A stretch of 63,350 nucleotides of DNA, the filler included, from Reclinomonas americana ATCC 50394 (Eukaryota), in assembly GCA_048213135.1 (NCBI GenBank). It is 5 parts of 4 records of this genome, joined end to end, with 100 filler letters (N's around TTAATTAATTAA, not from the genome) between each part and the next. Parts side by side here need not be neighbours in the genome. Positions count along the whole stretch, not along the records: positions 20,628 to 44,004 come from PS015038.1; 4 more parts are not named here. The stretch is one strand, 5' to 3'. Positions within the stretch are counted from its first letter, which is position 1. Each line of letters opens with the position of its first letter. A program made the position numbers and the translations under genes. The notes beneath the pieces were generated by a model. That model did not search any database. It was given only the letters and a program-made list of their open reading frames with translations, and was not told the DNA's origin. Positions 1 to 63,350 of this stretch are shown one piece after another.

Positions 1-3000
1 GAAAGCCACACACTTTTCCGTGGTGCTCGTGAGCTTGATCAGCGCCGTCTCAAAGTCGCGACTCGCCTGCGACGGGGAGGGGGCGGGGAGGGTGAGCGAG
101 AGGGAAAGGGAGGGGGAGGGACAGGGAAAGAGAGGCGGAGAGAGGGCGAAAGGGGAGGGAGGGGGAAAGGGGGAGGGAGAGGGAGAGGGTGGGAGGGAGA
201 AGGTGAGGGAGAGAGGGAGAGGGAGATAGAGGGAAAGGGAGAGAGGGCAATAAGGAGGGGAAGAGGGGGAGGGCGGGGGAGAAAGGGAGAAAAGGGAGAG
301 CGCCTGTTCTTTCCACTTCTCTCCTATTCTCGCCATCTTTCCACTTCTCTCCTATTCTCGCCACTCTCATCTCTTCTCTTCTCATGTCTTCTCGTTTCTT
401 CCGTTCTCCTCACTTCCGTTTCATCTCATCTTCTCTCCTCTTCTCTTCTCTTCTTTGCCTTCACTCCTCTTGTCTCATCTCTTCTCTTCTGTTCTCATCT
501 CGTCTTTTCTTCTCTCAACTCATCTTCCCTCCTTTCTTCTCCTCTCCTCTCCCCCCTTCTCGTCTCCTGTCTTCCCTTTTCTTCTCTCTCCTCTCTTCCG
601 CTATGGCTACGTAGAAGGCCAAAGGAGGAATGATGGCAACATATGAGCAGCAGAGGCATAAGGTAGAGAGGGATGCAGGTGCACACACACAAACCNNNNN
701 NNNNNNNNNNNNNNNNNNNNNNNNNNNNNNNNNNNNNNNNNNNNNNNNNNNNNNNNNNNNNNNNNNNNNNNNNNNNNNNNNNNNNNNNNNNNNNNNNNNN
801 NNNNNNNNNNNNNNNNNNNNNNNNNNNNNNNNNNNNNNNNNNNNNNNNNNNNNNNNNNNNNNNNNNNNNNNNNNNNNNNNNNNNNNNNNNNNNNNNNNNN
901 NNNNNNNNNNNNNNNNNNNNNNNNNNNNNNNNNNNNNNNNNNNNNNNNNNNNNNNNNNNNNNNNNNNNNNNNNNNNNNNNNNNNNNNNNNNNNNNNNNNN
1001 NNNNNNNNNNNNNNNNNNNNNNNNNNNNNNNNNNNNNNNNNNNNNNNNNNNNNNNNNNNNNNNNNNNNNNNNNNNNNNNNNNNNNNNNNNNNNNNNNNNN
1101 NNNNNNNNNNNNNNNNNNNNNNNNNNNNNNNNNNNNNNNNNNNNNNNNNNNNNNNNNNNNNNNNNNNNNNNNNNNNNNNNNNNNNNNNNNNNNNNNNNNN
1201 NNNNNNNNNNNNNNNNNNNNNNNNNNNNNNNNNNNNNNNNNNNNNNNNNNNNNNNNNNNNNNNNNNNNNNNNNNNNNNNNNNNNNNNNNNNNNNNNNNNN
1301 NNNNNNNNNNNNNNNNNNNNNNNNNNNNNNNNNNNNNNNNNNNNNNNNNNNNNNNNNNNNNNNNNNNNNNNNNNNNNNNNNNNNNNNNNNNNNNNNNNNN
1401 NNNNNNNNNNNNNNNNNNNNNNNNNNNNNNNNNNNNNNNNNNNNNNNNNNNNNNNNNNNNCCGAGGAGAACGCGACTCGCATGCGCACCCGCCGCATTCA
1501 CGTGTCGCGGCAGCGACGCCGCGCTGGATGTGGCAGCTGCGTGCCCCGCCAAAGCCGGTTGCATTTGCTGCGCGGCCGCCGTGGCCGCCGCAGCTGCGCC
1601 GCCAACCAGCGCCGACGAAGTAGAGTGCGTGGACGAGGGAAGCGGTACGGAAAAGTGACCCGGGATGAGTGGTGTGTGAAGTGTTGGTGGATGGGCGGGT
1701 GTGGGGAGGCCGGTGACCTCGGAGAGGGGTACGAAGGGTGGCAGAGAGGCGTGCGAGAGTTCTGTGGTGTGGCCTGGTGGGGGAGAGAAAGGGTGAGCAC
1801 AAGGTGTGCATCGTATGGTGCGCGATGAAGGGTGGGTACCTTGCGCGGCAAAATACGAGGCCTGCATGTTGGCAAACGCCGGCTGCAGGGAGGCGTGCAG
1901 CGACCCGAGTGGCACTCGCTGCACCAGGTGCTGCGACTTGAGCAGCTGGATCTTGGCAAACAGTTCGGCAGAGGCGGCGGTCGACTGGCCACCCCACATG
2001 CTGTACTGTTGCGCCTGCAACAGAGCATCCATGGCGGTGTCGCTGTCGCCCTGCTGCTGCGCGATCATGTGCATCCACAGGAGGGCGCTGGCGAGGCACT
2101 GGCGGTCGTTGTGCTGCTGCGCGATCTCCAGGGCTTCGGAGAGGGTCTGTGGGGATAAAGGGGAAAGGGGAATTGTGAAGGTGAACAGAGGGAGAATCGA
2201 AAATAGACAATCAACAAATCGTGACGCACCTCTGAAGCGAGCGCCAAGTCACCAAAGTAGAAGCGAGTGGCCGCCAATGTGAGTGCGGCGTATGAGAGTT
2301 GTGGGAGGTGCAGTACGCCGTGACCGCCACCAATCGCGCCGGCGGGCGAGGCTTGTGCGCCACCGTTGGCACCAGCGTTGGCGGGTCCGCCCTGATTGCC
2401 GCCGCCAATGCCTGGCGTGTGATGGGTGGGAGAGTGAGGGGCATAGGGAAAGAGAGATGAGGGAAGGAGAGGAGAGAAGAGAAAGAGACGAGAGAAGGAG
2501 AGGACAAGGGAAACAGAGAAGAGAAAGAAAATAGAGTCAGAAAAAACAAAGCGGAGAAAGGTGATCGAGGGAGCAAAAACAGAAGGAGGGAGGGCCAAGA
2601 ATGAGAGAGAAATGCGAAGGATGAATAATAGGCGAAAACTGAAGGCGAGGGGAAAGAGGAGAGAAAGAAGAGACGCGAACGGAAAGAAAAAGAAATTAGA
2701 GGAGGGAGAGTGAGGAAGAGAAAGAGGCTCAGATGAAACAAGGAGACGGAGGGGAGGAAGAGAAGAGAAAAGGCAGAGAAAAGACAGGCATGAGAAACGG
2801 AGGACGAGAGAAAAAGGAGAAGAGAGAGAGAGAGAGAGAGGAAGAAAACGCGACTCAGATAAGACCATAAGAGAAGAGGAGACGGAGAGAAAAGAAGCGA
2901 CTATGACAGAATAAGAACGAGGATGAGAGAGAGAGAGAAGAGAAGAGACACGAAAGACAAGTATCCGAGAAGAGTAGGAATAGAAACGGATGAGAACGGC

Positions 3001-4352
3001 AAGGGAGACAAACGAAGAGCACATGAGAGACAAGCGAAACAAGCGAAACACAATAGAGAGCGAAATGATGAGACAGTGTGACAAGATACAGATCAGCAGC
3101 CACGTCCCACAGCAACCCCATCTCCTCACACACTCACCAACACCTCTGTCGTGCGAGCCGCCCGGACCGACCGCGAGTCGGAAGGTGGGACCGAGTACGG
3201 GTTCGCGACGCACGCCACTGAAAATCTCAAACAGACGTCCATCGTTGTGGATGCGCTCGGCGTTGCGGTTGCGTTCTGGGGATTTGCCGGTCGATGCGGC
3301 AGCTGCGGCGTCGGCGGTGCGCTGCATTGCTCGCGCAGAGGCCGTGCCTGAGAAATAGTCAAAGTAGCGGTGCAAATGGTCGACGGCATCGGTGGCATTG
3401 CCGTGGCGCATCGCTTTCAGATACCTGTCACGAGAGGGAGGGAGAGGGGAGTGAGAGAAGGAATGCAACAATCGCAGGAAGGGAGAGCTGGCGGCCTCAG
3501 AACTTGGCAAAGTGAACGTAGATGCAGTCCGGGTATCGACGACCGATTGCCTCCAAGTCGACTGCGTCAAGTTCGTCTGCACACGGAGAGTGAGAAGCAA
3601 GCAAACAACAACATGAAGCGGGGAGTTTTTTCTAACCTGAGCGAAACGTGACGAGCTCAAAGAGGAATCGGTCGATGCACTCGTCGTTCATCAACGAGCT
3701 GTCCACCACGGCAATGGGGTCCACGCTGCGTGCTGTGGCCGCCGATCGATCGCTGGCGGTGGTCTCGTCGAGAATCATCGACTCCTCCCTGGTGTGGTTG
3801 GTTAGGGGTGAGGGGGACGTGGTGCGCGTGTGTGGGGGGTGGAAGACTCACGAACCGCTCTCGGCGGAGCTCCTCGTCTGACACACGTAGGTATTCTTGC
3901 ACGGAGGCATGCAATGCCATGGCGTCGTGGAAGAACATGTCGGCGGATGCCACGCGGATGCGTGCTTTGAAGAGGGCGAGGGGGGAGCGGGCCTCTGCCT
4001 GCAGGAGCAGAAGGAGAAGGTGAGGGGGAATAAAAGGAGGAAGGGGGAGGGAAGGAGAAGGGGGAAGGAAAAGGGGAAGGAAAGCAACTAAGAGCTTCAA
4101 GAAGCAAGCAAACCGTTGACTCAGTCGGCGCAGTGGAGTTCGACTCATCGCCATCACTGGTATTGGCGCCAATCACTGTGCAAGCAGCACGAAAAGTCAA
4201 AATAACACAGCGAATTGGTAACAAGAAGGAAGGGACTGGCGAACCAGCAAGCAAGTCCTCCAGATCGCCCACAGTCTCAACTTGCAGCTGCAATGCATGT
4301 GAGAAAGGGAGAGAGAGATANNNNNNNNNNNNNNNNNNNNAGGAAGGCAGAG

Positions 4353-4383
<31 letters not shown>

Positions 4384-4891
4384 CAGACAGACAGAGAGAG
4401 GCTGAAGAGGCGTACAGAGACAAGAAGGAAGAAGACTTGGGAGATAGGAAGACAAAGAACGATCGGAGGAGACAGCAGGCCAGACAGGCAGAGACAAAGA
4501 GAGATATTGAGAGACTGAAGAAGACAGTGGGCGAGAGAGAGATTGAGAGACTGAACACACAGCAGAGAGACTCTCTGACTGACCTGATCATGCACATGGC
4601 TCATCACATAATCACACTCTCGCGGGAAGTTAAAGTGCACAAACGCCGCCAATCGCCTGCGCAATGTACGAAGAGAAGGCGGAATGGCCTCACTCCTCTG
4701 CAATCACACACAGAGAGTGTGTGTGAGAGAGAGAGATTGGCGGGAAACACACAGAGTGACAACTCCACCTGTGCCTCGTCCATCACAAACGCCAACAGTT
4801 CGTGGCAGTATTGTGTGGAGAGCAGTGCGCTGTTCTGTGCCTCATGGAGAAGAAGGCCGAGAGCAATGGTGTGCGGTGACAGCAGGTGCAT
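1..4891 (-). CDS. APC5: Anaphase-promoting complex subunit 5, multi-exon, 3' end runs off the window
   Basis: Spliced peptides: MHLLSPHTIALGLLL (ATG 4891), SPLALFKARIRVASADMFF, YLKAMRHGNATDAVDHLHRYFDY and YAALTLAATRFYFGDLALASE|TLSEALEIAQQHNDRQCLASALLW. The last two match the Apc5 motifs (LHRYFDY; YA.L.LA...FG...A...L.EA...AQ...D..CL). The GT-AG introns checked keep the frame. Confidence 0.88.
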
Positions 4892-5816
4892 TCGTTCGTT
4901 CGTTGAGTGATTGACAGGACCGCGGGTCTTGCAAGTCGCACCTGGCGTTGGTGGCCATGTTCAGCTGCTTGCGGAACAGAAGCGTAAGCAACAGTGTTGC
5001 TGGTAGCAGCAGGCTTTGTTCCAGATCTGTGCAAGCCGCGACCTCGAAAAAGCTGATCGCGACGTTCGAATTCACTCGGCGATCGACCACGAGCGACCAG
5101 CACGGTGGGGTCCTGATGGCTGAGCGGATTGGCCAGGGTCCTGTTGAGTTAGTCGGCGTGGAGAAGGGTATCCAGAGCCTGGCGTGCAGGCGATATCGAT
5201 ATCGCACTGCAATATCGAACGTCGAAGCTCGAAGTCGCGACAACCACATCCTTCGAAGACACGCAGCATTGCTGGCGACCATTCGGGCGGTGTGCCTTGT
5301 CAAGTGACCACTGCATGCAGAAAAGCGTTCTGCAAGCTCCGAGTATTAATATTGCCTCGATCGCGCGCGCGACGTCGCGATCGCAATATCGCAAAGCCCC
5401 GCGTGCGTGCACATGAACGCCCGTGTATCATCACCTTGTAGAGATGATCTGGTTCCGCACGCTCGCGAGAGCGTGAGACATTCTGTGCGCGAATTCTCGC
5501 GCGATGATCAATGCATTTTTTTGTAGACAAATCTTGCTCCCCCAAAAGCCGGCTGTCTTCTCAACCAACACGAACAACCAGGTTGGTTATTGCACGCGTG
5601 CAAGAGTGTATGCCGCGAGTGCGAGACATGATGTGCACGTGCGAGAAGTCTCGCGCAAGAGCGGTTTGTTCTCGCATCCACGCATTGCATTACTGTCCAC
5701 TTAGCAACACTTTTTTGCTTTCCCTCAGGTGAGCGCACCACCACCACTCGCCTCTCTGGTGACATAATCTCACTCCTCCTGTCTGTCTCCGTCGTGAACA
5801 GATCATCATCATCATC

Positions 5817-6008
5817 ATGCCGCGCTCACACGGACAGAGCTCCAACTTTGCCACCGAGGCCGACGAGCTGGACCTTGGCCTGGCGGAGGCCTCACTGACG
5901 CAAGCCGTGGTGGGCGACATTAGCCAGGCTGGCCAGCAGTCGCAGATGGACTTGGCCATGAGCGGCGAGAACGAGGCCAGCGACCTCATGAGCGGCGGCA
6001 ACATGTAA
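5817..6008 (+). CDS. Small acidic hypothetical protein (63 aa)
   Basis: ATG-to-TAA ORF with strong G/C third-position bias. It is preceded by a 5'-UTR-type intron (GTGAGC 5729 to AG 5801). Family not recognised. Confidence 0.6.
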   Translation: MPRSHGQSSNFATEADELDLGLAEASLTQAVVGDISQAGQQSQMDLAMSGENEASDLMSGGNM

Positions 6009-6656
6009 AAAAGTCAGCGGAGCACAATGAAGCACTCTTCTCGAATGCTGTTTCGTCTACACTCGCTTCTGTGATGAGGCAGAGGGAAGGGGCGGATGCA
6101 GTGAGTTGTGTGAGTCAAGAAACTTGTGCGTGTGCGAACGTGAGAACTTGGCGAGGTTTTCGCACGCGCGTGAGAAACTCGTGTTCGTGTGTGTGTGAGA
6201 GAGAGAGAGAGAGACAAGCACACAACACCATTGTTGAGGAGGCTACGTGACAGACGCAAGTGGCGCGCGCAGGTTCTCGCATGCGAGCAAGTTGTGAAAA
6301 AGTGTGTGTGACACGCAGCCACACCAACAACCCCACCGCGGCTCGCTGCAGTGTGTGCAACAAGGGAGAGCAGACACAGTGACACATGTCTTGTTCATGT
6401 CTGAGGCGCTGAAAGACAACGCGCGGTGGGATCATGCGAGCGGATTATGCAATGTTCGCTTGCCGCAGTGGTGTGGAGGGAGCAAGCCCGCAGCAGCCGC
6501 GCTGCATCCTCCGGGCAACTTTTGAACCACTGCGTTGCTACTGCAGCAGCCACCTCCGTGGCCAAAGCCACAAGCCGCGGTGGAAGGGCGACACTGCAAA
6601 CTGAAGGCAAAAAAGTACAGTCTACATTACTATAGGCGTTCCGCAGCGGATCCTGT

Positions 6657-7611
6657 TCACAGCTTGATGTTGGTGAAGGTCTTCTTGGCCACTTGCTTCT
6701 TGGCCAGGCGCGCCACATCATGCAAATCGCGACGGAGGGCCTTGATCTCCTCGGTGCTGTCGTCGCGATCGCTGCCACCAGTGCGTCCGCGATCATTGCC
6801 ACCATGATACCGCGTAAACAGACGACGCTGGCGAGCATGCACAGCCTGCGCGTCATCACGAATGTAAGCAACTCTGTCGTGTACGCATTCATGCAAGATA
6901 TCGAACACAAACCTCCTTCTCAAACAACTTCTCGGCCTGCGCGACCAGGCGATCGACCTCGGCCGCATCCTCCGGCGTGATCTCGCCCCGTCGCGTCACA
7001 TTAAAAATGCGTTTCCGCACATCCGTAAACGCCTTGCGCAGCGCATTGCGCTGCTCGATATTCGCCCGACGCACCTCCTGATCCACCGCCGTGTCATACG
7101 CCAGCTTGCGGTTCTGCTGATCGCCCGCGTCGCGCTCGCGAGCCAACACGTCGCCGACAGTCTCTCCGCGCGTCTTCTTGTGCGCCACTTGCTGTCGCTC
7201 GTCAATGTTCTTTTGCTGCAGCAGGTTGTTGCGCGTGGTCTCCTTGTCCGCGCGAGGCAGGTGCACGCGAGGAGCGACCTTGTACAGCTCACGGCGACGC
7301 GAGATCTCAGCCTCCGTGCGAAGGTTCTCCACTGCACGCGAGAGGAAAAGATCAGTTTCGGTTACTTTGGTGGAGCAGAGGTTCTCTCTCTCGCGCGGAC
7401 GCACCATCGCTCAGTTCGCGTTTCAGTGCCTTGTTCATCAAGTTGGTTTCATACACAGGCTTGGTGTATGTGACTGCGACATAGATAGAGAGAGAGAGAG
7501 AGTGAAGGAAAAACCGATAAAACTGAGCGTGATTGAGAGAGATGGGACATGCGCAACTCTGAGCCGAGGCCATCATGGCCATGAGCAGCACCGCGGAGAC
7601 CGCGAGCAGCA
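6657..7611 (-). CDS. Hypothetical helical protein with probable signal peptide, 5' end in gap
   Basis: Hydrophobic LLAVSAVLLMAMMASAQ, then three GT-AG introns join ITYTKPVYETNLMNKALKRELSD|VENLRTEAEISRRR...LFEKE|AVHARQRR...KKTFTNIKL*. Confidence 0.6.
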
Positions 7612-8094
7612 NNNNNNNNNNNNNNNNNNNNNNNNNNNNNNNNNNNNNNNNNNNNNNNNNNNNNNNNNNNNNNNNNNNNNNNNNNNNNNNNNNNNNNNNN
7701 NNNNNNNNNNNNNNNNNNNNNNNNNNNNNNNNNNNNNNNNNNNNNNNNNNNNNNNNNNNNNNNNNNNNNNNNNNNNNNNNNNNNNNNNNNNNNNNNNNNN
7801 NNNNNNNNNNNNNNNNNNNNNNNNNNNNNNNNNNNNNNNNNNNNNNNNNNNNNNNNNNNNNNNNNNNNNNNNNNNNNNNNNNNNNNNNNNNNNNNNNNNN
7901 NNNNNNNNNNNNNNNNNNNNNNNNNNNNNNNNNNNNNNNNNNNNNNNNNNNNNNNNNNTGAGTAACGAGGCGCGCATGGTGAGCGGAGTGGGAGCGGAAA
8001 ACAAGGGCGAGTGCCGATGGGGATGTCTTCTCTCGCACAATGCACAAATACGGGTGATTTAGCCGGTTGGGGTGGACGGTGGATGTGGGATAGA

Positions 8095-8139
<45 letters not shown>

Positions 8140-8733
8140 GTGTTGTTCTGCTGCTCTTCTCAGTGTCGGTGAGTGTCTGTGTTCAGCTTTACTTCGCTCT
8201 CCTTCTGTTCATTCCCTGCAGTCTCCTCTCTTTTGTTACCCCTCTCTCTCTTCTCTTCCTTTTCTCCCTCCTCTCCCTCCCGCCCCTCTCACACCAAAAA
8301 GACGCAGACAAGGCCGCCAGGACGGTGAGTTCCATCGTTGTGCCCGCCTCCTCTTCGTCATCACTCATATCCCTTTCTCTCGTCTCGTGCAGATCCAACA
8401 CCTGCCAGCCAACAGCCAGCATGAGCGTGTGAGCGAGCGAATGGAAAGATGGACGTGAGCACAAGTGTGGCACTGCTCTCGCACCATCAGTTGGGTTGAT
8501 CCGAGAATGATGCACATTGCGTGTGTGGCTGTGACTCGCGCTCATACTTGCTTCAAGAGTCATGCGCGCGGGTTCCCACGGCGCTGAAGCCACGACAGTC
8601 GGATCTGCAACGCGCTGATGAGTGATGGGCAAGGAACTGGAGATATCGATGCAAGCCAACACGCGATGGCGACCTGAAATGCGGAGTGTTTNNNNNNNNN
8701 NNNNNNNNNNNNNNNNNNNNNNNNNCGTACGTC

Positions 8734-8810
<77 letters not shown>

Positions 8811-9039
8811 ACTGCGTGTTTGTGCGCGTGCGTGCCTCCCTCATGTCAAGTTGCTGCCACTTCTCTCTCTTCTTCCCTCCACATTCTTTCCTATTTCGCG
8901 TGCGGGCATGCTGGTGTCACTGTGTGTCGTCGTTCGTCTCACGTTCGTCTCTGCATGTTCTCTCTCTTTCTCTCCCTCTCTCTCTCACACACACTCACTC
9001 TGAACGCGTGTGTTCTTGTCATCACGCAGCGGGGCCAAC

Positions 9040-12000
9040 ATGTCGTCGCGCACCTTACTCGTCCGCCACTCCACTGCTTTCGTGTGCCTCGTCATGCTGC
9101 TGTCACTGACTGCACTGTGCAACACGGCAGCCGCTGCAGGTGCGTACACACAAGCACACTGACACGCGCGCTCACGAAAAACGTGTGCGCTGCGAACACA
9201 CTGGCACACCAGGGGACATACTTGTTGTCGTTTCGCGCGCACTCTCTGTCTTCTCACTGATACCTGTCGTTCGCGCACGGCAACGACCTTGCATCGTGCG
9301 TGCCGTCTCGTGTGCTGTTGCTGCACACTGAAATGCATATTTGTTGTCTCTGCGATGTTGTTATGTTCGCGCTCTCACAGCCCTCGCTGCGTTGTGGTTT
9401 CGTCTCTCCATGTCCACCCCACCCTCACTCTGTGTGTGTGTCTCTGCGCACCTAACGCGAGTCTCTGCTGCATGCATTTCCGTGTGTGTGCGCGCGAAAG
9501 CAGACCGTTGAGACCGCACAACTCATTTCGCGCCATTTCGTTGCAGTCATTATTTCGCCCAGCAACATCGCTATCAAGGCCGGCATCGCTGCTCAAATCG
9601 TCGAAATCAATGTGACTGGCTCGGTCATAGCCTGGTCGACTGCCTCCACTGCCACTCTCTTCCTCGACCGCGCGTGCACGGGCGTGTCGCTGACCACTGT
9701 CGTCAACTCCAGCACCATCTCTGCTGCCTCGCTCACCTTCAATGCGTCGGGCGACGGCAATAGTGGTGAGCGCTACCTGTGCATCGACGTGGACGGTGCG
9801 GGCGCGGCCGCGCGCAACGAGTTTGTGGCCACGGTGTTTGTCTGTTGCGTCTGCGCTGCGCCACATCAGTCTCTCGTCGTCTGTGCCTCCTTCAACTTAC
9901 CCCATTCTCTTCGACACCACACAGACACGCTTGGCGACCAGAACAGGTCACTGCAACTCGTGAATGGTCTCGCCGACTTTCGCCTGACGGTGACTGGACA
10001 GCACTTTGCCAATCGCGAGCTGGGTGCTGGTGGCTCGTTTGGCCTGTACTCGACCGCAGACTGCAGCGGATCACCGGCACCAAACTCGAGCGTCACTCTG
10101 CGGGCCAGTGATCCGGCTGGCCTGCACATTGACTTCTCGGTGGCCACTGGCGCGTCATTCGCGCAGGGTGCATTGGGTGCGACTGCAACTGGCTCATGCA
10201 CGCTGGTGACGCCGGGCGTGTACTATCTGTGTGGCAAGTTGCGTTAGTGTGGGGAGAAGAGAAAGAGACGACACTTGGTTGCATTCTGTGCTATGCAAGT
10301 CTCTGAATACTTGGTCTCCACTGCCTATGAGTGTTGGTTGCAGTCTGCTGCCTGTGAGACTTGCAATCGCCTGTTCTCATCATCCTCCTCCTCCTCCTCC
10401 TCCTCCTCTCTCTCTCTGGCCTTTCTCTCCTCTTCTATCCCCCTCACTGTTCTCCACACCATTAGGTTCCAGGCCGGCGGCACCGCCGTGTACCGCCTGC
10501 AGACGGTCCCGCTCATCGTGACTGCCGCCTCGTCGACGCCTGTGGTCTCCTTTGCCACTCCGCCCGTGCTCAAGTACGGCAGTGCCAACCCGATTGTGAT
10601 TGGCTCCTCTGCCGACAACCTCACCGATTGCACGAGCTTCAAGCTGGTGCAAGCCGGCGTCGACTGCTCCACTCTGTCGGACTACTCGACGCTTACGGGC
10701 AGTGTGGGCGCGGTGTTTGTGCGCGGCGGTGCCGATACCTGCCAGTTCTCAACTGGCTGTCGCCTATTCCGCGCAACCATCACACCGAACGGGTCGAGCG
10801 GCGGCGGTGCCTACAAGCTGTGTGTGGCGGCCAACAACGGACCGTACGTGTCGGCGGAGGAGTCGTTCACCTCCGGGTTCATGACAGCCGGTGGTCTTCA
10901 TGCGAGCAGCGCTGCGCCCACCTCGACTCCGATGGCCGCTGACGACATGGACAGCAGCCCTGCCACCCCCAAGCCGAGCATGTCGACACTGGCGGTGACG
11001 GCGACCACGATCCAGTTCACGTTTGCTCGCGAGTTCTACCGCCGCCCGCGCGTGTTGCTCGGCTTTGCCAGTGTCGGTCGCCAGGGCGCCGCTGGTCCGA
11101 TCTCCACACTTGCCAACGAACCGACTGACGGCACGTTTGCATTCTGTGCGGAACCAGAGGTGACAGTGTCGCAGTTGTCGACTCGCTGCCACGGCGTGTC
11201 GACTGACGGCCAACCGGGACCCACCATCACGCTGAGTTGCGTTCCCTGCAGCGCGGAGAGGGAGGAGAAGTGTGACTCATCATCTTCTCTCCACTTTGCT
11301 GCACGTGCAGGTTACCTGGCATACTACGTGCACCACACCAACGCGCTGTCGATGGATGGTCAGCGCACGCTTACAAGTACAGCGTGGTTGACGGATGCGG
11401 TGAACAAGAACAGCTCAACTGTTGCGTGTTTGTTTTAACCCTCCACTCTGCTCCTGTCCCTCTAACTTACCTCCTGTCTTCCACTTGTTTGTAGTTGGTG
11501 AACGTGTCTTCCGCGTACCAGTTTGCTTCTGTGCCAGCCATTCCCGTGGCTGTCATTGGTGTGCTGTCGACGCGGCTGTCGAGTGCCAATGATGACGGTC
11601 GCGTGCGTGGCGACAACTTTTCTGTGACGAGCAGTTCGGCCTCGCGTTCGAGTTTCGTCATCAAAGGAACGGTGAGTGGCGACTCGCGCATGGAGGCGGT
11701 GTCTGCACGCTTTGCTGTGGCGCCGACACGCCCCGACAACACCAACAATAGCGGATTTGTCATGTTGACGGGAGGTGCGTTCTCATCCTCTCCCCCTCAG
11801 CTGGAGTGTTTTGTCTCTCTGGCTGACCCTTGCGTGTTGTGCAGAGACAACACACACCAGCAGCACGATGACACAGACCGCCAGTCTGGTGACTTTGTCG
11901 ACACCGAATGGCCTGTTGCGTGCCACCATCAGCGTGCAGCTGTTCCTGCGTGGGTGGAAGTCGTCTGCAATCACAGTGCAGAACCGAATCAATCAACAGT

Positions 12001-15000
12001 CGCTGCAGTTCACCACCAATCGCCTCGGCAACGAGGACTATGTGACGGCGATTTCATTCAACGCCAGCGGGACCGACGCGTCCGACATTGAGTTCGTGAC
12101 GTGGGTGGCGATTGGCCGTGCGGCGCAAGGCGCACCGATCTCGTGCCCTGTCGGCTACAGCGGCTCCAACTGCGGCGTGTGCACGCTTCCCGACGGTACC
12201 ACGACGTGCTCACTGAACGGACGTGCAGTGCTGAGCTGTGCTTATGGCACCACTCAGATTGTTGCTGAGTGTGCCGAGAGTCGCGAGTGCTTTGAGGCGT
12301 ACGGCTCGGCGCACTGTGGATGCTCGGCGAATGGTGCTGTGTGCTCGAGTGGTGGTGACTGCTGCTCTGGCAGGTGTGATTCTGGGCTGTGTGCGCCTGC
12401 GTGCAATCCCGCCACCACGTGCTCTGGCAACGGAACGTGCAATAGTGACGATACTTGTCAGTGCAATACCGACTATTACGGTGCATCGTGCAATGTGAAC
12501 TGTGTGGCGTCCACGACGTGCTCCGGCAACGGAGCTTGCAAGAGTGACGGAACGTGCCAGTGCAACAACAACTATTTTGGTGCATCTTGCAATGTCAACT
12601 GTGTGGCTGCAACAACGTGCTCCGGCAACGGAACGTGTCAGAGTGACGGCACGTGTCTCTGCACTGGCGACTACACCAATGCCAGCTGCAACTGCAGTCC
12701 CACTACGACGTGCTCCGGTCACGGGTCGTGCCAGAGTGACGGTACGTGTATGTGCACGGGCGACTACGCCAATGCCAGTTGCAACTGCAGTCCCACCATG
12801 ACGTGCTCTGGCCACGGTACGTGCAAAGGTGACGGCACCTGTCAGTGCACGGGCGACTACACCAATGCCAGCTGCAACTGCAGTCCCACTGCCACGTGCT
12901 CGGGTCACGGAACATGCAAGACTGACGGCACATGCCAGTGCACTGGCGACTACACCAATGCCAACTGCAATTGCAGTCCCACTGCCACATGCTCTGGACA
13001 CGGAACGTGCAAGACGGACGGCACATGCATGTGCACGGGCGACTACACCAATGCCCTCTGCAACTGCAGTCCCACTGCCACATGCTCCGGCAACGGAACA
13101 TGCAAGAGTGACGGCACCTGTCAGTGCACGGGCGACTACACCAATGCCAGCTGCAACTGCAGTCCCACTGCCACATGCTCCGGCAACGGAACGTGCAAGA
13201 GTGACGGCACCTNNNNNNNNNNNNNNNNNNNNNNNNNNNNNNNNNNNNNNNNNNNNNNNNNNNNNNNNNNNNNNNNNNNNNNNNNNNNNNNNNNNNNNNN
13301 NNNNNNNNNNNNNNNNGTCAGTGCACGGGCGACTACACCAATGCCAGCTGCAACTGCAGTCCCACTGCCACGTGCTCTGGTCACGGTACATGCAAGACTG
13401 ACGGCACTTGTCTGTGCTCTGGCGACTACACCAATGCCAGCTGCAACTGCAGTCCTACCGCCACGTGCTCCGGCAGCGGAACGTGCATGACTGACGGCAC
13501 GTGTCTGTGCACTGGCGACTACACCAATGCCAACTGCAGCTGCAGTCCAAGTCTCACGTGCTCTGGCAACGGAACGTGCCAGAGTGACGGTACTTGCCAG
13601 TGCTCTGGCGACTACACCAATGCCAGCTGCAGCTGCAGTCCAAGTCTCACGTGCTCTGGCAACGGAACGTGCCAGAGTGACGGTACTTGCCAGTGCACGG
13701 GTGACTACACCAATGCCAGCTGCAACTGCAGTCCCACTGCCACATGCTCTGGACACGGAACGTGCAACACCGACGGCACCTGTCAGTGCACGGGCGACTA
13801 CACCAATGCCAGCTGCAACTGCAGTCCCACTGCCACATGCTCTGGACACGGAACGTGCAACACCGACGGCACCTGTCAGTGCACGGGCGACTACACCAAT
13901 GCCAGCTGCAACTGCAGTCCCTCCGCCACCTGCTCCGGTCACGGAACGTGCAAGACTGACGGCACTTGTCTGTGCTCTGGCGACTACGCCAATGCCAGCT
14001 GCAACTGCAGTCCTACCGCCACGTGCTCCGGCAGCGGAACGTGCCAGAGTGACGGCACTTGCCTGTGCTCTGGCGACTACACCAATGCCAGTTGCAACTG
14101 CAGTCCTACCGCCACGTGCTCCGGCAGCGGAACGTGCCAGAGTGACGGCACTTGCCTGTGCTCTGGCGACTACACCAATGCCAGCTGCAACTGCAGTCCC
14201 NNNNNNNNNNNNNNNNNNNNNNNNNNNNNNNNNNNNNNNNNNNNNNNNNNNNNNNNNNNNNNNNNNNNNNNNNNNNNNNNNNNNNNNNNNNNNNNNNNNN
14301 NNNNNNNNNNNNNNNNNNNNNNNNNNNNNNNNNNNNNNNNNNNNNNNNNNNNNNNNNNNNNNNNNNNNNNNNNNNNNNNNNNNNNNNNNNNNNNNNNNNN
14401 NNNNNNNNNNNNNNNNNNNNNNNNNNNNNNNNNNNNNNNNNNNNNNNNNNNNNNNNNNNNNNNNNNNNNNNNNNNNNNNNNNNNNNNNNNNNNNNNNNNN
14501 NNNNNNNNNNNNNNNNNNNNNNNNNNNNNNNNNNNNNNNNNNNNNNNNNNNNNNNNNNNNNNNNNNNNNNNNNNNNNNNNNNNNNNNNNNNNNNNNNNNN
14601 NNNNNNNNNNNNNNNNNNNNNNNNNNNNNNNNNNNNNNNNNNNNNNNNNNNNNNNNNNNNNNNNNNNNNNNNNNNNNNNNNNNNNNNNNNNNNNNNNNNN
14701 NNNNNNNNNNNNNNNNNNNNNNNNNNNNNNNNNNNNNNNNNNNNNNNNNNNNNNNNNNNNNNNNNNNNNNNNNNNNNNNNNNNNNNNNNNNNNNNNNNNN
14801 NNNNNNNNNNNNNNNNNNNNNNNNNNNNNNNNNNNNNNNNNNNNNNNNNNNNNNNNNNNNNNNNNNNNNNNNNNNNNNNNNNNNNNNNNNNNNNNNNNNN
14901 NNNNNNNNNNNNNNNNNNNNNNNNNNTGGAACGTGCATGTGCACCGATCCGTGGGGCGGTGAGTGATTCAGCTGTATTTTCGGTGCGAAGTTCACATCGC

Positions 15001-16307
15001 GGAGCTAATTTATTATCGTGAGCAGGATCTACGTGTTCGACCTGCTTTGGATCTCCCACACTTGGATACCTCGGCGGTTGGAAATCCGTGGCCGCCAGCA
15101 GTGACGGAACCAAGTTGGTGGCTGTGGTGACTTTTGGTCAGATTTACACCTCAACTGACTCGGGCGTGACGTGGACTCCTCGCGAGTCAAGTCGCAACTG
15201 GTGGACAGTGGCCTCCAGCGCTGACGGCGCGAAGCTTGTGGCTATTGTTACCAACAACGGTCACATTTACACGTCTACTGATTCTGGTGTGACATGGACT
15301 CCTCGCGATTCTAGTCGCAACTGGACTGGAGTGGCTTCCAGCAGTGACGGCACCAAGCTGGTGGCTGCTGAGCAAGGTGGCCTGATTTATACGTCCACTG
15401 ACTCCGGTGAGACATGGGCGGCGCGCGCTTTCAGTCGCCAGTGGAGTGGAGTGGCCTCAAACGATGACGGTACCAAGCTGGTGGCTATTGTTGGTTTCAA
15501 CGGTCAAATGTACACCTCCGCCGATTCTGGCGCGACATGGACGCCTCGTGATACCAATCGCCAGTGGACCTCCGTGGCCTCCAGTAGTGACGGTACCAAG
15601 GTGGTGGCTGTTGTCGGCGGCGCCGGTGGTCAGATTTACACCTCCACTGACTCCGGTCAGACATGGACGCCTCGTGATTCTGTTCGCAGTTGGACGGGGG
15701 TTGCTTCCAGCAGCGACGGGACGAAGCTGGTGGCAGTGGCGAACCCCGGTTTCATCTACACCTCCACTGACTCGGGCGCGACGTGGACGGCTCGTGATTC
15801 CAGTCGCCAGTGGAGTGGAGTGGCCTCCAGCAGTGACGGGACCAAGTTGGTGGCAGTGGCGAACAGTGATAGGATCTTCACCTCCACCGACTCTGGCGTC
15901 ACGTGGAGCGGAGAGACGCAAGGGATCCACATCTCCAGTGTCCTGCTGGCAGTTGCCGCCAGCAGTGATGGCACAAAGGTGGTGACTGCTGTGTCGGGTG
16001 GTCGGCTTTACACATCCGCTGACGCTGGTGAGACGTGGACGTCGCGTGATTCCAATCGCAGCTGGCGATCGATAGCATCGAGCAGCGACGGCACGAAGTT
16101 GGTGGCTTTGGTGAACATTGGTGCGATCTTCGTCTCCACCAACTCGGGTGTGACGTGGGCGTCGCATGATGCCCCTCGTCAGTGGCGTTCGGCGGCTTCG
16201 AGCAGTGACGGCACGATGATGGTGGCCGTGGTGAACGCCGGTCGGATCTACACTTCCACCAATTCTGGCTCGAATTGGACGCCACGTGATTCCAATCGCC
16301 AGTGGCG
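9040..16307 (+). CDS. Large secreted or surface mosaic protein: signal peptide, Cys-containing beta-rich repeats, H-type-lectin-like domains, EGF/tenascin-like repeats, BNR/Asp-box propeller; 3' end in gap
   Basis: Exon 1 (9040-9139) is MSSRTLLVRHSTAFVCLVMLLSLTALCNTAAAA. In-frame introns: 9140-9546, 9844-9924, 10238-10465, 11236-11310, 11421-11494, 11775-11844, 14959-15025. Motifs include FTFAREFYRRPRVLLGF, ...FVTWVAIG, the CSGHGTC..DGTC.C repeats and the YTSTDSG.TW repeats. Confidence 0.8.
12693..14200 (+). repeat. Coding 93-bp tandem repeat (31-aa EGF/tenascin-like unit CSPTATCSGHGTCKTDGTCQCTGDYTNASCN)
   Basis: About 15 near-identical units are visible, interrupted by N gaps at 13213-13316 and 14201-14926, so the true copy number is unknown. 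Confidence 0.95.
15079..16307 (+). repeat. Coding BNR/Asp-box repeats of about 40 aa (10 complete units)
   Basis: Recurring W..VASSSDGTKLVA....G.IYTSTDSG.TWT.RDS.R, containing the Asp-box SxDxGxTW. Confidence 0.9.
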
Positions 16308-16353
16308 NNNNNNNNNNNNNNNNNNNNNNNNNNNNNNNNNNNNNNNNNNNNNN

Positions 16354-16384
<31 letters not shown>

Positions 16385-16467
16385 AAGAGAAGAGAAGAGA
16401 GCGAAGAGAGAGAGAGAGAGAGAGAGCGGATTGAGCAAAGCATTGAATGAAGTGTCTGTGTGCACAG

Positions 16468-16557
16468 GTGGACATGATGATCAACGAGTTGGATGTGGAT
16501 GGTGATGGGCAGGTGGCGTACTTTGAGTTCTCCAAGCTCACGCAGATGAATGCGTGA
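16468..16557 (+). CDS. Terminal exon of a calmodulin-like EF-hand protein
   Basis: After acceptor TGCACAG: VDMMINELDVDGDGQVAYFEFSKLTQMNA*, with an EF-hand loop DVDGDGQVAYFE. Confidence 0.8.
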   Translation: MDMMINELDVDGDGQVAYFEFSKLTQMNA

Positions 16558-16906
16558 TCAGCCTGTGTAATGTAAACGTGTATTTTGTGAATGCCTGTTC
16601 TCGGAATTTGCTCATCGAGGTAGATCCCATCGGCGTCGTGTGATGTTGGAGTTGGGTCGAGGTCAGTTGCTCCTCTCCCTTTCCCTCTTGTTACGCGATC
16701 TCTGCGTTTCATTTTATTGTCATCCATTGTGGGGGGTAGTCAATTAGAAAGGTTGTTAAAAGGTAGGAATTACGGCCTCGGTGAACACAGCCGCGGCTCT
16801 CGCGTCGGGGCACCACTCGTGCGCAGACGCCGAGCCGAACATGGCTGGTCATTGGAGGCATGGTAGGAAAAAAAGGATAGTCGATGAAGACTCGTAAAAG
16901 AATGAA

Positions 16907-19900
16907 TCAGACGGGATGGGTCGGCAGCGGATTGTCGCTGGCAAAAGCGATAGGGAAGGGCGGAAGAGCGTGGCTGCTATCGCGCACCAGCGACTCGGTC
17001 CACCACCAAGGCATCTCTCCGCGGTGGGTACTCGCGTGTGCGCAAGCCAACTGCGGCACGCATGATGAGAAGATGGTGAGCGACGCGTCGTTGTTGACTG
17101 TCGTACCTCATACAACAGTTGGCGTGCCGACTTGCCAGCAATGTACGTGTCGTAGGAGCGAGGACGCACTTCGCCGACGTGAAACTCGCTGTGAGGGAGA
17201 TGAGGGGAAGAGTGAGGGGGGCGGTGAGAGAAAGGGGAGACAACTCCACACTTGCGCAATGTGTGGAAAGAGAGAGAGGGAGGGAGAAAGAGCGAAGAAG
17301 AGATAAAGAGGAGAATGAATTTCGCATCGATATCCCTCAGCCGCAAAAGGGCAGAGAGAGAGAGAGACTACAGTATGCAGGAAACAACGCGAAATTCGAG
17401 TGCTGACTTCTCTCTTTCCTCTTTCCGGTACAGAAGAGGACACAAAGGCAAAGACTTTGTCTTCACGGGCACAACAGATTAAGCATGTCCCTCGTTTCAC
17501 ATGCACAATTGTCAAGCACAACAGTGAGGGTGAGAAGGAAGCAAACAAGAACCCTTTCCCCGTTCCCTTATTCCCCCTTTCCCCTTTCGCTCACCGATCA
17601 CACGCCGCCACCATCACCCCATCCCCCGCATTCCGCCGCATCATCACCTCAAGGCACAGTGCTCGCAAGTGCGCCACACTTTTCGCCGACTCCGGCACGC
17701 TACGTATGGCATCGTCAAAGGGCTTCGCGCGACTGCACGCAGTCACGTGGGCCTCCTGCATACGGCCGTAGAACAGCGGCTGCGGGGCGGGTCGGTGAGG
17801 TGCGACAAGGATAAGGAAAAAAGCCAGAGCTCGAGGGGGAGACGTACATGTCGCAGCACGTCCTCCATGCACCCGACACGATCGGACGGATGCGCGTGCA
17901 GCATCAGCCGGATAAGATCGAACGCCTGCCAGATCATCTCTACACGACAATGTTGAGTGACATGGCTGAGCGGGCGGGCACGCGACAAAAAGGCCCACCA
18001 GAATCGGTGAGACGACCAGCATCGTAGATGCTATCGAAAAGCGAATCGAGCGCCTCGTCAACGTCCTCGGCAGACGGCGCCCACTGGAAGAGGCTGCGTC
18101 CGCAAAACATCTCGGCCAGAATGCACCCGACCGAGAAGATGTCAACTCGCGCGGCGTCGTACTTGTAGCACCGGCTCACGTCGTTAAAGTCGACCTCGGG
18201 AGCACGGTACAGCGCCGTGACCACACAGCCCGAGTAGAAGCCGGTCGGATCGTCCTCGGCATGCATGCCGCAGGCCAATCCGAAATCAATCAGCTGCAGC
18301 ACCTTCTTATCAGCATCGCGCGCGCACACTCGGTCATCTCTCCCAGCCATCTTCTCGATATATCGCACCCATTCTCAATCTCTGTTTTCCCAATCTCTTA
18401 TGCTCTCCCTCCACCCTCTCTCTCTCTCATTGTCTCTCGTTCTTGTGCTCTCTCTCTCTCTCTNNNNNNNNNNNNNNNNNNNNNNNNNNNNNNNNNNNNN
18501 NNNNNNNNNNNNNNNNNNNNNNNNNNNNNNNNNNNNNNNNNNNNNNNNNNNNNNNNNNNNNNNNNNNNNNNNNNNNNNNNNNNNNNNNNNNNNNNNNNNN
18601 NNNNNNNNNNNNNNNNNNNNNNNNNNNNNNNNNNNNNNNNNNNNNNNNNNNNNNNNNNNNNNNNNNNNNNNNNNNNNNNNNNNNNNNNNNNNNNNNNNNN
18701 NNNNNNNNNNNNNNNNNNNNNNNNNNNNNNNNNNNNNNNNNNNNNNNNNNNNNNNNNNNNNNNNNNNNNNNNNNNNNNNNNNNNNNNNNNNNNNNNNNNN
18801 NNNNNNNNNNNNNNNNNNNNNNNNNNNNNNNNNNNNNNNNNNNNNNNNNNNNNNNNNNNNNNNNNNNNNNNNNNNNNNNNNNNNNNNNNNNNNNNNNNNN
18901 NNNNNNNNNNNNNNNNNNNNNNNNNNNNNNNNNNNNNNNNNNNNNNNNNNNNNNNNNNNNNNNNNNNNNNNNNNNNNNNNNNNNNNNNNNNNNNNNNNNN
19001 NNNNNNNNNNNNNNNNNNNNNNNNNNNNNNNNNNNNNNNNNNNNNNNNNNNNNNNNNNNNNNNNNNNNNNNNNNNNNNNNNNNNNNNNNNNNNNNNNNNN
19101 NNNNNNNNNNNNNNNNNNNNNNNNNNNNNNNNNNNNNNNNNNNNNNNNNNNNNNNNNNNNNNNNNNNNNNNNNNNNNNNNNNNNNNNNNNNNNNNNNNNN
19201 NNNNNNNNNNNNNNNNNNNNNNNNNNNNNNNNNNNNNNNNNNNNNNNNNNNNNNNNNNNNNNNNNNNNNNNNNNNNNNNNNNNNNNNNNNNNNNNNNNNN
19301 NNNNNNNNCCAGCACAAACTTGTCCATCGTCAAGCACTTATGCGGGTCGGACGAAAACACGTCGACCAATCTAGGAGTGATCTTGACCTGTGCAACACAG
19401 TGCGAATGAGCTCACCAAGACCTGTACACATGCAGCACGTCTTGAAGACACGACACGCAACATACAGCTCCTGCGCGGACAAGTAATCGACGACTTGCAG
19501 CTCGCGCCCAAATCGTCGCGCCAGCATGCCCTCAAAGTGCGAGTCGGGGAAGGTGCCGTCGGCCAGTTGAGTCGGCTCCTGGATCTTCACCACGCATCGT
19601 CCGTGGCGCGCATGTTCCGCGAGTCTGACAACAAGCGAAAAGAGGGTCAAGTGACGTCGAGTTGGCATTTGAATCAAGAGTGGCGCTCTTTGTGTGTTGT
19701 CTGTGTGTGTGTGTGTGTGTCTGTGGTTGTGTGTGTGCCTGAGAGAGCGAGCGGCAAAGGAGAGAAGGAGTGGAGAAAGAGTTGTCATGATCACTCGGAC
19801 GTCTGCCCCGCCCGCTTCTCGTGCTGTCATGACACTGACTGTGTGTGTGCTCTCTGCTTCATGTGCTCACCTCACGACTCCGTACACGTTGCGCCCATCG

Positions 19901-20004
19901 CCGAGTCTCTTCTTGAGCGCGTATCCGCGTCCTACTGCAGCCTCCTGTGTCGCCACGTACTTGGCCACAGCGACACTGCGAGAGGCGCCCCCTCTGTCCG
20001 ACAT
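16907..20004 (-). CDS. Ser/Thr protein kinase, CMGC (CDK/MAPK)-like, multi-exon, catalytic loop hidden in gap
   Basis: YALKKRLGDGRNVYGVV (G-loop), CVVKI, LQLIDFGLA, VVTALYRAPEV, VDIFSVGCILAEM and DLIRLMLHAHPSDR. The terminal exons are less certain. Confidence 0.85.
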
Positions 20005-20267
20005 GCTCAGGAGAGAGAGGGAGAGTGCGTGTGGGTGCGCACTGCGCTCTTGCGACACAATCACGACAACAAGATCTTTTTTTGGCTCGCATTCCGGACG
20101 GAGGACATACGCAGTGCAACGTTCACCTCCTCGCCACACAACGCACGCAGCAGCAGGTTGTCCACCTATCGCGTTGCTGCAAGCGCCACTTCAACAACAA
20201 ACAACGTGCATTTCGGAGAAACTTTCCCGCACAGAACGTCGACGTCGCTGGGCGGACATCATTTTGC

Positions 20268-20459
20268 ATGTCGCTCTCACCGCGCAGACGACGAGGCCAC
20301 GCCTCTTCCTCCTCTGCCTCTGCCTCTGTCTCCGATGCATCCTCGCCCCTCTCGGCCACAGAACTCCGCTCTCTGACTGCGACCATTGCCGACATTTGCG
20401 AGGAACTTCCCGAGCATTTGTGTGATCCAATCAGTCACGCGCTCCTCGTGGATCCACTG
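20268..20459 (+). CDS. First exon of a U-box domain protein (fragment at contig end)
   Basis: MSLSPRRRRG...EELPEHLCDPISHALLVDPL followed by donor GTGCGT. P..L.DPIS..L..DP is the start of the U-box signature. Confidence 0.7.
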
Positions 20460-20527
20460 GTGCGTTTTCGCGATCACACGTACAATGAGAAAGAGAGAGA
20501 GAGTATGTGTGACTGTCTTCTCTTGTA

Positions 20528-20627
20528 NNNNNNNNNNNNNNNNNNNNNNNNNNNNNNNNNNNNNNNNNNNNTTAATTAATTAANNNNNNNNNNNNNNNNN
20601 NNNNNNNNNNNNNNNNNNNNNNNNNNN
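20528..20627. other. Artificial contig spacer
   Basis: 44 N + TTAATTAATTAA (stops in all six frames) + 44 N. Confidence 0.97.
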
Positions 20628-23600
20628 GAAAGAGAAGAAGAAAGAGAAGAAGAAGGGAGGAGGCGGTGATGGTGGAGGCAAGCGAGGTGGCGTGGTAGGC
20701 GGAGGGGGACGCGAGTGAGTTTTGACAAACAGCCGATACTCGTCATGCTTGATGTTGTCTAATTTCCGCCATATGATCATGCAGTCGCTTGCCACGTGCC
20801 TCCGACCCGTCTGGCTCCTCTGACCCGCTGCCTGAGAGTCTGAGGTGAGTGCTCTTGGTGCCTCAGTGAGTTGTGCACAGAGCTCCTGATTGAGATCCGC
20901 TGTTCGATTTTTGCTTGCAGCGATGACGCTCCTGCTGATGCCCCAGCCGACCTGACTCTGCACGCGAGCAAGGGGTGAGTGCATGGACGCACAATGTGCG
21001 ACCCTCCTTCTTCGCTCACCACCATGTTGGCCGCAGTGCCGTCAACTACATGCGTCTCTGCCGAGGACTCGATGCCGTGTCATTCGCCCTGCAGAAGCTG
21101 GTTGACAGAAGACTGCCCGAGTTTTGTCTCGAGCATGATGTGGACGTCAGGCACTGGTGGGCGGCGGAGCCTCCTGAGCGGTGCGCTTTCCCCTGGTTGC
21201 TGTTGCTGCTCGGCTGCTGATGTTCACGAAATCTTTTTTGCCAGCCTGTTCGACAACAAGGGGGAGGCACTGTTTCCTCTTGTTGTTAAAAAGTACGCCG
21301 AGTACACCCAGATGATGCAAGCTTGGTACAACAGCTTTGACTTCTGGAAGGAGCACCGCGACACTGCGCGTCGTCCAAGTTCCGCTTCATTCGATGTAAC
21401 CCTCACTGTCGGCATTCTGTTTCAGTGCGGCGTTAACATCGACGGCAAAGTGACGCTCTTGGTTGAAAACCAGAAGGCGGTAAGTAGATGCACTTAGCCT
21501 CGAGCCTGTGGCATGCACTCACCGAGTACGACCACTAGCGAGGCAATCTCGGACTTATTCGCGACGCGCGCAACGACGAAAGCCACAAGGATACTCACAT
21601 CGCCACGGACAGGGAGGTGACCGACCTGCTGGGCGACCTCGACGGGAAGAAACCTGGCCTGTGTATCAGGTGCCTTCGCTCTCTCGACTTGGACGCCGGG
21701 ACGCTGGAGGCTGCCGAAACTATGGTCAAGGAAGCGCGCACTGGTACGTCTATGCAGCAGACCGACATGCCACTATTACAAAACCTGACTGGCTGTGCTC
21801 TCTCATTTGATTGCAGCTCACATCACGTACAACAACTTGGACGAGGAGTTGAAGTGGGTGTGCAGACGCACAGTCGAAGCCGTCTCAAATATCTCTGACG
21901 CCGAGCTTCTGGTGGATCTTCATTGCAAGCCTCACGAGCCCAATGGCACCGAAACGTTGCTACTGACGGAGGTAAACAACAGATTCATGTGCTGCAGTTT
22001 TACTTTGTCTGAGCTCACCAACGTGGACCACCGCGCGCCCAGTTGATGAAGTTCTCCACGAGAGGCCAGCACGAGCGTGTGCTCCTACTTCTTGGGCACA
22101 GTGGCGCTGGCAAGACGACGGCACTCACTCAACTTGCTTGCGCAATGGCGGAGGCGTATCTTAATGCCACCGACAACAAGAGCAGATTGCCGCTTCACGT
22201 GTCGCTGTCGTCGATTCACAATCCGCAAGAACAGCTGCTTGAAAAGGTTCTCGAGCAGCTCGTACCGGCTGTGCGTTGGACGGCCGAGTCGAACGCCGAG
22301 GCTGTGAACACCTTACGCAGGCGTCCTCTACTCATTATTTTGGACGGGTATGAGGAGGTTCATTGCCGCGACAATCTCTTCAAGACGAGTGGGGTACGTG
22401 CGCTGTGTTTATGTTGGGCACTTCTTGCCGACGATATCAATTGTCGTCTTCTTGTCGCAGCTCGCTCTCTGCAACAACGTCAAGGTGATTATTTCCTGCC
22501 GCAAGGACTATGCAAACGGCCTCGCAGGTGGCAAAGTGCGAGTACAACTGGCCGACAACAAGCACAGAAGACAGCGCGACTACTCGGCGCACTTTGCCCC
22601 GGAGCCACTCAGCGGCACTGGAGTGGAACAGAGGCTGGTGGTACGCCGGATCAGGAAGCTTACCGACGGTCAGCTTGACGAGATCAAGACCAATTGGAAG
22701 CAGCAACAGCAACAACGCCGTCCCGACGCTGTCGCTGACGTTGCATTGGTGGATCGCTTGGGTCGGGACGACGATAAGCTGCACAAGCTGCTGCGCAATC
22801 CGTTCATGCTTCGAGTGGCGTTGACGGTGTTGGAGTCGCCGGATGCAGCAACAGCTTTCAAGTCCAAGAGATCGCTGCTCGACAAGTTTCTTCGTAGTTG
22901 GTTCGAGCGCCACTCGGTGACCTGGTCTCGCGATCGTCAGTACTCGGCGCGTGAACCCACGTTGACTGCGTGCCTCATGTTCTGCGAGGGACTGGCCAAG
23001 AGAATGTTCATGTACGATCGCGTTGTGATTCAGCGTGATGCTCCAGCGGCCGACGAAGAGGACATTGCGGCTGTTCTCGACGGTGCTCCGCGCCGGATTG
23101 TCGCCAGCCAGGCACCTCGGCCTGCCAGTCGCGCCGCAAGTGACCAGGACGATGAGTTTGCGGTGTTCTTTGAGCCGCGATTCGAGCACCTGTTGGCCTG
23201 CTGTCCGATTGCTCGGCGTGGCAACTCGTGGGCCTTCCACCACTCCCTGTACCGCTTGCACTGCATCGCCCGTCACGTTTTCGTGTTCGATGAACGCACT
23301 TGGGGGGAGGCAGAACCGTTGACGGTGGAAGAAGTTCGCAGTCACCTGCTCGGCGTGCGACCGCTGAACGACGAGACGCAGCTGTTGGCGCATCTGGCTG
23401 AGGAGGTGTGCACTTCCTCGCGACTGCAGCAGCGGCTGTGGGAGATCATCACGTTGTCCAAGTTCGACAATGACGAGCGAACGGTGACGGCGGCGGCCAA
23501 TGCGGCGACTCTGCTGTGCTATTCGAGTGTGCCGTTCAGTGGCCGTGACTTGCAAGGCGCTCGGCTGCGTGGCGCCGATTTGCGCGACGCCGTCATGCAT

Positions 23601-26105
23601 CGTACCGATCTTTCGCGAGCTGATCTGCGCGAGGTGAACCTCTGCCAGGCGTTTTGTCGTGACGCCAATTTCACGGGTAGCAACATGACTGGTACGCGAC
23701 TCTTGTTGCCGCTGCGAGCTCGAGGTCAAGATGACGGGAGTATCAATGCACTGTGTTTGGCGTACCCGTATCATGCCATCATTAGCGGCGGCGACGACGG
23801 CACTCTGCGTGTGTGGGACGCACAGCACCGCACACTGGTCGAGACCATACGCGATCAGCTTCTCGCAGAGGATGCGAGAGGAGGGCGTAGCAGTGCAATT
23901 CAAGCTGTTGCTTTTGACGTTGTGCACGGCTGCGACACGATTGCGGTTGGCGTTGCCACCGGCAAGAAAAGCAACAGGTTGCAGCGCTCTCTTGTTTTGC
24001 TGTCTCGACCGCACGCTGACGGTGGAGTATGGCAAGAGTCTGCTGACGGTTGGTCACGAGCATCTGCTGATGTTGCAGAATCCGTGTACTCGGTCGCCAT
24101 CTTGTCCAGTGAAGGGATTGTCGCCGCCGGCTTCACCAACAAGATGCGACTGTGGCAGCTGTGTGACGGCGATGGCATTCTTCACGAAAACAAGCCCTTC
24201 CAAACTCTAGATACCGACGGAACGGTGAAAACTGTGGCCTTTTTCAACACCACCTCTGGCGACCACGTGCTTGCTGCCGGAACCAGCCGTGGTGCCATCA
24301 TGCTTTACATGTACGACGACGACACTGGTTTGTTCAGCAAAGCTGGTGGCGTTGCAACTGGCCGCGAAGAAGCCCGGGTTTCGGCCTCCGTGAATTGTAT
24401 TGTTGTCAAGCCGATGCCGATGCTGTCAGCAACAGGAGCACCAGACGCGGGCATCCTCGCACAGCTCATCAGTTGTGGCGACGACAAGATTGTCCGACTC
24501 TGGAACGTGAAGGGCAACGCTGTTGGCGGGCTGCAGCTGGTGGAGGAGCGGCGCTTTGTTGGCTCTGGTCGACCGTTATTCTCTGTGGCCGTGAGCCCCG
24601 ACGGCGAGTTCGTTGTCAGCAGCAACGCCTACAAGACCGTGTACGTGTGGTCGTTGAGCAACGGAAGATTGGCTCGACAGTTCTACGGTCACCATGGCGC
24701 GGTGAAGGCGGTGGTCACTGACGGCGACGGCCACTCATGTTTCAGTGGTGGCGAAGGCGGGGCAATTTTCCGGTGGCCTCTTCCGGCGGCTCGTGACAGT
24801 GTCGGCGCGAGTGATACTGTGAGCGCAGAGGAGATGCGACGTGACGATAAGCTGGCCCGCGGCAAGTCGAAATGCATGATGTGGCCCGCCGGCGGCCAGC
24901 ACTTTTTCTTGGGCGGCTACGACGGTGTTGTTCGTGAGGTCTGCGTTGCGGATGGCCGACTGCAGCATCAGTTTGTACCGCCCACCGAACGGCTCAGGGC
25001 AGTGCACGAGATGCTGTGGGTGCCGACACCAAGTGCCGCCTGTGACGGCCTATTGGTGACGGGTGGTTACGACAGATTTATTCGAGTGTGGGAACTTGAA
25101 CGTGGCGCGCCCGACTACCGCCTCGTGCGAACAATGACCGGTCACAGCGACTACGTGATGACGCTGGCAATGGCACACGACGATCGCGGAATCGGTATTA
25201 TCAGCTGCAGCATCGATGGAACCGTTCGGCGCTGGTCACTGGCTACTGGAGACCAAGAATGGTGCTTCAATAACCCACGTCCATCGTCCAAGAGAGAAGG
25301 ACAACCGGCGGCGTATCACACGTTGGTGGTCGATCCGTATGAAGAGCACGTGATTTGTGCCGACGGACAAGGGTTTGTTGACGTCGTTCGACTGGTCGAC
25401 GGGGAAGCGGTCGGTGGATGGCAGGCGTTGGAGGGCGAGATCAAGTCGATTCTCCTGGACGGTGGCCGTGGAAATCGGCGACTGCTGACTGGTGGCGCAG
25501 ATTCCGCGATTCGAGTGTGGGAGTGGCCATTGCCTGGCAGTGGTGACGCGCCAACACTGCTGCTCTCACTCCCCGGCTTCACGCAGCGCGTGGTGGCCAT
25601 GCATCTGATACCGGAGGGGGCTAGCGATGGCTCTCGATCGCGCTTCCTGGTGTGCGCCAGTGGCTGTGCTGTGCAAGTGTGGTCGATTGAGGACGATGTC
25701 GTAGATGGCCAGCGACTCCTCTACTCGCTGAATGATGCACACTCGTCGCTGATATACGACATTGCGTTGTCGAGCGACGGCCGTCACGTTATCAGCGTGG
25801 GCGCCGACAGTGCCATCCGCGTGTGGGAACTGCCGGCTGACGCTGCACGGCTGCGGTACGTGCACGTGTTGATGCTGTCCTTTCCCTGCCTTATTTCACT
25901 GACACCGCCGATGTTACACATGTGCAGACACGGCAAGCACGTGCTGCTGCAGAAGACGTTTGGCATGTTCGACTGCTACTTTGCGGGCTGTCGTGTCGAC
26001 GGCGTCCGTGGACTCGACGACGCAACAATGGACTGGTTCCGTCAGACCGCAGCATGCGAGAGTTCCACTGTCGTTGTGCCAATGTGGAGCTATCCTTCGC
26101 CGTGA
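20628..26105 (+). CDS. NLR-like STAND protein: HEPN (DZIP3-like) - NACHT - pentapeptide repeat - WD40; 5' end missing
   Basis: Exons 20628-20714, 20785-20844, 20921-20974, 21037-21180, 21245-21479, 21539-21743, 21817-21971, 22043-22393, 22461-25855 and 25928-26105 splice in one frame. Walker A GHSGAGKT (22094), Walker B LIILDGYEE, VIISCR, LRNPFML and WAFHHS; pentapeptides DLQGARLRGADLRDAVMHRTDLSRADL; multiple GH...D..I.VW WD40 repeats; HEPN-like RNDESH at 21569-21586. Confidence 0.88.
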
Positions 26106-26210
26106 TAAGCAACACCGCTACCAATGAATATTAATGTGTTTGTTTTTATGCCAGCCATCGTCCTTCCCATCTTGTCCTTCCAACCATTCCGTCGTCGTCT
26201 CTTGTCACAC

Positions 26211-27050
26211 ATGTCACGCCGCGGCCTTATCCTCGCTCTCGACTCGTTCGCCTTTCGCCAGTTCGACGACCCGGCCTACGCCGGCACCAAGCTGCTGAGC
26301 TTCGGGCGCGGTGCGTACCCTGCGGACCCGGCCGAGGGCAAGCGCGCCTTCCTGGCCGAGTGTGCTCGCCACATTGAGGCGCGTGGCGGTCTCGAGGCCT
26401 GCCTGGTGCCAGGGTGAGTTGGCCGTCTGTACAGGCGTGCACACGACACTTGACGCACACACACACGCTGACGGTGACGCGCATGCAGATACGCGCCTTT
26501 CTGCAAGCACGTGTTCCTCCCGAATGACTTTACGGATGCTGTGGTGGGCGACATGCTGATCACGGAGGCCAACCAGTCGCTGCTGAGGTGCTTGACAGGG
26601 GAGAAGAGGCCAGTGACAAAGAGAGAGAATGTGCACTGACCAGCGTGACCCAGATCGGGCTATGTGGCGCGCAATGCGCGCGAGTTGCCGGTGTTGAGTC
26701 GCTGGTTCCCGCGTGAGGCTGTGGCGGATCAAGTGCCGCGTGCCGAGTTCCTCGACCTCATTCTGTACTCGCGGGAGCAGATGATCTCCGAGTGCGCGTC
26801 GCAGGGACAAGGCGCTCCCGAGGTGGTCTTGTTTGCGGCGGATGGCGACCTGGTGGCGGCCGCCGAGGCCTGGGAGTGGGCGGTGATCTCTGTGAAGGCG
26901 CAGTCGGAGGACCGTGAGCTGCCAATGTCGCCAATCACAGCCATGCGCAATGCGCTGGGCAAGGAGGAGGGCGGCTCGGGCGTGCCGATTGATCGCGAGG
27001 CCTACAACGCGTCGGTGGCGTACTGGGAGAAGCACGCGATGATTGTGTAA
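26211..27050 (+). CDS. DUF3228 family (flagellar-associated) protein, 3 exons
   Basis: LDSFAFRQFDD, LVPG|YAPFCKHVF, LLR|SGYVARNARELPVLSRWF, FLDLILYSREQM, PMSPITAMRNALGKEEGGSGVPIDREAYNASVAYW. Confidence 0.9.
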
Positions 27051-27071
27051 GGAAAAACACGAGTAGTACAC

Positions 27072-28091
27072 TTATAGCTTGGCGATCAGCGGAGGTGTGT
27101 TCATGGGCCGCCCGCCACGCCCCTTGCCGTGGTGCGCAAACTCAGTGGCGCCCTGCACGCTCTCACCCGACTTGAGCACCTCCATGCCGAGACGGAACTC
27201 GTTGCGCATGGCCTCCGACAANNNNNNNNNNNNNNNNNNNNNNNNNNNNNNNNNNNNNNNNNNNNNNNNNNNNNNNNNNNNNNNNNNNNNNNNNNNNNNN
27301 NNNNNNNNNNNNNNNNNNNNNNNNNNNNNNNNNNNNNNNNNNNNNNNNNNNNNNNNNNNNNNNNNNNNNNNNNNNNNNNNNNNNNNNNNNNNNNNNNNNN
27401 NNNNNNNNNNNNNNNNNNNNNNNNNNNNNNNNNNNNNNNNNNNNNNNNNNNNNNNNNNNNNNNNNNNNNNNNTCGGCAAAACACTCCGAACCGTGCCGTC
27501 TCGTCGCACACTCGCAGATCGGCCCACAGTGCCAGCTCCAACCTGCAGCCCGGCACTCAATATGTTGCCTCGTCATCTTTACGGCTTTCCCTCTCGTGGA
27601 CTCACCCACCGGCGACAGCATAGCCCGACACGGCGGCAATCACCGGCTTGCTCAGGCGCATCCGTGTCGGTCCCATGGGCCCCACTGGTGAGTTGATCTC
27701 CAGCAGGTTTGGTGTGCCCGCGGCCACGCCCTTCAGATCCGCTCCACTGTGCACGCGTGGGCGAGGAGGCACGCGAGAAAAGAGATCACAAAAAAAAAGC
27801 CGAACACACACCTGCAAAAGGTCCCGTGTCGACCATGCAAAATGGCCACGGAGAAGCGCGGATCGCTATCAAACTCGGTAAAGGCCGCAAAGAGCGCCTC
27901 GGCAGTCGCGCGATCGACAGCGTTCTTGCGCTGTAAGTAGTGACAACTTATGCATTAGCATTTTTCGCGCCATTCTTTCTCTCTCTCTGTGTGTCTTGCT
28001 GTGTTACCTCGGCTCGATTGATCTCCACGAGGAAGACAGGCGCCTGATCGCGAGTGACAACGACGCTGGCTTCTTGGTCGCCTGCGTGCAT
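27072..28091 (-). CDS. Enoyl-CoA hydratase/isomerase (crotonase) family protein with C-terminal PTS1 (AKL)
   Basis: INRAE|RKNAVDRATA, GTFCS|GADLK, SKPVIAAVSGYAVAGG|LELALWADLRV; ends ...PPLIAKL*. There is an internal N gap. Confidence 0.92.
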
Positions 28092-28155
28092 TTTGTTTGT
28101 CTGTCGAACCAACAGAGAGGCGCACTTTCGTTTTTTTGCGCGCGTGTTGGGCGCG

Positions 28156-31100
28156 ATGGAGCTTGACAAGCTCGAAGGTTTGTGCATGGCATACACGCAC
28201 ACATACGAGAGCACGTTGAAGAGAGAGAGAGAGAGTGTGCGCGTTTGTGTGAAAGTGGTGGCCATTGCGCGCTCACTCTCTCTTGTGTGTGTCTCACAGG
28301 CGTGGAGGCTGGTGTGCGATGCTTGACGCACTGCCCGCCTGCACCATCGCGCGTGCTTGCTGCAGTCTTGTCGCCCTCACAGCAGCAGCAAAGAGGACGA
28401 CGCGACTCATTGTCGAATCGACCGGGCGTGGCATCGCCCAGTACGATTGTGACGACTGCCGATGTGTCGGGAGTGGTGTGGGTGGCTGGTCGATCGGGAG
28501 GCTTGATTAACATTCTGAGCACGGTGTGTGTGTGTGTGTGCAGACTGGTGTGATTGCAATGATGGTGGTGACTCACTCACACACACACATGCACGCTTGT
28601 TTGTGTGTGGTGCAGAACGGCGATCCACTGCACTCGATTCACACGGGATCGACGCATGTGTTGTGTGCAGCATCGATTGGCAAGTATGTGTGGCTTGGAT
28701 TGGCGAATGGACAGGTGTGACATAGCCACTCTCTATCTCTTTGCCACACACACTCACCTGCCGCCGGCTGTGCGAAGGTGTCGGTGTACGAGGCCATGAC
28801 GGGAGCGTTCATTCGGTTCCTGATTGGCGTGCGAGTCAAGGGCGGCATCAATTCGATTCTGCCCGTCGTCTCGTTCAATCATGTGGGCGATCCGTCGGGC
28901 GATGTGTGGCTGGCATGCACCGATTGGAGCACGCGCATTGTGCACACGGACACGGAACGCGAGACGCAGGTCATTCGCATGCACTCCAATCTGGTCAGCT
29001 GCCTGTGCAAGTCGGCAAAGTATGTTTTTAGTGGCAGCGCCGATCATGTGATTTTGTCGTACGACATTCGTACGCACGATGTGCTGTGTGCGTTGGAGGG
29101 ACACGCCGATGCGGTGGTGGCGTTGTGTGTGGACGAGCAGTTTTTGTACTCGTCGTCGGCCGATGGACGGCTCATGATTTGGGATGCTGAGGTGTGTGCA
29201 TGAACGGCAAAGTGAGCCCATGAGATCCTGTCCTCCTCACTGCCCACCTCCGCCCTCCCGCAGACGTTTGAGCCGACGCACGGCGTGTGGATGTTTGAGC
29301 AGCCGGTGACCTCGTTGCTGTCGTTCACCGGTCTTTTGTGGTGTGGCTCGTACCAGCAGATTGCAATCATTGATGCGCGGGTGCGTAGGCTCCACATGCT
29401 TCTGCATTGCATGCTTTGACTGACACACACCGCGCAGAGCAATGTGGTCAGCAAGTCGCGTCAAGTATCAACGTCGTGGGTGCTGTGCATTGCGGAAGTG
29501 TGTGAGCTGGTGTGGATGGGCGACGGCGAAGGCAATGTGCACGTGTGGAAGAGTGAGGTGCGTCTGTTTGCGAGCGAGTCTTACGCCTTGCTTCGACGCT
29601 GATGTATTGGTGCTTGTCAGCTGGAACTGGAGCGAACACCGGCTTCGCCGGCGCCAGTGTGGATGCGAGCTGGCGCACGCTCGATTCCCGAAGACACGAA
29701 CTTTGCTTTTCGTGCCAACCACTCGCCTGGTCAGCACCGAAAGCAGCTGGGTCGAGCGGCCAGCACCTCCAGTATTGTTGCGTGCACTCCACGCGCACGA
29801 TATTGCACAGTACGTGTTGTGTGATATGTGGTTGTCTGTATATAGAGTGCCATGTCGTCGGCACGATCGGCGGCTGCCGAGTTCTCGGCGGAGCAAGTGG
29901 CGCTGGCTCGTCTGGCTGGACACGTGCTGTTGCGCGCCACACCCGACGTGGTGTGGAGTCTGACACGTGCCGGTGCAACGGCCACATTAGTGCGGTCGTC
30001 GGTGTGTGCTCCCGCCGCCGCTGTTCCAATCGTCTCCATTGCTTTGTTCCTCACTCGCTTCTCCACCACAGACTTGCGAACTGATCCAGCAGGTCGACAT
30101 TCTCACCGGGCACGTCATGTGCGCATGCACGGTGGGACCGTACGTGTGGACTGGACTCTTGAGTGGCGAGGTTCGATTTCACGTGTTCTCCACCCAGCCA
30201 ATGCTGGGCTTCGCTCGCTCGCTCACTCACGTCGGCTGGTTCACAGATTCCTGTCTATGACGCGCACACGGGTGAATTTGTGCGCAAGCTGCGACACGCA
30301 CATGTACCTGGCGGAATATTATGCATGCTTGCCGATGTGGAGGAGGGGCGCGATCGCAAACTGTCGGGAGTTTCGTCTCTTTTCCATATCTGCTGCAGTC
30401 GACACACACGCGTGTTCGCTGACAGCATTCTCGCAGAATGTGTGGATTGGTGGCGTCGACTGGGCGGTGCGCATCATTGCGCTGCCGTCGTGTCGCGAAG
30501 CACGTTGCATTCAGAAGCACTCTGATCGTGTCACGTGCCTTGCGGCGAATCGCGATTTCGTGTTCTCCGGCAGCGCCGACTGCTCCGTGTTTGTTCACGA
30601 CAAGACGGTGCGCGCGCCGGTTGATTGGACTCCGCCCCCACATGTTGCGACTGACACTCGATTGTTTGTTCGTCACAGACGGGAGCCGTGGTGCAGTCGT
30701 TTGAGGGCCACTTGTACCCCATCACCGCGCTGTTGTGTGTCGACGATTTGTTGTTCTCGGCTTCGGGTGACGGATACCTCATGGTGTGGAACTTGAAGGT
30801 GTGTTGCTCGTGGTCAGTTCTCTCTTCCTCCATCTTTCCTTGCAGCTCAATGTGCATCGTTGACACGCAGACACTGCCGCTGCCGCAACCGCAACCGGGC
30901 GCATGGCTGTTCCCCGACGCTGTCACTGCCATGGCATTTTTCGAGAACGAACTGTGGTGTGCACATGGCGAGCGCATCACGCTGATCGACATTGAGGTGC
31001 GTCTCGTCGCTTTGTCCACTCACTTGTGCCATTGCGTGCGCTCATGCGTGTTGCTGGACTGCAGTCGGGCACAGTGATTCGCTCGCATCGCTGCTCAACG

Positions 31101-34100
31101 TCGGCCATCATGTGCATGGAAGTGGTCGACGAGTACGTGTGGACGGCCAATCAGGAGTGCGAAGTGCAGACGTGGCGGGAGGTTTGTGCCGTGTGCTTCG
31201 TCATTTCGAAATGTATCCAGTCGTATTGATTGCGTCACAGAGCTCGATGAGCAACTTCCCCTCATCGCCGCCGCCGGTGTGGACAGCGGCAGAGGACTTG
31301 CCGAATCGGTTTGTCGCGCTGACTGGAAAGAGTTTGACGGCCATGTTGGTGAGCTTTTCCGAGTCTGTGATGTCGTTCTAGCGGTCTCTCTCTCGCTCTC
31401 TCCCTCTCTCTCCCTCTCTATTTCTGACTCGCCCACTCTTCGTGGCCCTCGCAGCGCCAACGCAAGGCCCGCATCCAGGAGCGTGCTGCCGCCGAGAGAG
31501 CAGCAGCAAGCGCCTCTGCGGGAAGTGCTGCTGCAGCTGCTGCTGCTCCGTCGCCGTTCGCATCGCCGGCCGTCAAGATCACGCCGCCGACGCCGTCTGC
31601 ACCCATGTCGCAGATGCAGTTTGAGATTGACGAAGAGCTGCCGGAGGCGTCGGCAGTGAGACGGCCACCGCTGCGCACTGCAGTGTCTGAACCGAGTCTC
31701 GGGCTGGGCGTGCAGCGGTCACTGGAGCGCAGGGCCTCCGACGACGACGAGCTGATGCTCTCTGACAGTGGCTCCGAGGCCACCGAGGTCACCGCCCCGG
31801 TGACTGTGGCGGCACCGTCGGCCGCCGTCGTGCCCGTGTTCACCACTGGCACCGATTTGTGGCTGATCGACCGCAGTGGCACACATGTGCAAGTTCATAA
31901 CACGGTGGTACGTCACTACTGTTCACCATTTTTTCTTTGCACATACGCGCTGACGTGCCTCTCTCTCTTTGACGCATGCCACCAGGACAACTCTGTTCGC
32001 GTGGTTCCGATCGATTCACCGCGTGTCTTGTCTGCGGCGCTGGTCAGCGACCACGTGTGGTTGGGTTTGGAGAGTGGCCAAGTGGCCGTGCACGATGCCA
32101 CTACGGTCGCGTTCCGTCGCCATCTAAGTCAAGTGTTTAGTGAGAACGGTGTTTTGTGCGTGTTGCCGGTGCCGAGCGCTGGTAGTGGCCACGAGTGGAG
32201 ACCTGCAGTTGCGCAACAACATCCACGGTCACCTCTTCTTCTTGTTCCTGCAGACCTCTGATGCTCTTCGCGTCCATTGGTGACAGACGGTGTGGCTCGG
32301 CGGTGCTGATAGCACGATTCGCGTGGTGGCGCAAAATACCGAGTCCATCATCCGCATTCGGCGCATCCATCGCGGTCCCGTGAATTGCCTGTGTTTCCAT
32401 GGCAATTATCTGTGGAGCGGCAGTGCCGATTCGACCATTGTGGTGCACAATTTGACCACGGAGACGGAGGACTGCGTGCTGGTGGCGCACGAGGATGCGA
32501 TTGTAGACCTGCGGGCCGATGAGCGACATCTGTACTCGAGCTCAGCCGACTGCCGGCTGGTTGTGTGGCGGCGCAGCAGTCAGGGAGTTGCGTAGCTCGA
32601 TGCGGTGTGTCAGGTCAAATTTCCGTGCACTGACTTTGAAACCACGCAGTCTATCTGTGAACCGATTCGCGAGTGGCGGTCACCGCTGCCACTGACGACG
32701 CTGTGCCCGCGCGATCACACACTGTGGAGTGGCTCGCATCGCACGGTGCACGCGATCAGCGTCGACAGTTTGCGTGTGGTGGAGTCGCATGTGGTGTCGT
32801 CGGAGTGGGTGCTGCGAATATTACCGTCGAGCAGCGGTGGAATCTGCGTCGTCGATGGTGGTGCAGCGTTGCACTTTTTCGACGAAGAGGTCTGTGTGTG
32901 TGTGTGTGTCGTTCCTCTGTGTGGCGCTTCAATGCAGTGCGTTCTCAATTGATTCGTGTGCAGCACGAGCACTTGGAGGAGACGGCGTCCGCCGCGTCGC
33001 TGCGCGAGATTCCAATGGAGCACGCGTGGTCGACGCAGCATTTCCAGTTGTGCTCGTCGCGTGAGGAGGTTGTGCTGCCGCCGGACCGCGAGCATTTCTC
33101 TGCGTTTGCCACACAGACCATTGGACTCGCGCCTCTGCCGGCCGGCGAGCATCATCACAATGGCGACGTGGAGCAGGCCGAGGCGGTTGACGATGAGATC
33201 GAAATACACGCGTCGGCATCCCCCGTGGCAGGGTCGGCAGCCGTAGCCGCCATGCGGGATCGACAATCGGCTGCCGAGGACACGCCAGCCCCGCGCATCA
33301 CGTCACCACAGGGCCGGCATCAGCGACAATCGTCGCCACCTGACCGAATCCGAACAACCATGGGCGGTGACGACGAGAGCGGCGAACACGAGCTGGAGGT
33401 CGACGGTCCGCGCTCCTCCTTTGAGGATCAGCACAATGTCATTATGCAGCTGCGACAGACGTTGCTTGCCGCCGATTCACCCACGGGTCACTCGGCATCA
33501 CAACAGCAGCGCATTGCCGCGCTGCTTGATCGACTGGAGCAGTCGCGCCCGGCTCACCATCACGACGACGAGGACAGGATCGCCGGCGCTGGCAGAGGCC
33601 AGAGTGCCGGCAGTGTTGCCGAGCGTCCGAGTCTGGACGACTCCACGCTGCAACGGTACCGTGAACCGGCGGCGCCAGGCAGCACGACAGCAGCAGCGGC
33701 GGCGGCGGCAGCAGCGGCGGCAGCAGTCCAAGAGGAGCTGGAGGTCGCCAAGAGTGAGCTGTCCAGTAGCCTGGCTCGCCTCGAAACGCAGGAGATGGAG
33801 ACCAAGTTGCGCGGCAGTGGTGCCGTATTTCTTGTTCAACGGCGACAATATCTCACCTTTGTGTGTGTGTGTGTACACAGAAACGCGCTGGCCCGACTGC
33901 AAGCGCAGGTGGACGACGCACACCGAAAGGGTGCGGCGCGCGAGGCCGAGTTGCTGAAGCAGCTCGACGAGGCGCGTGGCCAGGTTCGCGAGCGCGATGC
34001 GCGCATCCGAGAACTGAGCACGCTGGTGGAGGCGGAGCGATCGGCGCGCAATCTGCTGGAGGACGAGCTGGCGGCCGAGCGAATCGCCAAGGAGTCTAAT

Positions 34101-37100
34101 GCGAGTGGGGCGGCGCTCGCGCAGGAGAATGCTGAGCGGAAGCGCGCGCAGCTGGTGGATGAACTCGACAAGGTACGAGGAGGTGGTGCTTTCTTCACCG
34201 ACAGCGGTGGTGGTGGTCGCTCTTTGTACAAATGAACGAGCGAGTTGCCGCGGAACACGATAGTGGGGATCAGAGGGGGAGTGGGGCGCTGGGAGGGTGG
34301 TTGAGATGATGATGGTCGGCTCATGGTGTGTGTTGTTTTGTTGTTGTTTTCTCCCTTGTGGCGCATGTTGCACGTGCAGATGAGGAAGAACATGGAAGTC
34401 CAGGCAGCTGCACTTGTCGAGCTGGAGAGAGCACGTGATGAACTCAGCCAAGCACGCGAGCTTCTCGAGAGGACGGTCGGTGCGCAGCGGATCGAGCTGG
34501 CCTTGGTACGCGACGAGAACGAGAAACACAAGGGCGAAATCGAAAATCAAAAGGTTTGTCGATCATCGTATGCATGCCAGCCACGCAGAGACGCAACGTC
34601 GCTGACAGACAGTGGTTGATGTGACACGCAGGTGCTGCTGGCCGAGAGCCTCCGTGAACAGTACGATCTGCAGTTGCAGTTGGATCGGTTGCAAGCTTCG
34701 CTGGAGCAGCAGACACAGGCGTGCCGGCGAGCGCAGACGGACGCCGATGAGCTGCGGATCGCACACCACGAGCTCTGTGTTCTTGAGCAACAGACGGTGG
34801 CACAGCGGGACGAACTTGCACACGAGCGAGATGCACTGCAGCGCACGCGTGCCAATTTGGAGAAGGACCTCGAATCGGCGCACGCTCGCGTGGAGTCACT
34901 GGAGCGTGACAAGGTGCGATTGCCGGTGTTGCAGGAAAAATCCAGTTTTCTTTGCTGGCACTCACTACGCGCACAGAACACATGGATGCAGCAAGCCGAC
35001 GAAGTGGCTCGTGAACGGGACACTGCCATCAAGGAGAAGGGCGCACTGGCACGCGAGCGACAAACCCTCGCACAGCAGTGTGAGATGCTGGAGGTTGAGC
35101 GTGACAATGTGCTGGCCCAGAGGAACAAGCTGGAGACGCAGCTGAATGCTGTGTCTGGCTCCGAGCAGGAGGTGCGGCAGCGAGCGACTGCCACGGTGGA
35201 GGAACTCGACACTCTGAAGCAACAGCACAGCGCCCTCGCCAAGCGTCTGGAGTTGTCGGAGGCGGCGGAGCACGAGGCACGCTCACTGATTGAGGTGCTG
35301 CGACAGGACGCGGCGCAGCTGCGTGCCGACCTCAAAGTTGGTGTCGAGGAGCGCGAGCGTCTGTCACTCGATGCCACGCGATGGAGGTCGCAATCTGAGG
35401 AGTCGGCGCGTGTTGGCGAGGTGAGCGCGAGGTTATTTTCCTCTTCCACTCCCTGCTTTTGTCACTCAATTATTGCAACGTTTGTGCGCAGGATCTCCGC
35501 ACGCAACTCGACGCAGCTGGCAAGGAGCGCGACGGCCTGTCGGCCAAGCTGGCACAATTGGAGGCGTCCCTGCATGGCGTCAAGGAGGAACGCGATCAGC
35601 TCGATCAGCAGCTTGCCGCCGCGAACGAGGAGCGCCGCCGGCTGCGCAGCGATCTCGATGCCACCAGCCGCGCACGCGATGAGCTGGCGCAACAGCTGGC
35701 CGACGCTGCGGCAGCGCACAAGGACGCATTCGCCGCTGCGGCGGTGGAGCGAGATGGCCTGCAGCAGCAACTGCAGGCATTGGGTGACGAGTGCGCGCAG
35801 GTGCGCCAGTCGCTGCGGGAGGCGTGTGATGAGCGCGACGCCGTTGCGGAGCAAATGGCAGCCAACGTGGCGGAGCATGAGCAGGAGGTGGACGGATGGC
35901 GCGCACAACACCAGGCGATGCAGGAGGAGTTGGAGCGCATGCAGCACGGCGTGCAGACGAACAGCGCTGAGATGCAGAAGCAGGTGGTGCAACTCGACAG
36001 CGAGCGCACTCGCTTGCAGTCTGAGCTCGCCAAACAAACACAGGTGACGGTTGATGCTCAGGCTCACGCCAGCACGCTCCAGCAGCGTGTCGATTCGCTG
36101 ACCGAGAACATGGCGGCAAGCGAGGATTCTGTGCGTCGTCTGACGGAGGAGCTCACATCCTCCACGTCGGCGTGCGCCGATTTGCGACAAGCGATTGCCG
36201 ACGTGGAACGTGAACGTGACGACCTGCAGTCGCATGTGAACGAACTGCAGCGGGCGCGTGATTCCCTGCAAGCAGAGGCGGCTGGAGTCACTCGGGAACG
36301 TGACGCACTGCAGCAGCGCCTGGAGCAGAGCACTGCCGATGCACACGCCGAGTCGGTGCGTCTGACGGAGCAGTTGAGCGCGTGTCACGCACAGCTGGCC
36401 GCGGCCGAGGCCGAGGTGGAGATGTTGCGGGAGGTCAAGGTGCATTTGGAGCAGCGAGTGGAGGCGGCCGCCGACGAGATCGCCTTGTCGGTGGTGGAGG
36501 TGGCGCGAACGAGTGGCGAACGCGACGCTGCCGCTGCTGATCGAGACCGCCTCAGTGCGCTCTGCGCGCACCTCGACTCCCAACTGGCGGCTGTGGATGC
36601 CGACAAGAGCACGCTAGCCGCGTCGCTGTCGCGCTTGGCCGACGAAGTACAGCAGCTGTACGAGGAGAAGGCGACCGTGGAGGAGCACTGTGCCGAGTTG
36701 CAGCGCAACTTGACCGCGTCTGTGACCGAGTGCGACCGACTGACGCGCATTGTGACCCGCACGGAGGCGCATGCCGCCACGCTCGAGCAGCGCCTGGTGG
36801 AGGAGGAGAAGAGCGTGCGTGACCTGCGAGAGGACAAGGAGGCCATTGGTCGTGAACTGGTGCGAGTCAGCGAGGAGCGCGGTGCTGCCGAGGCGCGGGT
36901 GGAGGATTTGCAGGTGCGACTCGACGGCAGCGAACAGCAGGGCGCTGTACTGCAGGTGCGTTTGGACGAGGCGCTGCAGTCGGCCGACGAGTTGCGACGT
37001 TTGGTGGAGACTCTGCGCGGCAGCAAGGAGTCGGTGGCCGACTCATTGGCCTCACTTGACCGAGAGCACAAGCGCTGTGTCGACGAGCTGGCATCGGCGC

Positions 37101-40100
37101 TCCGTCGCGTCGATGAACTTGAACGTGATCTGGGCGACACGCAAGCCACGTTGCGTGATGCGCAGGCCAACGGTGCGGCACTGGAGCAGCAGCTGATCGA
37201 CGACAGGGAGGCACGCCGCAAGAGTGATGCACAGTGGGCGCAGCGGTCCGAGGCCGACAAGGCGTTGCATGTGGCGACGGTGACGCAGCTGCAGCGTGAT
37301 TTGGAGTCGCGGGTGCACGAAGTGGAGACGCTGGCGACGCGCTTGCAGAAGAGCGCGGAAGAGTTGTCTGCCGCGCAGCTGGTGCTGGAGGAGAAGCGGC
37401 ACGAGCTGGCGCAGGTACTGGCCGACTTGAAGCAGAAGACGAACGAGCTGCAGCGACTGGACGCCGACTACAGCAGTGCCGTGGACCAGATGCAGCAGAC
37501 CGACGCAGAGTGTGAACGGCTGGCGGCTGAGCTGGATGAGTGTCAGCGGCGCATGCGACTGGCTGCGGAGCAGGCGGCTCACGCACACGACGCCCGGGAG
37601 CGCGAGGTGCAGGCTCTCAACGATGAGATCGCCGTCCTCCGCGACGAGATCGACCGCTTGCTGACGGTGACGGCGCAAGAGCGCATGCAGCATGCGGCCG
37701 GCGCCGACGCCTTGCGCAACGAGGTGGAGCGCACAGTGGCGCAACTCGGCGAGGTCAGCCTGATGGAGCAGCGACTGCAAGCGGAGCTGCGAGTGGCCAC
37801 CGGGCAGCTGGCATCAGCGCAGTCATTCCGACATCGCCAAGCGCAGCAGCATGAGGCTGCGGCGGCCGAGGCTGACGAGTTGCGGGTGCGCTACGAGGAC
37901 GCAGTGCGTGTGCTGCGCGAGCAGGAGGCCGCGAGCAGTGAGACGAACGCCCAGCTGGACATGTCGCTGGAGCAGTCCGAACGACTGGAGCACGAAAAGA
38001 GGCAACTGAGGAGCCGTCTGGAGGCCACCATGTTGGAGCGTGACGCCGAGTCGTTGGCGCATGGCGAGACACGAGGCGCGTTGCAACACCTGCGTCAGCG
38101 CATGCAAGATGTGGAGGCTGAGCGAGCGGATCTGCATGCCCGAGTTCTCTCACTGCAACAACAGCTGGCATCCTCGGAGGCCGCCTGTCGCGTGGCGGAG
38201 CAGCTGACCGAGAGCACACGCAAGCAGTTGGCCGACGCGGAGGCTCGTCACGCACACGAACTGGAGCGGACACGTGCGGCGCACGAGAGCAGCCTCTCTG
38301 CCGAACGCGCTGCCCGGGAGCACACCGAGCAACGGTACAACGAACAGAGTCGGCAGGTCGCCGACCTCGAAGCGGCGCTCCGCAGCAGTCGTGAGGCCGT
38401 CGATGCGTCGCAGCGACAACTCGGCGAGCAGCTGGACAAGACGAGACAGGTGGAAGCCAGTCTGGCGGCGAGTACGCAGCGGTGTCGCACCTTGGAGGGG
38501 GAGGTCGACGAGGTGCGAGAGGAGGCGGATCGACTGCGCGTGCGGCTGAGTGCGGAGGCGCAGAATGCCGAGGTGCAAGCGCAGGAGGTGCGCGACTTGC
38601 ACATCACTGTGCAGACGCTACGCAGGCAGTTGGAGCAGGAAACAGTGCGGCGCGCATCATTGGCTGCCGCCGCGGTCTCTCCTGGAAAGCTGGCCATGGC
38701 GAACGCCGAGCGTGACCAAGTGACCGAACGGTGCCGCGATCTGGAGGAGGCACTCACGGAGGCGGCCGCCGATCGCGGCACGCTGCAGGCAGACCTGACG
38801 GCCACGCAGGCCGACTTGGCGGACGTGCGTCAGCGCCTGGTGGACACGACCGTGGAGCGCGACACGTATCGCCGTCGCGCCGACGCGGCAGAACGCGAGC
38901 TGCTGGAGACGACGCAGAATGTTGATGCACTGGAGCGCGAGCGCACGTCGGCGGTGGAGCGTGAGCGGTCGGTGTTGCGGCAGCGCGATGCGCTGCAGAG
39001 TCAGGTGCTGGAGCTGGAGCGCTCGCTGAGCGATTCCCTGGAAAAGTTGAGTGTGCTGCGCGACGACAATCGCCGTCTGCAGGCGCAAGTGGATTCGGCA
39101 GTGGATGAGCGCGACTACGCCGTGGCCTCCAGCACGCGTCTCTCCGATCTGTATGCCCTGGAGACATCGCAAGTCGAGGAACAGTTGCGGTCTCTGCGCG
39201 AGCGTCTGGATCGAACCGAGGCGGAACTGGCTGCGGAGAGTCGGCGAGCGCACGAAGCGGAGAGGCAAGTGCGCGAGTCGGACGAGGCAACGCGCGAGGC
39301 GCAGCGTCAGCACCGTCACACGCAGACGGAGCGTGAGCGGCTTGAATCCGAGTGTGCGACTTTGCGAGCGGAGCTGGCCGCGCATGCCGCCCGCTGGGAC
39401 CACACCAAAGTGCAGTTCGAGGCTCTCTCGAGCAAGCATTCGTCGGCGGTGGAGCGCTACGAGGTGTTGGTGCGGGAGAACGAGCAGCTGACGCGCGACC
39501 ATCGAGTGCTGGTGCAGGCGCAGGAGACGGCGGTGGCCGAACTGGCCGCGGCGTTTGTGGCTCGTGACACGGCATTGGCGCAGGCTGACCGACTGCAATC
39601 GCAGCTGACCAGCAAGGAATCGGAGTTTAACGAGCTGCAGCGCACGGTGCAGGAGGTGACGGCAGAGTGTGCTGCCATGCAGACCGACTTTGTGCAGTTG
39701 CAGGTGAGAGCAAGTCGTCGTGAAATGTGTTGTTGTTGTGTTGTTGTTGTTGTCTTCCTCACTCACTCACCGTGTATATGTGGCGTGCACGCAACAGCGG
39801 GAACTGAGCGAGTTGCGCGAGCAGCGCGAGCGCGTGGCACACGAGCAGCGGCAGCTGTCGCACGCACGCGACGATTTGGAGACGCAGCTGCAGCGAAGCA
39901 AGGCAGACATGGAGCGGCGGGATGCAGCGTGGCGAGAGCAAGTGGCCGACCTGCAGAGCCGACTGGAATCGACGGTGGTGCGCTTCCAGAGCGAGAAGCG
40001 CGAGTGGTCCACCGAGCGCACCACGATGGAGGTGCGCCTGGCCTCGTTGGAGGTCGCAGCGCAGGACAAGGGTGTTGCGCAGGATGAGATCGACCGGCTG

Positions 40101-42554
40101 CAACAAAAGCTGGAGGCGCACAAGAGCAAGCACGACGAGCTGCGTGCGGAGATCTTGCGGCTCACCACCGAGAATGCCAGTTTGTCGACCGAGCGTGGCC
40201 GTCTGCAGGCGGAGCGTGCAACTTTGAAGGATGAGCGTGAGGTGCTTACAGCCATCACCTTGACGAATGCCGCTTTGTGGTTGCTCACATTGCATCGCTT
40301 GCACAGCGACTGGAGGTGGCCCGTCGTGAGGCGGTGGAAGACGGCGATCGGCGCCTGAATGAATTGGCGCAGGAGTGTTCGCGACTGCGAGCGCAGTTGC
40401 GGTCACTGGCCACCGACCGCGACGCCCTGGCACGTAGCTTCACCACGTGTACGGATGAGATGCAGCACTCGCTGGAAGAGTACACAACCATGGTGTCGCA
40501 GGTTCCTATGACACTTTGTGTGTGCGACTGTGGAGGCTGGAATGTGCTTCTCATATCTTCTTGCGATGCGCAGAAGGATCGCCTATCCGCGGCCCTGGAG
40601 GTGTCGGAGAGTGCGCGGAATCGACTGTCGGAGGAGTTGGAGCGGGTGCGGGTGGAGCGTGATCGTTTGCGTGGTGACCTGGAGGCTTCGGTGGCCACAC
40701 TCGAGAAGTTGGTCGACGCCGATGTGTCGCTGGAGGGCACTCCACTGGCCACTCGCGTGCGCAGCCGTGAGCAGTCGGATCTGCTGGGCCGCGGCACCAT
40801 TCTCTTCCACCACCTGCGTCGCACGAGCACTGCAACAACAACAACCACAACAGCAGTAGCATCATCGTCGACGACGACGACGACGGCGGCCGAGAAGCGC
40901 TACATTAGCCCGATTCGTAGCAGTGGCAGCGTAACGTCGGCCCGATCGCCGTCGCCGAGTCTGTCACCTCACTCGGTGGACTTTTCTCGGTTGCCCGAAC
41001 TGCGACGCAATGTGTCGCCACTGCCGGCGCGTTCCAAATCGCCGAGCAGCGTTGATCGTGCCTCGGTGCGACCACTCAGCGACTTGGTGCGCATGCGCGA
41101 GCTTATCGACCAGCAACAAGCGCGATTGGACGACCGGCAGCGTGAGCACAATCGCAAGTACAATCAACTGTCCACCGTGCAGGACCCCGACGAGCGCCGC
41201 CATTTGCGGCGCGAGTACGATCAGCACCAGCGCGAATTGCAGTTGGTACAAGAGGTAATTGCGGAGCAACGTGCGTCACTCGAGCGGCACTCCCACGGCA
41301 CGCCGGTGGTGGATCCGTCGCCGATTTCACGCACCAGCATTAGCGCCTTTAGTGTCGGTGTGGAGGACGAATTGGCTCTCGGACTGCGTGGGGTGCGCTC
41401 AAGCGAGCGCAGTACCTCCGAGTTCCGTCGGCGTCCGAGCTTCCACGCAGAGGCCGGCGCTGCTGCAGGTGGTGGTGGTGGTGGTGGTGGCGGCGGCCTT
41501 GGTCTGCGCTCTGCCTCGCCTCCGCCCAGCGTGCTGTCGAATCGCTCCGAATCTTCCAGTCGCCGTCGCCGCGAATCCTCGCAATCGCCGCTGCACAGAC
41601 CGCGAGCCCGCGAGGCACCGGTGCCCGCTGCCTTTGCGCCGTTGCGTGCTTTGTCGATGATTTGTTTTTTACTGTGTGTGCGTTCGCTGACTTGCCGGTG
41701 GTGGTGTTGCAGGCCGCGGGGCGGTGCGACTGCAGCCGAGACGCCGTTGTCTTCTGGGCCTCCTCGTCGACTGCACGACGATCTGTCGTCATCAATGGAC
41801 ACACTGGAGATGCTGCCGTCACGTGACGTGTCGACCGGCAATGGAAGTGCGCGCCGCACCACGGTGACCAAGGTGGTGACGGATCCGGCCAGCAGCAGCA
41901 CCGGCACCGGCACCACGACGACCACCACGACCACCACGGTGACGACGGAAACCGAGTTGCCGCCCGACATGCGTGCCGACAGCATCCATGTCGCGGCGCC
42001 GCAGGTGCACTTGGCCGGCGCCGGTGGAGCCGACGAGCGGTCGGTGATGTCTGTCAGCAGTGGCGGTGCCGGTGACATGAGTGAGATGAGCGGCCGACGC
42101 GCGCCCTCACCCGTGTCTAGCGTGGAAGGAGGCAGCGTGCAGATCGCCCGACCGGTATTCAGCGGCACCGGCACCACCATTCGCTCGCAGAACGTCACCA
42201 GCAGTAGTAGCAGCAGCAGCAGCAACACGATCCGACAAGTGGTGCGTGTCGAGACTGTGGAGACCTCTAGCGACGCCGTTGTTCGAGGTGAGAGAGTCTC
42301 TCAGTCTCCGTTGCCTTTGCTGGCCTCTAAAAAAAATGGTGTTGTTGTGAATTCACAGGGAGCCACGAGGCGCCTCCGCCACCATCGCCACTGTTCTCGG
42401 CGCTCAGCGAGCTGCGTGAATCGCGGCGCACAATCGCCAACATGCGCAGCGAAATCAGTCGTCTACAAGACGATTCAACAAGAGGGGGTNNNNNNNNNNN
42501 NNNNNNNNNCGGGGTCGCACGTCTCCCGCCGAGAGGTTACGCGACCAGCACTGA
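28156..42554 (+). CDS. Giant protein (roughly 4000 aa): three WD40-like propeller modules, a very long coiled coil and a Ser/Thr-rich tail
   Basis: Starts MELDKLE(G)| and has more than 25 GT-AG introns. Repeated VFSGSAD, LEGH..V.AL and S.S.DG.L..W motifs lie in 28300-32890, heptad-rich E/Q/R/L/A sequence in 33720-40720. The stop position was inferred across a short N gap. Confidence 0.82.
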
Positions 42555-42616
42555 TCCTCGCCAGCAAATTATTCTTTTTTTAGTGCGTAATGTAGGAGTG
42601 TGGAATAATGGTTACA

Positions 42617-43163
42617 CTAGAGGAACTCTACGTAGGTCGGTGGCACGAAACCTAGCCGACCCGACGCACTGTACGCAATGAGCCATCCGTCTTCCTCCGC
42701 CAGCACATTGATTGATTCGCCGGCCGACACTGGCAAAATCCGCTCGTCGTCCTTGTCCGAGTAGTCGTGCACCACCTGCTCGACACCACACCCATCAGTT
42801 CACGTACGCGCACACATAACGTGCAGCAACAACAAATCTCTCTCCAGTCACGCACCCGTGCCGGATAGACCACCGGCGAGGAGGATTCGGCGGTGCTCGG
42901 ATCTTGTGCGCCATTGGGAGCTGCAGTCATAGCATGGGTGAGCAACAAGGGCGAGTGGAAGTGAGCGGTGGTGTTGGTACGAAACATTGCGCTGATGCTC
43001 CTTGCGCGGCGCCGCGACGAGGTGTGAGCTCGTCGTCATGTGTCGACAGCTGTCGATCGCTCAGTGTCTCGTTTCGCGACTCAATGTCGAGATCCGTGGC
43101 CGCATCGTGATCCTCCACAATCTGCATGCAGCGTGTGAGATGAGGATTACACAGGAGGAAAAT

Positions 43164-43198
<35 letters not shown>

Positions 43199-44004
43199 AA
43201 GAAAGAAAGAGAAAGAGAGAGAGAGAGAGAGCACAAAGAGCGAAAGACACAAAAAATCACCTTGATCTTTCGCTTTGGTCGCTGGTCAGCGTCAGGTTCT
43301 TGCTGCTGATGCTGCTGCGGTTGTCGATTACCATCCGGAGCACTGCAGAAAACGCACACACGGGTCAGATGGCATCCAGCAGAAAGGCTTGAATAAACAC
43401 AANNNNNNNNNNNNNNNNNNNNNNNNNNNNNNNNNNNNNNNNNNNNNNNNNNNNCAGACCTGGCGGCCACTGGCGGCTCGGTGCGTCGCTGTTCGCGAAC
43501 CTCGGCTGCCGCCTGTGCAATCTGCGATGCGCGACGTATTCTGTTCTCCTCGACTTGGCGATCCGCTGCGTGCGACGACGATCCGACAACCGTGGTCACC
43601 ACAACAGGCGCCGCTGGTGCAGGCTGTTTCGGCACACACGATGAGCGACACAACACACCACACAAGGCAAAACTCATCAATTCCTCACCGCCGACGGCGC
43701 TACCTCCACAGGCGCAGGTGCTGGTGTTGGTGCTGCAGCCATAGTCACCGGCGCCGATGTTGGCGCATGAACAGGAGGTGCACTGAGACCGCTGCTGCCG
43801 CGTGTGGGCGACACAGCAAAGCTGGCCGGCACGCGACGATCGCGACTGAAGCGCACGGAGCTGGGTCTTCTCTTGCCCGGCAGCCGAATTCGCATCGGCG
43901 TAGTCAACGCACGCAAACTGCGACACAACGCTGAGTGGAAGCGAGACGGGGGCGCCACAACGACGAAACAACAAAACTAACAACACCCACCTGGCCTGCG
44001 TGAC
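42617..44004 (-). CDS. C-terminal part of an SH3-domain protein
   Basis: The last exons read YPAR|VVHDYSDKDDERILPVSAGESINVLAEEDGWLIAYSASGRLGFVPPTYVEFL* (SH3 motifs DY, GW, G.VP..YV). The upstream exons are low-complexity. Confidence 0.85.
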
Positions 44005-44104
44005 NNNNNNNNNNNNNNNNNNNNNNNNNNNNNNNNNNNNNNNNNNNNTTAATTAATTAANNNNNNNNNNNNNNNNNNNNNNNNNNNNNNNNNNNNNNNN
44101 NNNN
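44005..44104. other. Artificial contig spacer
   Basis: 44 N + TTAATTAATTAA + 44 N. Confidence 0.97.
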
Positions 44105-47100
44105 TCGCAACACAGTCGCGCGGTGCTTCATGGTCTCCTTGGACGAGGAGCTGAGGATCTCGCCGCTAAAGGCGTCATCGGCGGTCGCCGAAGTGTACAC
44201 GTGGCGCACACCGTGCACAATGTCGGGCACAATGGGGTTGCGACCGACCGACGTGCTCGTGTCGAGCGTGCGGCGGCTCGGCACAGCCGCCGGCAGTGAC
44301 CACCAGTCCTTGCGGCTCTGCGACGAGTAGTTGAGGGTGCCGCTCTCCGTGAGCGAGTAGTCGCGCGGGATGTTGTGGGCCAGCACGGCAAGACGGAAGT
44401 CCTCAATCTTGACGAGCTCGTACGTCAGGCAGCGCAGGGAGATGCTGGAGACGTCGTACGAGAGGGCGCTGCAGTAGATGCGGCTGTCCGAGTTGGCCGA
44501 CACGGTGAGACCCGTGAGCGCGACCATCACCTTGGGCTTCGAGGCTGCAAGGGGAAGACGAGAAAAGCAAAGTGAGTGGGAAGGGAGAACAGAGGAGACA
44601 GAGGGGAATTCATGAAAAAACAACTCACCAAACTGGCTCGCGAACTGGTACGTGTAGTTCCACGTGCGGGTGCCACTGCCCGAGGAGAACTGCGAGTCAG
44701 TCCACGCCGAGCCCGTCGTCGATGCCTGAATGACAGTCATCTCCAAGTCTGGAGAGAAGAAAGGCGCTCGGGTAAGTTACTGCATTTGATTGGAGAGGGA
44801 GGGAACACACAAAGTATCACTCACGATTGCCGACACTGATGGTGCCGCCAGAGCCGTTGTTGTTACCGGACGGCAGCAACTGTGACACCGGGGTCAACAC
44901 AGCATCGTCGTTCTCCTTGAAGCACACTTGCAGAGCGATCGGACGGTCGACAGTCAGCTTGGCGACGTAGCTGTTGCAGTAGGCGTTTGTGAGACCAAGG
45001 TCGTGCGAGAAAAGCGCATCGAAATCAACCAACAGTACCTCGCGTACAAGCCAGTGCGCTCATCGCGGCGCAGGAAACCAGTTGCATCGTCCACGTCCGA
45101 GTCGGCCACAATGCTCACCACCGACGGGTCGTTGGTGCCAGTGCAGCCGTTCGATGACAGCAGCTCGTAGGTGAAGGTGGAGCAGCGAGTGAACGGTCCG
45201 TAGAGCGTGTACGCAGTCTCCACATTGTCGCGCATGACGTTCGGGAACGTCCAGGTCGGCGTCGCCATGAATTGCTCAATGGTGAACTTGCTGACCGGCA
45301 CGTACGACATGCCGTTGGACCAGTGGGCGCAGACAACGTAGGTGCCGGGCGCGGCCAGGGCGGCGCTGGTGCACGCGGCGGTGCGGGTGCTGCCCAGCAG
45401 TGTGATCTTGTTCTGCTGGTAGACTTGCACGCTGAGCGAAGCGTTGCTGATGGCGTTGGGGGCGTTGGGCGACAGAGGATCGGCGAAGCCGTTGCTGATG
45501 CCATCGCTGTTGCACGTCAAATCGTCCGACAGAATGAACACCGGGGCAGACAGGCCGGCCGGATTCGGCAAGCCAGGGTTCACCACCGTAATGGGAGCCG
45601 ACAGCACACCGACAGCCAGCGACATGGGTGTCAGACGCGGATCAACTGCAGACAGGGGAGGGGAGGGGAGAGACAGAGAGTGAATAAAGAGTGAAGGTGT
45701 GTTAAACACATCGTGCTCGTCACTTACCAACATGAATCAAGGCATTGGCGACCAGGAGCGGCGGGGACGAGTTGGCCACGCACAGGTACAAGTTGTTCAT
45801 CGGCGAGGTCTGAAGGTGCGTGTCGAACGCAAAGTTGAGCGTGCCCGCATCGGTAAACGTCGGCACCGACACCGTGACGCTGTTGATCAACGACGAGACG
45901 CCGCAGTCGGGACTCGAGTACAACGACAGCTGGTCGTTGATAGTGAAGCCGGCCGCACCGCTGACGCCGCCCGTCTGGCTGGCGACGTAGATCTGACGCG
46001 GCACCTCGGCAGCCACGTAAATCGGGCTGTTGGAGAAGCACGGGCCGGTGATCTTCAGCGTCAAATTGATGCCGGTGAAGAAGGCGCCGTCGTTGCCGCT
46101 CTCGTGGAAGCACAGCGAGTAGCCGTCGAGCTGGCGCTGCGGGTGCGCGCTCGTGTCAATGGTGAACACAGCAGAGGTGGAGGTGAGGCCCGTCACGGAA
46201 ATCGCCAGGGTGGAAATGGAGCTGGTGCCGACGGCGCCGACACCGGTCGGGCACGATCCGAGCGGGAAGGCACGGTACGACAGCGCCGTGGCGGCGCCCA
46301 CCGTAAAGTTGACTCCGCTCACAGTGACCGTGGAGATGCCGGTGGCACGGCTGCAGAGGCCGGCGGCGACAGTGACCTCGCTCACCGCCGAGCACGGGCG
46401 CGAGATGCTGATCGAGTGGCCAATGTACGAAAAGTTGCTGTCCGACGTCTTCATGCAAATCGTCTGGAACGAGCCGAGTGTGGTGCCAGCGGCGTAGCGG
46501 GTGTCGAAGCCGACCTGCATCGAGAGGCGATCGGCGGCCACCGAGACGACATTGGCGGAGATGCCGGCAAAGGCCGTCGAGCACGTCGTGTCGCTAAAGA
46601 CGCGCAGCTGGAAGCCAGAAGTGGCCGGCAGCGGGAAAGGCGTGTCGGCGCCAGTGGTGATGGTGATCACCTGCGGCTGCGGCACGTTGGCGCAAGAGCC
46701 GGGCGAGAGGGACGACACGTCCGTGTTGGTGACGCAGGGCGAGTCAATGTCGATCTTGGCACCCGTCCAGCCCCACTTATCGGTGGGACTGCCCGACGGA
46801 TCGCCGACAATGGCGCACAGGAACTGGCCGGAAATGGCCGCCGCCAGGCGGTTGATGGTGTACGACAGAGTGCGCGGCGAGAAGGAATCCGAGTAGAGGG
46901 CGGCCGAGTTCGGCAGCAGCGGCTCCGCAGTGAAGTCAATCGTGGGCGTGCCAGTGCACTCCTTGGTGGCGAAGCCCGAAAAGTAGGTGATCGGTCCGCC
47001 ATTCGGGTCAATGTTGAGGTTGGTGCCGGTCAGCGTCACCGTCTGCACCGAATCGACCGGAACCGAGCTGCCGGGGCACGACTTGTGCTCAAACTTGACC

Positions 47101-47509
47101 GTGCGCGGCGTCGAGATGCACGGCGCGTTGAGGCTGAACTTGCCGGGCGGCGACGACTCAACGACGTACGTGGCGCCCGAGTTGGTGGTGGAGCAGAGCG
47201 ACAGGCCAAAGGCGTTGGCCGAGTCCTGCACGTTCGACGTGTCAAACGTGAAGATACCCGTGTTGATAAAGACGCCCGTCGGCTGTCCCATGTTGTCCAG
47301 CTGCTGGACCGAGGAGACGAAGCGGTAGGTGATCGGCACATCGGTGCGGATGACTGTGCAGGCGACACTGCCGACGGCCCAGGCGGCGGTTGGCGACGGG
47401 GTGGCCGTCACGTTGATGCCGTCACCGCTCAGAGTGAGCACCTGTTGCTTGGTGTTGATGCCGGAGCAGGTGCCGCTGACCAGCGCAATCGACGCGTAGT
47501 TGGTGATGA
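44105..47509 (-). CDS. Large extracellular protein: about 7 Cys-containing beta-rich repeats followed by an H-type-lectin-like domain; both ends missing
   Basis: Long exons with strong codon bias. Units end in Y/F-x-L/V-C (YSLCFH, LYLCVA, TYVVCAH). The distal YQFASQF|ASKPKVMVALTGLTVSANSDSRIYCSA...LTYELVKIEDFRLAVLA fits the H-lectin pattern F..F..P.V..AL.G. Confidence 0.75.
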
Positions 47510-47610
47510 CTGTGTGTGTGTGGGGAGAGGGAGAGAGAGGGAAAATGATCAGAGGCAAGAAACCGACAAATTTCTTGAAGGCGCGTGCCGACATGCGTGT
47601 TTGTGACACA

Positions 47611-47641
<31 letters not shown>

Positions 47642-48190
47642 ACAGAGAGAGAGAGAGANNNNNNNNNNNNNNNNNNNNNNNNNNNNNNNNNNNNNNNNNN
47701 NNNNNNNNNNNNNNNNNNNNNNNNNNNNNNNNNNNNNNNNNNNNNNNNNNNNNNNNNNNNNNNNNNNNNNNNNNNNNNNNNNNNNNNNNNNNNNNNNNNN
47801 NNNNNNNNNNNNNNNNNNNNNNNNNNNNNNNNNNNNNNNNNNNNNNNNNNNNNNNNNNNNNNNNNNNNNNNNNNNNNNNNNNNNNNNNNNNNNNNNNNNN
47901 NNNNNNNNNNNNNNNNNNNNNNNNNNNNNNNNNNNNNNNNNNNNNNNNNNNNNNNNNNNNNNNNNNNNNNNNNNNNNNNNNNNNNNNNNNNNNNNNNNNN
48001 NNNNNNNNNNNNNNNNNNNNNNNNNNNNNNNNNNNNNNNNNNNNNNGGGACATTCAGTGGGAGAAGGAGGGGGGGGGGGCTATTTGTGGAGGTGAAGGGA
48101 GAAATATTAGTGAGATATCGAATTTATTGGCAAAGAGGATTGTTGTGTATGGATCAGTGAAGTTTCACGAACTGACTGCAACAACAATTC

Positions 48191-48435
48191 CAACAGATAA
48201 TCAACAGTGATGGCCAAGTCCAACCATGCAAAAACATCAACACATACGCCAGTCTTGAGGCAGTTGTTGGGGAAACGTCTCTGTCCGCGTGCGTTCGGTT
48301 TTCGAACAGATCTAGAGGACTGGCGCCCCCCCATCAACAACAATTCATTCACCAACAAACAAGCAACAGCTATCTTGATGACCAAGCCCAACCATGCAAA
48401 ACATCAACACAAACACGCCAATCTTGAGATAGCTG
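48191..48435. repeat. Imperfect direct repeat of about 65-70 bp (2 copies), intergenic
   Basis: tgatggccaagtccaaccatgcaaaaacatcaacacatacgccagtcttgag near 48208 versus tgatgaccaagcccaaccatgcaaaacatcaacacaaacacgccaatcttgag near 48376. Confidence 0.75.
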
Positions 48436-61432: not shown

Positions 61433-61532
61433 NNNNNNNNNNNNNNNNNNNNNNNNNNNNNNNNNNNNNNNNNNNNTTAATTAATTAANNNNNNNNNNNN
61501 NNNNNNNNNNNNNNNNNNNNNNNNNNNNNNNN
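61433..61532. other. Artificial contig spacer
   Basis: 44 N + TTAATTAATTAA + 44 N. Confidence 0.97.
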
Positions 61533-61613
<81 letters not shown>

Positions 61614-61931
61614 TTCACCCTCATTTTCATTCTCTCTCTTTCTATCTCTTCAGCTGCGCTTCGTCGCGCCACTCGCTCTCCCATTCTTTCTCGCTTCCTT
61701 TCTCTATTCTCTCTTATCCCTTCTTTTGTGTCTCTGCCTCTATGCTTGTCTGCCTCAGTATTCTGATTGGTTTCTCTCCCTCTCCGTCCCACTCTCTTTC
61801 TCAACCCTTTTTTCTCTGCTCTTTCCCTTCTCTCTCCCCCCCTTCCCCTTCCCTCTCCTTCCTCTCCCTACCCCCTTCCTCTCTCCCTTCCCCTTCTCCA
61901 CCCTCTCCCCCTTTCTCACATCGTGCCGCAG

Positions 61932-63070
61932 AGGACGGCGAGGTCCTGGAGGTCACCACCAGAGGCCCTGTAACCTGCGCGCCGATCACCGCCAACGGCA
62001 GCAAAATGATATCCATTGACGGCGCCTTCGCCCTGTCCGTCGACGGCGTGGTGCACTATTGCGCCGGCGTCAACGGAGAGGCGTACAGTGTGCACGACGC
62101 GGCTGACGGTCCACGCACTGCCGGCGTCGGCATTGCGTACATGCCTGTGCCCAGCCAGGAGAAGTTCGTGCGTGTCTGCGCTTCCACTCCCGGTGCCATT
62201 GCGCTGTCTCGTTGCGTGCAGTATCTCGCGCGCCCTTCATCCGACTGTTGCCCTCATCCTTTTATCCTCCGCAGGCTCAGGCCGACTTTTCCGGATTCGC
62301 ATCGACAATGCTGTCAGCGTTGTGCCAGTGGAGCACGATGAAATTGGCGACCGGCACGTGCGTTGCATGTGGGCTCTGGCGACCACGGTGGTGATTCAAC
62401 TCGGTGAGTGCATTTGGACGGATCCTGTTTACGACACACTTTAATTTGACCACCCGCCATGCAGAAACCGGCGAGGTCTTCACCGAGTCACCTTGTCCGT
62501 TCATTTTTGGCGAGCGACCATCGACACGGATCGTCGAACTGTGCCATGTCGATCTCCGCTGTGTCGCGGGCACGGCGGCAGAAGCCTTGTATGTTGCAGG
62601 TTCGCCAGTGGGAGATTGTCACGGGAATTCACTCTCTTCCTCACCCGGCGAGTGGCTGCAGGCAACACAATCGAGCCAGTCATGGGCGACCTTGACTCGG
62701 CCAACTTGTACAGCGACGGCACCGTGCTGGCGCTCTCCTCAGTGGCCGACGAAGCATCCTCCACTGCGGTATGCACACTCATTGCTGATTGACATTGCTG
62801 CTCTTGGTTGACCCGTCGATCTGCTGTGCAGTCATCGTGCCACACACGCTTCTTCAACATTTTCAGCGGTGGCGAGATGGAGAGCCTCACCGGGCGTCAT
62901 CTGCACTTGCTGCCCGACCAAGGTGCGTTGGCGGGAGAGTGTGTTCGTGACTTAAACGGCAGGTTGACCAACAGCATGCTCCCTCCTCCCCTCGCCAGTC
63001 GGACTTCCGGTCACTGTGTATTCGCGAGCGGCGAGCTGCTGCCTGTCTGCAGTGCACCTGGGTCGTGAGG
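61932..63070 (+). CDS. Internal exons of a beta-rich protein, possibly a divergent RCC1/BLIP-II-like propeller
   Basis: About six GT-AG-joined exons. KFVRVCASTPGAIALSR|SGRLF and CMWALATTVVIQL|ETGEVF loosely resemble RCC1 repeats. Confidence 0.45.
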
Positions 63071-63312
63071 TGATGTCTTGTTTGTCGTTGAACATGCGCA
63101 GCCTCTCTTTCCGTTGTATCATCGCGTCTCAACCTGCTACTGTCGTTCATCAGCTCATCATTTTTTCTTGCTTGTCTGTGCATATTGTCTCTCTTTCGCC
63201 GCCTCGCTCCCTCCATCTCGTCCTCCATCTCGCTCTTTCATCTCGCTCCTTCCGCCTCGCTTCCTCCGCCTCGCTCCCTCCACCTCGCTCCCTCCGCCTC
63301 GCTCCCTCTGTC

Positions 63313-63344
<32 letters not shown>

Positions 63345-63350
63345 CTACGT

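Follow-up and report, generated by a model that had tools for sequence, protein, structure and literature searches.

The locus at 20628-26105 in the DNA of Reclinomonas americana ATCC 50394 raises the question of whether a protist NACHT-pentapeptide-WD40 sensor is joined, across a series of short introns, to an RNase effector of the HEPN type, as an earlier note on this DNA had proposed. The window, which is the whole stretch of DNA that was analysed, is 63,350 nucleotides long, and all coordinates refer to it.

Gene model

Splicing joined ten exons on the plus strand into a single frame of 1620 codons whose only stop is the terminal one, which bears out the ten-exon frame described previously; the two alternative reading frames of the spliced model contained 57 and 41 stops. 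The nine introns, each 59-76 nt long, are all of the GT..AG type. The peptides that the earlier note quoted upstream of the NACHT module were found as written. Position 20628 is the base directly after an N44-TTAATTAATTAA-N44 contig linker. Since the frame is open at this contig edge and its first Met is residue 72, which lies within the head, the gene is 5'-incomplete. The splice signals and the homologies described below suggest that the locus is probably a single eukaryotic gene of ten exons, 5'-incomplete, which encodes an NLR-like STAND protein with a divergent DZIP3-type HEPN head. The gene is presumed to be expressed, and the joining of head and body in its mRNA is predicted from the splice signals together with homology.

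Table 1. Features of the spliced locus (positions along the window)
Feature	Position	Strand	Description
Exon 1	20628..20714	+	K/E/G-rich low-complexity coding frame, open at contig edge; donor GTGAGT at 20715
Exon 2	20785..20844	+	S/P/D-rich linker; acceptor CAG, donor GTGAGT
Exon 3	20921..20974	+	A/P/D-rich linker, precedes head
Exon 4	21037..21180	+	HEPN_DZIP3-like head, first helix; NYMRLCRGL at 21044-21070
Exon 5	21245..21479	+	Middle of head; SSASFDVTL at 21378-21404
Exon 6	21539..21743	+	C-terminal part of head including candidate catalytic motif
RNDESH	21569..21586	+	R-x4-H whose R is followed by N; model residues 204-209
Exon 7	21817..21971	+	Pre-P-loop linker of NACHT body; without ATG
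Exon 8	22043..22393	+	NACHT N-half; Walker A GHSGAGKTT 22094-22120, Walker B LLIILDGYEE 22328-22357
Exon 9	22461-25855	+	NACHT C-half, helical arm, pentapeptide, WD40
Exon 9, first part	22461..23534	+	NACHT C-half (VIISCR 22485-22502), helical arm ending TAAANAATLL (23487-23516)
Pentapeptide-repeat segment	23535..23702	+	Pfam PF00805, 1.6e-13, 50.4 bits
WD40 beta-propeller region	23736..25855	+	~700 residues; Pfam WD40 5.2e-35, also numerous beta-propeller families
Exon 10	25928..26105	+	C-terminal tail, conserved motif GVRGLDDATMDWFRQ at 26001-26045, stop codon

The head and the HEPN_DZIP3 family

A motif scan yielded 120 metagenome loci, of which the translations tested were PF18738 (HEPN_DZIP3) in 20/20 and later in 30/30 cases. 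The reference family was taken from these metagenome contigs, with 30/30 members passing Pfam, and its profile represents a narrow, motif-selected clade with an effective sequence number of 1.19. An NYxRLCRxL helix, SS.xFD[IV]TL and RN-x3/4-H were present in the 30 Pfam-verified members, and the pattern that the earlier note gave (NY.RL..L / S..FDITL / RN...H) is thus a real one. The first helix of the family, TNYARLCRLLVDVG in PF18738 members, has its counterpart in NYMRLCRGL of exon 4. The Pfam model of PF18738 begins downstream of this helix (member 1 was matched at 36-180), so that exon 4 cannot score against it. One PF18738 member, not the present head, was folded into an all-alpha model with a pLDDT of 90.2. 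The best structural matches of this model were Csm6 HEPN domains (Z 7.9 and 6.7), and its top 50 also included AbiF, sacsin HEPN, Swt1, MtlR, and HepS; all of these matches fell below Z 8, which counts as middling for helical folds. Foldseek with the same family-member model returned no match at E<=0.001.

Exons 4, 5, and 6 carry NYMRLCRGL, SSASFDVTL, and RNDESH in the block order of the family. When the spliced head was aligned with the family profile by hhalign, 173 columns were covered with a score of 36.7, a probability of 70%, and E 4e-5, and the R, N, and H of RNDESH were paired with the RN..(x)H of the family by the use of one gap. This alignment requires insertions of 14 and 10 residues in the studied protein. 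In hmmsearch, the full-length family profile gave 8.8 bits for the spliced head (E 6.5e-5 at Z=1), and the match consisted of two blocks in family order. Taken singly, exon 4 was placed by hhalign at family columns 18-46 (E 0.0017), exon 5 at columns 79-98 (E 0.0013), and exon 6 at columns 156-183, the last without significance (E 0.35). The exon 4 and exon 5 ORFs ranked second and third among the 779 ORFs of the window when scored with the family profile. These results point, with moderate and not decisive strength, to the head (exons 4-6, ~195 residues) as a highly divergent member or a sister of the DZIP3/hRUL138-type HEPN family.

The RNDESH motif

RNDESH is the sole R-x4-6-H among the first 300 residues of the spliced protein, and its R-x4-H with N after R agrees with the R-x4-6-H pattern of the HEPN superfamily. 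It is located in the stop-to-stop frame 21539-21898, which starts directly after the TAG that holds the acceptor AG and has no ATG, GTG, or TTG upstream of the motif. Because there is no start before the motif in its frame, RNDESH can be reached only by splicing out intron 21480-21538, just as had been claimed. The best explanation of the alignment is that the head retains an intact R-N-x3-H motif, which would be a candidate composite RNase site.

The head might instead descend from a DZIP3-type HEPN domain but be no nuclease, serving as an RNA-binding or protein-docking adaptor that signals by recruitment. Its extreme divergence (8.8 bits) and the dissimilarity of the catalytic exon, which alone scored -1.5 bits, would agree with such a role, as would the absence of RN-x3/4-H from 13/107 members of the metagenome family set and the description of motif-less HEPN domains as non-catalytic RNA binders in the relevant part of the HEPN survey (PMC3710099). 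However, R, N, and H are all present and are aligned with the family motif, and R-x4-H is the commonest spacing in oyster HEPN_DZIP3 proteins (131/202, in the data cited from PMC9646362). We therefore regard a non-catalytic head as unlikely.

Specificity of the match

The likeness to HEPN_DZIP3 could also be fortuitous, in which case the head would be some unrelated helical domain, effector or regulatory, that has its RNxxxH by chance. Initial profile comparisons did not rise above noise: with an earlier profile that lacked the N-terminal helix, hmmsearch gave 3.7 bits and 10/2000 shuffles scored higher, the hhalign score of 24.2 was matched by 1/200 shuffles, and global alignment failed, 151/200 being as high. 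The Pfam cut-off for HEPN_DZIP3 is 27 bits, compared with 8.8 bits for the best hmmsearch score of the head, and the hhalign probability of 70% is under 90%. Exons 4, 5, and 6 searched individually hit no Pfam family at E<=1, single head exons found no homologue in the PDB by phmmer and no match in PADLOC or NCBIfam, and word-based database searches with exons 5 and 6 returned no homologue; PADLOC models had no meaningful match to the head or to the helical arm. Heads on this body type also vary widely, as described below.

Against this explanation, the three blocks occur in family order with the correct spacing, and the observed scores stood above every control used with the full-length profile. 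The hhalign score of 36.7 was reached by 0/150 shuffles (maximum 20.6, z 9.4) and by 0/119 natural 206-residue controls (maximum 19.5), while the reversed query gave 18.4 and the head scored 15.7 and 15.1 against two unrelated alignments. The 8.8 bits of hmmsearch were attained by 0/2000 shuffles (maximum 5.6). The Atlas feature neighbours of exon 6 were Csm6 HEPN, Cas02710, DUF4145, and Ymh, so that 4/4 named family sets around the RNDESH exon were HEPN-type; these neighbours are a lead only, because their scores (0.77-0.82) are below 0.9. A chance likeness is hence distinctly unlikely, and the profile match that the earlier note had expected for 21037-21743 was obtained at moderate strength.

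The NACHT-pentapeptide-WD40 body

All three modules named for the body exceeded their Pfam cut-offs, NACHT (PF05729) with 42.1 bits (1e-10; cut-off 26.7), Pentapeptide (PF00805) with 50.4 bits in two stretches (cut-off 20.2), and WD40 (PF00400) with 118.8 bits (cut-off 27) alongside many propeller families. The NACHT module contains GHSGAGKTT, LLIILDGYEE, and VIISCR, which we take to be Walker A, Walker B, and the sensor-arginine segment, respectively. The order along the body is NACHT, helical arm, pentapeptide repeats, WD40 propellers, and a short conserved tail.

In blastp, the spliced protein matched ORFs of a Mycoavidus MAG at 2e-60 and 8e-56 over ~1300 residues, from NACHT through WD40. 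Bacterial relatives, which were located with the arm pattern TAA[AT]N..T[IL]L, come from Mycoavidus and other intracellular bacteria; the body is 22-29% identical to its relatives and has pre-P-loop, arm, and tail motifs in common with the bacterial ones. The arm (exon 9, first part) had only 4 matches by phmmer over 1.84e9 representatives, all of them metagenome proteins, and matched P0082 at 1e-39 by blastp. The tail motif of exon 10, GVRGLDDATMDWFRQ, recurs in three relatives (L121, L122, and P0080), in each case at the very C-terminus. From these sequence comparisons, the body belongs to the NACHT-PPR-WD40 receptor type common to Mortierellomycota, Mycoavidus endosymbionts, and other intracellular bacteria, so far as eukaryotes are concerned a type published from fungi. 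The heads of the body relatives are ARM-like (PF23948), Tyr/Ser-Thr kinases, or of an unassigned type, and the HEPN_DZIP3 profile scored in 0/12 of the relatives searched, none of which has such a head. Since the head matches HEPN_DZIP3 and the body matches bacterial proteins of the NACHT-PPR-WD40 type, the two parts appear to differ in ancestry.

The homology to the uninterrupted Mycoavidus MAG ORFs begins in exon 7 and crosses the exon 7/8 junction, and the lack of an ATG in exon 7 therefore indicates that the body requires upstream exons. An alternative is that head and body are separate products of two genes, one for a small HEPN protein and one for a NACHT-WD40 protein with no head, or that the locus is an unexpressed or decaying copy. 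In its favour, retention of intron 21972-22042 would bring in a TGA stop at 22044-22046, which overlaps the ATG (22046-22048) with which the NACHT exon opens; another ATG is found in exon 6, 8 codons short of its end, and HEPN_DZIP3 proteins without NACHT are common in the oyster set cited (PMC9646362). Against it, besides the homology across exon 7/8, nine standard introns keep one frame of 1620 codons free of internal stops, and a lone HEPN gene would have to share same-strand sequence with the NACHT gene. We regard this alternative as very unlikely.

Comparison with known systems

HEPN_DZIP3-NACHT fusions have been published in animals, where R-x4-H with N after R is typical (portions of PMC3710099 and PMC9646362), and some oyster NACHT proteins end in C-terminal WD40 or TPR repeats according to the latter source. 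The PF18738-NACHT proteins of invertebrates (cnidarians, oysters, amphioxus) resemble the present gene in that their HEPN, which contains RN...H, is N-terminal and is separated from NACHT by ~70-80 residues of linker, and they too are predicted to be NLRs with an RNase effector. L012 of the metagenome set is one such protein, its HEPN spanning 45-185 and its NACHT/NPHP3_N starting at 262. The studied head differs from PF18738 members in its R-x4-H, as the metagenome family set mostly has RN-x4-H (90/107), and in its two insertions. The NACHT N-half matched 13 post-HEPN stretches of metagenome contigs with a best E of only 0.069, compared with 1e-14 to 1e-16 for the bacterial-type relatives. 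Orthology to the animal HEPN-NACHT NLR lineage was not supported by these 13 stretches, and the gene looks like an independent fusion.

Fungal HET-E/NWD-type proteins have NACHT followed by WD40 repeats and a swappable N-terminal effector. They are without the pentapeptide segment, unlike this gene, and the 4 arm matches included no protein of this type. Receptors of the NACHT-PPR-WD40 type have been published (PMC11291939) from Mortierellomycota and from Mycoavidus cysteinexigens endosymbionts. They have the same order of NACHT, arm, pentapeptide, WD40, and C-terminal tail, the sequences compared here being bacterial, and this gene conserves two motifs of the Mycoavidus-type receptors, TAAAN..T[IL]L in the arm and the one in the tail. 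The main text of a fungal NLR survey (PMC9815663) does not contain the term 'HEPN'.

Bacterial NACHT proteins include HEPN among their effectors and pentapeptide or beta-propeller modules among their sensors, in the portion cited of bioRxiv 10.1101/2022.07.19.500537. Bacterial NACHT/STAND antiphage proteins share the effector-NACHT-repeat logic, whereas the heads of bacterial antiphage HEPN-NACHT proteins come from other HEPN families and their genes are prokaryotic, as described in parts of PMC3710099 and the same preprint.

Module types and partial fusions are thus already published. The novelty suggested earlier for the four-part architecture in a protist narrows to the particular combination, the joining of a DZIP3-like HEPN head to a NACHT-PPR-WD40 body, which appears to be new.

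Proposed mechanism

RNase L and Ire1 are activated by dimerisation. In these KEN-type proteins, self-association driven by a sensor switches on a HEPN-type RNase, as is proposed here, but this is an analogy only, since they have another HEPN family, no STAND NTPase, and other sensors. The HEPN survey (PMC3710099) counts the KEN domain among the HEPN domains. From the known behaviour of STAND NTPases and HEPN RNases, we propose that the repeats would keep the protein off until a ligand is bound, whereupon NACHT would exchange nucleotide and oligomerise. The heads would be brought together and could pair to form a composite, metal-independent RNase site from R204/N205/H209, and cleavage of RNA, whether of the cell itself or of an invader, may lead to arrest or death of the cell. 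RNase activity, its switching on through oligomerisation, and a role in immunity or suicide are predictions of this scheme.

Significance

Elsewhere, DZIP3-type HEPN has been reported chiefly from animals, and Table 1 of PMC3710099 lists an expansion in the protist Capsaspora. As a tentative proposal, a non-animal microbial eukaryote may have arrived on its own at an NLR armed with an RNase, by attaching a DZIP3-type HEPN head to a NACHT-pentapeptide-WD40 body. If so, the gene would be chimaeric, with two evolutionary sources, and would repeat the invertebrate HEPN-NLR design by convergence, with a body of the type that fungi or amoebae exchange with their intracellular bacteria. The DZIP3-type HEPN family would then be older, or more mobile, than one would judge from its annotated range, and the Pfam model would miss its most divergent members as well as its first helix.

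Results

A single spliced frame

We spliced the ten exons in silico and obtained one frame, 1620 codons long and closed by a stop, with 57 and 41 stops in the remaining two frames of the joined exons. All nine introns are GT..AG and 59-76 nt long. The earlier note, which had proposed ten exons in one frame, was thus borne out, and every peptide that it had cited was found in the sequence. The whole reads as one gene. RNDESH is the sole R-x4-6-H within the first 300 residues of the spliced protein. Its own stop-to-stop frame begins directly after a TAG that includes the acceptor AG and has no start codon 5' of the motif, so that access to it is solely via removal of the preceding intron, as had been claimed.

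The gene model gains support from exon 7, which lacks an ATG and across whose junction with exon 8 the homology to bacterial ORFs continues unbroken. It is also supported by the tail motif of the last exon, exon 10, which recurs at the extreme C-terminus of the bacterial loci L121 and L122 and of the metagenome protein P0080. The gene is 5'-incomplete: its frame is open at 20628, the first base past an N44-TTAATTAATTAA-N44 linker, and reaches its first Met only at residue 72, within the head. Were the intron ahead of the NACHT exon retained, the head frame would end at a TGA overlapping the ATG that opens the NACHT exon (TGATG); coincidence is one possible explanation, and a retained-intron isoform that gives a head-only protein another.

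Features of the gene and single-exon alignments to the HEPN_DZIP3 family profile
Feature	Position	Strand	State	Family columns	hhalign E
Ten-exon gene model	20628-26105	+			
Head (exons 4-6)	21037-21743				
Intron preceding RNDESH	21480-21538				
RNDESH	21569-21586				
Intron ahead of NACHT exon	21972-22042				
TGATG	22044-22048				
Walker A GHSGAGKTT	22094-22120	+	intact		
Walker B LLIILDGYEE	22328-22357	+	intact		
VIISCR	22485-22502	+	intact		
Stop codon	26103-26105				
Exon 4 alone				18-46	0.0017
Exon 5 alone				79-98	0.0013
Exon 6 alone				156-183	0.35

The linker occurs in four copies (20528-20627, 44005-44104, 53018-53117, 61433-61532) and carries stops in all six frames. The window thus consists of contigs strung together, in which genes that flank a linker are not necessarily neighbours. 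Apart from the gene described here it encodes ordinary eukaryotic proteins (APC5, Vps10/sortilin, Snf7, coiled-coil proteins). Rfam and tRNA scans detected no rRNA, tRNA or other RNA markers in the window, which also holds no paralogue of the gene. The contig that precedes the gene has a frame at 19917-20526 (+) with ...LPEHLCDPISHALLVDPLV... at its end (20400-20490), which we take to resemble a U-box core; this ORF matched no Pfam family at E<=0.001.

The body and its relatives

NACHT, pentapeptide and WD40, the three body domains that had been proposed, were detected in single exons with 42.1, 50.4 and 118.8 bits, all exceeding the respective Pfam cut-offs of 26.7, 20.2 and 27. The arm, a helical stretch between the NACHT and pentapeptide segments, matched merely four among 1.84 billion representative proteins at E<=0.001 (phmmer; best 5e-9). 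Each of these is a metagenome ORF without interruption, 954-1610 residues long; three carry pentapeptide and WD40 downstream of the matched region, and one has a Tyr/Ser-Thr kinase head. The 79 matches of a word-based search with the arm were every one due to its pentapeptide part. P0080 (1610 aa) has the same body behind a Tyr/Ser-Thr protein kinase head (PF07714, 8e-51), and two more metagenome proteins are a caspase-NACHT-pentapeptide-WD40 protein (P0079) and one that matched the spliced protein at 1e-39 across NACHT, arm and pentapeptide (P0082).

When an arm alignment was searched against one genome per prokaryotic species, 10 loci were found (L121-L130): Mycoavidus cysteinexigens MAGs account for six, and a single locus lies in each of an uncultured gammaproteobacterium, a Legionellaceae MAG from Naegleria, a Chlamydiae MAG, a Bdellovibrionales MAG and a Myxococcota MAG. 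The hosts of these loci are MAGs of intracellular or predatory bacteria. Two Mycoavidus ORFs matched the full-length protein over ~1300 residues at 2e-60 and 8e-56 (blastp). The heads include ARM_5 (L123, L128) and one conserved uncharacterised head (L122, L125, L126). Judged from sequence comparison, the body is one that carries freely swapped heads. An AlphaFold model of a 413-residue arm and pentapeptide piece, made with 5 sequences, was too poor for use (pLDDT 57.1).

The head and the HEPN_DZIP3 family

The earlier note had called the head a HEPN RNase and set it beside the ordered motif pattern of DZIP3-type HEPN domains. Singly, none of the three head exons matched a Pfam family at E<=1, and exons 5 and 6 matched no PDB chain at E<=10 (phmmer). 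Only P-loop noise and sub-threshold matches were obtained from PADLOC and NCBIfam, and word-based homologue searches returned nothing at E<=0.01 among 273 candidates for exon 6 and nothing at E<=10 among 81 for exon 5. Protein-language-model neighbours (Atlas) gave no usable match for exon 5; those of exon 6 were Csm6 HEPN, Cas02710, DUF4145 and Ymh clusters, whose scores of 0.77-0.82 lie under the 0.9 line and make them a lead only.

Metagenomes were scanned with a back-translated 12-residue motif, which we take to be that of the HEPN_DZIP3 family, and at least 120 loci were found; the complete family pattern was present in at least 105 of the 120 listed. Every translation checked by Pfam (20/20, later 30/30) was identified as PF18738 (HEPN_DZIP3), at best with an E of 4e-64. 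A first family profile, which began 62 residues before the FDITL block and was devoid of the first helix, matched the head solely at that block in hmmsearch (3.7 bits; 10 of 2000 shuffles were higher). It scored 24.2 in hhalign, where 1 of 200 shuffles was equally high, and its global alignment to the head failed. All PF18738 members examined have a conserved first helix, TNYARLCRLLVDVG, which lies upstream both of the start of this profile and of the match of the Pfam model (36-180 in member 1); its counterpart in exon 4 reads AVNYMRLCRGLDAV. In members of the alignment A2, e.g. the metagenome locus L001:156-695 (model residues 5-32), this helix is folded within the domain at a pLDDT of ~95. 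The Pfam PF18738 model may be one helix short, with weaker reach for divergent members as a result.

A second, full-length profile was built from 30 non-redundant PF18738 members, a narrow clade picked via one of the motifs being tested. The spliced head matched it in hmmsearch with 8.8 bits (E 6.5e-5 at Z=1) as two blocks in family order, and none of 2000 shuffles reached this score (maximum 5.6). The hhalign alignment covered 173 columns, the whole domain, with a score of 36.7, a probability of 70% and an E of 4e-5; it placed the R and N of RNDESH on the family RN and the H on the family H, with one gap. This score was reached by none of 150 shuffles (maximum 20.6, z 9.4), and the controls remained lower: 119 natural 206-residue segments gave at most 19.5, the reversed head 18.4, and the head against two unrelated alignments 15.7 and 15.1. 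Exons 4 and 5 ranked 2 and 3 among 779 window ORFs against the family profile, and exons 4, 5 and 6 aligned singly in family order (hhalign). In absolute terms the scores are low, the exon with the candidate catalytic motif does not reach significance by itself, and two insertions are required. These comparisons point with moderate strength to homology of the head with the DZIP3-type HEPN family, and we regard a HEPN-type head related to PF18738 as probable.

A family member folded with a 30-sequence alignment was all-alpha, with a pLDDT of 90.2. Foldseek found nothing in the PDB for this model at E<=0.001. With an exhaustive structural aligner, Csm6 HEPN domains took ranks 1 and 2 at Z 7.9 and 6.7, values that are middling for helical folds, and about 12 of the best 50 chains were HEPN-type (AbiF, sacsin, 1wwp, 2hsb, Swt1, MtlR/YggD, HepS and a third Csm6).

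Probable separate ancestries of head and body

The N-terminal half of NACHT matched its bacterial-type relatives at 1e-14 to 1e-16, whereas the best E against 13 NACHT stretches located behind HEPN_DZIP3 on metagenome contigs was 0.069. None of 12 body relatives scored with the HEPN profile; their heads are ARM-like, kinase or uncharacterised. The gene therefore looks not like an orthologue of the invertebrate HEPN-NLRs but like an independent joining of a DZIP3-type head to a NACHT-PPR-WD40 body. The metagenome locus L012:51-1250 encodes, within a single unbroken frame, HEPN_DZIP3 (45-185) and then NPHP3_N/NACHT (from 262); it is an instance of the invertebrate-type HEPN-NACHT fusion.

Discussion

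HEPN-headed NLRs have reportedly been described for corals, oysters and amphioxus, and we know of no one who has demonstrated their function. Table 1 of PMC3710099 gives NACHT, besides other domains, as a fusion partner of the DZIP3/hRUL138 HEPN in animals and this HEPN as expanded in Nematostella, oyster and Capsaspora, and also gives bacterial HEPN-STAND fusions. In a pearl oyster, PMC9646362 counts over 50 genes for HEPN_DZIP3-NACHT proteins, with R-x4-H as the commonest motif (131/202) and the R usually followed by N. For bacterial NACHT proteins, bioRxiv 10.1101/2022.07.19.500537 describes HEPN as an effector and pentapeptide and beta-propeller repeats as sensors. The NACHT-pentapeptide-WD40 architecture is itself already published (PMC11291939), and the word HEPN is absent from the main text of a fungal NLR survey (PMC9815663). 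A HEPN head on such a body is not described in the literature covered, on HEPN_DZIP3-NACHT proteins and on HEPN in Capsaspora and in unicellular and fungal NLRs.

The earlier interpretation is largely correct on architecture, but the novelty that it claimed was too high, as both modules and the design principle were already known; the combination and the chimeric origin appear new. The candidate effector head is overlooked by standard domain annotation because it is intron-split and very divergent.

The mechanism we propose is modelled on the established behaviour of STAND NTPases and HEPN RNases. A ligand would be bound by the WD40 and pentapeptide region, NACHT would oligomerise, and the heads would be forced together and pair; RNA would then be cut at the R/N/H sites, so that the cell is arrested or killed or invader RNA is destroyed. 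All four steps of this chain are put forward by analogy, and we lean modestly towards the explanation as a whole, RNase activity of the head included. Should the head be a non-nuclease, or the exons stay unjoined, the locus would be merely another NACHT-WD40 gene. A version of the HEPN-headed NLR in a microbial eukaryote with a small genome, on a body common to endosymbiotic bacteria, would provide a more tractable system for asking whether NLR oligomerisation activates a HEPN RNase, and a concrete example of domain shuffling following gene exchange between host and endosymbiont.
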